From: Candidatus Latescibacterota bacterium
Lineage (GTDB): Bacteria > Latescibacterota > UBA2968 > UBA8231
Assembly: GCA_965248355.1 (NCBI GenBank)
Contig: OZ252098.1
Span: 3,584,001 to 3,648,000, forward strand
Direction of reading: 5' to 3'
Length of the DNA: 64,000 nucleotides
The notes beneath the pieces are model-generated. The model was not told the DNA's origin, made no database searches, and was given only the letters and a program-made list of their open reading frames with translations. This document shows, piece by piece, positions 1 through 64,000 of the stretch. Position 1 is the stretch's first letter; the number at the start of each line of letters is the position of its first letter. Both the position numbers and the translations under genes were made by a program.

Positions 1-888
1 GCGGCCCGTGCCTATTCCATGCCCGGCCAGCCTTTCGACGTGAAGGCCGATCCGGAGATGGGCGCGCAAGCCGTGATCGCGGCCATCGAAGGGGGCTGCA
101 CCCTCGTCGACACGGCGCCCCTGTACCTGGCGGCGGAGTCGGAGAGGATGATCGGCGACGCCCTCCGCCAGCGGCCGGATCTGAAGTCGCGGGTCACCGT
201 GACCACGAAGGTGGGCCAGCTCTACGAGGATATCGATCATTCCAGGGACGCCGTGCTGCGGCACGTGGAGGGGAGCCTTCGCCGGCTTGGGCTCGAGCGC
301 TTCGACCTCCTCTACATCCACGACGCCATGGACGTGCCCATGGCCCGGGTCATGGCCGACGACGGCGCCCTCGGGGCGCTGCGCCGGTTGCAGGACGAGG
401 GCGTGGTCACCTGGGTGGGCACGGCATCCAACGTACCGGCCACGAACGTGGAGTACATCGAGACCGGGGCCTTCGACGCCGCAGTGATTCCCGAGTGCTG
501 GAGCCTGCTCAACCAGAGGGCCGCGGAGCGTATCCTCCCGGCGGCGGAGAAGCACGACGTGGGCCTGGTGGGAGCCACGCCCCTGGAGCGCGGCCTCCTG
601 GCCACCGGGCGGGTGCCGGGGCGCAGCTACCTGGCCCGGCGCTTCACCCCCGAGGTGATGGATCACGTCACCCGCATCCAGGGGCTGTGCGCCGATCACG
701 GGGTGGCCATGAACGCCGTGGCCCTGCAGTGGTGCACCCGCCATCCCCAGGTGGCGTCCACCATCCCGGGGGCGCGCACGCCCGCCGAGGCCGAGGCCAA
801 CGCCGAGGCCGGCTCCGCCCCGATTCCGGAGGCCCTCTGGCAGGATCTGGAGCCGCTCGTCCGGCACTGGCCCGTGAGCGAGGTGTGA
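1..888 (+). CDS. Aldo/keto reductase (5' end probably outside the window)
   Basis: DTAPLY, VTTKVG, SLRRLG..DLLYIHD, ALQW, TIPGART motifs; the frame is open from base 1 and the usual AKR N-terminus is missing. Confidence 0.9.
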   Translation, partial: AARAYSMPGQPFDVKADPEMGAQAVIAAIEGGCTLVDTAPLYLAAESERMIGDALRQRPDLKSRVTVTTKVGQLYEDIDHSRDAVLRHVEGSLRRLGLERFDLLYIHDAMDVPMARVMADDGALGALRRLQDEGVVTWVGTASNVPATNVEYIETGAFDAAVIPECWSLLNQRAAERILPAAEKHDVGLVGATPLERGLLATGRVPGRSYLARRFTPEVMDHVTRIQGLCADHGVAMNAVALQWCTRHPQVASTIPGARTPAEAEANAEAGSAPIPEALWQDLEPLVRHWPVSEV

Positions 889-966
889 ACCGGCGGGGCC
901 GATCTCCGGCCCCCGGACTTCCCGAACCCCGGCGGCTCAAGAGCCGCCAACCTCGAGGAGGGCGAC

Positions 967-1272
967 ATGGCGGTGCGAATCGACGCTAAGAGCACGAGGC
1001 TGTCCGAGTCGACGAAGGAGCACATCGAGGGGGTCTGCGCCAAGTTCGACCAGTTCTTCGACCGCATCGTCGACACCGAGGTCATCCTCGACCTGCAGGA
1101 CAAGCACAGGCACGCCACCTCGGTGGAGATCATCGTCAAGGTCCCGAACCAGCGGATCGTGGGCAAGGGGGAGACGGCGGACAACAATCTCTTCAAGGCC
1201 GTCGACGATGCCGCCCACCGGGTGGAGTCGCAGCTCAGGAAGTACCACGACAAGCTCGTAACGCACCGCTGA
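967..1272 (+). CDS. hpf: Ribosome hibernation promoting factor, short HPF/RaiA (S30AE) family
   Basis: 101 aa; ends NLFKAVDDAAHRVESQLRKYHDKL; RBS GAGGAGG upstream. Confidence 0.88.
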   Translation: MAVRIDAKSTRLSESTKEHIEGVCAKFDQFFDRIVDTEVILDLQDKHRHATSVEIIVKVPNQRIVGKGETADNNLFKAVDDAAHRVESQLRKYHDKLVTHR

Positions 1273-1397
1273 CGGACCGGCCGGGTCCGCAGGCAGGGGG
1301 CGCGCCAGGTGGGGCCGACCCTCTGGATCCTCAGCGCCCTGTTCGTCATTCGCTATCTCTTCGCCTGACAGCGGAGGGGCTCGGGGGGATGCGCCCC

Positions 1398-1973
1398 TCA
1401 CCCCACGAAGATGGCCTCGTCCGGCCAGTCGGCGGCCAGCTGGGCTCCGTCCATGTTGACCGTTGGCAGGTAGTTGTGCTCGCGGCGGATCAGCCCGAGG
1501 ACGCGCATGGTCCGCACCTCCTGGATGCAGTCCTCTCCGTGGTTGTTCCGGATCGAGGGGATGATCTGGGCCTGGAGGCTGTCGGTCACGTCGGAATCCG
1601 AAGCTCCCTCGACGACCATGACCAGGGCGATGTGACCGTCGGTCTCGGCCAGGTAGCTGTCGCGGATGAGCTCGGAGAACACGTTGGCCACGTTGGGCTC
1701 CTCGCGGATCTCCCGCTCGACCTGGGCCCGGGTCACGCCCAGCCGGAACTTGATGATGACCATGTGCTGGGTGGTGCCCCCGGCGCCCTGGGAACGCTCC
1801 CTGTCGATGGCGGCGTAGTACTTCAGGATCCCCTGCTCCTCCAGCCGCTGACGCTTGCGGCGCACCGAGCGCACCGGGACTCCGGTCTCCCTGGCGATGC
1901 GGTTTTCCGGGGCGCGGGGACTGCGGATCAGGGCACGGAGGATGCTGCGCTCCTGATCGTCGAGATCATGCAT
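1398..1973 (-). CDS. Lrp/AsnC-type HTH transcriptional regulator
   Basis: N-terminal LDDQERSILRALIRSPR..IARETGV..SVRRKRQRLEEQGILKYY matches the AsnC HTH; divergent from gltB. Confidence 0.8.
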   Translation of the reverse strand: MHDLDDQERSILRALIRSPRAPENRIARETGVPVRSVRRKRQRLEEQGILKYYAAIDRERSQGAGGTTQHMVIIKFRLGVTRAQVEREIREEPNVANVFSELIRDSYLAETDGHIALVMVVEGASDSDVTDSLQAQIIPSIRNNHGEDCIQEVRTMRVLGLIRREHNYLPTVNMDGAQLAADWPDEAIFVG

Positions 1974-2081
1974 GGCCGCATTTATGCCTCCGAAAGGGTT
2001 CCAGTGTCAATTTAGGCCATTTGTCCGGGTATGGATAGGCCTATACAAGCGCTTCAGGCCCGAATCCTGGCAGTCGTTTCG

Positions 2082-2110
2082 TTGACATTTTCTCCTCCCC
2101 GTTCTATAGT
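2082..2110 (+). promoter_or_regulatory. Sigma70-type promoter of gltBD
   Basis: TTGACA(2082-2087)-N17-TATAGT(2105-2110). Confidence 0.75.
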
Positions 2111-2183
2111 TAGTCGCTCACTTGTGATTCGACGCGAGGTTCAGCGCCCTCCTCACCCCTGGGCGCCTCCCCAAAGGATCCCC

Positions 2184-6785
<4,602 letters not shown>

Positions 6786-6803
6786 CGAGAGAGATCCCGG
6801 TCC

Positions 6804-8294
6804 ATGGCCAAACCCACCGGATTCATGGAGTTCGAGCGCGAGCTGCCCGCCGAGCGCGACCCCGTGGAGCGCCTGCAGGACTTCGACGAGTTCCACCGGC
6901 ACCTCAGCGACGAGCGCATGCGCGACCAGGGGGCCCGGTGCATGGACTGCGGGATCCCCTTCTGCCACACGGGGACCACCCTGCCGGAGGACTCGCCCTT
7001 CGCCTCGGGCTGTCCCATCAACAACCTGATCCCGGAGTGGAACGACCTCGTCTACCGGGGGATGTGGCAGGAGGCGCTCGAGCGCCTGCACAAGACCAAC
7101 AACTTCCCCGAGTTCACCGGGCGGGTCTGTCCGGCCCCTTGCGAGGGCTCGTGCGTGCTGGGGATCAACGAGCCGGCCGTGACGATCAAGAACATCGAGG
7201 TCTCCATCATCGACAAGGCCTGGGACGAGGGCTGGGTGGTGCCGGAGCCCCCGGACCGGCGCACGGGGAAGCGGGTGGCCGTCGTCGGCTCCGGTCCCGC
7301 GGGGCTCTGCTGCGCCATGCAGCTGAACCGCGCCGGCCACCGCGTGACCGTGTACGAGCGCTCCGACCGGGCCGGCGGCCTGCTGATGTACGGCATCCCC
7401 AACATGAAGCTGGACAAGCGCCTCGTGCAGCGCCGGGTCGACCAGATGGCCGCCGAGGGCGTGACCTTCGTGACCAACACCGAGGTCGGTGTCGACCTGG
7501 AGGTGCAACAGCTCGTGGACGCCTTCGACGCCGCGGTGCTGTGCACGGGGGCGCTGAAACCGCGCGACCTCGATGTGCCGGGCCGCGGGCTTCGGGGGGT
7601 GCATCAGGCCCTGGACTACCTGCACGTCAACACCAAGTCCCTCCTCGACTCGGGGCTCGAGGACGGGGACTACATCTCGGCGAAGGACAGGAACGTGATC
7701 GTCCTCGGGGGCGGCGACACCGGCACCGACTGCGTCGGCACGGCCCTGCGCCACGGGTGCCGGAGCCTCTTCCAGTTCGACATCATCCCGGCCCCGCCGG
7801 ACGAGCGCACCACCGGCAACCCCTGGCCGGAGTGGCCCAAGGTCTACAAACTCGACTACGGCCAGGAAGAGGCCGCCGCCCTGTACGGCGACGACCCCCG
7901 GGAGTACCTGCTGAGCACGGTGGAGTTCCTCGACGACGGCGGCGGCCACCTCCGCGGCCTGGTGACCCGCGCGGTGGAGTGGGTACCGGCCGGGGACGGT
8001 CCTCCCTTCCGGGAAGTGCCCGGCACCGAGAAGGAGTGGCCGGCGGAGCTGGTGCTGCTGTCCATGGGCTGGCTGGGTCCGCAGGATACCCTGCCCGACG
8101 CCCTGGCCCTGGTGCGGGACCGCCGCTCGAACGTCCAGGCGGAGGAGGGCAAGTACGCCACCAGCATCCCCGGCGTCTTCGCCGCCGGCGACGTGCGCCG
8201 CGGCATGAGCCTGGTGGTCTGGGCCTTCAAGGAGGGGCGCGAGGCCGCCCGCGAGTGCGACCGCTACCTGATGGGCACCACGAGCCTGCCCTGA
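6804..8294 (+). CDS. gltD: Glutamate synthase small subunit
   Basis: [53 protein letters not shown]. Confidence 0.97.
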
Positions 8295-8312
8295 GGGCCT
8301 CTCCCAATTCTC

Positions 8313-8756
<444 letters not shown>

Positions 8757-8785
8757 GCCCCGCCCGGCCCCACGCGGGCCCGTTC

Positions 8786-8861
8786 CGTAACATGGTTCAC
8801 CGCAGGCCCCCCGGGATCCTCCCGTTGACGGTTTGGGATCCTCTGGTTAACATCGTTCACC
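8786..8861 (+). promoter_or_regulatory. Promoter and two putative TetR operators of the efflux operon
   Basis: TTGACG(8825-8830)-N17-TAACAT(8848-8853); repeats TAACATGGTTCACC (8788-8801) and TAACATCGTTCACC (8848-8861); the second lies within the imperfect palindrome GTTAAC-N3-GTTCAC that overlaps the -10. Confidence 0.75.
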
Positions 8862-8862
8862 C

Positions 8863-10935
8863 ATGGACCGAACGGATATTCTCACCCGGGCCTGCGAGCT
8901 CTATCTGGAGGGCGGCGCCGAAGCCGTCTCCATGCGCCGGTTGGCCCGCGATCTCGGGGTCACCGCCCCGGCCCTCTACCGTCACTACGACAGCCGCGAG
9001 GAGATGCTCCTCGACGTCGTCGCCGAGGCCTACCGGCGGCTGAGCGAGCGGCTCTACGGCGCCCTCTCCGGCCGCACCCCCGCCGAGCGGCTCTACCTGG
9101 CCGGCCAGGCCTATCTCGATTTCGCCCTCGATCAGCCGAAGTACTATGAGATGCTCTACACGCCCGCCCACACCCTCGGGGCGGAAGAACTCCCCGATCA
9201 GGTGACGGAGCAGGTCGCCAGCGTCGGCCGGTTCTTCAACGACCGCGTGCGCGAGTGCATCGACGCCGGCCTCTTCCAGCCCCTCGACCCCGCCGACGTG
9301 TCCGGCACCCTGTGGGCCCACGCCCACGGCCTGATCTCCATCTACCTGCGCGGCTGTCTGGACATGGAGGCCGACGAGTTCCGCCGCCACTACGGGGCCT
9401 CGAGCCGGCGGGCGATCACCGGCATGGCCACCCCCGCCTACGAGGTTGAGATGGACCGCGCCATCGAGGACCTCTCCCGGGCGGAGGCCCGCCGGGAATC
9501 CGGGGGCAAGGGCCGCCTGCGCTCCCAGGCCGCGACCTGGCTGACCTGGGTGCTGACGGCTTTCGGCGGCGCCCCTGTGGCCGCGGAGACCACACCCGGC
9601 CAGGAGTTGGTCCTGAGCATCGACGAGGCCGTGAATCTGGCCCTGGACCGCGGCCGGGCGCTGACGGAGGCGCGCCTGCTCCTGACCGAGGCCGAGGAGC
9701 GGGTCTCCGAGGCCTGGGGAGAGGTCTTTCCGCGCCTCGACTTCTCCGCCAGCTACGTGCGCAACATCTCGCCGCCCGTCTCCTTCGTGCCGGCGAGAAT
9801 CTTCAATCCCGCGGCCCCGGAAGGTGAGTTCCTCTCCCTGGAGTTCGGGGCCGACAACAGCTGGCAGAGCGCCCTCACCTTGCGGCAGCCCCTGTTCGAC
9901 CCGAAGGCCCTGGTCGGCCTCGGTGCGGCCGAAAACTACCGGCGCCTCCAGCGGGAGATGGTCCGCGGCCACTCCCAGCAGGTGGCCACACGGGTGCGCC
10001 TCCTCTGCTACGACCTGCTGCTGCGCGGCGAGGAGGTGCGCCTCATCGAGCGCTCCCTGGATCGCCTGCGGCAGGCCCTCGAGGAGACGCGCGCGCGGGC
10101 CCGGGCGGGCCTGGCCTCCGACTACGACGTGCTGCGGCTCGAGGTCGAGCTGGCCACCCTCGAGCCGCGCCTGCTGCTCGCCGGCAACGCCAGGGCTTCG
10201 GGGCGCCGCCGGCTGGGTCTGGAGCTGGCCGTCGACGACCCCGGACGCCTGCGGTTGTCCGAGAGGGGAACCCTCACCACGGCCAGGCCCGGCCTCGAGC
10301 TTCCGGCCGGAGATCTCGTGCAGACGGCGCTGGCCCGCCGCTCCGACGTGCGCCAGCTCGAGCAGAACGCCGCGCTGCGCCGGAGACTCCTGCGGCGGGA
10401 GCAGGCGGAGTACCTGCCCAGGGTTTCCCTGTTCGCCACGTGGGACGTGCAGGCGCAGCAGGACGGAAGACCCGACTTCTTCGGCAGCGCCAACAACCGC
10501 GCCACCAGCAAGATCGCCGGCCTGTCCGTGGAGCTGCCCCTGTTCAGCGGCCTGCAGCGGGACGCCCGCATCGATCGGGAGCGGGCCGTCCTGCGCCAGG
10601 GCCAGGTGCGGGCGCAGATGGCGCGGGACGAGGCGGCGGTCCAGGTCCAGGACCTGAAGGAGGCCCTGGCCGAGGCCGCCCAGCGCGAGGGCGGCCAGCG
10701 CCTCGCCGTGTCCCAGGCGCGGCGGGGATTCGAGATCGCCAGCGCCCGCTACCGCGAGGGTCTCGGCAGCCGGCTCGATGTGACCGACGCCGAGGTCGCC
10801 CTGCGGCAGAGTGAGTTCAACATGGCCCAGGCGGCCCACGACCGGCTCGCCAGGCGGGCCCAGCTCGACCTCGCCATCGGCCGGGTGCCTCCCGTCGACG
10901 GCGAGGCCGCAACCGATTCGGAGGAGATGGAGTGA
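8863..10935 (+). CDS. TetR-family regulator fused in frame to a TolC-family outer membrane efflux protein
   Basis: aa 1-~195 TetR (VSMRRLARDLGVTAPALYRHY; LWAHAHGL); aa ~245-690 TolC/OEP (LSIDEAVNLAL, YLPRVSL, LSVELPLFSG, ARYREGLGSRLDVTDAE, QLDLAIG); no stop between the two. Confidence 0.85.
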   Translation: MDRTDILTRACELYLEGGAEAVSMRRLARDLGVTAPALYRHYDSREEMLLDVVAEAYRRLSERLYGALSGRTPAERLYLAGQAYLDFALDQPKYYEMLYTPAHTLGAEELPDQVTEQVASVGRFFNDRVRECIDAGLFQPLDPADVSGTLWAHAHGLISIYLRGCLDMEADEFRRHYGASSRRAITGMATPAYEVEMDRAIEDLSRAEARRESGGKGRLRSQAATWLTWVLTAFGGAPVAAETTPGQELVLSIDEAVNLALDRGRALTEARLLLTEAEERVSEAWGEVFPRLDFSASYVRNISPPVSFVPARIFNPAAPEGEFLSLEFGADNSWQSALTLRQPLFDPKALVGLGAAENYRRLQREMVRGHSQQVATRVRLLCYDLLLRGEEVRLIERSLDRLRQALEETRARARAGLASDYDVLRLEVELATLEPRLLLAGNARASGRRRLGLELAVDDPGRLRLSERGTLTTARPGLELPAGDLVQTALARRSDVRQLEQNAALRRRLLRREQAEYLPRVSLFATWDVQAQQDGRPDFFGSANNRATSKIAGLSVELPLFSGLQRDARIDRERAVLRQGQVRAQMARDEAAVQVQDLKEALAEAAQREGGQRLAVSQARRGFEIASARYREGLGSRLDVTDAEVALRQSEFNMAQAAHDRLARRAQLDLAIGRVPPVDGEAATDSEEME

Positions 10936-12014
10936 GCAAGCCCTTCCACCCAGCGCGCCTCATCCAGGGCGCCCCCCTCCTCGCAACCGCGGCTCTGTTC
11001 CTGGGCGGCTGCGGCGGCGAGTCCGAGGCCCTCGACGAGGCGCCGGCCGCCGACACGCACCGCATCATCAACGTCGAGGTCATGACCCTGACCCCGCGGA
11101 CCTTCACCGACAGGATCCGTCTCACCGGCACGGTCCGCGCCGACCGCGAGGTGACGGTGAGCACCGAGGAAGGCGGCACCGTGGCGGCGATCCTGGCCGA
11201 CAAGGGCGAGAGGGTGCGCCGTGGGCAGGCCCTGGTGCGGCTGGACGACGAGTTGCTGCGCGCCCAGCGCGACGAGGCCGAGGCCCAGGCGGCCCTGGCG
11301 GCGGATCTGTGGGGGCGCAAGAAGCGGCTTTTCGAAGAGGAACGCATCGGCACCGAGGGGGACTACCTCGAGGCCCGCTACACCGCCGAGCAGACCCGGG
11401 CCCGTCTCGACCTGATCCAAGCGCGGCTCCGGCGCACCGTCGTGCGGGCGCCCTTCGACGGCCTCCTCGACCAGCGCCTGCTGGAGGTCGGCTCGGTCAT
11501 CGCCCCGGGCCAGGCGGTGGGCCGCATCCTCGACCTGGAGCCGCTGAGGGTGACCACCGGCGTTCCCGAGCGCTACGCGGCCAAAGTGGCCCCCGGCGAC
11601 CAGGCGGTCGTCGCCTTCGCCGCCCTCGCGGACACCTGCGGGGCCACGGTGACCTACGTGGGGGCCGCCGTCGACGGCCGCCATCGCACCTTTCTCGTCG
11701 AGCTCGACCTCGAGCGTCCGGTGGCCGGGGCCAAGCCGGCCATGGTCGCCGAGGTGACCCTCGACCTCGAGGTCCATCCGCAGGCCATCATGGTGCCCCA
11801 CGAGGCCCTGGTGCGCACCGAGGAAGGCTTCACCGCCTTCGTCGCCGCCGGCGGAGAGGAGGGCCCCGTGGCCCGGGCGCGCCCGGTCACTCTCGGCGCC
11901 TCCGGCGGCGACCAGGTGGTGGCCACCTCCGGACTGGAGCCCGCGGACCGCCTCATCGTCGTCGGCCAGCAGCAGGTGGCGGACGGCGACCGCCTGCGCA
12001 TCGTCACCAGATGA
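10932..12014 (+). CDS. RND efflux periplasmic adaptor (MFP), lipoprotein
   Basis: Lipobox LFLGGC; GTVAAILADKGERVRRGQALVRLD; VVRAPFDG; GLEPADRLIVVGQ; GTGA overlap with the upstream gene. Confidence 0.93.
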   Translation: MSKPFHPARLIQGAPLLATAALFLGGCGGESEALDEAPAADTHRIINVEVMTLTPRTFTDRIRLTGTVRADREVTVSTEEGGTVAAILADKGERVRRGQALVRLDDELLRAQRDEAEAQAALAADLWGRKKRLFEEERIGTEGDYLEARYTAEQTRARLDLIQARLRRTVVRAPFDGLLDQRLLEVGSVIAPGQAVGRILDLEPLRVTTGVPERYAAKVAPGDQAVVAFAALADTCGATVTYVGAAVDGRHRTFLVELDLERPVAGAKPAMVAEVTLDLEVHPQAIMVPHEALVRTEEGFTAFVAAGGEEGPVARARPVTLGASGGDQVVATSGLEPADRLIVVGQQQVADGDRLRIVTR

Positions 12015-15000
12015 CCGATCGTCCCGGCGGCCTCGACGCCTTCAAGGAGTTGCCCGTCACCTCGTGGGCGGTGCGTCACGGCACCAGCATGCTGATGCTG
12101 TTCGCCATCATCGCCCTGGCCGGGGTCCTGGCCTACCGCAGCGTCCCCAAGGAATCCTTCCCCGAGATCGAGATCCCCGTTGTCGCGGTGAACACCATCT
12201 ACCCGGGGGTGTCGCCCAGGGACATGGAGTCCCTGGTGACGCGGGTGATGGAGCAGGAGCTGAGGACCCTCCCGGACCTGAAGGAGCTGACCTCCACCTC
12301 CGTCGAGGGCTATTCGAGCGTGGTGGCCGAGTTCAGCACCGAGGTCGATCTCCAGGAGGCCCTGCGGCAGGTGCGGGAGAAGGTCGACCTGGCCAAGGGC
12401 GAGCTCCCCGCCGACGCCGAGGAGCCCCGGATCTTCGAGTTCGACTTCCAGGACGTTCCGATCCTGCAGGTGAACCTGTCCGGACTGTACGGGCTGGTTC
12501 GCCTCAAGCAGGTTGGCGAGGAGCTGGAGGACCGCCTCGAGCAGATCCCGTCGGTGCTGCGAGTCGACTTGCGGGGGGGCCGCGAGCGCGAGGTCCAGAT
12601 CGACGTGTCCCTGCCGCGCCTGCTCTACTACGGCCTGACCCTGAAGGACGTGGTCGAGACGGTGCGCAACGAGAACGTCAACATCCCCGGCGGCTCGATC
12701 GACGTGGGCGAGCTGAAGTTCCTGGTCCGCGTCGACGGCGAGATCGACGACCCCCTGGCGATCGGCGACCTCGTGGTGGACGCGCCGGAGGGCCGCCCGG
12801 TGTACGTGCGCGACGTGGCCGACGTCGACTTCGGCTTCGCCGAGCGCCAGAGCTACGCCCGCCTCGACGGCCGGCCGGTGGTGACCCTCGACGTGATCAA
12901 GCGCACGGGCGAGAACATCATCGAGACCTCCGACGCGGTGCACGCCGCGATCGCCGGGATGGAGGCCGAGTTCCCTCCCGGCACCGTGGTGAAGACCACC
13001 TCGGACATGTCCCGGGACATCCGCATGATGGTCAGCAGCCTGGAGAACAACATCCTCTCCGGCCTGCTGCTGATCGTGGCCGTCCTCCTGTTCTTCCTCG
13101 GCGTGCGCACCTCGGTCTTCGTGGGCCTCGCCATCCCCACGTCGATGCTGCTCTCCTTCCTCGTTCTCGGGCTGCTCGGCGTGACCATGAACATGGTGGT
13201 CCTGTTCTCGCTGATCCTGGCCCTCGGCATGCTGGTGGACAACGCCATCGTGATCGTGGAGAACACCTACCGCTACGTGGAGGAGGGCTGGGACCGGGCC
13301 GTGGCCGCCCGCAAGGCCACGGGCGAGGTGGCCCTGCCCGTCATCGCCTCGACCCTCACGACCGTGGCCGCCTTCGGTCCGCTCCTGTTCTGGCCCGGCA
13401 TCGTCGGGGAGTTCATGAAATACCTGCCCACGACGCTGATCGTGACCCTCTCCAGCTCCCTCTTCGTGGCTCTCGTGATCGTCCCGGTGCTGTGCAGCCG
13501 GTGGCTGCGGGTGGAGGGAGACCGCGGCCACAGGCTGCCGTCGACCGGGCGCTGGGTCCTGACCGGCCTGGCCCTGGCGGCCGCCGCCGGGCTGGCCGCG
13601 GTCAACGCCGTGACCCTGGCCCTTCTGGCGGGCACGGCCCTGGCCGCCCTGCTTGCCCACCGATGGATCCTCGGTCCCCTGGCCCGGCGGTTCCAGGGGA
13701 CGGGCTTGCCATGGCTCCTCGACCGTTACGAGGGGGCCCTGGGCTGGGCCCTCGGCCACCGCCTCATCGTCGTGGCGGGATCCTTCGCCGTGCTGGTGGC
13801 CACGGCCGCCGCCTTCTCCAAGTTCAACCACGGCATCGAGTTCTTCCCCGAGGACATCCCGCCGCGGCAGGTCTGGGTCGACGTGGAGACCCCGGTGGGC
13901 ACGCGCGTCGAGTTCCTCGACGGCATCGCCCGCGAGCTGGAGCTGCAGGTGCGGGACGTGGAGGGCTTCGAAGACGCCGAATCGGAGGTGACCACGGTAG
14001 GCGCCGGCGGCAACCCGCTCATGGGCGGCACCCGGGGAGCCAACAACGCCCGCCTCATGGTGAACTTCGCCGACTACCAGGAGCGGCGGTTCGACACCTT
14101 CCTGACCCTGGCCCGCATGCAGCAGGGGGTGGGGCGCGAGATCGCCGGCGCCGAGATCTCCGTGGACATGCCGGTGGACGGGCCGCCCCAGGGAGCGCCC
14201 GTGAACATCGAGATCGTCGGCAGGGATCCCACGGTGCTCAAGGACCTGTCCGATCGCGTCCTGCAAGTCCTGAGGAACGCTCCCGTGGGCCAGAAGCTCA
14301 GCGGCCTGGAGAGCGATCTCGACGAGGCCCGCCCCGAGCTGGCCGTCCACGTGGACCGCGAGAAGGCCGCCCTCTACGGCTTGTCGACGGCGCAGGTGGC
14401 CGGCGTCGTGCGCACCGCCATCCAGGGCACGGAGGCGAGCCGGTACCGCACCGGCAACGACGAGTACGACGTCGTCGTCCGTCTCGCCGAGCCGTGGCGG
14501 CGCGATCTGGAGTCCCTGCGCGACCTGGTTCTGGAGAACGATCCGGGCGAGCAGATCCCGCTGGTCTCCGTGGCCGACTGGACGGTGGGGGAGGGGCTCG
14601 GCTCGATCCGCCGCAAGGACATGGACCGCATGGCCACGATCAGCTCGGACGTGCGCGCCGGACTCAACAAGAACGCCGTGCTCGCCGAGGTGAAGCAGAG
14701 CCTGGAGCCCTTCGTCGAGCAGGAGCTGCCGCCGGGTTACAAGGTGCGGTACACCGGCCAGTCGGAGGACCAGGCCGAGGCCGAGGGCTTCCTGACCACG
14801 GCCTTCCTCGCCGCCCTGGGCCTGATCGCCTTCATCCTCGTGACCCAGTTCAACTCGGTGATCAAGCCCGTCATCATCCTCACCTCGGTGATCATGTCCA
14901 CCGCCGGGGTCCTCCTCGGGCTCATGGTCTTCCAGATGCCCTTCGGGATCATCATGACCGGCGTCGGCATCATCTCCCTGGCCGGGATCGTGGTCAACAA

Positions 15001-15412
15001 CGCCATCGTCCTCGTCGACTACATCGACGTACTGCGCCGCCGCGACGGCCTCGAGCGCCAGGCCGCCCTCATCCGGGCCGGGCGCACGCGCCTGCGTCCC
15101 GTCATCCTGACGGCGATCACCACCGCCCTCGGCCTGGTGCCCCTGGCCATCGGCCTCAACTTCGACTTCTTCGGCCTCTACGGCCGCCTCGACCCGGACC
15201 TCTTCTGGGGCGGCGAGCAGGCGGCCTGGTGGGGACCGATGGCGATCGCCGTGATCGTGGGGATCCTCTTCGCCACCTTCCTGACCCTGTTCCTCGTGCC
15301 GGTCATGTACTCGCTCACCGACGACATGGGGCGCTTCCTCGGCCGTCACTTCTCGCCAGGCGGCGGGGAGGTGGAAACGCCTGGGGAAAGCGTCCCGGTT
15401 CCAGGCGGTTGA
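12011..15412 (+). CDS. RND efflux permease (AcrB/AcrD/AcrF family)
   Basis: FPEIEIPVVAVNTIYPG, GMLVDNAIVIVEN, GIVVNNAIVLVD, RLRPVILTAITTALGLVPLA; ATGA overlap. Confidence 0.96.
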   Translation: MTDRPGGLDAFKELPVTSWAVRHGTSMLMLFAIIALAGVLAYRSVPKESFPEIEIPVVAVNTIYPGVSPRDMESLVTRVMEQELRTLPDLKELTSTSVEGYSSVVAEFSTEVDLQEALRQVREKVDLAKGELPADAEEPRIFEFDFQDVPILQVNLSGLYGLVRLKQVGEELEDRLEQIPSVLRVDLRGGREREVQIDVSLPRLLYYGLTLKDVVETVRNENVNIPGGSIDVGELKFLVRVDGEIDDPLAIGDLVVDAPEGRPVYVRDVADVDFGFAERQSYARLDGRPVVTLDVIKRTGENIIETSDAVHAAIAGMEAEFPPGTVVKTTSDMSRDIRMMVSSLENNILSGLLLIVAVLLFFLGVRTSVFVGLAIPTSMLLSFLVLGLLGVTMNMVVLFSLILALGMLVDNAIVIVENTYRYVEEGWDRAVAARKATGEVALPVIASTLTTVAAFGPLLFWPGIVGEFMKYLPTTLIVTLSSSLFVALVIVPVLCSRWLRVEGDRGHRLPSTGRWVLTGLALAAAAGLAAVNAVTLALLAGTALAALLAHRWILGPLARRFQGTGLPWLLDRYEGALGWALGHRLIVVAGSFAVLVATAAAFSKFNHGIEFFPEDIPPRQVWVDVETPVGTRVEFLDGIARELELQVRDVEGFEDAESEVTTVGAGGNPLMGGTRGANNARLMVNFADYQERRFDTFLTLARMQQGVGREIAGAEISVDMPVDGPPQGAPVNIEIVGRDPTVLKDLSDRVLQVLRNAPVGQKLSGLESDLDEARPELAVHVDREKAALYGLSTAQVAGVVRTAIQGTEASRYRTGNDEYDVVVRLAEPWRRDLESLRDLVLENDPGEQIPLVSVADWTVGEGLGSIRRKDMDRMATISSDVRAGLNKNAVLAEVKQSLEPFVEQELPPGYKVRYTGQSEDQAEAEGFLTTAFLAALGLIAFILVTQFNSVIKPVIILTSVIMSTAGVLLGLMVFQMPFGIIMTGVGIISLAGIVVNNAIVLVDYIDVLRRRDGLERQAALIRAGRTRLRPVILTAITTALGLVPLAIGLNFDFFGLYGRLDPDLFWGGEQAAWWGPMAIAVIVGILFATFLTLFLVPVMYSLTDDMGRFLGRHFSPGGGEVETPGESVPVPGG

Positions 15413-15605
15413 CCGTGGACGGGCCTCGCCTACAGGCCCGGTCCCAGACTCGGATCCAGCTCGCGGACGAGGTCCTTCACCTCTCCGACCCGATTCTCAC
15501 CTCCGGCAGCAGTCCCTCAGCGTGCACCGACCCGCGCACCGCGCCGTCCCCGGGAGGAAACGGTCTTGAAATGAGACGGAAACGAGGAACCCCTTTGCCT
15601 ACACC

Positions 15606-15633
15606 TTGACATGAAAAAACAATGACTTAGGAT
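15606..15633 (+). promoter_or_regulatory. Sigma70-type promoter of the Fic gene
   Basis: TTGACA-N16-TAGGAT in an AT-rich patch. Confidence 0.6.
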
Positions 15634-15669
15634 GAATCGATCCCGCAACGGGTCGGAAATGAGCCGCAA

Positions 15670-16917
15670 ATGGAGACGCCGGCCGTCAACAGCTACACGA
15701 TACCGCAGCGGTGGATACGCTACGACCCCACGACCGTTTTCGAGTCGCTGGTTCAGGCCAAGGCCACCGCCGGGGTCCTGAATCGAATGCCGTATCTGCC
15801 CCAGTGGATCGAGCAGGTCCACGAGGAACAGCTGCGGCTGGAGGCCGCCGGCACCTCGCGCATCGAAGGCGCCGAGTTCACCCAGGGGGAGCAGGAAGAA
15901 GCCCTCGCTCCGGACCCTCCCGCGCACACCGGGCTGACCCATTCCCAACGGCAACTGCGCGCCGCCGACGCCACCTACCGCTGGATGCGCTCACAGCCGG
16001 CCGACCGATGGGTCTCGACCGACTTCATCCTGGAGACCCACCGGCGCATCGTGACCGGCTGTGACGACGATCAATGCGAGCCCGGAGCACTGCGCCCCCA
16101 AGGCTGGAACGTCACCTTCGGCACGCCGCCCTGCCGGGGGGCCGAAGGCGGCAACGAGTGCCGCATCGCCTTCGATTCTCTCTGTTCCGCCATCGCCGGC
16201 GAGTTCCGGCAACACGACCGGATCATTCAGGCCATCGCCACCCACTACCACGTGGGATCGATGCACCCCTTCGGCGACGGCAACGGCCGCACCGCCCGCG
16301 CCCTGGAGGCGTTCATGCTGCGGCAGGCCGGTGTCAACGACATGGTGATGGTCAGCCTTTCCAATTACTACTACGAGCGCAAGGATGAGTACCTGGCGGC
16401 GCTTTTCGCCTCCCGGCGCGAGGGACACGACCTGACTCCTTTCCTCCGATTCGCCCTCGGGGCCGTCACCGAACGGAGCAACGCAGTCGCCACGCACCTC
16501 GCCGCCAACCATCAGCGCACCCTGTTCCGGGAATTCGCCAGATCGTTGTTCGGGCAGCTCCGCAGTCCGCGCCGCCGGGTCCTGGCGGACAGGCAGCTGA
16601 GAGTCGTGGAGGTTCTGCTTGACGTCGGTTCCCTCAGCCTGAATGGACTTGCGAGCAGGGTATTGGGCGATTACGACGGCCTCAAATTCCCTGAGCGGGC
16701 GTTTGCGCGGGATCTGGTTGGGTTGCTCGAGTTGTCCGCGATCACGCTTGACGACGACCGGGTCGCCGTCAACCTGGACTGGCCGATGCAGTCTTCGGAG
16801 TCGGAATTGCTGCAACGGTTGGAGAGCATGCCCGCTACCGCATCGGCCAGAAATCCGGCCATGGCGAAGTTGTCCCAGCTGTTGGGCCGCGACCGCGGGC
16901 GCGGCATTCCCAGGTGA
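15670..16917 (+). CDS. Fic family protein (class II-like, N-terminal inhibitory motif)
   Basis: Canonical HPFGDGNGRTAR; TSRIEG fits (S/T)xxxE(G/N). Confidence 0.93.
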   Translation: METPAVNSYTIPQRWIRYDPTTVFESLVQAKATAGVLNRMPYLPQWIEQVHEEQLRLEAAGTSRIEGAEFTQGEQEEALAPDPPAHTGLTHSQRQLRAADATYRWMRSQPADRWVSTDFILETHRRIVTGCDDDQCEPGALRPQGWNVTFGTPPCRGAEGGNECRIAFDSLCSAIAGEFRQHDRIIQAIATHYHVGSMHPFGDGNGRTARALEAFMLRQAGVNDMVMVSLSNYYYERKDEYLAALFASRREGHDLTPFLRFALGAVTERSNAVATHLAANHQRTLFREFARSLFGQLRSPRRRVLADRQLRVVEVLLDVGSLSLNGLASRVLGDYDGLKFPERAFARDLVGLLELSAITLDDDRVAVNLDWPMQSSESELLQRLESMPATASARNPAMAKLSQLLGRDRGRGIPR

Positions 16918-16929
16918 GGTGGCAGAGGG

Positions 16930-17393
16930 CTATCCCCCCTCCAGCGCCTTCAGCTCCGCCACCGCCCGTTGATGGGCGAACCCGTCGTAGGCATCCCGCA
17001 CCGGTAGTCCGACCGCCTTCTTCAGCAGTTCCCTCGCGCGCTCCCTGCCGGCCTTGCCGGCGAGCTTCGGCAGCCTGAGCGCATAGTCCAGCAGCACCAC
17101 CTTCGACTCCGGGGCCAGCTCCAGGGCGCGCTCGAAGTGGGCGACCGCTTCCTTCCCGGTTGCCCCGTACATGACCCGGGCCATCATGCCTCCGGCACGA
17201 CTGACGATGTCGGCGTTCCACCCGCCGAGGGCCAGGTGCGCCAGGGCGTGGCCGGACTGGAAGTACGCCTCCGGGTTGGCCGTATCGGCGCGCACCGCCT
17301 GCTCGCCCAACCCCAGCGCGCGTTCGGAGCCGCATAGTGCCCGTACACCGCGAGCGAGCGCGCCGCCGCGGTGATATAGCGGAACTGACCCAT
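16930..17393 (-). pseudogene. Eroded copy 1 of a TPR-like helical repeat protein gene
   Basis: High similarity to 18123-18589; lacks 111 bp present in copy 2; frame break near 17320; no intact 5' end. Confidence 0.75.
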
Positions 17394-17415
17394 CTTCTGC
17401 CTAGGTAAGGCTTCA

Positions 17416-17470
17416 TTGACAAGAAGAGACGTGTGGCTTTAATATGGTCATGTGAAAAGACTATATAGTC
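17416..17470 (+). promoter_or_regulatory. TA operon promoter with palindromic operator
   Basis: TTGACA 17416-17421; AT-rich -10 region 17438-17445; perfect palindrome GACTATATAGTC 17459-17470 just before RBS AGGAG. Confidence 0.7.
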
Positions 17471-17483
17471 AGGAGTTGAGACC

Positions 17484-17723
17484 ATGCGGATGCCCATCAG
17501 CGAGTTCAAAGCCAAATGCACCCAGGTCGTGCGCGAAGTTGGCACCAAATACAGAACTGTGGAGTTGACCAATCGCGGCAAGGTCGTAGCGCAAGTCGTC
17601 CCGCCTGAGCCGGAGACCAAACCCGATCCCCAATCCTTCTTCGGCTCGCTCCGAGGTACTGTCGCGTACCAGCCCGGTTGGGATGAGCCTCTCGGCGAGG
17701 ATGATTGGGAAGCTTGTCAGTGA
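17484..17723 (+). CDS. Phd/YefM family antitoxin
   Basis: MPISEFKAKCTQVVREV..VELTNRGKVVAQVVP; GTGA overlap with the PIN toxin. Confidence 0.92.
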   Translation: MRMPISEFKAKCTQVVREVGTKYRTVELTNRGKVVAQVVPPEPETKPDPQSFFGSLRGTVAYQPGWDEPLGEDDWEACQ

Positions 17724-18118
17724 AGTACTTGCTCGACACCAATGCGTGGATCTGGGCCTTGGAGGCACCGGAAAAACTGCCCGACCCGACAAGAGCAGTG
17801 CTGATGGAGCCGGATCACCTGCCTTTTGGGCTAGCGGCGATCAGTCCTTGGGAAGTAGCAAAAAAAGAGTCCAAGGGGCTTCTGCATTTATCTATGCCCG
17901 TGCGCCAGTGGGTAGCGCACGCCACCCAAGCCCCGTTCATAGAGGTTCTGCCCCTTTCGGTGGATATAGCCCTCGAATCGGCGCATTTGCCTGCTCCATG
18001 CCACAAAGACCCAGCCGACCACATGATCGTCGCCACAGCGCGGATGCACAATCTGGTGCTGATCAGTGCCGACCAACGGCTGCGCGCCTATCCACACGTG
18101 CAAACAAAGTGGCAATAG
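17720..18118 (+). CDS. vapC: VapC/PIN-domain toxin
   Basis: YLLDTNAWIW, ISPWEVAKK, HKDPADHMIVATA, LISADQRL. Confidence 0.92.
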   Translation: MKYLLDTNAWIWALEAPEKLPDPTRAVLMEPDHLPFGLAAISPWEVAKKESKGLLHLSMPVRQWVAHATQAPFIEVLPLSVDIALESAHLPAPCHKDPADHMIVATARMHNLVLISADQRLRAYPHVQTKWQ

Positions 18119-18122
18119 GGGA

Positions 18123-18597
18123 CTACCCCCCCTCCAGCCCCTTCAGCTCGGCCACCGCCCGTTCGTGGACGAACCCGCCGTAGACATCCCCCACCGGCAA
18201 TCCGACCGCCTTCTTCAGCAGTTCCCTCGCGCGCTCCCTGCCGGCCTTGCCGGCGAGCTTCGGCAGCCTGAGCGCATAGTCCAGCAGCACCACCTTCGAC
18301 TCCGGGGCCAGCTCCAGGGCGCGCTCGAAGGCGACCGCTTCCTTCCTGGTTGCCCCGTACTTGACCCGGGCCATCATGCGCCCGGCGCGACTGACGATGT
18401 CGGCGTTCCAGCCGCCGAGGGCCAGGTGCGCCAGGGCGTGGTGGGGATCGATGGCGAGCGTCGCTTCGAACATTTCGCGGGTCTTGCCCCCGAGGCCTTT
18501 CCGAAGCGCCGTCATCGTGCCCATGCTCTGCGCGTACCGGCCGAGGGCGTGGCCGGACTGGAAGTACGCCTCCGGGTTGGCCGTATCGGTAGTTCAT
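18123..18597 (-). pseudogene. Eroded copy 2 of the TPR-like gene
   Basis: RBS GGAGG and ATG AAC TAC at 18597 join out of frame to DTANPEAYFQSGHALGRYAQSMG..FERALELAPES; paralogous to 16930-17288. Confidence 0.75.
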
Positions 18598-18705
18598 TTC
18601 AGCCTCCGTTGTGCAGCAGTTCAGCGCCCTCCTCAGGACCATCGCCTGAGGCCGGGCACCGGGTCGGTGCGGCCGAGCGAGCGGCGCCGCCCCGCGCCTC
18701 CCTTC

Positions 18706-19749
18706 TCAGCGGCGGGCGCCCTCGAAGGGAGACGGATGCGACAGGGTATCCAGCAACACGTCCGCCGGGGGGGTGAGCCACGAGGCCCGCCCACCGGTGA
18801 GGACGGCCGTCAGCCGGGCCCCGGAGTTGCGCACGTAGCGCTCCCCCTCGCCGGCGGCTCCCCCCACCTCGAGCAAGTCGCGCACACCCTTCTCATCGGT
18901 CAGCTCCACCCGGGCGGAGCCGAAGCCGTAGCCGGCCGAAGCCGCCGGGTCCACGAGGCGCTCCACCCTCACCTGCCGCAGGTAGGTCAGGTAGGCGTAG
19001 ACGCTGGCGTCGACGCAGTTGTCCTCCACGCCCGACTCCCGCTGCAGCAGCCACCGGTAGCGCTCCCGTTCCCCCGCGGGCAGGGGCAGGGCCGGCGCGT
19101 CCTCGGGCAGGGGAGCCAGCACCCGCCGCAGCCGGTAGGCTTCCCCGGGAGCCGTCACCTGCACCTCCACCACGGAACCCCGGCGCTCGTCGCGCGGCAT
19201 CAGGTGCGGGTCGAGCATGGGAGGCCTGGCGGCCCCCAGTTGGAGCAGGGGGTTGGCGTGCAGGTGGAGGACGGTGTCGGAGCCGGCCCTCCGGACATAG
19301 CTCTCCGGTCCGGCCGGCCCCGGGACACCCTTGCCGATCCAGATCTCCCCGAGGGACTCCCCGGCGGTGCCGGCGAGGGTCAGCCGCACGGCCTGCCCCC
19401 CGGTGACGCCGAGGTCGTCGAAGTCGTCCTCGTCGGTGGTGGCCAGGGTGCCGGAGGCGCCGAGCACCTCGTGGAGGAGCCGGTCCACGCGCCCGGAGTG
19501 GGCGTAGGCGCCGAAGTAGGCGGGGAAGCGCCAGGTGTCCCCGCGGCGCTCGTAGACCCAGGGGGACGAGCCCGGGACCTGCAGGGAGAAGCTGCGGACG
19601 CGCTCGGGCTCGACCTGCCCGGAGGGCGGCAGGACCCCCCGCAGGACCGCCGCCTCGTCGCGGGCGGTCTCCCGGGCCCGGCGCACCCAGCCGTCCGTGG
19701 CGACGACGGCCGCCAGAACCCCGGCCAGCAGCAGCAGGTGCCGGGTCAC
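18706..19749 (-). CDS. DUF4340-like periplasmic protein
   Basis: N-terminal TM; YERRGDTWR..A..RVDRLL, EIWIGKG..YVRRAG repeated pattern; last gene of a Gld-like ABC operon. Confidence 0.7.
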   Translation of the reverse strand: MTRHLLLLAGVLAAVVATDGWVRRARETARDEAAVLRGVLPPSGQVEPERVRSFSLQVPGSSPWVYERRGDTWRFPAYFGAYAHSGRVDRLLHEVLGASGTLATTDEDDFDDLGVTGGQAVRLTLAGTAGESLGEIWIGKGVPGPAGPESYVRRAGSDTVLHLHANPLLQLGAARPPMLDPHLMPRDERRGSVVEVQVTAPGEAYRLRRVLAPLPEDAPALPLPAGERERYRWLLQRESGVEDNCVDASVYAYLTYLRQVRVERLVDPAASAGYGFGSARVELTDEKGVRDLLEVGGAAGEGERYVRNSGARLTAVLTGGRASWLTPPADVLLDTLSHPSPFEGARR

Positions 19750-22700
19750 GGGCGGGGCCGCCGGTGGATGGACCGCCGCCAGCGCCAGAGCCCCACGAGG
19801 GCGAGAGCCAGCGGAGCACCGCCGATCACGGCGAGACGCCAGGTGGCGCGCGCCTCCGCGCCCGGCGCCGGGAAGCCCCTGGCGGGCGCCCGGGCGCGCC
19901 CCTGCAGCTCGGTCATCCGCGGGCCGAGGGCGACCATGGCCGCGGCGTTGAGCAGCAGCTGGTCGTGGGCGAAGCCGGCGCTGAAGAGACGGTGGTTCTT
20001 GAACATCTCCGAGGAGCCGAGCAGCAGCATCCAGCCGTCCCGGGCCCCGTCGACGGGTTGCCGCTGAAGGCGGGTGCCGCCGCCCTCGGTGTCCACGGTC
20101 TCCACGGCGGGGAAGCGTCCTTCCAGGGTCAGGGCCAGACTCTGGGGGCCGGACAGGTAGCCGCCGCCACGAAGCGTCTCGGGCGGCAGCCAGCCGCCGC
20201 TCCAGTCGTAGGACCAGGCGCGATCCGTCGTCGTCGCCAGCACCTCGGCGCGCAGGCCGGCCTCCCCCAGGGCGGCGGCGTCGACGCGGAAGCGGTTGCC
20301 CCAGATGAACAGCAGATCGCCGAGACGACCGGTCACCGGCGAGGTGCTGGAGTGGTTGGAGCCGAGGGCCCGGATCAGAAAAGGCAGGGCCACACGCTGC
20401 GGGTCGTACTCGCGCACGGCGGCGCGGTTCACCTGGGTGTCGAGCTCAAGGTGATGGCGGCTGCGGTCCATGAGCACCTCGCGCACCTGCTCGACGCCGA
20501 AGAGCCTCAGGTAGCGGTCGAAGTCCTGGAACTGGGGCTGCGGCCAGTGCACGGTCCCGAAGCCGGTGCCGCGGTACTGGCGCTGCTGGATGTTGAAGTG
20601 CTGCATGGCCACCACGGCCCGCCCCCCGCGTGCCAGGTGCCGGCTCAGCCAGGTCAGGACCGGTGTCGAGTCCCTCCGCGGCTGGAACCAGATGACGGCC
20701 CCGGGGTGCTCCGGGAACACGGGCTCGCGCAGCGGCACGTGACGCACGTCGTATCCGTACTCCCTCAGCAACTGCTTGGCGCGGGCATGGACATCCACGC
20801 CCTGGGGAGCGCTCAGGCCCTTCTTCTGGTAGTCCTCGTGGGCCTCGGCCGGCGACAGGCGCGGCAGGTCCGAGATCACCGTGATCACAGGGGCGCGCCC
20901 CTCGTCGAGCCGCTTCAGGGCCGCGGCGAGGAGGAAGTCCAGGTGGGCGCCGGTGTGGCCGTCGAGGCGGGGAATCGAGGTCGAACGGCCGCCCTGGCGC
21001 AGCACCAGCCCGCTGTGGATCTCGGTGGTGACGCTCGTGTCCTGCCAGACGCGCTCCACCTCGAAGGCCGGCACTGCGGGGGCGCGGCCCTCCACGGGAT
21101 GGTGCACTTCGACCACAATTCCCGCGTCTGACAGCACCCCCCGGAGGCGGTCGGCGACGGCTCCCACACTCGACGGCAGCTGCGACCGAGGGGACAGGAT
21201 GAGCTCGGCCCTCAGCTCCCCCGCCCGGTTCCGCAGGGCGTCCACGACCGAGGCGTCCGGCGTGTGCACGCCCGCGGCCGTCAGGTCCCAACGCACCTGC
21301 CCCAGGGGTCCGCGCAGCGCCAGGAAGAGGAGGGCCACAGCCACCACCCCCGCCCCGGCTGCGAGGGCCGGTCCAGGCGCAGGACGGTATCGCCCGCCCG
21401 GGCGGACGCTCCCACGCAGGGTCCGAAAGGCCAGCCCCGCCCACAGGAGCGGCACGAGACCCGCCACGGCCAGGCGCCAGCCCACTCGGGAGGCCCCGGA
21501 CAGGACCGGCAGGCTCGCCGGCCGGCCGCGATCGACCCGCTGCCGCGCCAGCCGCTCCGGGTCGGCGAAGGTGCGCGCCAGGTCGCGGACGAAGACGGCG
21601 TGTCCGTACCCGGCCTGTTCGAGGATCTCGTCGCGGAAGGGGCTGGCCGAGGCCAGCACCAGCAGCTGACCCGCCCACGGGTCCTCCGGGGTGAGCAGGA
21701 CCATCAGGTTCTGCTTGGGCACCGGCAGGGCCTTGGGCAGGTCCTCCAGGCCGAACTCGCCCTCGGGCAGGGCCCGCACCCAGGCGTGCTCGGTGGTGGT
21801 GGCGGCCACGTGGGCCTGGTAGCCGGCCGCGGCCACCCGCCGCGGGTCGACCCGCAGGGGACTGGCGGCGGTGAAGCTCAGGCCGCCCCGCGCCGGCGTC
21901 CGGAAGGGACGGAAGTCGCGGAAGGCGGGCAGATTGCGCAGGTGGAAGGGGGCTTCCACCTCACGCTCCACCCCGTCCACGGAGACCGTCACCGGGCCGG
22001 CGTTGCGGTCCATGACCAGATCCGCCACCGGCTCCAGGCCGAAAGGCTCCAGGAGACGTTCCCAGGCGCTGTCCATCCCCTCGACGCGGAAGCGGACCTC
22101 GCCCTCCTCGCCGGCGGCGTAGCGCACCCGGTAGGCGCTGCCGGCCAGGACGGCGGTCCGTCCCGAGGCCAGGAAGCGGCGCAGCTCGGCGATGTGCTGC
22201 CGCGTCACCCGCCGCGGCTCCAGCCAGAACAGGACGTCCACGTCCCGGGGGATGAAGCCCCCGGCGTCGACGTCGATCTCGAGGACGGGGCCGTGCTGGC
22301 TCAGGTAGCGGGGGAAGCGCCCGTAGCCCGTCGGGGCCGACACGGCGAAGGCGGCCTGGGGCGCCGACTCGCCCGCCGCCAGGCGCGCCGACACCAGGCG
22401 GGCCAGGTGCGGCAGATGGGCGTTCTCGATCCCCTGGATGAGGATGTCCTCCCGCCGGGGGCGCCCCTGCCGGGAGAACACCAGGGAGGACCAGATCTCC
22501 GCCTGGCTCTCGGCGTCGTCGACGACGCGGCGCACCCGGATGGGACTCGCGCGGCGGGAGGCGGCGTAGCGGGCGCCCGCCGGCCCGGAGAGGCCGGGAT
22601 CGACGACGCGGTAGCTGAAGCGCCCGCCGGCGGCCGCCTCCATCTCCTCGAGCAGGGCCCTGGCCGTGGCCTCCACCTCCTTCAAGTGGGAGGGCATGCG

Positions 22701-22913
22701 CTCCCGGCCGCTGACGAAGAGGGTGGCCGCCAGCTCCCCGTCCAGGCCGCGCAGGAGTCTCCGCAACTCGGCCGGCACGGTGGCCGGATGGCGCCCCCCG
22801 GGATCGAGGTGGGCGGCCGGCCCCGCGGCGCCGAGCAGCCGGCCCGCGTAGACCGTGATCCCGAAGAGGAGGACAGCGGCGAGGAGGGCCTGGACCAGGA
22901 AGGTTCGCTTCAA
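19746..22913 (-). CDS. GldG-like ABC transporter auxiliary protein with two tandem modules
   Basis: Two homologous halves, each flanked by TM helices (DLVMDRN..APFHLR / EVLMDRS..LPFLIR; ATTTEHAW / ATTTDRAW). Confidence 0.72.
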   Translation of the reverse strand: MKRTFLVQALLAAVLLFGITVYAGRLLGAAGPAAHLDPGGRHPATVPAELRRLLRGLDGELAATLFVSGRERMPSHLKEVEATARALLEEMEAAAGGRFSYRVVDPGLSGPAGARYAASRRASPIRVRRVVDDAESQAEIWSSLVFSRQGRPRREDILIQGIENAHLPHLARLVSARLAAGESAPQAAFAVSAPTGYGRFPRYLSQHGPVLEIDVDAGGFIPRDVDVLFWLEPRRVTRQHIAELRRFLASGRTAVLAGSAYRVRYAAGEEGEVRFRVEGMDSAWERLLEPFGLEPVADLVMDRNAGPVTVSVDGVEREVEAPFHLRNLPAFRDFRPFRTPARGGLSFTAASPLRVDPRRVAAAGYQAHVAATTTEHAWVRALPEGEFGLEDLPKALPVPKQNLMVLLTPEDPWAGQLLVLASASPFRDEILEQAGYGHAVFVRDLARTFADPERLARQRVDRGRPASLPVLSGASRVGWRLAVAGLVPLLWAGLAFRTLRGSVRPGGRYRPAPGPALAAGAGVVAVALLFLALRGPLGQVRWDLTAAGVHTPDASVVDALRNRAGELRAELILSPRSQLPSSVGAVADRLRGVLSDAGIVVEVHHPVEGRAPAVPAFEVERVWQDTSVTTEIHSGLVLRQGGRSTSIPRLDGHTGAHLDFLLAAALKRLDEGRAPVITVISDLPRLSPAEAHEDYQKKGLSAPQGVDVHARAKQLLREYGYDVRHVPLREPVFPEHPGAVIWFQPRRDSTPVLTWLSRHLARGGRAVVAMQHFNIQQRQYRGTGFGTVHWPQPQFQDFDRYLRLFGVEQVREVLMDRSRHHLELDTQVNRAAVREYDPQRVALPFLIRALGSNHSSTSPVTGRLGDLLFIWGNRFRVDAAALGEAGLRAEVLATTTDRAWSYDWSGGWLPPETLRGGGYLSGPQSLALTLEGRFPAVETVDTEGGGTRLQRQPVDGARDGWMLLLGSSEMFKNHRLFSAGFAHDQLLLNAAAMVALGPRMTELQGRARAPARGFPAPGAEARATWRLAVIGGAPLALALVGLWRWRRSIHRRPRP

Positions 22914-22923
22914 TGCGGCCTCG

Positions 22924-23706
22924 TCAGTACTTGAGGCGCTGCAGGCCGATCCGGGTCATCCACAGGAAGAACGCGCACAGGAGGGCGAAGTAGAGGAGGT
23001 GGTCGAGGCCGACGAGCCCGTTGACGAAGGCCTGGTAGTGGGGCAGACAGGAGACGGACTCGGCCAGCCAGGTCCCCGGCTGCCAGGCCGGGGCCAGACC
23101 GTCGAGGATCTCCACCACCTGCGGATGGCCGCTGAAGACGAGCAGAAAGGCCGTCATGGCCGCGAGCACGAAAGCGACGATCTGATTGTGGGTGAGGCTG
23201 GACAGGAACTGGCCGAAGGCGAGGAACAGGGCGCCCAGGAGCAGGGCCCCCAGGTAGCCGGCCAGGATCATGCCAAGGTCGGGCTCTCCCAGCCACACCA
23301 GCATGACCACGATCGGCAGCGACCCGGCGATCACCACCAGGAAGTAGACGAGGGCGGCCACATACTTGCCGGCCACCACCTGCAGGGGCTCCAGGGGCAG
23401 GGTCAGGAGCAGCTCCACCGTCCCCTGGGCGTGCTCCTCCGACCAGGAGCGCATGGTGATGGCGGGCACGAAGGGGATCAGCAGGAAGGGCAGCACCTCG
23501 AAGTAGGGGGACATGTCGACGACGCCCTCGAGGAAGAAGGCGTTCATGAAGATGGTCCCCGAGAGCACGAGGAAGACGGCGGCGTAGATGTAGGCGATGG
23601 CCGAGTCGAAGATGGCGATCAGCTCGCGGCCGGCGACCAGGCGCGTCCCGGCGGCGAACTCGCGGAGGGCGCGCGACCTTCCGCGAGCCTCAGCCTCCGC
23701 GGCCAT
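22924..23706 (-). CDS. ABC-2 permease (GldF-like)
   Basis: RELIAIFDSAIAY, PAITMRSWSEE..GTVELLLTLP, GKYVAA, SSLTHNQIVAF. Confidence 0.9.
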   Translation of the reverse strand: MAAEAEARGRSRALREFAAGTRLVAGRELIAIFDSAIAYIYAAVFLVLSGTIFMNAFFLEGVVDMSPYFEVLPFLLIPFVPAITMRSWSEEHAQGTVELLLTLPLEPLQVVAGKYVAALVYFLVVIAGSLPIVVMLVWLGEPDLGMILAGYLGALLLGALFLAFGQFLSSLTHNQIVAFVLAAMTAFLLVFSGHPQVVEILDGLAPAWQPGTWLAESVSCLPHYQAFVNGLVGLDHLLYFALLCAFFLWMTRIGLQRLKY

Positions 23707-24448
23707 GATATTCTCCGGAGGTGGACACGAGGTGGGCGAAGAGCGTTTCCAGGTCGGCCCCGGGAAGGCCGGCGGCCTGGGCCTGCGCCGCCAGGGGGCC
23801 GTCGCCGAGGAGGCGCCCCTGGTGAATGATGAGCACGCGGTCGCTGACCGCCTCCACGTCGGGGATGATGTGGGTGGAGAACAGGATCGCCCGGTCCTGC
23901 TTGAGGCCGGAGAGCTGCTGGCGGAAGGCCATCACCTGCAGCGGATCGAAGCCGTGGGTCGGCTCGTCGAGCAGCAGCACCGGCGGGTCGTGCACAAGGG
24001 CGATGGAAAGCCCCACGCGCTGGCGGAAACCGGTCGAGCACTGGCGCACCCGCAGGCTCCGGACCGGGCCGAGACCGCACAGGTCGACGGTGCGCTCCAG
24101 GGCCTCCTCGAGCCGGCTCCCGCGCAGACCGTGAGCGCGGGCCACGAAGCGCAGCAGGTCGTCGACCACCATGTCGGCGTAGAGGGGGGTGTCCCCCGGC
24201 AGGTAGCCGATGCGGCGGCGCACTTCCAGGGGGTCCTCGGCGATGTCGTGCCCAGCGACCGAGACGCGCCCCGAGGTGGGCAGCAGGTAGGTGGCCAGCA
24301 TCTTCAGCATCGTCGACTTGCCGGCGCCGTTGGGCCCCACGAAGCCGACGATCTCCCCCCGCTCGACGTGGAAGGAGACGTCGTCCACGGCGGTGATCGC
24401 TCCGGCGCCCGACCCGAAGACGCGGGTGACCGCCTCCACCGCGATCAC
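23690..24448 (-). CDS. ABC transporter ATP-binding protein (GldA-like)
   Basis: GPNGAGKST, CSTGFRQRV, LLLDEPT, FSTH; GTG start overlaps the upstream TGA. Confidence 0.93.
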   Translation of the reverse strand: MIAVEAVTRVFGSGAGAITAVDDVSFHVERGEIVGFVGPNGAGKSTMLKMLATYLLPTSGRVSVAGHDIAEDPLEVRRRIGYLPGDTPLYADMVVDDLLRFVARAHGLRGSRLEEALERTVDLCGLGPVRSLRVRQCSTGFRQRVGLSIALVHDPPVLLLDEPTHGFDPLQVMAFRQQLSGLKQDRAILFSTHIIPDVEAVSDRVLIIHQGRLLGDGPLAAQAQAAGLPGADLETLFAHLVSTSGEYHGRGG

Positions 24449-26199
24449 GCGGGAACCTCCCCCGGGTTGTGCACCCGCAGCGTGCGCAGGCGGTTGAGGG
24501 CGGCGGCCAGCTCGAAGCGGCGGAAGCCGGCCAGGTCGCCCGAGGGCCGGCAGGACAGGGCGTCGAGCCCGCCGGCGGCGACGTCGGCCATGAGCCGGTC
24601 GAGGATCTCGGCCAGGCTGCGGCGGCCGTCGATGTAGCGCTCCCGCCCGCGAAGGATGGCCTCGGCGATGGCCCGCGTCTGGCCGGCGTCGACCAGCTGC
24701 GCCACGGCGGACAGGTCGATGCTCTCCTCCCCGAAGCGCAGCTCGAAGGGCCCTCTCGCCTTCCAGCTGACCTCGCGGCGCCCGCGCCTCGGGTCGATGC
24801 TGTCCGGCAGGGGCACTCGGGAGGGGCCCCCGGCCACCGGGCCCGTCGTCTCCCGGGTGCGGTCCCCCTCGTGGGCGCGGGCGATGGCGTGGGCCCGGAC
24901 CGTCACGTCCACAGGCTGATAGCGCTCCATGGCGATCACCGTGTCGGCGACGCCGAAGTAGTCGCCGCTGCCGCCCATGACCAGGACCGTGGAGACCCCG
25001 GCCTCCTCGTAGAGCTGGCGCACGCGGTCGATGTAGGGCCGCACCGGCTCCTGCTCCCGGGCCACGAGCTGCTGCATGCGGCCGTCGCGGATCATGAAGT
25101 TGGTCGCCGCCGTGTCCTCGTCGATCAGCAGACACCGGGTCCCCGCTTCCAGGGCCTCGACGATGGCCGCCGCCTGGGACGTCGAGCCCGAGGCGTGGCC
25201 GGTGCAGAAGAAGGAGTTGTCGTGCTCGAAGGGAAGCTCGCCGATGAAGGGGCTCAGGTCGACGCCGGCGGTGCTGCGGCCGTCCTCGGCGCGCACGGCT
25301 ACCGCGGTCGGATCGGTGACCACGCGCTCGCGGCCGTCGTGGGGACGGTGGTCGTAGACGCCGCGGGCCAGGGCCGACAGCAGCGTCGACTTGCCGTGGA
25401 ACCCGCCCCCGACGATCAGGGTCACGCCCTCCGGCACGGCCATGCCGGACACCGGACCGGCGTTGGGCGTGGGCAGCTCCACCCGCAGCGACGAAGGCGA
25501 GCGGAAGGGGACGGCGCCGCCCAGCGGCCGGTCGTCGACCCCGGACCGGCGGGGCAGCACGGCCCCGTCGGCGACGAAGCCGACCCAGCCGCCCCCGGCC
25601 AGGGCCGAGCGCAGGGCGGCGGCGTCCTCGGCGGTGCGCGTCCATTCGTCGATCTCGCGCCCGTCGCAACTCTCATGGCGCAGGGCCCGGGCGACGATCC
25701 CGGGGAGGCGGCGGCAGAGCAGGTCGGCGGCGGCCCTTCCCAGGACTCGGCGTCCAGCCGCCGGCAGCCCGACGACGAAACGGGCCTCCACCGAGCCCTC
25801 GTCGTCGACGAGGACACAGGTCCGCTCCAGCAGCTGCTGCCCCGGGCGGTCGATGGCGATCAGGCCCGAGGTGCCCGAGCCGGAGCCTCCCCGGGTCTCT
25901 CCAGCCTCATCGGCGAAGCGCAGCGCCAGGTACGAGCACAAGGCCCGCCGCCGGGGTTCCGGGGCGAAGGTGTGACCGGGGAAGCCGGCGGCGGACCGGT
26001 CGACCTGGACGCGCATCCGGCTCGGGGCGGCAAAGGGATCGGCCTGGACGTGATCGACGCACAGACGGAAGGGGATTTCCGTCTCGTCGAAGTCCCAGAC
26101 GCCGTGAAGCTCGCGGTAGGCCCGGTAGCCGCGGCCGTCGATGCGCTCGAGGAGGGGGCCCAGACGTCCGGCGTCACGCGTATCGCACTCGGAAGACAC
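24445..26199 (-). CDS. Predicted ATPase of the ABC class (COG3044/PF09818-like)
   Basis: DHVQADPFAAPS, GGGFHGKSTLL, RAEDGR, ASGSTSQAA, LLIDEDTAATNFMIRD, ELAAALNRLR. Confidence 0.9.
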   Translation of the reverse strand: MSSECDTRDAGRLGPLLERIDGRGYRAYRELHGVWDFDETEIPFRLCVDHVQADPFAAPSRMRVQVDRSAAGFPGHTFAPEPRRRALCSYLALRFADEAGETRGGSGSGTSGLIAIDRPGQQLLERTCVLVDDEGSVEARFVVGLPAAGRRVLGRAAADLLCRRLPGIVARALRHESCDGREIDEWTRTAEDAAALRSALAGGGWVGFVADGAVLPRRSGVDDRPLGGAVPFRSPSSLRVELPTPNAGPVSGMAVPEGVTLIVGGGFHGKSTLLSALARGVYDHRPHDGRERVVTDPTAVAVRAEDGRSTAGVDLSPFIGELPFEHDNSFFCTGHASGSTSQAAAIVEALEAGTRCLLIDEDTAATNFMIRDGRMQQLVAREQEPVRPYIDRVRQLYEEAGVSTVLVMGGSGDYFGVADTVIAMERYQPVDVTVRAHAIARAHEGDRTRETTGPVAGGPSRVPLPDSIDPRRGRREVSWKARGPFELRFGEESIDLSAVAQLVDAGQTRAIAEAILRGRERYIDGRRSLAEILDRLMADVAAGGLDALSCRPSGDLAGFRRFELAAALNRLRTLRVHNPGEVPA

Positions 26200-26214
26200 G
26201 GTTATATTCTACCC
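26200..26214. promoter_or_regulatory. Putative bidirectional leaderless promoter
   Basis: + strand TATATT(26203-26208)-N6-ATG; - strand TAGAAT(26211-26206)-N6-GTG. Confidence 0.65.
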
Positions 26215-26880
26215 ATGGCGGACGACGACGGCAGGGACAGTGAGAAGCTCAGCGGTCTGCAGTGGCTGTCGCGGGAGCGCCCCGAGGCCATGGGCCACCT
26301 GCTCGCCTTCTTCCGCGAGTCCGGACGCCACCTCGACCCCAAGACCCGCTTCCTCATCTCCATAGTCACCAAGGTCGTGCGCCTGTCGCCGCGCGGGCTG
26401 CGCCAGTACATCCCGCGGGCCATGCGCGAGGGCGCCACCCGCGACGAGGTGCTCGACGCCATCCTCTGCGCCTACCCCGCGGCGGGGCTCACGAACGTGC
26501 TCGAGGCCGTGCAGGTGCTGCGCTCCCTCGACCTGCCTCCCGGCCCCGACGACAAGGCGGCCGAGCCCGAGGGCGATCCCGAGTGGACGACCGTTGCCCG
26601 GGCCGGCGATCTGCTGCCCGGCAGCGCCTCCGTCGTCGAGGCCCGGGGCCGCTCCCTGGCCCTGTTCAACGTGGACGGCGCCTTCCACGCCACCTCCAAC
26701 ACCTGCCTGCACGAAGGAAGCGAGCTGGGCTGCGGCTCTCTCGAAGGCCGCGTCGTCACCTGCTACCGCCACGGCTGGACCTTCGACGTCACCAGCGGCG
26801 CCTGCCTCACCCGCCCCGGACGGAGCGTGGCCAGCTACCCGGTGCGCGTCGAGGACGGCGAGGTGCGCGTCCTGGCCTGA
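26215..26880 (+). CDS. Carboxymuconolactone decarboxylase/AhpD-like domain fused to Rieske [2Fe-2S] ferredoxin
   Basis: LDPKTRFLISI..RAMREGATRDEVLDAI..AAG (CMD fold); CLHEG..VTCYRHGWTFD (Rieske CxH..CxxH). Confidence 0.85.
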   Translation: MADDDGRDSEKLSGLQWLSRERPEAMGHLLAFFRESGRHLDPKTRFLISIVTKVVRLSPRGLRQYIPRAMREGATRDEVLDAILCAYPAAGLTNVLEAVQVLRSLDLPPGPDDKAAEPEGDPEWTTVARAGDLLPGSASVVEARGRSLALFNVDGAFHATSNTCLHEGSELGCGSLEGRVVTCYRHGWTFDVTSGACLTRPGRSVASYPVRVEDGEVRVLA

Positions 26881-26918
26881 GGCTGCCCCGGCGGAGCCCC
26901 GCCGCGCCCGGCGCCCCG

Positions 26919-27587
26919 TTACGCCGCGAAACAACCCGGATCGATCCGCCCGGTGCGGGCCCAGCCCCGGATGGCGGCGAGGCTGCGCCGGAAGGTGTCC
27001 AGGATCTCGTCCGGATAGCCGGTCACCGCGGACCTCGGCAGCTCCTGCTCGACGATCCGCCCGTCCGAGCTCCCCCCGGCGAAGCGGACCCGCCCTCGCA
27101 GGCTCGCCCGCCGCCCGAGGATCAGCTCCGAGAACTCCTCCAGATCGACCTCGGCCAGTCCGTCCACCTCGTCGCTGAACCGCAGCCGCGACAGGTCCAG
27201 GGGCACCGGGTAGAGCAGGAGGTGCTGCAGGATGCTGCGGCAATCGCCGGTGGGCCGCTCCTTGCGGCTCGACCCCAGGTACAGGAGATCGGCGGCGGCG
27301 GCCGTCACCCCCACCTCTTCCAGCAGCTCCCGGCGACCGGCGTCCACGGCGGTCTCGCCGGCGAGGATGTGCCCCCCCGCGAGGGCGTCGACCTGGCCGG
27401 CGTAGGGGTCGCCCGGGCGTCCCCGGCGTTGCAGGACCATCACCGGCCGCTCCCCGGAGACGAAGGCGGACCACACGAAGACGAGCCCGTGCAGGTCGTG
27501 GTCCCGGTGCACGAGGTGGCGCGGCTTCCGGCCCACGACGCGGCCGTCCTCGGCCAGCACGTCGAGCAGCTCGGGGGCGGTGCTCAA
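26919..27587 (-). CDS. NUDIX hydrolase
   Basis: GGHILAGETAVDAGRRELLEEVGV Nudix box; TTGA overlap with the rhomboid gene. Confidence 0.85.
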   Translation of the reverse strand: MSTAPELLDVLAEDGRVVGRKPRHLVHRDHDLHGLVFVWSAFVSGERPVMVLQRRGRPGDPYAGQVDALAGGHILAGETAVDAGRRELLEEVGVTAAAADLLYLGSSRKERPTGDCRSILQHLLLYPVPLDLSRLRFSDEVDGLAEVDLEEFSELILGRRASLRGRVRFAGGSSDGRIVEQELPRSAVTGYPDEILDTFRRSLAAIRGWARTGRIDPGCFAA

Positions 27588-28387
27588 GAGATGGCGGCGA
27601 GGAACTGGAAGAGGAAGGCGAGTACCGTGGCCACGGCGCAGAGCCCGGCCAGGACGTAGGTGCCGATGCCCTCGCGCTCGTCCGGCGAGCGGCTGAACAT
27701 CCAGGCCGCGGCATAACCGCCGGCGAAGCCGCCGCCGTGGGCCCAGTTGTCGATGTTCGGCATGAGCAGGCCGAAGATGAAGAGGAGCACCGCCCACTGC
27801 AGGTACTGGCGGGTGAACATGCCGGCGCCCCGGCGGCGGCCGTAGGCGATGGCGGCGGCCAGGAGGCCGAAGATCGACCCCGAGGCCCCCAGGGTGGCGG
27901 CGCTGCCCATGGCCACGGAGGCGATGAACCCCGCCACGCCCGAGATGGTGAAGATGACGAACAGCCGCCACGGGCCGAAGAGCTCGCTCACCAGCGGCCC
28001 GAGCTGGCGCACCCACATGAGGTTGAAGAAGATGTGGAGCAGGCTGCCGTGCAGGTAGATGGCGGTGATCACCGTCCACCAGCGGCCGAGGAGAAGCACC
28101 GCGTAGCCGCCTGTCATGCCCGCCTCCAGGCTGGCCCTCGACGATGGCGCCAGGATGCTCATCAACCCCCGCGGTTGCAGGACGGCGCCCGGGTCCAGGG
28201 CCAGGCACAACACGTACAGGCCCACGCAGACCATGGTGATCACCTGGGGGAAGTCGAGGCTCAGGCCGAGCTGCCGCATGCGGCTGGCCAGCCCGAACAT
28301 GCCGGGCCGGATCTGCCCGCAGTAGGGACAGCGAGCCTCGTCGGCGCTGATCAGCTTGTGACAGCGGGGGCACAGGATGGCGGCCAT
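27584..28387 (-). CDS. Rhomboid intramembrane serine protease with N-terminal zinc ribbon
   Basis: CPRC..CPYC; HGSLLHIFFNL, GASG, AHGGG. Confidence 0.92.
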   Translation of the reverse strand: MAAILCPRCHKLISADEARCPYCGQIRPGMFGLASRMRQLGLSLDFPQVITMVCVGLYVLCLALDPGAVLQPRGLMSILAPSSRASLEAGMTGGYAVLLLGRWWTVITAIYLHGSLLHIFFNLMWVRQLGPLVSELFGPWRLFVIFTISGVAGFIASVAMGSAATLGASGSIFGLLAAAIAYGRRRGAGMFTRQYLQWAVLLFIFGLLMPNIDNWAHGGGFAGGYAAAWMFSRSPDEREGIGTYVLAGLCAVATVLAFLFQFLAAIS

Positions 28388-29664
28388 CAGATTCCGAGAC
28401 TCTCGTTGATATCGGCCTGGTACTCGTGCAGCCGGTCCTGCAGGACCTCGTCCACCGAGACCGCCCGCCCCGCCGCCTGCGACTCCATCCAGGCGTAGGC
28501 CAGGGCCACCGAGCGAGCCCCCTGCCCGCCGTCGACCTCCGGACGGCCGGGCTCGCCGGCGATGGCGGCGCCGAAGTCGGCGTACTCCACGGCGATGATC
28601 TTGCGGTCGATCACCGCGAACTCGAAGCCGTACTCGCCCAGCCGGTCGCCGCCGAAGAGGACCGCCGTGGGCTCGTCGAGGCGGAACTCGGGCACCAGGT
28701 CGAGCAACGGGGCGCCGCTCACCGGGTCCTGCCCCGGAAGGTGCAGGGTGAGGGGCCGGCCGCTGCGGTCTCCCGGCAGGTCCAGGGAGCCGAGAGCGCC
28801 GTAGATCGCCCGCTTCCGCATCTCCTCGCCGCGGCCGGCGTGGTCCTCGATGTACGAGGCCACCGCGCCGGAGAGGAACCCGATCGTCGCATAGGCGGCG
28901 TCATCGGCCGTGGCCTCGAACTCGGCGGGCATCTCCCTCTGCCAGCGCCCGTACACGCCGGCGGGCCCACCATCGCCGGAGGAATCCCTGCCGGCGGCCG
29001 GGTTCCTGCGCACTCTCTCGTGCAGCCGCGTCTGGGCGTACACGGTGGCCGCCGGACCCAGGTAGTACTCGAGGATGTCGGCGAAGTGGACGCCCACGTC
29101 CAGCAGCACGCCGCTGGCGTCCTTGCGGTGACGCCAGACCGAGATCAGCATGCGGTCGCCGCCCCCGAGGGAGTGCTGCACCATGAGCCGGGGCTCGCCG
29201 ATGACGCCGGCGTCGAGCAGCGCCTTGCCGAGGCGGTTCATCGGGTCGCGGCGGTAGTTCTCGGCCGTGGACAGGACCCGCCCCGACGCCTCCGAGGCGT
29301 CGAGCATGAGCCGGCAGGCGCGCGCCGTCAGCCCCAGGGGCTTCTCGCACATGACGTGCCACCCCCGGTCGAGGGCCTCCACGGCCACGGTGTGGTGGGC
29401 CCGCGGGGTCGTCGTCAGGTCGATGGCATGGACCTCGGCGGCGGCGGCCAGGGCCTCCAGCGAGCCGGCTGTCGCCGGGCGCCGGCCGAGCAGCTTCGCG
29501 GCCTGATCGGCCAGGGAGGCGGCGTTGTCCTCCTCCGGATCGCAGGCCCCCACCAGCTCGAAGGGGGACAGACCGGCGCGGGCCAGCTCGGCGAGTCCGT
29601 AGAGGTGCCGGTGGCCCATGCCGCCGCAGCCGACGATGGCGAGATGGATTCGGGAGTCGGACAT
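28387..29664 (-). CDS. Gfo/Idh/MocA family oxidoreductase
   Basis: IVGCGGMG, HVMCEKPL, LLDVGVHFAD. Confidence 0.93.
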   Translation of the reverse strand: MSDSRIHLAIVGCGGMGHRHLYGLAELARAGLSPFELVGACDPEEDNAASLADQAAKLLGRRPATAGSLEALAAAAEVHAIDLTTTPRAHHTVAVEALDRGWHVMCEKPLGLTARACRLMLDASEASGRVLSTAENYRRDPMNRLGKALLDAGVIGEPRLMVQHSLGGGDRMLISVWRHRKDASGVLLDVGVHFADILEYYLGPAATVYAQTRLHERVRRNPAAGRDSSGDGGPAGVYGRWQREMPAEFEATADDAAYATIGFLSGAVASYIEDHAGRGEEMRKRAIYGALGSLDLPGDRSGRPLTLHLPGQDPVSGAPLLDLVPEFRLDEPTAVLFGGDRLGEYGFEFAVIDRKIIAVEYADFGAAIAGEPGRPEVDGGQGARSVALAYAWMESQAAGRAVSVDEVLQDRLHEYQADINESLGI

Positions 29665-29978
29665 GCTCGATCCGGGAATAGAGAAACAGCCCTGCTCACC
29701 GGGTGGGTGAGAAGGGCTGCCGACCTGCGCGTCTCAATATAGGCGGCCGGGATGGTTCCCTCCACCCGAGGGCCGCGGGCGCCGCGGCCATCCCGGGAAC
29801 CGCTGGGCGACCTCCGGGCGTGGCCCCCTTTGCGGCCACGTCGAGGACCCGAAAGCTGCGCGGTTTTGCCTATACTCTATCGACCCGACCGCTGGCACAT
29901 CCCGAACACTTCGACCCGCCCCAGGTCTTTCACGTGGGGCACGTCTGAGGCTCCGCCATGGCCCTCGCCCCCGGCCAC

Positions 29979-32906
29979 ATGCCTGATCTGACGCTCCTGG
30001 TCGGGGGTCCCGGCAGCGGAAAGACAGACCAGGTCATCTCGAGGCTGTCTGCGCGCTACGAGGCCGACCCGTTCTCGGAAGCGATCGTGCTGGTGCCGAC
30101 GGTACGCCACGGAGACCAGTTTCGCCGCCGTCTGGTCGGTCGATGCGGGGTGGCTCTGCGCCTGCGTGTCGAGACCATTGCCCAGTTCAGCCGGACGCTG
30201 GCCTCCAATGCGAGGGTCCCGTCCCACTCCTTGTCCGAGGAACTCCTGCAACGAACCATACGCCTCGGCGTCGAGAGTGGGTCTGCCGCCTACTTCAAGC
30301 CTGTTGTCGGGACCAAAGGACTGGGGAACCTCCTTGGCGGCGCCATCGGTGATCTGCTGGCGGAAGGCGTGGATCCCGAGGCCCTGTCGGAAGCCGCCGG
30401 GAGGTCGGGATCACGGAGCCTGGAGGCACTGGGTGCCATCTACAAGGAGTACCGCTTTGCACTCGGACAGGGGAACTGGACTCATCCGATGCAGATCGGC
30501 GCGGCGGCGGCGGATGTCGTCAAGGCAGGTGCGGATCTGCCCGGCACGATCATGCTGGATGGCTTCCATCTCTTTCGGGAGACGGAGATGGACCTGCTCG
30601 AAGCCCTCGCTGAAAGAGTCGCCATTGTTGTCACGCTGGACCCGGGTGCGGGAGTTCGCGCCGGGCACGACTACGAGCGGCTGTGTCGTCGATTCCCGAA
30701 TGCGAAGGTCCTGGAGCTCGAGTGCGATGTTGCATCGCCCACAAACGTGGTGGCAGGCGATGCGGCCGACCGGGAAGGCCAATTGCGTGCGATAGCGCGC
30801 CAGATCAAGCAGCGCCTGACCGATAAGCCGTCGCTTCGCCCGTCCGACTTCGCCGTCGCATTCCGGCAGGTAACGCCGCATCTGGGCCTGGCCCGGCAGG
30901 TTTTCTCCGAGTATGACCTGCCACTCGACCCGGCCGCAGGAGAGCGGCTGAGCGCCCGTCCCCTGGGGGCCTGGCTCCGTCGCCTGATGCACCTGGCCCG
31001 GGACGGCTGGCATCTGCGTGACGTTGTCGCAGTGCTGTCCAGCGGATTCGTCGATCTCGGCCGCTGGGGGCTGTCCCGCAACGATGTCGCCGTCTTTGCC
31101 CGGCGAGCGCGGGAGCACAACCTCTGGGCGGGACTCGACGCTCTTGGCCGTGTCGTGGAGGGTCTGCGCAGTGGCGGGGACGACCCGGAAAAGAGCGACC
31201 GTGCCCGCCAGAGACTGGGCGGGATTGCGTCGGGAATGTCAACCGCCCTCGAGGATCTGCGCGCCCTGCTGGTGCGGTCATCCGGGACGACCGCGGAGCA
31301 TGCGCGACACTTCGACGAGGCGCTGTTCGGCGGTCAGGCCCTGGTGGATCCCCGGTCCAGGGCGCAGCCCGGCGTGGACGTGGAGCTCGATGCCCTGCGA
31401 GGCCAGCTTCAGGACCTGATCCATACACACGAGGTACTGGGAGGCGGGCCCGAGCCCTTCGAGTCATTCATGGCTCGGCTCGAAGCGAAGTTCGACGCTG
31501 CGACGGTGTTGCTGCGCGAGCCCGGCGGCGTCCTCCTCGCGCCGATGCATACCCTCCACGGCCTGCGCTTCGACTTCGTTGCAGTGGGGGGGTTGGTGGA
31601 GGGAGAGTTCCCCGCGCCGCGCGGCTACCACTCGCTTCTCGATAGCGACGCCATGGACGAGCTCAATCGATGGGGGCTCGGGATTCCGCCGGAGGCCCGG
31701 CTGTCCGAAGATGAGTTGTGGGCGTCGGCATCCACCCGTGCGGACCGCACACTCTCACTGTGGAAGACCAGGCTCAACGAGCGAGGCCGTCCCGTGTCGG
31801 CTTCCTACTACTACGGCAAGCTGCAGCCCGGCGAGTGCATCGAGGCGGGGATGTCCATGCCCGAAGAAGCCACCTCGGCGCGCGAGCTGGCGATCGCCTG
31901 CACCTGGCAGTGGCCGAGCCATGGCCGGCTTCGGCCGCGTGGAGAGTCGGCCTGGCCCATCGTGCGCTCCGCGGTCACGGTCGAGCAGCGCCGCCGTTCC
32001 TTCTCGAATGCAGGCCGGTACGAGGGCCGCCTGACCGATGGGTTGGTGCCCGGACTCACGGATGCCGGCGCAACCTGGAGCGCCAGCCGGATCGAGTCCT
32101 ACAAGACCTGCGCGTTCCAGTTCTTCGGCCACTACGCCCTGGGTCTGCGGGAAATCGAGCAGGAGATGGAAGGGGCTGACGCCGCCATTCGAGGCACCGT
32201 CGTTCACGAGATCCTGCAGGACGCCATTGCTCCCCTTGTCGAGCAGGGACGTCCACTGGTTCCCGAGACCCTCCCCGAGGTACTGGAACGTCTCAGGGCC
32301 AAGGGACCGGAGATATGGGTCAGCGCTCCCGCGAAGAGGGGCTTCGGTCGGGCCGCCCTCTGGCGTCTGGATGCAGAGGAGACCCTCGAGAAGATCGAAT
32401 TGCTGTTGGGACGTGAGGCTGATTGGAGCGCGCAGGCGGGCGTGACACGGATCATCGGCGCTGAGAAGAAAGTCGACGTCTCGCTGCCGCTGGACCCGCC
32501 CCTGCGCGTGACAGCAACCATAGATCGACTGGAAGAAGGCGAGGGCAGGGTGGTGATCGTCGACTACAAGTCAGGGCGTCAGATACCACGCTCCCACGCG
32601 GAGGAAGGACGCCGTGTCCAGCTTCAGCTCTATGGGTATGCTGGACGCGATGAGACCCGGGCCGGGAGGGTCATCGCGCGCTACGCCTGGCTCGATCCCA
32701 CGATCCGGGAATGGGAGATCGACTCCTCGCGCGAGGAAGATGCTCTCCTGTTGGAGGAGGTTGTCACGGTCGCCCAGGAAGTGCGCGATGCCGTCGACTC
32801 GGGCGATTTCAGAGTCAACCCCCAGGTGACGCCCTGTCCGAGCTACTGCTCGTTCCGCCACGTCTGCCGGGTAAACGGGTTCAGTCGATGGAAGAGCTGG
32901 GACTGA
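29979..32906 (+). CDS. addB: AddB-like helicase/nuclease subunit (PD-(D/E)XK with Fe-S staple); alternative ATG at 29958
   Basis: GGPGSGKT; WSASRIESYKTCAFQFF; ATIDRLE..IVDYKSG; QLQLY; CPSYCSFRHVC. Confidence 0.8.
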   Translation: MPDLTLLVGGPGSGKTDQVISRLSARYEADPFSEAIVLVPTVRHGDQFRRRLVGRCGVALRLRVETIAQFSRTLASNARVPSHSLSEELLQRTIRLGVESGSAAYFKPVVGTKGLGNLLGGAIGDLLAEGVDPEALSEAAGRSGSRSLEALGAIYKEYRFALGQGNWTHPMQIGAAAADVVKAGADLPGTIMLDGFHLFRETEMDLLEALAERVAIVVTLDPGAGVRAGHDYERLCRRFPNAKVLELECDVASPTNVVAGDAADREGQLRAIARQIKQRLTDKPSLRPSDFAVAFRQVTPHLGLARQVFSEYDLPLDPAAGERLSARPLGAWLRRLMHLARDGWHLRDVVAVLSSGFVDLGRWGLSRNDVAVFARRAREHNLWAGLDALGRVVEGLRSGGDDPEKSDRARQRLGGIASGMSTALEDLRALLVRSSGTTAEHARHFDEALFGGQALVDPRSRAQPGVDVELDALRGQLQDLIHTHEVLGGGPEPFESFMARLEAKFDAATVLLREPGGVLLAPMHTLHGLRFDFVAVGGLVEGEFPAPRGYHSLLDSDAMDELNRWGLGIPPEARLSEDELWASASTRADRTLSLWKTRLNERGRPVSASYYYGKLQPGECIEAGMSMPEEATSARELAIACTWQWPSHGRLRPRGESAWPIVRSAVTVEQRRRSFSNAGRYEGRLTDGLVPGLTDAGATWSASRIESYKTCAFQFFGHYALGLREIEQEMEGADAAIRGTVVHEILQDAIAPLVEQGRPLVPETLPEVLERLRAKGPEIWVSAPAKRGFGRAALWRLDAEETLEKIELLLGREADWSAQAGVTRIIGAEKKVDVSLPLDPPLRVTATIDRLEEGEGRVVIVDYKSGRQIPRSHAEEGRRVQLQLYGYAGRDETRAGRVIARYAWLDPTIREWEIDSSREEDALLLEEVVTVAQEVRDAVDSGDFRVNPQVTPCPSYCSFRHVCRVNGFSRWKSWD

Positions 32907-35900
32907 CATCGGAGCAGGCCAGGATCGTGGCCGAGCGTGGTCGTGACATGCTGGTCACGGCCGGAGCCGGCACCGGCAAGACCAGTGTCCTCGTGGAGCG
33001 CTACGTCTCCCTGCTCAGGGAACACCGCATCTCCGAGATGGCTGCCGTCACATTCACTGACGCCGCGGCCACCGAGATGCGTGAGCGAGTGCGGAGAGAG
33101 GTCCTCACGCGGGAGGAGTTGAGCCGTCACCGGGCGGACATCGATGAGGCCATCATCGGCACCATCCACTCGCTGTGCCTCCGGGTATTGCGGGAGCATC
33201 CCGTGGAGGCGGCTATCGATCCCGCCTCGAGGGTCCTCTCCGATGACGAGGCCGAGTTCGAGTTGACCAGGGCCTGCATCGATGCGCTGGAAGAGGCCGC
33301 GGACGCCGACGATCATCGGGCCCTGGCGCTGCGAGAGCTCGGTATCTTCGCGGCGACCACCCAGCTTCCCCTGATGGTTGCGAGGCGTGACGAGGTCGAG
33401 GCCGCTTACCAGGCGCTTCCGGGAGAGACCGTGGAGGGCTGGGCCGAAGGTGTCCGGGAGCTGTTGGATGCGAATGTCCGGGCGGCGGTGGAAGAGGCGC
33501 GCCCGGTCCTGGCGGAGCGAGCGGCGTGGCTGAAGGCCGCATACGCAGGTGCCGGCGAGGATGCCCTGTCCCGGAGCCTGCGGGACTGCCTGGCGGCCTT
33601 GGGCGACCCCGATGCCGGGGACTGGTCCGACCTGCTGTCCCGCGTGCTGGACGCGGGTGGCAAAGTCAACCTGAGAGGCGGTAGTGCAAGGAACTGGGCG
33701 GAGAACCTGCAGGATGTCAAGTCGGCCATGGGCTCGATCCGGGAAAAGGCAGGCGAGCTCAGTGGCCTCCCTCGCTGGAACAAGCACGACCCCATCGCGC
33801 TGCAGGCCCTCTCCTCGCTGCGGAGCCTCTTCGAAGACGCCTGCAATCGCTACTCGGCCCGCAAAGGGGAGCTGATCGCTTTCGACTACCTGGACCTCGA
33901 GATCAGGGCTGCGCAACTGCTGAGCACACATCCCGACATTGCCGCGTTCTACCGGTCCCGCCTGCGCCACCTGATGGTGGACGAGCTTCAGGACACCAAC
34001 CCCACCCAGATCGCATTCCTCGACCTCCTGAAAGGACCTGAGCGGTTCTTCGTCGGCGACGTGAAGCAGGCGATCTACCGCTTCCGTGGAAGCGATGTCC
34101 GGAACTTCACACGGCTCCACAAGGAGATCGAGTCCGGGGGCGCCATCCATGCCCTGAGCCAGTCGTTCCGCGCTCACGATCCGCTCGTCGAGTCATTCAA
34201 CATCCTCTTCGAGAAGGTGTTCGAAGACCCACGGGAGGAGTTCGAGGCGCCCATGCAGGCGATGACCGGACGAGGGACCGACTCGCCCGAATCTCCGTAC
34301 CTGGTGCTGCTGCCGATCTCGGATCGAACGCCCGCGGACGAAAAGGCCAGCGACGATGACCGAAGGAGAGTGGAAGCGGATGCCGTGGCCGCGGAAGTGG
34401 CCTCGCTGCTGAAGAGACCGCGTCTCACGCGGGCGTCAGACGTGGCGATCCTCCTCCGCCGGCTGTCGAACGTTCACCTCTTCGAGCAGGCGCTGGAGAG
34501 CCACGGCGTTCCCTACCGCACGGTAGCCGGTGCCGGGTTCTTCACAAGGCAGGAGGTTCTCGATCTCACCAACCTCCTGGGGTGGCTGGCGGAGCCGGAC
34601 GACTCCATAGCCCTGGCGGGCGCCCTCCGGTCACCGCTGTTCATGATCGATGACCCATCCCTCCTGGCTCTTCGGTCCCATGACCGCAGCCTCTTGAGAG
34701 CACTCCGGGACCCTCCTGAGACCATACCGGAGGAGGTCGGCCGGTTCTGCAGGCGCTCCGCCGAGGTGCTCCAGGAACTGCGGGACGGCGTCCCGTTCAT
34801 GCCGCCGGACGCGCTTCTGGAGAGAGCCCTGGCCCTCACCGGATTCGAGGCGGCCTGGGCCCCCTTGCAGGGAGGGGATCAGGCATTGGCCAACATCCGC
34901 AAGTTCGTGGACCTCGCCCGGCAGTTGGCGGACCACTCACTGGACGAGTTCGTGACCTACGTTCGACGACGCCGCGACGAGCTGCAGGCTCGCGAAGGCC
35001 AGGCTGTTCTCGACCAGTCCGACGCCGTGCGGCTGCTGACGGTACATGGAGCCAAGGGTCTCCAGTTCCCCATCGTCTTCGTACCGGAGGCCCATCTGTC
35101 ATCGCGTGTGACCTACGATGCGGTCCGGTGGCGCACCGAGGAGGGAATCTCCCTCACCCGTGCCAGGAAGGTGGGATCGGACGAAGAGAGACGCGGGCGC
35201 CCGGGGTTCTACTCCTACCTGCTGGGACAGGACGAAGCCGAAGAAGCGGCGGAGCACAAGCGTCTCTTCTACGTCGCAGCCACAAGAGCGGCCGACATGC
35301 TGTACATCACCGGCGATGATCGGGTACGGGGTGACGGATGGCTTGAGACCGCTCGCCGTGCCCTCGGTGCGGCCCCGGGAGGGGTGGAGGTCCGTTCACC
35401 CATTCCCGTCGACCTCGAGGCCATCGCTGGCAGGCCCGCACTGCAGTTGGTGCAGGTACCCCCCGAGAACGAGGAAGAGGACTTCATGGCTCCGCTGGTG
35501 GCTCGGCCGCCGGTGATTCCCCTGCGCTCCAGCACGCCCGTGACATCCCTGAAGTTGGAGGTGCCCTCTCACGGCTACCTTCGGCACGGCGACGGTCTCG
35601 GCCTTGTCCGCGGCAGCCTGGCGCACAGTGCCATCGAGGAATGGTTCAAGACCGGAGAGCGGCCCGTACTGGACGAGCTGATACGCGGGATGGCTGATGG
35701 TCTGGGAGGACAGGCAGTGCAGGCGGTTGTCGCAGAAGTCGACGATATGCTCGACATCTTCGACGCCAGCCCGCTGGCGGACACCCTGCGCGACGGGGAT
35801 ACTCGCGTCCACTTCGAGCTGCCCTTTTCCTGGGACTGGGACGGCGTGCCGGTACATGGCACCATCGACCTGGCCTATGAGACCGGGGGCGCCTGGCATG

Positions 35901-36160
35901 TCCTCGACTTCAAGACCGACGATCTGCGCGGCCGATCACTGGCCGACGCTTCCGAAACCTATCTGCCTCAGCTCGCCCTGTACGCTGCCGCCCTGGAGAG
36001 GGCCGTCGGCAGATCCCCGGTCTCGGGGCTGCTGTTCCTGCGAACTGGCGATGTCTACGCCCCGCCGCCCACGGATCTGGCAAGAGCACTGGCAGCCACT
36101 CGCGGCCGGATAGATCGCGGCGGCCTGCTCGATGCGCCGCCAGACCTCGGGGCCGGTTAG
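32888..36160 (+). CDS. addA: AddA-like UvrD helicase with RecB-type nuclease
   Basis: AGAGTGKT, VDELQDTN, VGDVKQAIYRFRG, TVHGAKGLQF, FYVAATRA, GTIDL..LDFKTD..QLALY. Confidence 0.85.
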   Translation: MEELGLTSEQARIVAERGRDMLVTAGAGTGKTSVLVERYVSLLREHRISEMAAVTFTDAAATEMRERVRREVLTREELSRHRADIDEAIIGTIHSLCLRVLREHPVEAAIDPASRVLSDDEAEFELTRACIDALEEAADADDHRALALRELGIFAATTQLPLMVARRDEVEAAYQALPGETVEGWAEGVRELLDANVRAAVEEARPVLAERAAWLKAAYAGAGEDALSRSLRDCLAALGDPDAGDWSDLLSRVLDAGGKVNLRGGSARNWAENLQDVKSAMGSIREKAGELSGLPRWNKHDPIALQALSSLRSLFEDACNRYSARKGELIAFDYLDLEIRAAQLLSTHPDIAAFYRSRLRHLMVDELQDTNPTQIAFLDLLKGPERFFVGDVKQAIYRFRGSDVRNFTRLHKEIESGGAIHALSQSFRAHDPLVESFNILFEKVFEDPREEFEAPMQAMTGRGTDSPESPYLVLLPISDRTPADEKASDDDRRRVEADAVAAEVASLLKRPRLTRASDVAILLRRLSNVHLFEQALESHGVPYRTVAGAGFFTRQEVLDLTNLLGWLAEPDDSIALAGALRSPLFMIDDPSLLALRSHDRSLLRALRDPPETIPEEVGRFCRRSAEVLQELRDGVPFMPPDALLERALALTGFEAAWAPLQGGDQALANIRKFVDLARQLADHSLDEFVTYVRRRRDELQAREGQAVLDQSDAVRLLTVHGAKGLQFPIVFVPEAHLSSRVTYDAVRWRTEEGISLTRARKVGSDEERRGRPGFYSYLLGQDEAEEAAEHKRLFYVAATRAADMLYITGDDRVRGDGWLETARRALGAAPGGVEVRSPIPVDLEAIAGRPALQLVQVPPENEEEDFMAPLVARPPVIPLRSSTPVTSLKLEVPSHGYLRHGDGLGLVRGSLAHSAIEEWFKTGERPVLDELIRGMADGLGGQAVQAVVAEVDDMLDIFDASPLADTLRDGDTRVHFELPFSWDWDGVPVHGTIDLAYETGGAWHVLDFKTDDLRGRSLADASETYLPQLALYAAALERAVGRSPVSGLLFLRTGDVYAPPPTDLARALAATRGRIDRGGLLDAPPDLGAG

Positions 36161-36193
36161 GACATGCCCAGGGCAGGGAGTACGTTTCCCCGC

Positions 36194-36955
36194 ATGCGGG
36201 CACTGATCCTGGGCGCGGGCCGGGGCCGCCGCCTCAAGGCCCTCACCGACGAGCAGCCGAAACCCTACGCCCCCATCGGCGGCCGGCGGATCCTCGACTG
36301 GCTGCTCCAGGCCCTGGGCGAGGCCGGCGTCAGCGACTTCGTCTTCATCGGCGGTTATCGCATCGACCAGGTGCGCGGCGACTACCCGCAACTGACCTTC
36401 TGCCACAACCCGGACTGGCAGACCACCAACATCCTCGCTTCCCTCATGTGCGCCGAGGACCACATGGACGGCGGCTTTCTGGTCACCTACGCCGACATCC
36501 TCTACCGGCCCGCCGTCGTGCGCCGGGCCCTCGACCATCCCGGCGACGCCGTGCTCTGCGTCGACACCCGCTGGCGCGAGCGCTACGCCGACCGCAGCCA
36601 GCACCCGGAGGACGACGCCGAGAAGGTCCTCACCGAGGGCGACCGTGTGCTGCAGGTGAGCCGCAGGCTCCCCTCCTCCGAGGCCTGCGGGGAATACATC
36701 GGCGTGGCCCGGTTCTCGGCCGCCGGCGCCTCCGCCCTCCGCCGGCAGTACCATCAGTTGCAGGCACGTCTCGACGGACAGATCTGGCAGGACGGAACCA
36801 CCTTCCGCCAGGCCTATCTCATCCATCTCTACCAGCACATGCTGGAGCGAGGAGAGCGGTTTCACATGGTGACCACCGGAGGCGAGTACGCCGAAGTCGA
36901 CACCGAGGAGGACTACGCCCTGGCCAACCAGAGCTGGCCCCAGAGGTACGCCTGA
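36194..36955 (+). CDS. Nucleotidyltransferase, phosphocholine cytidylyltransferase (LicC)-like
   Basis: MRALILGAGRGRRL..QPKP, NPDWQTTNILASL, TYADILY, EYIGVARF, EVDTEEDY. Confidence 0.85.
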   Translation: MRALILGAGRGRRLKALTDEQPKPYAPIGGRRILDWLLQALGEAGVSDFVFIGGYRIDQVRGDYPQLTFCHNPDWQTTNILASLMCAEDHMDGGFLVTYADILYRPAVVRRALDHPGDAVLCVDTRWRERYADRSQHPEDDAEKVLTEGDRVLQVSRRLPSSEACGEYIGVARFSAAGASALRRQYHQLQARLDGQIWQDGTTFRQAYLIHLYQHMLERGERFHMVTTGGEYAEVDTEEDYALANQSWPQRYA

Positions 36956-38043
36956 TGCCCACCCTGGTGGAGCGCTGCGGCACCCTGTTCCCCACGTCGG
37001 TGGTCGGCTCCCTGCCGAGGCCCGGCTACGTGCGCGAGATCGTCGTCGACGGCCGCCGGGACGAGGGCTGGAAGGGCCGGCTCGACGCCGCCGTAGCCCA
37101 CGCCGTCTCGCTTCAGGAGGCGGCCGGCCTCGACGTGGTCTCCGACGGCGAGTGGCGGCGGGCCTCCTACATCGGCGTGATCGCCGAGCTGGCCGAGGGT
37201 TTCGAGGTGAGCCAGACGGAAGACGGCCGTCCCTGGACCGTGGTCACCGGAGCGGTGGCGGTACGGAATCAGGGAGTGGTGGCCGCCGAAGTCGTGCACC
37301 TGCGCTCGCTGACCGACCGGCTGATCCAGGTGGCCCTGCCATCGCCGGCCCTGCTGGCCGAACGCATGTGGGACGGGGACCTCTCCAGCGAGGCCTACGG
37401 AACGCCGCGAGCCTTCGCCGAGGCGGTGGCGCCGATCCTGCAGCGCGAGGCGGAGCTGGTCGTCGAAGCCGGGGCCGACATCGTCCAAGTGGACGACCCG
37501 CACCTGTGCCTGCTCGTCGATCCCGAAGTCCGCGCCCGCTACGACGACGACGACTGGGGCGCCGACGAGGAGGCCGCCTTCTCCGTGGACATGGACAACG
37601 AGGTCCTCGTGGGCATCGCCGGCGAGGCCGTGCGGGCCGTGCACCTCTGCCGCCGCGCCGGCGCCCGCGTGCGCGGCGAGGCCTACCACAGCGGCGATTA
37701 CAGCGCCATCGCCCCCGCCCTGGAGCAACTCGACACCGACCACCTGACCCTGGAGTTCACCAACCCGAGCGCCGGCGACGTGGAAGTCCTGGAGCAGCTA
37801 CCCGATCACCTGGAGATCGGCCTCGGCTGCGTCAGCGTTCACCCGGGGGAGATCGACGACGCCGACCAGATCGTGGAGCGCGTCGAGCAGGCCGTGGAGG
37901 TGATCGGCGCCGAGCGCATCGTCCTCAACCCCGACTGCGGCTTCGCCCCCGGCTCGGCGGCGCGGGTCGATCTCGACGAGGTCTACCGCAAGCTGCAGTA
38001 CCAGGCGGAGGCGGCGCGGCGGTTGAGGGGGATCTACGGGTGA
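36955..38043 (+). CDS. Cobalamin-independent methionine synthase II family protein
   Basis: TSVVGSLPRP, QEAAGLDVVSDGEWRR, VHLC, LEF, NPDCGF; TGATG coupling to the upstream gene. Confidence 0.9.
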   Translation: MPTLVERCGTLFPTSVVGSLPRPGYVREIVVDGRRDEGWKGRLDAAVAHAVSLQEAAGLDVVSDGEWRRASYIGVIAELAEGFEVSQTEDGRPWTVVTGAVAVRNQGVVAAEVVHLRSLTDRLIQVALPSPALLAERMWDGDLSSEAYGTPRAFAEAVAPILQREAELVVEAGADIVQVDDPHLCLLVDPEVRARYDDDDWGADEEAAFSVDMDNEVLVGIAGEAVRAVHLCRRAGARVRGEAYHSGDYSAIAPALEQLDTDHLTLEFTNPSAGDVEVLEQLPDHLEIGLGCVSVHPGEIDDADQIVERVEQAVEVIGAERIVLNPDCGFAPGSAARVDLDEVYRKLQYQAEAARRLRGIYG

Positions 38044-38071
38044 GCCGAGAGCCACTCGTACGACCACTCAC

Positions 38072-40384
38072 ATGACACCAGGCGACTTCATCGCCAAGTG
38101 GCGGGCGTCGGAGTTGAAGGAGCGTTCGGCCTCGCAGGAGCACTTCATCGACCTGTGCCGGCTCCTGGACGAGCCGACGCCGGCCCAGGCCGATCCGACC
38201 GGCGACACCTACTGCTTCGAGAAGGGCGCCCGCAGGGAGACCGGCGGCGACGGCTGGGCGGATGTGTGGAAGCGGCACTGCTTCGCCTGGGAGTACAAGG
38301 GTCTGGGCGCCAACCTGGACGCCGCCTTCGACCAGCTCCGGCAATACGCCCTCGCCCTGGAGAACCCGCCGCTCCTGATCGTCTCCGACATGCGGCGGTT
38401 CCGCATCCGCACCAACTGGACCAACAGCGTCAGCGAGATCCACGACTTCGACATCGACGATCTGGCCGATGCCGCCGTGCGCGACAAGCTCAAGTGGGCG
38501 CTCTCCGACCCCGAGCGGCTGCGGCCGGGGGAGACCCGCCAGGCCCTCACCGAGCGCGCCGCCACGGCATTCGCTTCGCTGGCGCAATCCCTGCGCGAGC
38601 GCGGCCACGATCCGCAGGCGGTGGCCCATTTCGTCAACCGTCTCGTGTTCTGCATGTTCGCGGAGGACGTGGGCCTGCTGCCCGGCGACATGTTCACGCG
38701 GATGCTGCAACAGGCCCGCGGGCAACCGGGGGAGTTCGCCGACATGGCCCGCGACCTGTTCGGGGCCATGTCCCGCGGTGGCCGGGTCGGCTTCGAGGCG
38801 GTGGAGTGGTTCAACGGCGGGCTCTTCGACGACGACTCCTCCCTGTCCCTCGAGAAGCCCGAGATCGACATCGCCCTCGAGGCGGCGGGCCTCGACTGGT
38901 CGGAGATCGACCCCTCGATCCTTGGGACCCTGTTCGAGCGCGGCCTCGACCCGGACAAGCGCTCGCAGCTCGGCGCCCACTACACCGACCGGGACAAGAT
39001 CATGCGCATCGTCGAGCCCGTGGTCGTCCGTCCCTGCTCGTCGAATGGGAGAGGGTGAAGGGGGAGATCGCAGAAGCCCTGGATCGCGCGGACAGGAGTC
39101 GGTCGAGGGCGGCTGCCACACGGCGGCGGGGACAGGCGGACCGGCTGCTGCGCACCTTCCTCGAAGACCTGCGCGGGATTCACGGTGCTCGATCCCGCCT
39201 GCGGCTCGGGGAACTTCCTCTACCTGGCCCTGCAGGCGCTCAAGGACCTGGAGCACCGGGTGCAGTTGGAGGCCGACGCCATGGGCCTTCAGCGAGAGTT
39301 TCCCAGGGTCGGCCCCGCCAACGTGAAGGGGATCGAGATCAACCCCTACGCCGCCGAATTGGCCCGCGTGTCGGTGTGGATCGGCGAGATCCAGTGGATG
39401 CGCCGCAACGGGTTCGGCGAGCTGCGCGATCCGATCCTCAAGCCCCTCGACACCATCGAGTGCCGGGACGCGATCCTGTCGCCGGAGGACGCCGAGCCGG
39501 AATGGCCGCGGGCCGACGTGGTGATCGGGAATCCGCCGTTTCTCGGGGGAAAGCTCCTCAACGCCCACCTCGGCGAGGATTACGTCTCCCGCATCTTCCA
39601 GGTGTATGAGGGCCGCGTGCCGGCCGAGGCCGATCTCGTCTGCTACTGGTTCGTGAAGGCGGGCGAGCACCTCGCCGCGGGCCACGCCAAGCGAGCCGGT
39701 CTCGTCTCCACCAACTCCATCCGCGGCGGTGCCAACCGCCGTGCCTTGCAGACCGCCATCGCGGACCGTCCGATCTTCGAGGCCTGGAGCGACGAGCCCT
39801 GGGTGATCGACGGCGCGGCCGTGCGCGTCTCCATGGTCTGCTTCTCGCGGCCGGAGGACGGATCGCTGCAGGAACGCCGGCTCGACGGCCAGCCCGTCGA
39901 CGCGATCCACGCCGACCTGACTGCAACGCGAGGCGGCTCCGGCATAGATCTGACGGGCGTGCGCCGTATTCACCGCAACATGGGGATCGCCTTCATGGGG
40001 GACACCAAGGGCGGACCCTTTGACGTGCCCGGAGAGGTCGCCCGAGAATGGCTGGAAGAGCCCGCCAACCCGAACGGTAGACCCAACTCGGATGTCCTAG
40101 GCCCCTGGATGAACGGCCGGGACGTGACCCGGCGGCCAGCGGATAAGTGGATCGTCGATTTTGGCTGCAGCATGGTGCGTGAGGAGGCGGCCCTCTACGA
40201 AGCGCCGTTCCAGCACGCGGTGGAGCACGTCTATCCGATGCGGCAGCGGAATCGGCGCGAAGCCTACCGCACCTATTGGTGGCGGCACGTCGAGCCGAGG
40301 CCGGGTATGTTGGATGCTCTCGACGGCCTGTCGCGCTACATCGCCACGCCCACCGTGGCAAAGCACAGGCTGTTCACCTGGCTA
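38072..40384 (+). pseudogene. MmeI-like type IIL/IIG restriction-modification enzyme, frameshifted and IS-interrupted
   Basis: ADVWKRHCFAWEYK nuclease motif, LGAHYT, LDPACGSGNFL, IGNPPF; -1 shift near 39033, +1 shift near 39178; IS630 at 40383. Confidence 0.88.
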
Positions 40385-41556
40385 GTGTCCCGTCCGAGAA
40401 TTAAGAAGAATCAACAAGGGCTGTCCGATGTCGCCGCCACCGTCTCCCGAGCGCGCTGGATCTTGCGCAGGATGGTCTCGCCGTCGGCCTTCCAGCGGTA
40501 GGGTTTGGGGGCCAAGTTCCGCTGCGCCAAGTAGGCTTCGATGTCGCGCACCAACTCCCCGACGCTGGCAAAGCTGCCGTCCCGAATCACATCCTGCGTC
40601 AGCTCGCCGAAGAACCGTTCGACCAAGTTCATCCAGGAGGAACTGGTGGGGGTGAAATGGACATGGAAGCGCCGATGCCGAGACAACCAATGCTGCACGC
40701 TCTCCTCCTTGTGGGGGCCGGCGTTGTCCACGATCAGGTGCAGCGACAGGTTCTTGGGCGTCTCGCGGTCGATCTGCTTGAGAAAGCGGAGCCATTCGAC
40801 GTGGGTATGACGCGCCTCCAGACGCGCGATGAGCTTGCCGTCGAGGTAGTTGAGCGCGGCGAACAAGGTGATCGTACCGTGGCGCTTGTAATCGTGGGTC
40901 CGGGTGCGGATGTCGCCGATCCCCAGCGGCAAGCCCGGCTGGGTCCGTTCCAGCGCCTGGCACTGGCTCTTCTCGTCACAGCACAGCACCAGCGCGCGCT
41001 CGGGGGGATCCAGGTAGAGCCCGATCACGTCCCAGAATTTTTCCTCGAAGTGCGGGTCCGTGGAGACCTTGAAGGTCTTGGTCAAATGGGGCTTGATGTC
41101 GTTGGCCTTCCAGATCCGGTGCACGCTGTCCGGCGACATCCCCGCCGCCTGGGCCATCGAGCGCACGCTCCAGCGCGTGCGCGGCTTCGGCGGCTGCGTG
41201 ACCGCGGTGAGGACCTGCTCGACCTTGTCCGCCGGCAAGCTCGCCGGCCGGCCCCGGCCCTTGGCGTCGTTCAGTCCCGCCAAACCCTCGCGATCAAAGC
41301 GTTGCGACCACTTGTTCACACACGCCACACTGGCGCCCAACTCGGCGGCCACCTGCACCTGCTTGATCCCTTCGGCCCGGCGCAGGACGATGGCCGCGCG
41401 CAGGCTGTCGCGCTGGGACGCGGAGGGGGCCCTGACGCGACGCTCCAACTCCTGTCGCTCGGACGCGGTCAACTCAAAGGCGGGACACCGGGCGGGCCAT
41501 GGCCTGAAGATAAGGCCTTGACTCTGTTTTTACAACTCATTTGTCGGACGCGACAC
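40385..41556 (-). mobile_element. IS630 family insertion sequence
   Basis: Terminal inverted repeats GTGTCCCGTCCGAGAA / GTGTCGCGTCCGACAA; TA duplicated at 40383-40384 and 41557-41558 (CTAG context). Confidence 0.95.
40411..41472 (-). CDS. IS630 family DDE transposase (natural ATG at 41500 appears one base out of frame)
   Basis: CCDEKSQCQAL, THDYKRHGT, LIVDNAGPH, SSWMNLVERFF. Confidence 0.9.
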   Translation of the reverse strand: MTASERQELERRVRAPSASQRDSLRAAIVLRRAEGIKQVQVAAELGASVACVNKWSQRFDREGLAGLNDAKGRGRPASLPADKVEQVLTAVTQPPKPRTRWSVRSMAQAAGMSPDSVHRIWKANDIKPHLTKTFKVSTDPHFEEKFWDVIGLYLDPPERALVLCCDEKSQCQALERTQPGLPLGIGDIRTRTHDYKRHGTITLFAALNYLDGKLIARLEARHTHVEWLRFLKQIDRETPKNLSLHLIVDNAGPHKEESVQHWLSRHRRFHVHFTPTSSSWMNLVERFFGELTQDVIRDGSFASVGELVRDIEAYLAQRNLAPKPYRWKADGETILRKIQRARETVAATSDSPC

Positions 41557-41576
41557 TAGATGGGCGCTTCACCGTA

Positions 41577-41867
41577 TCAGGCCGCTGGTGACAGCCGGTC
41601 GACCTTGATTTCATCGGCATGCTTCATCGCCTGCGCCAGGTCGTAGGCAGCCTGAAGCCGCAGCCACGTCTCGGCGCCGCCACCGAAGGCCTTGTCGAGC
41701 CGGATGGCCATCTCGGGCGAGATACCCGCGTTGCAGTTCACGATGTCGGAAAGCTGCTTGCGGCTAACCCTCAGGCACCTGGCCGCTTCCGTGACATTCA
41801 GCCCCAAAGGCTCCAGGCAATCGCGCCGCACCGAGAGGCCTGGATGGGGCGGGTTCTTCATCGGCAT
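41577..41867 (-). CDS. higA: HigA family addiction module antitoxin
   Basis: [48 protein letters not shown]. Confidence 0.93.
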
Positions 41868-41877
41868 AGCTCACTCC

Positions 41878-41916
41878 TCCTCATGTAGTCGATCAGGTCC
41901 ACGTCGCTGGCGTGCC
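41878..41916 (-). pseudogene. C-terminal remnant of a HigB toxin gene
   Basis: Reads HASDVDLIDY directly upstream of the higA RBS, like the HigB C-terminus ..DVDLxDYH; the rest is absent. Confidence 0.6.
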
Positions 41917-41951
41917 TGCCCGCGGTCGACCCGGGCGCGTCGGGACCGGGT

Positions 41952-42632
41952 TCAACCGGCACGGAGCACAAAGAACTCATAGCCGTAGAACTCCGAGCAG
42001 GCATGCCAGATGTCTATCTCCCTCTGGCACTCGTCCGCCAACTCCAGTGCGTCCGGCGCCTCGTGGTGACGCTGGCGGAATGCGGTCACGTTGTCCTGCA
42101 GTGGCCGATAGTAGTCGTCCCACCATGCGGACGCGGGGAGCGGGAAGTGCCCGACCGTCTCGTAGCCGCACGTCTCGATGGCTTCCAGGAGCGCGGAGGT
42201 GTCGCGGATGGCCGGGTACTCCCGGTTCCAGAACGCTGCGCATGCGGGAGGGGGGTCGGGCTTTCGCCAGCACACCTCCGTCAGGGCCACGTGCCCGTTG
42301 CGTCGCAGCAAGCGGCGCCAGTCACGCAGGGCCGCTTCGACACCCATGATGTAGATGGCGCCTTCGCACCAGATCAGGTCGAAGGCACCATCTGCGAAGT
42401 CGAGTCGGCGCATGTCCGCCACGCGGGCTTCCAGTCGATCCGCGATGCCCAGTTCGTGCGCCTTGTGCTTCAGCGCCTCGATGAACTGGGGATGGTTGTC
42501 GACGGCGACGATGCGCGACGGCGAGCTTTCCGCCAGAACCAATGTCTGGGCGCCGGCTCCGCCGCCGATGTCGAGCACGCGGGTCCGTGGCCCGACGTCC
42601 GCCACGGGCCCGCCGGCCGTGCCCGCGTTCAT
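41952..42632 (-). CDS. Class I SAM-dependent methyltransferase, probably 5'-truncated
   Basis: RVLDIGGGAGAQT, VADMRRL..FDLIWCEGAIY, WWDDYYRPL, YGYEFFVLR. Confidence 0.75.
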   Translation of the reverse strand: MNAGTAGGPVADVGPRTRVLDIGGGAGAQTLVLAESSPSRIVAVDNHPQFIEALKHKAHELGIADRLEARVADMRRLDFADGAFDLIWCEGAIYIMGVEAALRDWRRLLRRNGHVALTEVCWRKPDPPPACAAFWNREYPAIRDTSALLEAIETCGYETVGHFPLPASAWWDDYYRPLQDNVTAFRQRHHEAPDALELADECQREIDIWHACSEFYGYEFFVLRAG

Positions 42633-42688
42633 CTTCTTGACAGAGGATTCCCAGAAGGTATGCTAATCCTCTTCACTCGAGAGGGAGC

Positions 42689-43071
42689 ATGGCTGTCGAT
42701 CCTGCCGCCGCCGCCCGCTGGGTTTCCAGCCGGCACGAGCGGCGGCGTAAGGCTCTTCGCCGGCGGCTGCAGTCGGCCCAGGAAGACGCGGCCCGGATCA
42801 TCTCCGCAATTGCCGCGCAGTACCGCCCCTGCGCATTTACCAGTGGGGATCCCTCGTCCATACCGAACGCTTCACCGATATCTCCGATATCGACATCGCC
42901 GTCGAGGGGATGGACTGCGACTAGCCAACCCTGGCGGCCATCCGCTCGCAGGCGGATTCGATGACCGACTTCCACGTCGACCTGGTCGTCATGGAGCGCC
43001 TGGAACCGGGGAGGGCCGACCTCATCCGGCGGTTCGGCGCAGTGGCATGGGAAGATGAAGACCGGGCCTGA
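42689..43071 (+). pseudogene. Minimal nucleotidyltransferase (MNT) antitoxin pseudogene
   Basis: After a frameshift near 42828 it reads RIYQWGSL..FTDISDIDIAVEG; premature TAG 42922-42924; promoter TTGACA-N16-TATGCT at 42637-42664; an overlapping short partner start at 43055 ends at TAG 43108. Confidence 0.75.
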
Positions 43072-43118
43072 ACGCGGCATCGACGAGTTGATCGCGGAGC
43101 TCGAATAGGCGCGAGAGC

Positions 43119-43550
43119 GATATGTATCGCGCAACTTCCATGTGTATCAAGGCCGCGTGCCGGCCGAGGCCGATCTCGTCTGCTACTGGTTCGTGAAGGC
43201 AGAGCACCTCGCCGCCAGCCAGGCGAAGCGGGCCGGACTCGTCTCGACCAATTCCATTCGCGGCGGCGCCAATCGGCGGGCCCTGCAGGCCGCCATCAAG
43301 AACCGTCCGATCTTCGAGGCTTGGGCGGACGAGCCGCGTGCCGTCGCCATTGCAGACGCCTCGCGCCGAGGACGCGGAGAAGGACCTGAAGAAGCGTACA
43401 CTGACGAACCTCTAAAACGCCCGCCCGCAGTGGCTCGTGGGGACGCGCACGCGGAGGTCGATGCGGCCGTGGCGGCGGCGTACGGTTTGGCAGAGTGACA
43501 TTCCGGAAGACGAGACATTGAGGGGCCTCTTGAGGATGAACTCCGGATAG
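43119..43550 (+). pseudogene. Second, heavily deleted MmeI-like R-M gene fragment
   Basis: 43119-43336 is paralogous to 39578-39798 (GRVPAEADLVCYWF..STNSIRGGANR); it then jumps to the family C-terminus LKKRTLTNL..ARPQWL..DAAVAAAYG with stops and indels. Confidence 0.8.
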
Positions 43551-43582
43551 GCCGCCCCGTACTGCGAAACCCTCACAGAGGA

Positions 43583-44053
43583 GTGGCTGAAGTGCCCAGG
43601 CTGGAGGAAGTTCTGAAGAAGAAGCGGCAGCAGCAGGAGGCAGCGGAGATCGACCACGATGCCGTTCGCCAGGAGTGGATTGCCAGCTGCAAGGCGCTCA
43701 TTTCGACGATTCTCGAGTGGCTGCAGCCACTCGAGAATCAAGCCCTGCTGCAAGGCGAGCAGGAGACGATTCCCATCTACGAGGATCAGCTTGGGCAATA
43801 CCAGGCGCCAGTCCTGAAGCTCGTCTTCTTGAAGAGCCAAGTCCTTACCTTGAGGCCTGTTGGACGTTTCGTCCTTGGTGCAGAAGGTCGCGTCGACCTG
43901 ATCTCGGGCAGTACTCCCCTCGCAATGCTGATTCTCAATGGAACGGACCACTGGGGATTTGCGAGGAGGGAGGCCAGGTACGAGAGGCCTCACAGGTGGG
44001 AATTCAATAGAAGGACCTTCGAGGAACTGTTGGTTGACTTCCTGGAAGCATAA
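43583..44053 (+). CDS. Hypothetical protein (alternative GTG at 43592)
   Basis: Intact 156-aa ORF, AGAGGAG upstream, lower-GC codon usage; motif EDQLGQYQAP..LRPVGRFVLGAEGRVDL. Confidence 0.7.
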   Translation: MAEVPRLEEVLKKKRQQQEAAEIDHDAVRQEWIASCKALISTILEWLQPLENQALLQGEQETIPIYEDQLGQYQAPVLKLVFLKSQVLTLRPVGRFVLGAEGRVDLISGSTPLAMLILNGTDHWGFARREARYERPHRWEFNRRTFEELLVDFLEA

Positions 44054-44383
44054 GTGCGCGATTTCACCTGCGAGTCTGTACTCGACCTGTATCTCTTTCT
44101 GCGCCGAAACATCCGTGATCTCCCCGACGAACAGTTGGAATTCCTCACACCGGCCGAGTGCGACGAGTTCCGTGCCGAACTGCTCGAGGAGACGCGCAAG
44201 GACTGCGCCTTCAAGCTCCTGACGCTCCTGGAGGCAGATCCGTACGGCTCACCCTTGGTCTGGCTGCGAACTCGCACTTTGCGGCTGAGGCCCGGGCCCT
44301 CGGCAGGGGCACCGTCTCAGCCCTCCCGCGGCAATCGTGCCGCACCGAAAGCCCTGGATGGGGCGGGTTCTTCATCGGCATAG
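44054..44383 (+). CDS. Hypothetical protein, probably 3'-truncated
   Basis: GTG immediately follows the TAA of the upstream gene; first ~75 aa look protein-like, the tail runs antisense over the higA remnant. Confidence 0.4.
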   Translation: MRDFTCESVLDLYLFLRRNIRDLPDEQLEFLTPAECDEFRAELLEETRKDCAFKLLTLLEADPYGSPLVWLRTRTLRLRPGPSAGAPSQPSRGNRAAPKALDGAGSSSA

Positions 44384-44415
44384 CTCATTCCTCCTTCTGG
44401 TAGTCGATCAGGTCC
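44331..44415 (-). pseudogene. Second higB-higA junction remnant
   Basis: Near-identical to 41817-41900: [32 protein letters not shown], then breaks off. Confidence 0.8.
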
Positions 44416-44439
44416 GCTTCGAGGCAAGCAACCCCGGAG

Positions 44440-45747
44440 TCAGCCCCCCCCGGGCAGCCGCCGCACCCACACCTTCACCTGGGCCCGTGTCGGCACCCGC
44501 CCGGGCGAGTCCTCGGCCCGCAGCCTCTCCCACAACTCCTCAGCGCTCCACCCGCGCAGGCTCTCCAGGGAGGTGAACCCCGCCGCCGCCAGGCGGTTGC
44601 CGTACTCCGTCCCGATCCCCTCATGCAGGTACAGCGCCGCCACCTGCCGCAACTGCGCGGCGCTGGAGTCATCCAGCATCGCCTCGACCTCCCCCCAGCG
44701 GCGCTCGCTTCTCCAGCCCGTCAGCTGCGTCAGGTGTGACACAGCGGCCGCCTTCAGGGCCTGCCGCTGCTCCGGCCCGATGGCCGCGGCATCGGCCACC
44801 CTCGGCGTTCGCGAGGTGACGACCACGCGGTCGACTGCGAGATAACCGGTCACCGAGACCACGACGGCCACGGCGATGGCGGCCGTCCGCCCCAGCCGCC
44901 CCGCTCCCGGCCCCTGCTGGGCGAACCCGCCGAAGGGCGGCGCCAGCCGGTACCAGACGAGCAGCCGGTATACGCTGGCGCATCCCAGGGCGAAGGGCGG
45001 GAAGCCGAGGAATCCCAGCACCGGCATCTCGAAGAGCTTGATGTCGTCGAAGAAGGGGACGGTGTAGATCCACTTGGCCCGGGCCCAGTAGTTGAAGAAC
45101 TCCCAGCAGCCCCCGGCGATGGCGCCGGCCAGCAGCATGCGCAGGGTGGGGCCGTACTCCCCGCGCTCCCACTGGCGCAGCCAGCCGTCCACGCCGCGGC
45201 GATGGACCACCGGCGCGAGGATCAGGGGCGCGACGCCCCAGATGAGCGGGTAGAAGCGCGTGGGATCGACCAGGCTCAGCGCCAGAAAAGCCGCGCCGGC
45301 CGCCTGCAGGGCGAGCAGGGACCGCGAACCGAAGCGCAGGGGCCGGAGGCGCACGGACGCAGCGGCGCCTCGCGCGCCGAGCCAGTGATCGATCCAGAAC
45401 ACGCCCGGCAGCACGGTGCCGAAGGCCAGGACCGTCCCCGCCAGCCGCGCGGCGTCCAGGTCGGTGACCAGCACGTAGTGCCAGTTCCGCAGCCGCAGGT
45501 TGGCCAGCTCGCAGGCGAACCAGAGCACGGCGGACCACGCCATGAGCAGGGCGAAGGATCCCGCGCCGAGGCGGGCGATCAGCGATCGTCCCTCGGCCCG
45601 GGCGATGAGCTGGTCGAAGGTGAAGAGGAGGCCGGCCCAGGCGAAGAGGAAAAAGAACGTGGCCGCCGGCTCCACGCCGAGGGCGGCGAGCCCGTAGAAG
45701 CCCGCCATCCAGGCCACGCCCAGGGCCACCGCCACGGGCGGCCTCAT
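44440..45747 (-). CDS. Polytopic membrane protein with C-terminal DUF4332-like helix-hairpin-helix domain
   Basis: Repeated E..N....W.Y segments, LFEMPVLGFLGFPPF; C-terminal GIGTEYGNRLAAAG..PTRAQVKVWV. Confidence 0.7.
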   Translation of the reverse strand: MRPPVAVALGVAWMAGFYGLAALGVEPAATFFFLFAWAGLLFTFDQLIARAEGRSLIARLGAGSFALLMAWSAVLWFACELANLRLRNWHYVLVTDLDAARLAGTVLAFGTVLPGVFWIDHWLGARGAAASVRLRPLRFGSRSLLALQAAGAAFLALSLVDPTRFYPLIWGVAPLILAPVVHRRGVDGWLRQWERGEYGPTLRMLLAGAIAGGCWEFFNYWARAKWIYTVPFFDDIKLFEMPVLGFLGFPPFALGCASVYRLLVWYRLAPPFGGFAQQGPGAGRLGRTAAIAVAVVVSVTGYLAVDRVVVTSRTPRVADAAAIGPEQRQALKAAAVSHLTQLTGWRSERRWGEVEAMLDDSSAAQLRQVAALYLHEGIGTEYGNRLAAAGFTSLESLRGWSAEELWERLRAEDSPGRVPTRAQVKVWVRRLPGGG

Positions 45748-45828
45748 CCCATCAGGGTAGTCACGGTCATGGAACGGTCCGGGTGACGCCCCCGCTCCAG
45801 ACAGGCTCCTCGCTCACGTCTTGGGCTC

Positions 45829-46248
45829 TCAATCATAATCATGGCCCTGAATTGCCTCTGGTGAGAGCAGAAGCAAACCTGCCACATATGCGAAGTGGCG
45901 GTCCATCGAGACCAGTCGCAGGCCATGCTCCATGGCCTGCGCCGCGATCCAGATGTCGTTCGTCGGAATCGGGGTTCCGGCGCTTCTCAACCCGTCGAGG
46001 ATCTCGGCATAGAACTCGGCTGTATCCTCGCTGACGCCGCATATCGACACGCGGGGTGTATCGAGGAATTCGGCGAGTTCCTCGCGGTTCCTGCGCTCCT
46101 GTGTCCCGCCCTTGAAGCCCGACAGCAACTCCCCGATGCTGATCGAACTCAGCACGATTCGCGAGGCCCGCCGAAGCAGGGAGACAACCGCCGATTCCGC
46201 GCGCATGGCGTGCGAGTAGATGTTGGTATCGATCAGGAATCCATTCAC
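45829..46248 (-). CDS. vapC: VapC/PIN-domain toxin
   Basis: LIDTNIYS, ISIGELLSG, PIPTNDIWIAAQA, SMDRHF; GTGA overlap with the antitoxin. Confidence 0.93.
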   Translation of the reverse strand: MNGFLIDTNIYSHAMRAESAVVSLLRRASRIVLSSISIGELLSGFKGGTQERRNREELAEFLDTPRVSICGVSEDTAEFYAEILDGLRSAGTPIPTNDIWIAAQAMEHGLRLVSMDRHFAYVAGLLLLSPEAIQGHDYD

Positions 46249-46517
46249 TGCCACAGTTCCGGATCGACGCGCCGCCCGGAATCGATCTTCCGCTGAATCC
46301 GGGCGAACTCATCCTCGTCCCAGCGTCCGAAGAGATGATCCATGTCTTGATGGACTTCAGTGAACCGCCGGGACCTGTCCAGTCCGAACTGCTTTCGGAG
46401 GGCATCCAGCGCTGTCTGGTTCACGCTCTTGCCTTCCCGTCCTGCCACCTCCTTCAACTTGGCGGCGAGCTGGGGGTCCAGGCCGCGCAGGGTCATGTTC
46501 TTCGGAGTATCCGCCAA
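46245..46517 (-). CDS. Ribbon-helix-helix type antitoxin (VapB/FitA-like)
   Basis: NMTLRGLDPQLAAKLKEVAGREGKSVNQ; TTG start after AAGGAGG. Confidence 0.82.
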   Translation of the reverse strand: MADTPKNMTLRGLDPQLAAKLKEVAGREGKSVNQTALDALRKQFGLDRSRRFTEVHQDMDHLFGRWDEDEFARIQRKIDSGRRVDPELWQ

Positions 46518-46562
46518 GGAGTACCTCCTTGAAAATGCCACAACTATGTGATATCGGTATGA

Positions 46563-46595
46563 TCTCATCATATGAGACCATGCCCGGTTGGTCAA
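46563..46595 (-). promoter_or_regulatory. vapBC promoter with overlapping inverted repeat
   Basis: Minus strand TTGACC(46595-46590)-N17-TATGAT(46572-46567); TCTCAT-N3-ATGAGA at 46563-46577 covers the -10. Confidence 0.72.
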
Positions 46596-46677
46596 GGATC
46601 CCCTGCCGAGGCCTGCGCTCAGCCCAGCGGCCCCCGGCGCTGGCCAGGAGCATGCTGGACCGGGCGGCGCACGCCTT

Positions 46678-49248
46678 CTAGAACGAAACAGTCACGGTCA
46701 TGGAAACCGTCCGCGGCGCCCCGAGCCAGGCGGCGTTCTCGGTGATGGCGGACAGATAGGCCTTGTCGAGCAGATTGTTCGCCACGATCGAGAACTCCGT
46801 CGACCGGAGCGACGGCCCCAGCGCCTCGCCGGAGAAACCGATATACGCGTCCGCCAGCCAGTAGGCGTCCGTGTACCAGTCGGCCGTCAGGCTGACACGC
46901 CGCGGCGACGTGTACTTGGCCGACAGTCCCATGCGGAGAGTCCCGGTCCGATCGAGGGAGACGACCCACAGCTTGTCCGGTACTCCGGTGACGTCGGTCC
47001 CCGCAACGATGTTCTGGCTTGCGTCGACGAGGGGATCGTCGCTCCCGATATACTCCGAGTCGTTGAATGTGCCGGCCGTGTAGAAGGACATCTGCTGCGG
47101 CATCCGCACCGTTGCCGAGAACTCCAGGCCCTTCGTCTGGAGGCCGCCGGCGTTGAAATAGGCGCCGCCGCCCGGGATGAGGTAGTTCGGACCGGCCGTC
47201 GTCTGCGGGCCGAGGTAGAAGATCCTGTTCTCGAAATCGACGACGTATCCGGTGGCACCGAGGGCGACCCGATCCCCCGTATACTGCAGCCCGAAATCGA
47301 TGTTCGATGCGGTTTCCGGCTCGAGATCGTCGAGGCTCCGTCCCGGCACCTCGAGAAGCGTGCTGCTGATCGCCTTGAAGTTCTGGGCATATCCGGCGAA
47401 AAGGTGCAGGCCCTCGACCGGCGTCTCGTAGGTGACGCCGCCTGAGACGAGCTGTTTCGAATCGGAGTCGGCCTCCAGGTCCGGGTCGACGCCGAACAAG
47501 TCCTCCCGCGACACGTCCACCAGGAACTGCTTGACGCCGCCGCTCAGAGCGAAGGGGCCGGCGTAGAGCGTCTCCTCGACGTACCACTTGAGGACACGCT
47601 GCGGGAAGTCCCACTCGTACTGGTGCCAGTAGGCCTGCTCGTTCCACTTGAAGCTCAGCACCGGATCCAGCATCTGGTGCCAGTCCCGGCCGAGATCGCG
47701 CCGCGAGCCTTCGTACCAGATGCCGGCGCGCAACGTGCTGGCGGCCGCGCCGACGGTTGTGGTCCACTCCTCGTCGAGGGTCACGCCGACGCGGTCCTTC
47801 CCGTAGTGGCTGTGGCGGTAGGACTGCACCGCCGTGGCCTCCGGGTGGCACGCCGGGTCGACCTCCGGGCCGCCCGATCCGTAGTAGTTGTAGATGTAGG
47901 ACGACGTGCACCCTGGCGCCGGTCCGACTGCGACGCCGTCCCGGTTCACGAAGCGGATCAGCCCGAGCTGGGCGCCGCCCTGCACCGGTGTCCGGCCCAT
48001 CAGCTCCGATTCCGGTCCGCCGCCGTCGTCGGTGACGTCGGCGATGTAGGGGGGCAGCCAGTCGCCGCGGCCCCGGTTGCGATGGAAATAGAAGCCGCCG
48101 CTCAGCGAGATGGCGTCGCTGAACGACCAGTCCGCCTTCAGGTAGGCGAGGGTGTTGTTCCGCCGGGTCTGCCAGCCGGGGCGGTAGAACTGGTTCAGGT
48201 AAGGGACGCCGGGCCAGTCGCCGACGAGGCGGTCCCAATGCGGGTTGGCCACGAAGTTGCCCTCGCTGTAGAGCCGCTGGTAGGTATCCTCGTGGATGCT
48301 GTCGTAGGAGAGGTAACCGGTGAGATCGAGACGCCCGTGGAGCGAGACCAGCTTGGCGGCCGCGTGCTCCCGCTCGTTCCGCGCCGACCCCTGCACCCAG
48401 TCGGTCGCCTCCTGGCGGCCCCCGGCGATCCAGGCCCAGGTCTCACTGCCGAACAGCGGCCCGGTGTCGACGCGCATGTAGAACCGCTTGCCGTCGTTCT
48501 CGCCGAGGGTGGTCGACGCGGTCCAGGTCCGCTCGTCCGCCGGGTCGTCCGTCAGATAGTTGAAGGTGCCGCCCAGGGCCTCGACCGACCGGGAGGCGAT
48601 GTCGGCCGTCCCCTGGGACACCTCGACGCCCCCGAGGTTCATCGGATCGATGAACCGGTTCGCCTTGGCGCCGCTGAAGTAGTCGGACGTTCCGTTCGGG
48701 AACCCGTCGATGGTCGTGCCGATCTGCGCCTCGCTGATGGTCACCTGGAAGCCGCGCACGGCGACGTTGCTCGACCAGTCGTCGAAGCCGTACGCGTCCC
48801 CCTCCTGGATGGATACACCCGGGAGGTTGTCCACCACCGACGTCACGCTGGTGATGTTCGACTGCTGCAGCCGCATCGGCTCGGCCACGACGTTGCTCGC
48901 GAAGATCCGGGGCTCCTCGGCAACGACGCTGATGTCCTCGAGCCTGACGGCGCTCGGTTCCAGACGAACATCGAGAGTGGTGACGCCGGGCCTTGCCGTC
49001 AGTCGCCGCGTCCGGAATCCCACGAAGGAGAAAACCAGAATGTCCTCCGGGGACCGAAGGTCGATCGAATAGGCCCCATCATGGTCCGTCACGGTCCCGA
49101 TGAAAGTGCCTTCAATGACAACCGTTCCGCCCGGCAAGGCCTCACCGGTCTCATCCGACACCACGGTTCCTGAGACCGTAATCTGCCCATGGGCTTCCTG
49201 GGCCAGTTGCACAACGAAGATGGCGACAATGGCGCTGGCGAGTTTCAT
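46678..49248 (-). CDS. TonB-dependent receptor with N-terminal carboxypeptidase-regulatory-like domain
   Basis: Signal peptide, VSGTVVSDETGEALPG, plug NLPGVSI..AVRGF, LEPETASN, NNLLDKAY, terminal Phe. Confidence 0.93.
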   Translation of the reverse strand: MKLASAIVAIFVVQLAQEAHGQITVSGTVVSDETGEALPGGTVVIEGTFIGTVTDHDGAYSIDLRSPEDILVFSFVGFRTRRLTARPGVTTLDVRLEPSAVRLEDISVVAEEPRIFASNVVAEPMRLQQSNITSVTSVVDNLPGVSIQEGDAYGFDDWSSNVAVRGFQVTISEAQIGTTIDGFPNGTSDYFSGAKANRFIDPMNLGGVEVSQGTADIASRSVEALGGTFNYLTDDPADERTWTASTTLGENDGKRFYMRVDTGPLFGSETWAWIAGGRQEATDWVQGSARNEREHAAAKLVSLHGRLDLTGYLSYDSIHEDTYQRLYSEGNFVANPHWDRLVGDWPGVPYLNQFYRPGWQTRRNNTLAYLKADWSFSDAISLSGGFYFHRNRGRGDWLPPYIADVTDDGGGPESELMGRTPVQGGAQLGLIRFVNRDGVAVGPAPGCTSSYIYNYYGSGGPEVDPACHPEATAVQSYRHSHYGKDRVGVTLDEEWTTTVGAAASTLRAGIWYEGSRRDLGRDWHQMLDPVLSFKWNEQAYWHQYEWDFPQRVLKWYVEETLYAGPFALSGGVKQFLVDVSREDLFGVDPDLEADSDSKQLVSGGVTYETPVEGLHLFAGYAQNFKAISSTLLEVPGRSLDDLEPETASNIDFGLQYTGDRVALGATGYVVDFENRIFYLGPQTTAGPNYLIPGGGAYFNAGGLQTKGLEFSATVRMPQQMSFYTAGTFNDSEYIGSDDPLVDASQNIVAGTDVTGVPDKLWVVSLDRTGTLRMGLSAKYTSPRRVSLTADWYTDAYWLADAYIGFSGEALGPSLRSTEFSIVANNLLDKAYLSAITENAAWLGAPRTVSMTVTVSF

Positions 49249-49400
49249 GAGTTCCCCTGCTTTAGAGTGACTTACGGCGGAAGCCGGATGGCGCCGCCGG
49301 GCCTGCGGATCCTCGCATGGCCGGCACGAGCGAGGCGCTCTCGGTTCGTGAGGCGACAGGAGCCGCTCGCGCGGCACCGGCGGACAGCGGCCTCATGGGC

Positions 49401-51242
49401 TCAACGCAACGGCCCCCGGCTGCTGTCCGCCAGCGGTACCGGCGCCGACAGCCTCACCAGGTCCGGCAGATCGATCTCCTGGAGCAGGCCGAAGCAGAAC
49501 AGGGAAGGGTTGGCCGCGTACGACGAGGGCCACTCCACGAGCCGGTCCAGGGAGTCGAAGAGACCGTTGGTGACGATCCCGGCGAAGCGCCGCGGCTTCA
49601 GGGCCGCCGCCAGCAGGCAGAGGACCGGCGCCGTCCGTCCGGCGGCGCGCAGGTGGACCTCCCCTCCGTAGCACCGGACCGCCCAATCCGCCACGGCCAG
49701 CAACTGTCCGGTGATGATGCCCAGGGACCGCTCTCCGGCGCTGGCCAGGAGCATGTGGAACTGGGTGGCGCAGGCGCTCTCCCCGGCGCTTAACAGGTCG
49801 ACGGCCAGCACCCGGCGTCCGGCCTCCAGGCCCTGGCGCGCCAGGGCGGCCGACCCGGAGCGGCCCCCATCGGTGAGGACGATCTCCGTGTCTTCGGCTC
49901 CGGCGGCCGGCTCGGCGGCGGTCACCGGGACCGACCAGGGCCCCACTCGCAGCACCCCGCTGCTCAGGGCCAGGCCCCGCCGCGCCGGGCCCTTGCCGAG
50001 GCGGCCCTCCGCCGGGTGGCGGCCCAGGTGCAGGACGCGCGCCAGCCTTCGGCGGAGGGCCGGCGGCGGATCCGGCCGGGCGTCCTCGCGACCTCGGCGA
50101 ATGCTCTGCAGGTGGCCCACGGCCAGGGAGTAGAGGGTGGCGTTGTCGGCGGGCAGCCCCACGTTGAGGGCGCTCTCCGGCAGCAGCTCCTCCTCGTACG
50201 GCAGGTCGTGGTCCGGCGTGTCGAGGCCCCAGTGCTTGTTCAGAAAGCGATAGAGCTGGCCGCGGTTGTCGCTCTCGTAGTTGTGGGTGCCGGGGTCGAC
50301 GTTGTCGTGCAGCTCGATGTGCCCGGCGGCCCCCAGGGTCTCGAAGACGGTGCGGGCCGGCCGGAACACGGAGAGCCGCGTGCGCCGCGTCTGGAAGCAG
50401 CAGTCGTCCTCGCGGTTGTAGATGAGCAGCGTCGGCCGCGGCGCGAACATGCCGGTGAGCACGTCGTAGTCGGCGGCCGTGCACAGATCGGTGGGACACT
50501 GCTCCAGGTCGCCCATGTCGGCGGCGCACCCGCACCGCTGCCACACCGGCGAGTGACCGGCCACGGGCACGACCACGGTGACCCGCTCGTCGAGGGCGGA
50601 CAGGACCGCCGTCTGCCAGCCGCCGCCGGAGAGGCCGGTCATGGCCACCCGCTCCGAGTCGGCGCTGGGATGGGCGAGCAGCACGTCGAGGCCGCGCTTC
50701 ATCAGCAGGTAGAACACGCCGACGCCGGCGACGCCGCAGAAGTCGAGGAGGCTGACGCGCATGTGGTCGCTGTCGGAGCGCAGCTCCCCCATGCCGAGGA
50801 ACTCGGTGTTCAGGGCCAGCAGGCCGCGCTTGGCGAGGTTGATGCAGCGCGCCTGCTTGTAGTCCATCGCCTTGCCGCCGGCGTGGTGGCCGTTGGGGTT
50901 GAGCACGGCGGGCACCTTGCCCCCCAGGTCGGTGGGCTCGTAGAGCAGGGCGGGGACCCACAGGCCGGGATAGCCCTCGTAGCGCAGCTTGCGGATGCGG
51001 TACCCGGGGCCGGCGGCGATCACGCCGCGCCACTCGACCCGGGGAGGCTCTTCGAGGAGGCCCTCGGGATGGCCGCGCAGGAACAGCTCGAGGACGGCGG
51101 CGCGGGCCTTGCGGGCGCGGCGCTTCCAGGCCGCCGGCGAGGCGGGCTTCCGCAGGCGCGGGAGCCGCTCGTCGAGGAAGGAGAGCAGCTCCCGGCTGGC
51201 GGTGCGCTTGCCGAGGAGCCGGCGGGACAGGAGGCGTTCCAT
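49401..51242 (-). CDS. Alpha/beta hydrolase (acetyl xylan esterase-like)
   Basis: PALLYEP..PAVLNPNGH, MTGLSGGGWQT, APRPTL, DDCCF, GTHNY. Confidence 0.85.
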   Translation of the reverse strand: MERLLSRRLLGKRTASRELLSFLDERLPRLRKPASPAAWKRRARKARAAVLELFLRGHPEGLLEEPPRVEWRGVIAAGPGYRIRKLRYEGYPGLWVPALLYEPTDLGGKVPAVLNPNGHHAGGKAMDYKQARCINLAKRGLLALNTEFLGMGELRSDSDHMRVSLLDFCGVAGVGVFYLLMKRGLDVLLAHPSADSERVAMTGLSGGGWQTAVLSALDERVTVVVPVAGHSPVWQRCGCAADMGDLEQCPTDLCTAADYDVLTGMFAPRPTLLIYNREDDCCFQTRRTRLSVFRPARTVFETLGAAGHIELHDNVDPGTHNYESDNRGQLYRFLNKHWGLDTPDHDLPYEEELLPESALNVGLPADNATLYSLAVGHLQSIRRGREDARPDPPPALRRRLARVLHLGRHPAEGRLGKGPARRGLALSSGVLRVGPWSVPVTAAEPAAGAEDTEIVLTDGGRSGSAALARQGLEAGRRVLAVDLLSAGESACATQFHMLLASAGERSLGIITGQLLAVADWAVRCYGGEVHLRAAGRTAPVLCLLAAALKPRRFAGIVTNGLFDSLDRLVEWPSSYAANPSLFCFGLLQEIDLPDLVRLSAPVPLADSSRGPLR

Positions 51243-51300
51243 CTACCCAAGCCTAGGCCTGCGGGAGCCCTTCGGCAAAGCCGCCGATGCTCCGGCCGGC

Positions 51301-51337
51301 AAAAAGAAGGCGCCCGCGGGGAAACCCGCCGGCGCCT
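51301..51337 (-). terminator. Intrinsic terminator downstream of the small gene 51370-51567
   Basis: Stem AGGCGCCCGCGGG-GAAA-CCCGCCGGCGCCT followed by TCTTTTT on the minus strand. Confidence 0.75.
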
Positions 51338-51369
51338 GAAATGCCTTTGGCTTCTCTCCGGAAGAGCGG

Positions 51370-51567
51370 CTAACCGGCGCGCTTGAGCACGGGAAGACCG
51401 TTCCGGCTCTCGGCCACCTGGTAGCCGTCGGGCACCGCGTCGAGGGCGCCCTCGCGGGCCTCCTTGGCGAAGAAATAGATTTTCTGCGTGTTCCCGTTCT
51501 TCAGCGTCGTCTCTTTCTGGTGGAGGATGTATGACGTTCCCTTCGAGTTGGTAAACGAAAACGGCAT
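51370..51567 (-). CDS. Small hypothetical protein (65 aa)
   Basis: RBS AGAGGAG, own terminator; MPFSFTNSKGTSYILH..IYFFAK..PDGYQVAESRNGLPVLKR. Confidence 0.8.
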   Translation of the reverse strand: MPFSFTNSKGTSYILHQKETTLKNGNTQKIYFFAKEAREGALDAVPDGYQVAESRNGLPVLKRAG

Positions 51568-51702
51568 GGGCGAGAGCTCCTCTTTGGTTGAGTGGGATCG
51601 ATAGGTCCAAAAATACCCATGTTCGCCGAAGTCTGCCACGGCGGCGGCGTTCTTGACATGCCCGGATGCGCTCGGCTACATCTACCGCTTCAAAAAGGTC
51701 TC

Positions 51703-52479
51703 ATGACAAACGACCAGAACGTCCTCCCCGCCGCCGAGAACCCCTTCGGGGGCGTGATCCCCGAACCCGGCGCCCTCGACCGCGATCCGGCGCGCTTCGC
51801 GGCCCGGCTCGAGGCCTCGATGGCCTGCTGGCGGGACCATGGGTACCGCGTCGTCTGGCTGGAGATCTCCATCGACCGGGCCGAGCTGATCCCCGTGGCC
51901 GCGTCGGCCGGCTTCTCCTTCCATCATTCCAGCGGCGACTCCCTGATGATGACGGCCCGCCTCGAGGAGGACGCCTTCATCCCCGCCCACGCCTCGCACT
52001 ACATCGGCGCCGGGGGCGTGGCCATCAACGACCGCGACGAGCTGCTCGTGGTCAGCGAACGGTATCACCGGACCCCCCGCCGCCGGCCGAGCTACAAGCT
52101 GCCCGGCGGCGCCCTGCAGGAAGGGGAGCATCTCGTGGAAGGCATCGTCCGCGAGGTCTTCGAGGAGACGGGGGTGAGCACCGAGTTCGACGCCCTCGTC
52201 TGCTTCCGGCACTGGCACGGCTACCGCTACGGCAAGTCCGACATCTACTTCGTCTGCCGCCTGCGGCCCCTCGACGAGCGCATCACGATCCAGGAGGAGG
52301 AGATCGCCGAGAGTCGCTGGATGCCGGTGCAGGAGTACTACGACGCCGAGGGCGTGAGCGACTTCAACAAGCAGATCGTGCGCGCCGCCCGCGACAGCGC
52401 CGGCATCCGGCCCACCGAGCTGAAGGGCTACGGCGATCCCGCCCGGTTCGAGTTCTTCATGCCCCACCTCGACCGGTAG
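51703..52479 (+). CDS. NUDIX hydrolase, NUDT6-like with N-terminal pre-Nudix domain
   Basis: GFSFHH, HYIGAGG, KLPGGALQEGEHLVEGIVREVFEETGV, GKSDIYFVC. Confidence 0.88.
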   Translation: MTNDQNVLPAAENPFGGVIPEPGALDRDPARFAARLEASMACWRDHGYRVVWLEISIDRAELIPVAASAGFSFHHSSGDSLMMTARLEEDAFIPAHASHYIGAGGVAINDRDELLVVSERYHRTPRRRPSYKLPGGALQEGEHLVEGIVREVFEETGVSTEFDALVCFRHWHGYRYGKSDIYFVCRLRPLDERITIQEEEIAESRWMPVQEYYDAEGVSDFNKQIVRAARDSAGIRPTELKGYGDPARFEFFMPHLDR

Positions 52480-52492
52480 CGGGGACATCGGC

Positions 52493-53638
52493 GTGAGCCT
52501 CGACGTCGTCCAGCTCGCGGGCGCCGACTTCGACGAGGCCATGGAGTTCCTCAACGGCGTCTTCGGCGAGCACCGGCCCCACGACTTCGCCACCCTGCTG
52601 CCGTCGATCTACCAGCCCTCCGACGAGCACATGTCCTGCAATCACGCCCTGCGCGAGGACGGGCGGATCCGCGCCGTGGTCGGCCTGTTCCCCATCGACT
52701 GGCAGGTGGGGGACCGCCTGTTGAAGGTCGGCGGCATCGGGGGCGTTTCCACCCACCCCGGCGTCCGCGGCAAGGGATACATGGGGATCCTCATGCGCCA
52801 CTGCGTGGAACGCATGAAGGCGGAGGGTTTCCACCTCTCCTGGCTCGGCGGGCAGCGCCAGCGCTACGGGTACTTCGGCTACGAAAAATGCGGCCAGGCG
52901 GTCTCCGTCGACCTGGGGCCGGCCAACGTGCGGCACGCCTGTCCGTCGCCGGCCGACCTGCGCTTCGAGGCTCTCGAGCCCGGCCATTCCGATCGCCTGG
53001 AACAGGCCTGGCGGATGCACCAGGCGCAGGACGTGCATTGCCGGCGCCGCAAGCCCTGGTTCCACCGCTACCTGCGGGCCTGGTACAACCGCCCCCACGC
53101 GGCCCTCGACGCGTCCGGGGAGATGCTCGGTTACCTCGTGGCCAGCGGCGAGGGCGACCAGGTAACCGAGCTGGTCGGCCGGGACGAGGAGGCGGCCCTG
53201 GCCATGGCCGCCGCGTGGGTTCAGGCGCGCGGCGGCGGCTCCGTGCGCTTCGTCCTGCCGCCGGAGCAGCGGGGCCTGGTGCGCCGGCTGGGCGCCGTGG
53301 GGGAATCGGTGAGCGTGGGGTCCTCCGGGAACTGGCAGATCTTCGACTGGGCGGCGACCGTGGAGGCCCTGATGGGGGTCTGCGGGGGACTGCCGGAGGG
53401 GGAGGCCGACCTCGGCATCGAGGGCTGCGGCACGCTGAGGATGGGCGTGCGGGACGGAAGGCCCGAGTGCCTGCGCGAGGACGGCGGCGGCGGCGGCACC
53501 TGGGACTCCGGGACCGCCATGCGCGCCCTCTTCGGCCCGCTGGCACCGGACCAGGTGACGGTGGTGCCCCCGGCCCTGGCCGCGCTGCGCGCCTGGTGCC
53601 CGCTGCCCCTCGGCTGGCTGCGCCAGGACGGGGTCTAG
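52493..53638 (+). CDS. GNAT acetyltransferase, Eis-like
   Basis: GGIGGVSTHPGVRGKGYM, RYGYFGYEKCG; 381 aa. Confidence 0.85.
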   Translation: MSLDVVQLAGADFDEAMEFLNGVFGEHRPHDFATLLPSIYQPSDEHMSCNHALREDGRIRAVVGLFPIDWQVGDRLLKVGGIGGVSTHPGVRGKGYMGILMRHCVERMKAEGFHLSWLGGQRQRYGYFGYEKCGQAVSVDLGPANVRHACPSPADLRFEALEPGHSDRLEQAWRMHQAQDVHCRRRKPWFHRYLRAWYNRPHAALDASGEMLGYLVASGEGDQVTELVGRDEEAALAMAAAWVQARGGGSVRFVLPPEQRGLVRRLGAVGESVSVGSSGNWQIFDWAATVEALMGVCGGLPEGEADLGIEGCGTLRMGVRDGRPECLREDGGGGGTWDSGTAMRALFGPLAPDQVTVVPPALAALRAWCPLPLGWLRQDGV

Positions 53639-53716
53639 GGGCCTGGGGGCTCGGTCGAGAACTCAGCCGCGACCTGCCAGAGACGGCGGTCCCCCTCTCC
53701 GCAGGCCGGCACCTCC

Positions 53717-54706
53717 TCAGGCCCCCGCCTTCTCCAGCACCTCAGGGTTGACCACGTGACGGGGCCGGCGCCCCTGAAGCACCGCGACGATGTCCCGCGC
53801 CCCGACCTCGGCCATGCGGGTCCGGGCCGTGACCGTGTTCGAGCCGCTGTGGGGCGTCGCCACCACCTGGGCGAGGGCTGCGAGGCGCGCCGAGTCGCCG
53901 GCGGGCGGTTCCGTGGCCTGGCAGTCGAGACCCGCTCCGGCCAGGTGACCGTCCTCCAGGGCCGAGATCAGGGCCGCTTCGTCCACGAGACCGCCCCTGG
54001 CCGTGTTGATCAGCCAGCTCCCCGGCTTCATGCGGCGCAGGAAGCCGGCGTCGACGATGCGCGCGTTCTCCCCGGACATGGGCAGGTGCAGGCTGATCGC
54101 GTCGGCGCCGGCCAGCAGGCCCTCGAGGCTCACCGGCTCGGCGCCGATCTCGCGCAGCTCTTCGGGGGCGACCCAGGGGTCGTGGACCAGGACCCGCATG
54201 CGGAACCCGAGGGCCCGGCGAACGACCTCGACGCCGATGCGCCCGCAGCCGAGCAGGCCGAGGGTCATGGACGCCAGGTCCTCGCCCATGGCGACCTCGT
54301 AGCCGCCGGCCTTCACGCTGCGGTCGCCGGTGGAGAGGCCGCGCACCACGGCCAGCAGCAGGCCCATGGTGAGATCGGCCACGGCGTCGGCCATGACCCC
54401 GGGCGTGTAGGTGACGACGATCCCCCGCCGCGTGCAGTAGTCGACGTCGACCCGGTCGTAGCCCACACCGTTGCGGCACACGACCTTGAGCCTGTCGGCG
54501 CGGACCATGGTCGACTCGTTGAGGCGCTCGGCCCCTGCGAGGATGGCGTCGGCGCCGCTCAGGGCCGCGCGGGTGTCCTCGTCGAGCCAGTCGGGGCCGC
54601 CGTAGCGGTGCTCCCAGTCGATGCCCGCGGCGTCGAAGATCTCCGCCGAGGGCCGGCGGCCGGCGATGTCGAGGTTGACGGTGATGACGGCCCGTGGCCT
54701 GTCCAT
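53717..54706 (-). CDS. D-2-hydroxyacid / phosphoglycerate dehydrogenase family
   Basis: RNGVGYDRVD, GCGRIG, INTARGGLVDE, ATPHSG. Confidence 0.92.
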   Translation of the reverse strand: MDRPRAVITVNLDIAGRRPSAEIFDAAGIDWEHRYGGPDWLDEDTRAALSGADAILAGAERLNESTMVRADRLKVVCRNGVGYDRVDVDYCTRRGIVVTYTPGVMADAVADLTMGLLLAVVRGLSTGDRSVKAGGYEVAMGEDLASMTLGLLGCGRIGVEVVRRALGFRMRVLVHDPWVAPEELREIGAEPVSLEGLLAGADAISLHLPMSGENARIVDAGFLRRMKPGSWLINTARGGLVDEAALISALEDGHLAGAGLDCQATEPPAGDSARLAALAQVVATPHSGSNTVTARTRMAEVGARDIVAVLQGRRPRHVVNPEVLEKAGA

Positions 54707-54786
54707 GGACGCTCCTATATTTGGTCGCGGAATCGAGCGGCTGAATAAGGCCCGACCTTCAGCTCCGCGCCAACCGGAGGAGAACG

Positions 54787-55854
54787 ATGCTGCACCCGAC
54801 GGACGACCTGCGTATCGCCGGGATCAAGCCCCTGATCCCGCCGGCGATCCTCATGGAGGAGCTGCCCATCTCGGAGCCGGCCTCGGCCACGGTGAGCCGC
54901 CGCCGCGACGAGGTCCGGGCCGCCCTCGAAGGCCTCGACGACCGCCTGGTGGTGGTCGCCGGTCCGTGCTCCATCCACGAGCCCGAGTCCGCCCACGAGT
55001 ACGCGGACCGCCTGAGGGAGGCCGCCGGCCCCCTCGCCGGCGATCTGATCGTGCTCATGCGCGTCTACTTCGAGAAGCCGCGCACCACCGTGGGCTGGAA
55101 GGGCCTGATCAACGATCCCGGGCTCGACGACACCTTCCGCATCAACCAGGGCCTGCGCACGGCCCGCAAGCTGCTGCTCGACCTGGCCGATCTCGGCCTG
55201 GGCGCCGGCACCGAGTTCCTGGACACGATCACCCCGCAGTTCATCGCCGACCTGGTCTCCTGGGGGGCCATCGGCGCGCGCACCACCGAGAGCCAGGTCC
55301 ACCGCGAGCTGGCCTCGGGCCTGTCCATGCCGGTGGGCTTCAAGAACGGCACCGGCGGCAGCACCCAGCTGGCCGTCGACGCCATCAAGGCGGCGCAGGG
55401 GGCCCACCACTTCCTGTCCGTCACCAAGCAGGGGATCTCGGCGATCGTGGCCACCACGGGAAACGACGCCTGCCACGTGATCCTGCGCGGCGCCAGCGCC
55501 GGCCCCAACTACGATCGCGCCACCGTCGACGCCCTCGCGACCCGCCTCGACGAGGAGGGCCTGCCCCACCGGGTGATGATCGACTGCAGCCACGGCAACA
55601 GCGAGAAGGACCACCAGCGGCAGTCCGCCGTCGCCGCCCAGGTGGCGGACCAGATCGCCGCCGGGTCGGACCACATCTTCGGCGTCATGATGGAGAGCCA
55701 CCTGGTGGAGGGCCGCCAGGACCTCGTCCCGGGCCGGGCGCCGGTCTATGGGCAGAGCATCACCGACGCCTGCATGTCCTGGGAGCAGACGGCGCAGGTC
55801 CTGGAGCTGCTCGCAGAGGCGGTACGCCGGCGCCGCGCCGCCCGGACCGGTTGA
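54787..55854 (+). CDS. aroG: DAHP synthase, class I alpha (AroF/AroG/AroH type)
   Basis: GPCSIH, RVYFEKPRTTVGWKG, AIGARTTESQVHRE, DCSHGNS, YGQSITDAC. Confidence 0.95.
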   Translation: MLHPTDDLRIAGIKPLIPPAILMEELPISEPASATVSRRRDEVRAALEGLDDRLVVVAGPCSIHEPESAHEYADRLREAAGPLAGDLIVLMRVYFEKPRTTVGWKGLINDPGLDDTFRINQGLRTARKLLLDLADLGLGAGTEFLDTITPQFIADLVSWGAIGARTTESQVHRELASGLSMPVGFKNGTGGSTQLAVDAIKAAQGAHHFLSVTKQGISAIVATTGNDACHVILRGASAGPNYDRATVDALATRLDEEGLPHRVMIDCSHGNSEKDHQRQSAVAAQVADQIAAGSDHIFGVMMESHLVEGRQDLVPGRAPVYGQSITDACMSWEQTAQVLELLAEAVRRRRAARTG

Positions 55855-57089
55855 CCGGACCCGCCACCCGGCCCCCCCACGGCCCCCATCTCCAGGTGGG
55901 GCTGCTCTTCCTGTGCGAGGCCCTGACCCGCTCCTCGGCGGTCATCCTGCTGATCACGATGGGGCTGGCGGGGAGCCGCCTGACGCCGGACCCTTCCCTG
56001 ACGACGCTGCCCCTGGCGCTGGTTCCGGTGGCCACGACCCTGACCACCATTCCGGCGGCCCACTGGATGCGCCGCCACGGCCGCCGCGCCGGCTTCCTCA
56101 CCGGCGCCCTCCTCGGCGTCGGGGGAGCCTCGGTGGCCGCCTTGGCGGCCTGGCGGGGGGAGTTCTGGCTGCTCTGCGCCGGCGCCCTGCTCATCGGCTC
56201 GGTGAACGGATTCGCCACCTACTACCGGTTCGCCGCGGCCGAGGTCTCGACCCCCGAGTTCCGCAGCCGCGCCATCTCCCTGGTGATGGCCGGCGGCGTG
56301 ATCGCCGCGGTGGTCGGCTCCACGCTGGCCGCCGAGACCCGGTTCCTGTGGGCAGGCCGCGAGTTCGCCGGCTCCTTCGCCTGCATCATCGTGCTGCAGG
56401 CCCTGATCCTGCTCGTCATGTCCTTCGCCCGCCTGCCGGCTCCGGTTCCTCGGGCCGAGTCGGGAGGCGGCCGGCCGCTGTCGCGCATCGCCGCCCATCC
56501 CACCTTCCTCATGGCCCTTCTCGGCGCCGTGGCCAGTTGGGGGCTCATGTCCCTGCTGATGAACGCCACGCCCCTGTCCATGGAGCGTCACCACCACGAG
56601 TTCCACGACACGGCGCGGGTGATCCAGTGGCACGTGCTCGGCATGTACGTGCCCTCCTTCTTCACGGGAAGCCTCGTGCGGCGCGTGGGGGAACGTCCCG
56701 TCATGTTCGCCGGCATCCTGCTGATCGGCGTGGCCGCCCTCCTCAATCTCGGCGGCCCCGACCTGTCCTGGTACATGACCGGCCTGACCGTCCTCGGCGT
56801 GGGCTGGAACTTCCTGTTCGTCTCGTGCACGAGCCTGATCACCGGCACCTACTCCGGCGAAGGGGAGAAGACGCGAGTGCAATCGGCCAACGATTTCCTG
56901 ATCTTTGCCACCATGATCCTGTCCTCGTTCTCGGCCGGGGCCCTGGAGGCGCGCATCGGCTGGCACCAGCTGAACCAGGCCGCCCTGGTGGCGACCGCCC
57001 TGGTGGCGGCGGCCCTGGCCCGGCTGGCCTGGCGCGAGCGGCGAATGGCGGATGAGGAGGCGCGGCATGCGGCATCGGACCCTCGGTAG
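55851..57089 (+). CDS. MFS transporter
   Basis: ~12 TM segments, MRRHGRRAGF, YRFAAAE, IQWHVLGMYVPSF, GVGWNF; TTGA overlap. Confidence 0.9.
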   Translation: MTGPATRPPHGPHLQVGLLFLCEALTRSSAVILLITMGLAGSRLTPDPSLTTLPLALVPVATTLTTIPAAHWMRRHGRRAGFLTGALLGVGGASVAALAAWRGEFWLLCAGALLIGSVNGFATYYRFAAAEVSTPEFRSRAISLVMAGGVIAAVVGSTLAAETRFLWAGREFAGSFACIIVLQALILLVMSFARLPAPVPRAESGGGRPLSRIAAHPTFLMALLGAVASWGLMSLLMNATPLSMERHHHEFHDTARVIQWHVLGMYVPSFFTGSLVRRVGERPVMFAGILLIGVAALLNLGGPDLSWYMTGLTVLGVGWNFLFVSCTSLITGTYSGEGEKTRVQSANDFLIFATMILSSFSAGALEARIGWHQLNQAALVATALVAAALARLAWRERRMADEEARHAASDPR

Positions 57090-57972
57090 CGCCGGCCCCC
57101 GGATCCCCGTGATCGGCCTGGGCGCCTGGCCGATCGGGGGCGGCATGGGACAGATGGAAGAGTCGGAGGCGATCCGCACGGTGCGCGGCGCCATCGACGC
57201 CGGCGTCACCCTGGTGGACACGGCCCAGGCCTACGGCCCCAGCGAGTCGGTGGTCGGCAAGGCCCTGCGCGACGGCTACCGCGAGCGCTGCTTCCTGGCC
57301 ACCAAGGTCAGCGGCGACTACTCCCCCGCAGCGGTGCGCGCCGCCATGGAGAACTCCCTGCGCGCCCTCGGCGTCGACCACGTCGACCTCTACCAGGTGC
57401 ACTCCTGGCGCGGCGAGCGGGACCCCATCGAGGCGACCATGGCCGCCATGGCGCGCCTCCAGCAGGAGGGCAAGACCCGCCATCTGGGGGTCTCCAACTT
57501 CAACGCCGCGCAGATGCAGGCCGCCGCCGCCGTGGCCCCCTTCGTCTCCAGCCAGCCGCGGTACAACATGCTCGACCGCGAGATCGAGGCCGCCGACCTG
57601 CCGTGGTGCGAGGCCAACGGCGTCGGCAACCTGGCCCACAGCCCGCTGGCCAAGGGCCTGCTCACCGGCCGCTACGCCCCCGGCCACGTCTTCTCCGGCG
57701 ACGACGAGCGCTCCCGCTTCCCCCGGTTCCAGGGGGAGGTATTCGGCCGTTACTGCGCCGTGGCCGGGCGCCTGCGGGAGGTGGCCGCCGACAAGGGCCT
57801 CACCCTGGTGCAGATGGCCATCGCCTGGTGCCTGCGGCAGCCGGCGGTCAGCTGCGTCCTCGTCGGCGCCAAGAGCCCCGAGCAGGTGCGCGAGCACCTG
57901 GGCGCGGCGGAGGTCTCCTTCGACTCCGGCGAGCTGGACCGCATCGATGCCATCCTGCGGGACTCACCCTGA
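57067..57972 (+). CDS. Aldo/keto reductase
   Basis: IGLGAWPIGG, DTAQAYG, LATKV, VDLYQVH, GVSNF, SPLAKGLLTG. Confidence 0.93.
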   Translation: MRHRTLGSAGPRIPVIGLGAWPIGGGMGQMEESEAIRTVRGAIDAGVTLVDTAQAYGPSESVVGKALRDGYRERCFLATKVSGDYSPAAVRAAMENSLRALGVDHVDLYQVHSWRGERDPIEATMAAMARLQQEGKTRHLGVSNFNAAQMQAAAAVAPFVSSQPRYNMLDREIEAADLPWCEANGVGNLAHSPLAKGLLTGRYAPGHVFSGDDERSRFPRFQGEVFGRYCAVAGRLREVAADKGLTLVQMAIAWCLRQPAVSCVLVGAKSPEQVREHLGAAEVSFDSGELDRIDAILRDSP

Positions 57973-57980
57973 CCCCGTCC

Positions 57981-58442
57981 ATGGGCGAATCCGTGCGCCT
58001 GCGAGCCGCTCGGCCCGAAGACCTGGAGTCCCTGGTCGAGTTCAACTGCCGCCTGGCGCGGGAGACCGAGGACCACGAGCTGGACCTGGCGACCGTGCGC
58101 CGGGGTCTCTCCAGGCTCTTCGACAACCCCGCGGCCGGGTTCTACACCGTCGCCGAGCGGGAGGGCCGCGTCGTCGGCTGCCTGTTGATCACCTTCGAGT
58201 GGTCGGACTGGCGCGACGGCTGGCTGTGGTGGGTCCAGAGCGTGTACGTCGAGGCGGCGGCGCGGCGCCAGGGAGTGTTCCGGCGGCTCTTCGAGCACGT
58301 CCGGGCAAAGGCCGAAGCCGATGGCGACGTGCGCGGCCTGCGGCTCTACGTGGAGCGCGGGAACGCCCGCGCCCAGGCGGCGTACGCCTCCCTGGGCCTC
58401 CAGGAGGCGCCCTACAAGATGTATGAGCGGTTCTTCCCGTGA
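57981..58442 (+). CDS. GNAT acetyltransferase
   Basis: TFEWSDWRDG, QSVYV..RRQGVFRRL, RLYVERGNARAQ. Confidence 0.9.
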   Translation: MGESVRLRAARPEDLESLVEFNCRLARETEDHELDLATVRRGLSRLFDNPAAGFYTVAEREGRVVGCLLITFEWSDWRDGWLWWVQSVYVEAAARRQGVFRRLFEHVRAKAEADGDVRGLRLYVERGNARAQAAYASLGLQEAPYKMYERFFP

Positions 58443-58502
58443 GCCCTTGCCCCGATTCAGCCCCGCCCGCTTATTCGAGAAGCTGTTCCTGCACCGACAG
58501 AT

Positions 58503-58579
58503 GGCGGCGTAGCTCAGTTGGTTAGAGCATCGGAATCATAATCCGAGTGTCCGGGGTTCGAGTCCCTGCGCCGCTACCA
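58503..58579 (+). tRNA. tRNA-Met (CAT), elongator type
   Basis: GGCGGCG acceptor stem, D arm AGCTCAGTTGGTTAGAGC, anticodon arm TCGGA-ATCATAA-TCCGA, GGTTCGAGTCC, encoded CCA; lacks initiator GGG/CCC stem. Confidence 0.96.
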
Positions 58580-58592
58580 ACGCCCAGCCAGC

Positions 58593-58627
58593 AAGCCCCC
58601 GAGGATCGAGCCACCGGGGGCTTTGTT
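58593..58627 (+). terminator. Intrinsic terminator after the tRNA
   Basis: AAGCCCCCG..CGGGGGCTT stem followed by TGTT. Confidence 0.65.
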
Positions 58628-58654
58628 GCGTTCTGGGCATTGCTGTCTGAGCCC

Positions 58655-60214
58655 ATGACCGTGCGCGTGCAGAGGCAGGTAAGTCATCCCGGGGGCAGGG
58701 CCCGCGGCGAGGTGGCGGCCGTGGCACTGATCGCCCTGGCGCTGACCGGCTGCGGCTCGGAGCCGGAACTCCCCAGCGGGCCGGACCCCGATGGAACCGA
58801 TGGTCCCGTCACCCTCGCCTTTGCCGATTCGGCGTTGCAGGCGGCCGTGGACGAGTCCGGGGCCGGCGCCGAGGTGGTCTCCCTGATCGCCGAGGACCGG
58901 GGCATCGCCGACCTCGGCGGGATCGAGCAGCTCACCCGCCTCGAGGCCCTGGACCTGTCCCACAACGAGATCACCGACATCTCCCCCCTGGCCGGCCTTC
59001 AGCGGCTCCGCTTTCTCGACCTGGAGGGCAACCGCATCGAGGACGTTGCGCCGCTGGCCTCCCTGAAGCGGTTGCAGGTGCTGCTGCTGGCGGACAACGC
59101 GGTGCAGGATGTGTCGGCGCTTGCGGGACTGGACAGCCTGCAGAGCCTGGGTCTGACCGGGAATCCTCTGAGCGGCACGGAGACGACGGAGTTCCTGGCC
59201 GGGTTGCGTGAACGGGGCGTGACCGTGGACTTCGAGGCGCCGCCGGACCCCGGCGCGAGCGATGATGATGTCGATGATGTCGCGCCCCTGAAGGAGACGC
59301 AGTTGCTGTTCTCCTCGACCCGGGGCACGGGTTTCGAGGCCCACCCCGAGGTGTACTCCCTGAACCTGGAGACGGGAGCGGTGGTGGATCTGTCCGCCAT
59401 GCTGGCCCTGGCGCCGCTTGCGGACGGCTCGCTGCCGGAAAACGCGGACGCGGTGCAGCTGAGCGATGGCCGGCAACCGGCCCGGTCGCCCGACGGGTCG
59501 AGGGTGGCTCTTACTTCGCGCAGGGACCGCAACTACGAGATCTACGTGATGCGAGCCGACGGCAGCCGGCCGGAAAACCTCACTCGCCACGAGGCGTCGG
59601 ACGGGGATCCCTGCTGGTCCCCCGACGGTCGTCGAATCGCCTTCACGTCGGACCGCCACGGTGAGCGCGAGCGGGGCCCCACGGGGAGTGGCGTCTACAA
59701 CAGGGACATCTTCATCATGAAGGCCGACGGCACCGGCGTGCGGCAACTGACCTTCGATCCCGTGGAGGCTTGGGATCCGGCCTGGTCCCCCGACGGCCTG
59801 TCCATCGTCTACACCAGCTACCGGGATGTCCCCGACGGACCCCCGGCGATCTACCGCATCGACCTGGCCAGCGGCGTCGACCAACGCCTCTCCGGCAACG
59901 ACCGGTGGGTGAGGGATCCCTCCTGGTCCCCCGACGGCGCCTGGATCGCCTTTGTCACGGCATTCGATCGCGCGAGCCACGTATGGGTGATGGCCGCCGA
60001 CGGCAGCGGCGCCCGGCGGGTGACCTCCGCCGAGGCCTGGGACGGAGACCCCACCTGGTCCCCCGATGGCACCCGCATCGCCTTTGAACGCGACGACGAC
60101 CGGCGTGACGATGTGGGATGCGACATCTACATCGTCTCGGTTGAGAGCGGTGCGGAAGAGCGGATTACCGACCACCCGGGCGAGAACAGCGACCCGAACT
60201 GGACTCCCTTCTGA
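58655..60214 (+). CDS. Lipoprotein with internalin-like LRRs and TolB-like (PD40) beta-propeller
   Basis: Lipobox ALALTGC; LEALDLSHNEITDISPL-type repeats; repeated WSPDG motifs; start uncertain. Confidence 0.88.
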   Translation: MTVRVQRQVSHPGGRARGEVAAVALIALALTGCGSEPELPSGPDPDGTDGPVTLAFADSALQAAVDESGAGAEVVSLIAEDRGIADLGGIEQLTRLEALDLSHNEITDISPLAGLQRLRFLDLEGNRIEDVAPLASLKRLQVLLLADNAVQDVSALAGLDSLQSLGLTGNPLSGTETTEFLAGLRERGVTVDFEAPPDPGASDDDVDDVAPLKETQLLFSSTRGTGFEAHPEVYSLNLETGAVVDLSAMLALAPLADGSLPENADAVQLSDGRQPARSPDGSRVALTSRRDRNYEIYVMRADGSRPENLTRHEASDGDPCWSPDGRRIAFTSDRHGERERGPTGSGVYNRDIFIMKADGTGVRQLTFDPVEAWDPAWSPDGLSIVYTSYRDVPDGPPAIYRIDLASGVDQRLSGNDRWVRDPSWSPDGAWIAFVTAFDRASHVWVMAADGSGARRVTSAEAWDGDPTWSPDGTRIAFERDDDRRDDVGCDIYIVSVESGAEERITDHPGENSDPNWTPF

Positions 60215-60223
60215 GAGCATGCC

Positions 60224-61363
60224 ATGAAGATCACGGGAATCAAGTCGATGAAGATCCAGGGGGTGCCCTGGACCTGGACCCTGGTCAAGGTGGAGACCGA
60301 CGAGGGGATCTGCGGCATCGGCGAGGCGCAGCTGCCCATCGGGGTGGCCGACGTCCTGGGCCGCATCGAGCAGATCATCGCCGGCCAGGACCCGCGCCAG
60401 GTGATCCCGCTGGCGCAGAGGATATACCGGTCTCTCTCCGGCTCGGGGTCCACCGGCGGCAGCATCGTCCTCGCCCTGTCCGGGGTGGAGCTGGCCCTGT
60501 GGGACCTGCACGGCAAGATCACCGGGCTTCCCCTGTGGCAGCTGCTGGGCGGCAAGTACCGCGACCGGGTCCGGATCTACGCCGACACGGGCCGGCCCGG
60601 CGACCGGTCGCCCGAGGCCTACGGGGACGCCGTCCTCGAGCGGGTGGAAGCGGGCTACTCGGTGGTCAAGGTCGACATCGACAACTGCGCGCCGCCGGAG
60701 TACCGCACCGACCCCCACAACCGCGCCCTCTCCCGGCGCGAGGTCGACTACATGAGCGCGGTGAGCCACGCCGCCTACGAGGCCCTGCCCGACCACGCCG
60801 AGCTGTGCCTCGACCTGCACTGGTGCTACCAGACGGCCGACGCCCTGAGGGTGGCCCGCCGCCTGGAGGACATCGACATCCTCTGGCTCGAGGACCCGAC
60901 CCCGCCGGAGGACCTGGAGGCCCTGAAGTACGTCACCGACCACACCTCGGTGCCGATCGCCTGCGGCGAGAACCACTGGATGAGCCACGGCCTGCGGCCG
61001 ATGATCGAGCGCCGGGCGGCCGACATCATCACCCCCGACATCCCCCGCTTCGGGGGCATCCAGGAGGCCCGCAAGGTGGCGGAGTTGTGCGAGCAGCACC
61101 ACCTCGGCTTCGCTCCTCACAACATCTGCACGCCCGTGGGCACGGTGGCCTCCGCCCACGTGTGCGCCAACGCCCCCAACTTCCTCGCCCTCGAGCACCA
61201 CGGCCTCGACTGCCCCTGGTGGGACGACATCGCCGTCGACTGGGGCGGTCCCGTCGTCGACGGCGGTCACATCACGCTGCCGGACCGTCCTGGGATCGGG
61301 GTGGAGCTGAACGAGGAGCTGCTGCGGGCCCACCTCGCCGAGGGCGAGACCTGGTGGGACTGA
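60224..61363 (+). CDS. Mandelate racemase/muconate lactonizing enzyme family
   Basis: VETDEGICGIGE, ALWDLHGK, VKVD, DLH, WLEDP, CGEN, APHN, PGIGVE. Confidence 0.93.
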   Translation: MKITGIKSMKIQGVPWTWTLVKVETDEGICGIGEAQLPIGVADVLGRIEQIIAGQDPRQVIPLAQRIYRSLSGSGSTGGSIVLALSGVELALWDLHGKITGLPLWQLLGGKYRDRVRIYADTGRPGDRSPEAYGDAVLERVEAGYSVVKVDIDNCAPPEYRTDPHNRALSRREVDYMSAVSHAAYEALPDHAELCLDLHWCYQTADALRVARRLEDIDILWLEDPTPPEDLEALKYVTDHTSVPIACGENHWMSHGLRPMIERRAADIITPDIPRFGGIQEARKVAELCEQHHLGFAPHNICTPVGTVASAHVCANAPNFLALEHHGLDCPWWDDIAVDWGGPVVDGGHITLPDRPGIGVELNEELLRAHLAEGETWWD

Positions 61364-61384
61364 AGGGCTGAGGCCCCCCGGGTC

Positions 61385-62188
61385 CTACGGGCCGTCCACC
61401 CAGTGGCGGAAGAGGGGCTTCACGTCTTCGGGCAGCCCGGCGAACACCCCGGCCGGGACGAGGGGCACCTGGTTCTCCGACAACCCCCCCGCGGTGAGCC
61501 GGTCGCGCTCGTCCGATCGGGGGCGCAGGGAGTCCAGGTTCAGCCACCAGGGAGCGAAGCGGATCGGCATGGCCACCCGCGACTCGCCCGTCCGGTTCGG
61601 GCTGATGGCGTGCCACAGGCGGCTGTCCATGACCAGCACCGATCCGGCCGGACCCTCCACGGCGATCTCCTCCGGATGGGGCCGGTCCGGATCGACGTCG
61701 AGGCCGCCCGTGGGGTTGTTGTCCAGCCGGTGCGACCCCGGCACCACCCGGGTGCCCGTCTCGGCCGTGAAGGGCGTGAGCATCCAGATCGTCGTCAGGT
61801 GCAGCACGGCGTCGGCATAGGGGACGGGCACGTGCCCGGCGTTGTTCTGATTGAAGGGCCAGTCGGCGTGCCAGCCGCCCCGCGGGTTGCCCGGATGGGT
61901 GACCATGCAGGTGGTGTACGACACGCGCACGTGCTCGCCCAGGAGCGCCTTGCACACCCCCAGGAGGCGGGGCTCGACGAGGTAGGGGGCGAAGGACTGA
62001 TCGAAGTTGATCGTGCCCGACACCTTGTCCACATAACTGCGGGGGTCGTCGATCTTGTGTGCTTCCACCGAGGCCCGCAGGCTGGCGCAGACCTCGCCGA
62101 CGGCGTCGGCGGGGATCACCCCTTCGAGCACGCAGAATCCGTCCTCGGCGAGGCGGGTCAGGTAGGGGTCGATGGCGGGCATGGGCAT
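61385..62188 (-). CDS. Phytanoyl-CoA dioxygenase (PhyH) family
   Basis: DGFCVLEGVIP, WHADWP (HxD), VVPGSH, AGSVLVMDSRLWH..N..R. Confidence 0.9.
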   Translation of the reverse strand: MPMPAIDPYLTRLAEDGFCVLEGVIPADAVGEVCASLRASVEAHKIDDPRSYVDKVSGTINFDQSFAPYLVEPRLLGVCKALLGEHVRVSYTTCMVTHPGNPRGGWHADWPFNQNNAGHVPVPYADAVLHLTTIWMLTPFTAETGTRVVPGSHRLDNNPTGGLDVDPDRPHPEEIAVEGPAGSVLVMDSRLWHAISPNRTGESRVAMPIRFAPWWLNLDSLRPRSDERDRLTAGGLSENQVPLVPAGVFAGLPEDVKPLFRHWVDGP

Positions 62189-62495
62189 CTCCGAGAGCTG
62201 GACGGCCGAGGGCGGAGCAGGCAGACAGGATAGAAGCCCCGCCGGCCCCGGGCAACGCTCGGCCCGGGTGCTGCCGGCCAGGAACTCGGCCAGGCCCTCC
62301 GAAGCGGTCGGGCCCGCCGGCGCCGGCGCCCTTGGCGGCCCCCGCCATCCGGCATGTCCCCCCGAAGCCACAGCTCCGTTACCCAGGCCACGCAACCAGT
62401 GCCCGCGCATGCTCCGCGGAGGACCGTGCCCTTCCGCAGCCGATCTTCAGACGCCCCAGGAAGTTAGCGCCACCTCCACCGGGATCGCGGCGGGC

Positions 62496-62511
62496 TGGCA
62501 CGCCCGCTGCT
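62496..62511 (+). promoter_or_regulatory. Putative sigma54 (-24/-12) promoter
   Basis: TGGCAC-GCCCG-CTGCT with correct GG/GC spacing, ~40 nt upstream of AGGAGG-ATG. Confidence 0.6.
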
Positions 62512-62553
62512 TCGGCACGGCCTCCACCACTTCCCGGCCAGGAGGATCGTGCC

Positions 62554-64000
62554 ATGACGCGCACCCAGCTCCCGCACATCGATTTCAGCGGATGGTGCCG
62601 CCGCCGCCCCCGCTGCCAGCGGCCACCACTGAGGCGGCGGCCTTCGCATCCCCAGACCCGCCGGCCTCCAGGAACGGCCGGGGCAATCGTCACCGCCGTG
62701 GCCGCCATGGCGGTCCTCTCCGTCCCGCCCGCTGCAGCCCAGGTGCGGATCCAGGAGGTCCTCTACGACGCCGCCGGCACCGACGCCACCGGTGTCTTCA
62801 CCGAGCTGTCCGGTCCGCCGGACACGGCCCTCGACGGCTGGTCCCTCGTCGGGGTGAACGGCGGCTCCGGGATCTCCTATCGCACCGTCGACCTCAGCGG
62901 CGCCGCCATCCCCGCCGACGGGATCCTGGTGATCGCCACGGATCAGGCCGACGCCGCGCTGGCGGCGGTTCGGGACCTGGTCGGCTCCGTGGACTGGCAG
63001 AACGGTCCCGATGCGGTGCAGCTCCTGAACGGAAACGGGCTGATCGTCGACGCCTTGCAGTACGGCGACGCCGGCGCCTTCAACGCCGGGGAGGGCACCC
63101 CCGCGCCCACTACCCCAGCCGGGCAGAGCCTGTCCCGGGACGCCGACGCCACCGACACCGGGGACAACGCCGCCGACTTCTCCGTCCTCGAGGTCCCCAC
63201 GCCGGGGACCGGGCCGCCGGCCGGGACCCCAGTCCCCGGATCGGGCTTCACGGTCTCCCTGCCCGACACCACCGCAGCCGGCGGCGACACCCTCGCGGTG
63301 CCCGTGCGCTTCACCGACTCGGGCCAGGGCGGTGTGGTGGCCGCTGAACTGTTCGTGTCCTATGACGGCGACCTGCTCTCGCCGGTCGATGTGAAGCCCG
63401 CGGGTCTCCTCGACCCCCGGCAATGGCAGCTGGCCAGCAACACCCTGGAGGGCGCCGGCACCGCCGTCGACACCCTGCGGATCGCCATGGCCACCGACGT
63501 CGACGCCCTCTCGGGGGACGGCACCCTCGTGCAGGCCCGCTTCGTGATCGCCGACCTGCGCCGGCCCGCGTCCACAGCGCTCACCATCGAGCACCTCGCC
63601 CTCAACGACGGCGGGGTGGCCGCCGCCGCGAAGGACGGCGCCGTAACCCTCGTGGGCTCCGAGGCGCAGCTCGTCACCACACCCGCCCGGATCGTGATGC
63701 ACGACTCCCTGCGCATCGCCGTCACCGACCCCGACGTGGACCGGAACCCGGAGAGGCCGGACACCCTCGCCGTCACCCTCGGCCAGGGACCCGCCGAGGG
63801 CGCCATCGGGAAAGCCGATACCCTCGAGGCCGTCGAGACCGGGCCCTCCTCGGGGACCTTCGCCGGCCGCGTGGCCATCCTGTACGAGGACCCGGACTCC
63901 GAAGAGGATGCGGCCTCCGGCGGCGACGCCGTCGAGACCGTGCCCGGTCACCTGATCCAGCTCTGCTTCGACGACTCCCTCGACGCGGCCGGCGCCACCA
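62554..64000 (+). CDS. Secreted protein with lamin-tail domain and cohesin-like domain (runs off the window; absent from the ORF track)
   Basis: Manual translation: ..PPAAA-QVRIQEVLYDAAGTD..FTEL..LDGWSL..QNGPDAVQL..VDALQYG (LTD); VSLPDTTAAGGDTLAVPV..VSYDGDLL (cohesin-like). Confidence 0.8.
   Translation, partial: MTRTQLPHIDFSGWCRRRPRCQRPPLRRRPSHPQTRRPPGTAGAIVTAVAAMAVLSVPPAAAQVRIQEVLYDAAGTDATGVFTELSGPPDTALDGWSLVGVNGGSGISYRTVDLSGAAIPADGILVIATDQADAALAAVRDLVGSVDWQNGPDAVQLLNGNGLIVDALQYGDAGAFNAGEGTPAPTTPAGQSLSRDADATDTGDNAADFSVLEVPTPGTGPPAGTPVPGSGFTVSLPDTTAAGGDTLAVPVRFTDSGQGGVVAAELFVSYDGDLLSPVDVKPAGLLDPRQWQLASNTLEGAGTAVDTLRIAMATDVDALSGDGTLVQARFVIADLRRPASTALTIEHLALNDGGVAAAAKDGAVTLVGSEAQLVTTPARIVMHDSLRIAVTDPDVDRNPERPDTLAVTLGQGPAEGAIGKADTLEAVETGPSSGTFAGRVAILYEDPDSEEDAASGGDAVETVPGHLIQLCFDDSLDAAGAT

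Follow-up and report, generated by a model that had tools for sequence, protein, structure and literature searches.

A conserved fusion of a TetR repressor to a TolC-family channel through an internal signal-like segment

Tripartite RND pumps regulated by TetR/AcrR proteins, such as AcrAB-TolC with AcrR, are among the systems reviewed in PMC8277102. The locus described here resembles AcrR/AcrAB-TolC in placing a TetR-family repressor over an RND pump with its adaptor and outer membrane factor (OMF). It differs in that AcrR is a free, cytoplasmic protein with its own gene, usually divergently transcribed, whereas here repressor and OMF are encoded as one chain. A term search across 300,000 characters of PMC8277102 found no natural repressor–OMF fusion. 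We found no paper on a TetR–OMF architecture of this kind.

Separate aspects of the arrangement have counterparts in other systems. Bradyrhizobium FbcH is a cytochrome b/c1 precursor that is cleaved at an internal signal peptide. Like the fusion, it is a bacterial precursor of two proteins, the second of which is exported via an internal signal sequence; unlike the fusion, both of its halves are subunits of one membrane complex and a regulator is absent. ToxR and CadC are membrane-tethered one-component regulators. A TetR left anchored after cleavage would resemble them in that a single hydrophobic segment keeps the DNA-binding domain at the inner membrane, but they have a winged-helix domain and keep their periplasmic sensor attached, whereas in the fusion the periplasmic part would be released as the channel. 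In the HCV core-E1 precursor, as described in PMC5402940, the first protein is cytosolic, binds nucleic acid and has at its end the signal peptide of the exported protein that follows; the two are parted by signal peptidase, core stays anchored by the signal, and signal-peptide peptidase then releases it. That account concerns a viral polyprotein at the eukaryotic ER, unrelated in sequence, and serves as an analogy of mechanism only.

The fused gene and its operon

The window is the whole stretch of DNA analysed, 64 kb in length. A first-pass annotation had read a single TetR–TolC frame in it, ahead of genes for a membrane fusion protein (MFP) and an RND transporter. Both readings hold: the frame is open throughout and encodes TetR_N, TetR_C_33 and two OEP domains, and the downstream products match HlyD_D23 and ACR_tran (Table 1). 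By Pfam, PF00440 (TetR_N) covers aa 6-51 with 44.3 bits against a cut-off of 24, PF13305 (TetR_C_33) covers aa 80-171 with 49.6 bits, and PF02321 (OEP, TolC) matches twice, as far as aa 673, with 155.3 bits. TIGR01844 (86.7 bits, cut-off 225) and TIGR01845 (75.2 bits, cut-off 210) match partially, both below threshold. The matches in a PDB sequence search are TetR regulators, with 2oi8_A at the top (E 1e-11). The AF2 model has nine TetR helices between aa 3 and 183, a tail helix at 191-209 and a short helix at 223-232; from aa 249 the monomer takes a TolC-like fold of long helices alternating with strands. Confidence in the model is low at aa 143-189 and 204-245, and pLDDT is <50 at aa 88-108 and 143-189.

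Table 1. Coordinates of the fused gene, its parts and its surroundings in the window
Feature	Position	Strand	Remarks
Operator-like 13-mer TAACATGGTTCAC, upstream copy	8788..8800	+	Direct repeat D2; putative TetR binding
Sigma-70-like promoter TTGACG-17 nt-TAACAT	8825..8853	+	Sole promoter-like site in 8600-9700 (shuffles mean 0.0)
Operator-like 13-mer TAACATCGTTCAC, overlapping the -10 hexamer	8848..8860	+	Inside GTTAAC-ATC-GTTCAC
Fused tetR-tolC ORF	8863..10935	+	One uninterrupted frame, 690 codons plus stop
TetR moiety, aa 1-186 (HTH aa 6-51; ligand/dimerisation domain aa 80-171)	8863..9420	+	Pfam, AF2 helices, dN/dS
TetR C-terminal tail, aa 187-215, charged helix 191-209	9421..9507	+	Homology to stand-alone TetR tails, AF2
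GAGGT (9442-9446), 4 nt, in-frame ATG 9451-9453 (Met197): possible internal start	9442..9453	+	
Internal Sec-type signal segment, aa 216-236, KGRLRSQ / AATWLTWVLTAFGG / APVAA	9508..9570	+	Predicted SPase I site A236/E237
Mature TolC-family outer membrane factor, aa 237-690	9571..10932	+	OEP x2; confident fold from aa 249
Membrane fusion protein (periplasmic adaptor)	10932..12014	+	HlyD_D23; GTG start overlaps tolC stop (GTGA), GGAGG 7 nt upstream
RND transporter, 1133 aa	12011..15412	+	ACR_tran 674.9 bits; ATG overlaps MFP stop (ATGA)

The first half has the N-terminal TetR_N HTH and the all-helical C-terminal ligand/dimerisation domain of the TetR family, but not its size: TetR proteins are normally free in the cytoplasm and about 200 aa long, and here the TetR part is followed by no stop and by 500 more residues. 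The second half has the two tandem OEP repeats of an outer membrane factor, with adaptor and inner-membrane transporter encoded alongside, but in place of an N-terminal signal peptide its signal-like segment comes after a complete TetR domain. The domain order is that of an internal-signal polyprotein: a cytoplasmic first protein, an internal signal and an exported-type second protein in one chain. Because no stop follows TetR, each copy of it must be synthesised joined to the signal peptide. The argument from topology made at first pass, that an intact TetR–TolC chain is unworkable, stands, since the absence of a stop forces TetR into the long chain. As repressor and channel are nonetheless fused and conserved, the cell must have some way, cleavage or another, of parting the halves.

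Overlaps of 4 nt join tolC to the MFP gene and the MFP gene to the RND gene. No promoter-like site was found inside 8863-9700. In the upstream promoter, TTGAC and the TAAC.T hexamer are conserved across 8 aligned fused loci, and 9 nt separate the end of the -10 hexamer from the ATG, a spacing that suggests a leaderless mRNA. The pattern TAACANNGTTNAC has two matches in the whole 64 kb window, both upstream of the fused gene, with 0 expected (100 shuffles). A copy of the 13-mer lies at the equivalent upstream place in genome loci L004, L006 and L008, where the region corresponding to GTTAAC-ATC-GTTCAC, read from the alignment, is a perfect 6-3-6 palindrome. An inverted-repeat finder run on 8760-8880 returned no pair.

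Conservation and origin of the fusion

The first-pass annotation had suggested searching independent genomes for TetR_N with OEP. The architecture occurs in 16 protein cluster representatives (80-100% identity), all of 689-691 aa save P0016 at 640 aa, and 6 of 78 genome loci, independent of one another, are open through the junction with no stop; their assemblies include short-read (NODE_) as well as long-read ones. L008, a seventh locus, stays in frame across the junction but has a frame break later, in TolC. Mean pairwise dN/dS over seven fused CDS (21 pairs) is 0.12 for TetR, 0.34 for the TetR tail, 0.36 for TolC, 0.355 for the MFP and 0.215 for the RND transporter; these ratios are rough, as dS is low (about 0.25) and the genome is GC3-rich. 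The values of 0.12 and 0.36 indicate that both halves are functional, and purifying selection acts on both.

A rival reading takes the fused frame for a sequencing or assembly error in an ordinary two-gene layout, or for a recent pseudogene. Frame breaks do occur, within the linker of the close clusters P0388 (92% identity) and P0389 (93%) and within TolC in L008, where they may be assembly errors or real decay, and also within TolC in L012; the linker is also rich in G/C runs. Yet the frame is kept across the 16 clusters and 6 loci, which come from different projects and sequencing technologies, the indels in the linker among fused members are whole codons (multiples of three), both halves are constrained, and the TolC start codon is gone. 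We consider error or decay extremely unlikely: the fusion is confirmed as genuine and conserved, and is not a sequencing slip.

A more specific caveat had been that one extra C in a C5 run would restore two genes, with TetR ending at a TGA. The run (9431-9435) and the -1 frame TGA (9447-9449) are both present in the window, but among 8 fused DNAs the TGA is found in the window alone: the codons at this site are GTT GAG in the window and GTG, GCC, GCG or ACG followed by GAG in the other seven. On this ground we reject the two-gene layout. Nor are all close homologues separate, with TetR ending at the TGA site, since 6 further loci are fused. Programmed -1 frameshifting at the same run, which would release a free TetR at TGA 9447-9449 with TolC made separately, has practically no standing. 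A slip on CCC CCG would indeed give RLRG and then a stop in the window, but the other 7 fused DNAs do not have the TGA, L006 (CCG GCG) and L008 (CCT GCC) have a broken C run, and a slippery heptamer is absent.

In a tree of 82 TolC parts, which omits L008, L012 and L072, the 7 fused rows group together as a single clade (support 99). Its sister group consists of 2 rows that keep a decayed TetR remnant in frame (support 99), and both are nested beside 6 ATGA-coupled loci (support 100), in which tetR and tolC are separate and share an ATGA stop/start overlap. Judged from this placement, the fusion is the derived state, from ATGA-coupled tetR and tolC. The ancestral overlap lies about 20 codons downstream of the TGA site, where the signal peptide starts. 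Separate tetR and tolC are found in 50 of the 57 loci having tetR upstream. Single tblastn HSPs spanning TetR and TolC had made L014, L047, L051, L076 and L077 candidates for further fusions; each has a stop between the parts. In unfused loci the TetR HSPs extend to query aa 190-216, so the tail is homologous to the tails of stand-alone TetRs. In a sister lineage (L007, L012/P0019) the TetR half has been lost, and the fusion is thus not indispensable.

MAG operons labelled Gemmatimonadota/Longimicrobiales (for example L009, L010, L011, L031, L032 and L033) share with the window the order tetR-tolC-mfp-rnd and the same kind of C-terminal TetR tail, and in L009, L010 and L032 the 13-mer stands directly before the tetR start. 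Their TetR is 58-70% and their TolC 55-60% identical to the corresponding parts of the window protein. Unlike the window, they encode two proteins with an ATGA-coupled stop/start, and their TolC has an N-terminal signal peptide.

A fusion family in Elusimicrobiota

A TetR–TolC family in Elusimicrobiota (P0227 and 119 further clusters) has both PF00440 and PF02321 and is fused in 120 of 120 listed clusters (61-100% identity, 599-638 aa). Like the window protein, its members are single chains, here about 625 aa long, in which TetR_N is followed by an internal n/h/c signal and then by two OEP repeats. Identity to the window protein is 31%, however, the TetR_C_33 match is absent, and so is the charged tail, the last TetR helix leading directly into the signal. 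The Elusimicrobiota fusion is separate on the tree and, by that position, of independent origin.

The old start column is informative in this family. In the protein sequences of the 120 listed clusters it holds L in 66, M in 28, A in 12, V in 6, I in 5 and T in 3, and at least 15 sequences, with A or T at that column, have no start codon there. As most Elusimicrobiota members are without a Met before the signal, a fused chain evidently can be the TolC precursor. NCBI labels these proteins 'TolC family protein' or 'hypothetical protein', and JGI uses 'outer membrane protein TolC/DNA-binding transcriptional regulator YbjK'. Where pipelines assign 'TolC family protein', the regulator is missed.

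The internal signal and the fate of the chain

The linker reads GGKGRLRSQ, AATWLTWVLTAFGG, APVAA and then E, with K216 at 9508-9510 and E237 at 9571-9573. All 12 fused representatives examined preserve the n/h/c layout recognised at first pass: each has basic residues (KGRLR), an uncharged span of 18-21 aa, and A/V-x-A before E/D. In alignments the linker signal lines up with the signal peptides at the N-termini of unfused TolC relatives. A Sec signal is expected at the N-terminus, but this segment starts 215 residues in, and would be N-terminal only if translation began at Met197, in which case the n-region would be 25 aa long. In the window clade the h-region has a mean KD over 11 aa of 1.74 and is less hydrophobic than in 13 unfused relatives (2.67) or 30 Elusimicrobiota fusions (2.62). 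The signal segment has a dN/dS of about 1.0; the signal could be weak or drifting.

We think it somewhat probable that this genuine, selected fusion is a polyprotein in which signal peptidase I cuts the internal Sec signal, with TolC exported and TetR retaining the signal peptide. An ancestral autoregulated tetR-tolC-mfp-rnd operon would have lost its ATGA stop/start, and a 690-aa chain would now be translated from a probably leaderless mRNA. Residues 1-186 would fold as a normal cytoplasmic TetR repressor. The former TolC signal peptide, now aa 216-236, would engage the Sec translocon, the TolC part would be threaded out, and signal peptidase I would cut after A-x-A, at the predicted site A236/E237. 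The freed TolC would reach the outer membrane and serve the MFP–RND pump. TetR would be left with its charged tail and a C-terminal signal peptide and be held at the inner membrane; alternatively, it might be freed once the signal peptide, which is weakly hydrophobic, slips from the membrane or is broken down. It would repress the operon via the two operator-like sites, one of which lies over the -10 hexamer.

The same frame could also yield two products. Most TolC precursor would then start at ATG 9451 (Met197), and the full-length chain would be mainly a source of TetR, its TolC part being exported too or degraded. The in-frame ATG after GAGGT that the first-pass annotation pointed out is present, as codon 197. 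Met197 is found in all fused sequences aligned, and GAGG stands 5 nt before it in 7 of 8 fused DNAs, L008 having GAGA. Unfused relatives carry GGAGG/GAGGT within the tetR tail ahead of tolC, the genome uses internal operon starts led by a Shine-Dalgarno (SD) sequence, as at the MFP GTG, and the weak h-region suits a classical N-terminal signal more than a signal-anchor. However, Met is not specific to the fusion. K, Q or R in L009, L031 and L033 had first suggested that Met197 was a new start; this was dropped because Met occupies the equivalent position in 4 of 15 unfused TetR tails (L010, L032, L034 and L039), which makes it weak evidence for internal initiation. GAGG is simply GAG followed by any codon starting with G, and in-frame pairs of an SD-like motif and a start are common in window ORFs; for this reason, and because L008 has ACG there, the first-position G of codon 195 is a weak candidate for a conserved SD sign. 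A survey of SD use across the window was uninformative, as high GC yields many spurious ORFs. In the Elusimicrobiota family, Met is kept in just 28 of the 120 listed clusters. In the window, ATG, GTG and TTG are absent in frame between codons 198 and 229, so TolC is now without a start of its own, and even with initiation at Met197 the full-length chain would still be produced and have to be dealt with. We regard two products from this frame as possible but not probable.

An uncleaved signal-anchor is very unlikely. The hydrophobic segment would be a transmembrane helix in an intact chain, with TetR inside and the TolC-like domain at the inner membrane. The uncharged span is long enough to cross a membrane, but A-x-A followed by an acidic residue is conserved, and in the AF2 model about 12 residues lie between the segment and the first TolC fold element. 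In TolC and OprM structures the N-terminus belongs to the equatorial domain, a long way from the inner membrane, and a gap of this length would put the outer membrane out of reach for an intact chain. Moreover, TolC forms trimers and TetR dimers.

Processing by signal peptidase I, if it occurs, may also serve regulation, although as a whole this extension is speculative and rather doubtful. The regulator–channel polyprotein would give a strict 1:1 ratio of repressor to channel, with co-translational delivery to Sec, a cut by signal peptidase I and the spent signal as a tether. Repression would be tied to export flux through release or degradation of the tether, or through lipophilic pump substrates at the membrane, and the arrangement would have evolved at least twice, in a Gemmatimonadota-like clade and in Elusimicrobiota. 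RND–TolC single chains hint that internal Sec signals may be a general route by which tolC fuses to an upstream neighbour.

A repressor and an outer-membrane channel are unworkable as an intact chain, yet they are fused under purifying selection in two unrelated lineages. If the internal signal is used as proposed, these proteins would be a natural bacterial case of polyprotein processing by signal peptidase behind a folded 200-aa cytoplasmic domain. Synthesis, location and release of the repressor would then be coupled to export of the protein that it regulates, which would amount to a new logic of autoregulation in efflux pumps and would offer a ready-made system for the study of internal signal sequences.

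The fused gene and its relatives

The 690-aa open frame holds TetR, a charged helix, a signal-like linker and TolC, and the ORF and Pfam results bear out this observation of the first-pass annotation; the ATG after GAGGT, the C5 run and the -1 TGA that it described are also present. Its interpretation, a cleavable regulator-channel polyprotein, is supported in part. Against NCBIfam, the TolC/NodT matches are partial and below cut-off, and several TetR models also match. The parts of the protein are ordinary.

Features of the fused gene and its surroundings (nt positions in the window unless marked aa of the fused protein)
Feature	Position	Strand	Basis or remark
Glutamate-synthase small-subunit-like gene	6804-8294		precedes the SEC-C protein gene
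Small protein with terminal SEC-C motif (PF02810)	8313-8756		directly upstream of the fused gene
Fused tetR-tolC gene	8863-10935	+	ORF listing
TetR_N (PF00440)	aa 6-51	+	Pfam
TetR_C_33 (PF13305)	aa 80-171	+	Pfam
OEP (PF02321), two stretches	extending to aa 673	+	Pfam
C5 run	9431-9435	+	sequence reading
TGA in -1 frame	9447-9449	+	sequence reading
In-frame ATG, codon 197 (Met197)	9451	+	GAGGT four bases upstream
Linker GGKGRLRSQ-AATWLTWVLTAFGG-APVAA/E	K216 at 9508, E237 at 9571	+	sequence reading
Membrane-fusion protein (MFP) gene	10932-12014	+	GTG start overlaps fused-gene stop as GTGA (10932-10935); GGAGG 7 nt upstream
RND transporter gene	12011-15412	+	start within ATGA overlap (12011-12014)
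Fic/DOC-domain protein with HPFGDGNGRTAR motif	15670-16917		just downstream of pump operon
PIN-domain protein	17705-18118		just downstream of pump operon

The TetR_N plus OEP architecture, for which a database search had been suggested, occurs in 16 protein clusters, six open genome loci and a second family. A word-indexed protein search returned the 16 cluster representatives (80-100% identity), all with PF00440, PF13305 and PF02321, from contigs of 2.8 kb to 5.6 Mb; 15 are 689-691 aa long and P0016 is 640 aa. A scan of genome contigs gave 78 loci, in which we walked the stop codons between TetR start and TolC stop. Six (L001-L006, 83-84% identical) are open throughout; both SPAdes-style NODE contigs and chromosomes assembled from long reads are among them. 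Another locus, L008 (88% identical), is continuous at the junction, but its frame shifts within TolC, near aa 344 (L008:7032-7035). Linker gaps among fused members are of one or two residues, fall in several places and are always whole codons. The fused frame is thus no sequencing error. Near-identical relatives among the 78 loci are variously labelled Candidatus Latescibacterota, Gemmatimonadaceae, Gemmatimonadetes and Gammaproteobacteria; the taxonomic labelling of these MAGs is inconsistent.

Some members are irregular and speak against a sound fused frame. Two close clusters found by a search for shorter proteins, P0388 (313 aa, 92%) and P0389 (226 aa, 93%), available as protein sequences only, match the family as far as about aa 207-210, after which an Arg/Pro/Gly-rich out-of-frame tail begins. 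A close relative (L012:6001-7236) is truncated near aa 534, P0018 (435 aa, 83%) begins inside TolC, and the C-terminal end of P0016 is garbled. Long-read homopolymer errors may lie behind the frame breaks in P0388, P0389, L008 and L012 and behind the irregular P0018 and P0016, or the fused gene may really be decaying.

Mean pairwise Nei-Gojobori dN/dS over the window and L001-L006 (21 pairs) is 0.12 for TetR (aa 1-186), 0.34 for the tail (aa 187-215), about 1.0 for the signal segment (aa 216-236), 0.36 for TolC (aa 237-690), 0.355 for MFP and 0.215 for RND, all rough ratios given a dS of only about 0.25 in a GC3-rich genome. Both halves are therefore maintained, and TolC is under as much constraint as its adaptor partner MFP.

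The architecture is already in public protein sets, labelled only as TolC. In a full-text library with few of the subscription journals we found no description of a fusion of TetR to an outer membrane factor (OMF), nor did searching part of a large efflux review for such terms turn one up.

Origin of the fusion

A TetR match lies directly upstream of TolC in 57 of the 78 loci, and the genes are separate in 50 of these. The tolC ATG overlaps the tetR TGA as ATGA in 8 of 15 junctions read, including all six loci nearest the fused clade (L009, L010, L011, L031, L032 and L033); most of the eight have GGAGG or GAGGT within the tetR tail. In stand-alone TetR proteins the motif GMATPxYE is followed by a tail of 20-35 aa, so the charged helix of the window (aa 187-215) is the old TetR tail. 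The adjoining KGRLRSQAATW... aligns with the old TolC signal peptide of unfused relatives (e.g. MRTLRPVRRGLL...). By alignment with these relatives, 9447 is about 20 codons too early for the ancestral tetR stop.

The first-pass annotation had cautioned that one more C in the C5 run would end TetR at the -1 TGA. This TGA is peculiar to the window; in the remaining seven fused DNAs the GAG is preceded by GTG, GCC, GCG or ACG, and the run is interrupted in L006 and L008. The caveat was therefore dropped, and a conserved -1 frameshift at the run is ruled out on the same grounds.

In a FastTree phylogeny of 82 TolC parts (L008, L012 and L072 omitted for frame breaks), the seven fused rows form one clade (support 99), sister to L007 and P0019 (support 99); the sister group of these nine rows is formed by the six ATGA loci (support 100). 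What is left of TetR in L007 and L012/P0019 is a decayed part of its C-half, in frame with TolC; the HTH half and the tail are missing. In L007 an AT-rich stretch (L007:5760-5990) has taken the place of the HTH half, and TolC now begins at the Met that corresponds to Met188. Because of the in-frame remnant and the sister position, the fusion is older than the split from the L007/P0019 lineage, the regulator having later been lost in one daughter lineage. At three other loci (L014, L051 and L077), tetR and tolC share a frame and are kept apart by one stop and a few further codons; one substitution would yield a further fusion.

A second family in Elusimicrobiota

An exhaustive search covered 1.84 billion cluster representatives; among the best 150, which we inspected, the only chains with both a TetR and a TolC part are P0006, from the window clade, and P0227 (628 aa, 31% identical to the window protein, TetR_N at aa 19-64, two OEP matches). 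A search with P0227 gave at least 120 clusters (61-100% identity, 599-638 aa) among the matches listed. All 120 listed have PF00440 and PF02321, and all 23 source names bearing an organism are Elusimicrobia or Elusimicrobiota; JGI names some members 'outer membrane protein TolC/DNA-binding transcriptional regulator YbjK'. The family sits on a separate long branch of the tree, and the fused or remnant state needs two origins.

Here the last TetR helix (...LARLICAGAR) directly joins x-K-A, an h-region and A-x-A. The old TolC start column of the 120 listed sequences reads L 66, M 28, A 12, V 6, I 5 and T 3, from protein only, so that the codons of L, V and I are not readable; the sole other common Met is 30 residues upstream, within TetR. 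At least the 15 sequences with A or T thus have no start codon at this column, and their TolC must come from the fused chain as precursor.

The same best 150 contain RND (ACR_tran)-TolC single chains (P0201, 1488 aa; P0219; P0228). In P0228 the RND end and the OEP part are separated by a linker of roughly 100 aa with a signal-like segment that ends in AFAQ, which suggests that an internal signal also allows fusion of tolC to an inner-membrane gene upstream of it.

Expression and the route to TolC

The sole promoter-like site within 8600-9700 is TTGACG-17-TAACAT at 8825-8853. The end of its -10-like hexamer TAACAT and the fused-gene ATG are 9 nt apart and the frame opens only 4 codons upstream of that ATG, so the pump operon is probably read from a leaderless mRNA. 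The 13-mer TAACANNGTTNAC occurs in the 64 kb only at 8788 and 8848 (0 expected), and also ahead of tetR, fused and unfused, in relatives.

Since no stop codon follows the TetR part, every TetR molecule is made within a chain running on into the signal segment. None of codons 198 to 229 of the window is ATG, GTG or TTG, which leaves Met197 as the only start that TolC itself could have. Initiation there is the main rival to the polyprotein route, with which it is compatible, and seems to us the less likely main source of TolC. Met197 is present in all aligned fused sequences, with GAGG 5 nt upstream in seven of eight fused DNAs, but L008 lacks the GAGG, 4 of 15 unfused TetR tails have a Met at the same position, in-frame starts resembling Shine-Dalgarno sites are frequent within ORFs of the window, and at the old start column most of the Elusimicrobiota family lacks a Met.

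The n/h/c layout first read in the window linker recurs in all 12 fused representatives: basic residues, an 18-21-aa uncharged span, then V/A-x-A and an acidic residue. The fused-clade h-region (within 9508-9570 and its homologs) is rich in Trp, Thr and Gly, and its hydrophobicity is clearly below that of unfused relatives: mean KD is 1.74, against 2.67 for 13 of these relatives and 2.62 for 30 fusions from Elusimicrobiota. Such weakness would suit an ordinary N-terminal signal, as initiation at Met197 would give; it could also ease TetR release after cleavage, or be drift. A lipobox-like L-x-[AS]-C is present in the signal segment of P0004 and P0011 (LLSCGG) and of L007 and P0019 (LLLACG) and absent from other members (AFGG, GWG); lipoprotein-type processing may operate in part of the clade.

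In an AF2 model of modest confidence (mean pLDDT 69), the TetR part folds into nine helices, the tail forms a helix at 191-209 and a short one follows at 223-232, ahead of the TolC fold, which begins at aa 249. Judging from TolC and OprM structures, we infer that the outer membrane would be out of reach of an uncleaved chain, since the hydrophobic segment and the first element of TolC are only about 12 residues apart. One mechanistic analogy is the Bradyrhizobium FbcH precursor. The nearest documented one is the hepatitis C core-E1 junction, where core ends in the signal peptide of the next protein, E1, and signal peptidase followed by signal-peptide peptidase gives a free cytosolic protein (PMC5402940).

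On balance we lean towards the polyprotein as the main route to TolC. The internal signal of the fused chain would engage Sec, signal peptidase I would cut after A236 and the released TolC would go to the outer membrane. TetR, keeping its tail and the signal peptide, would be tethered or released, and would repress the probably leaderless operon at the two operator-like sites (8788 and 8848).
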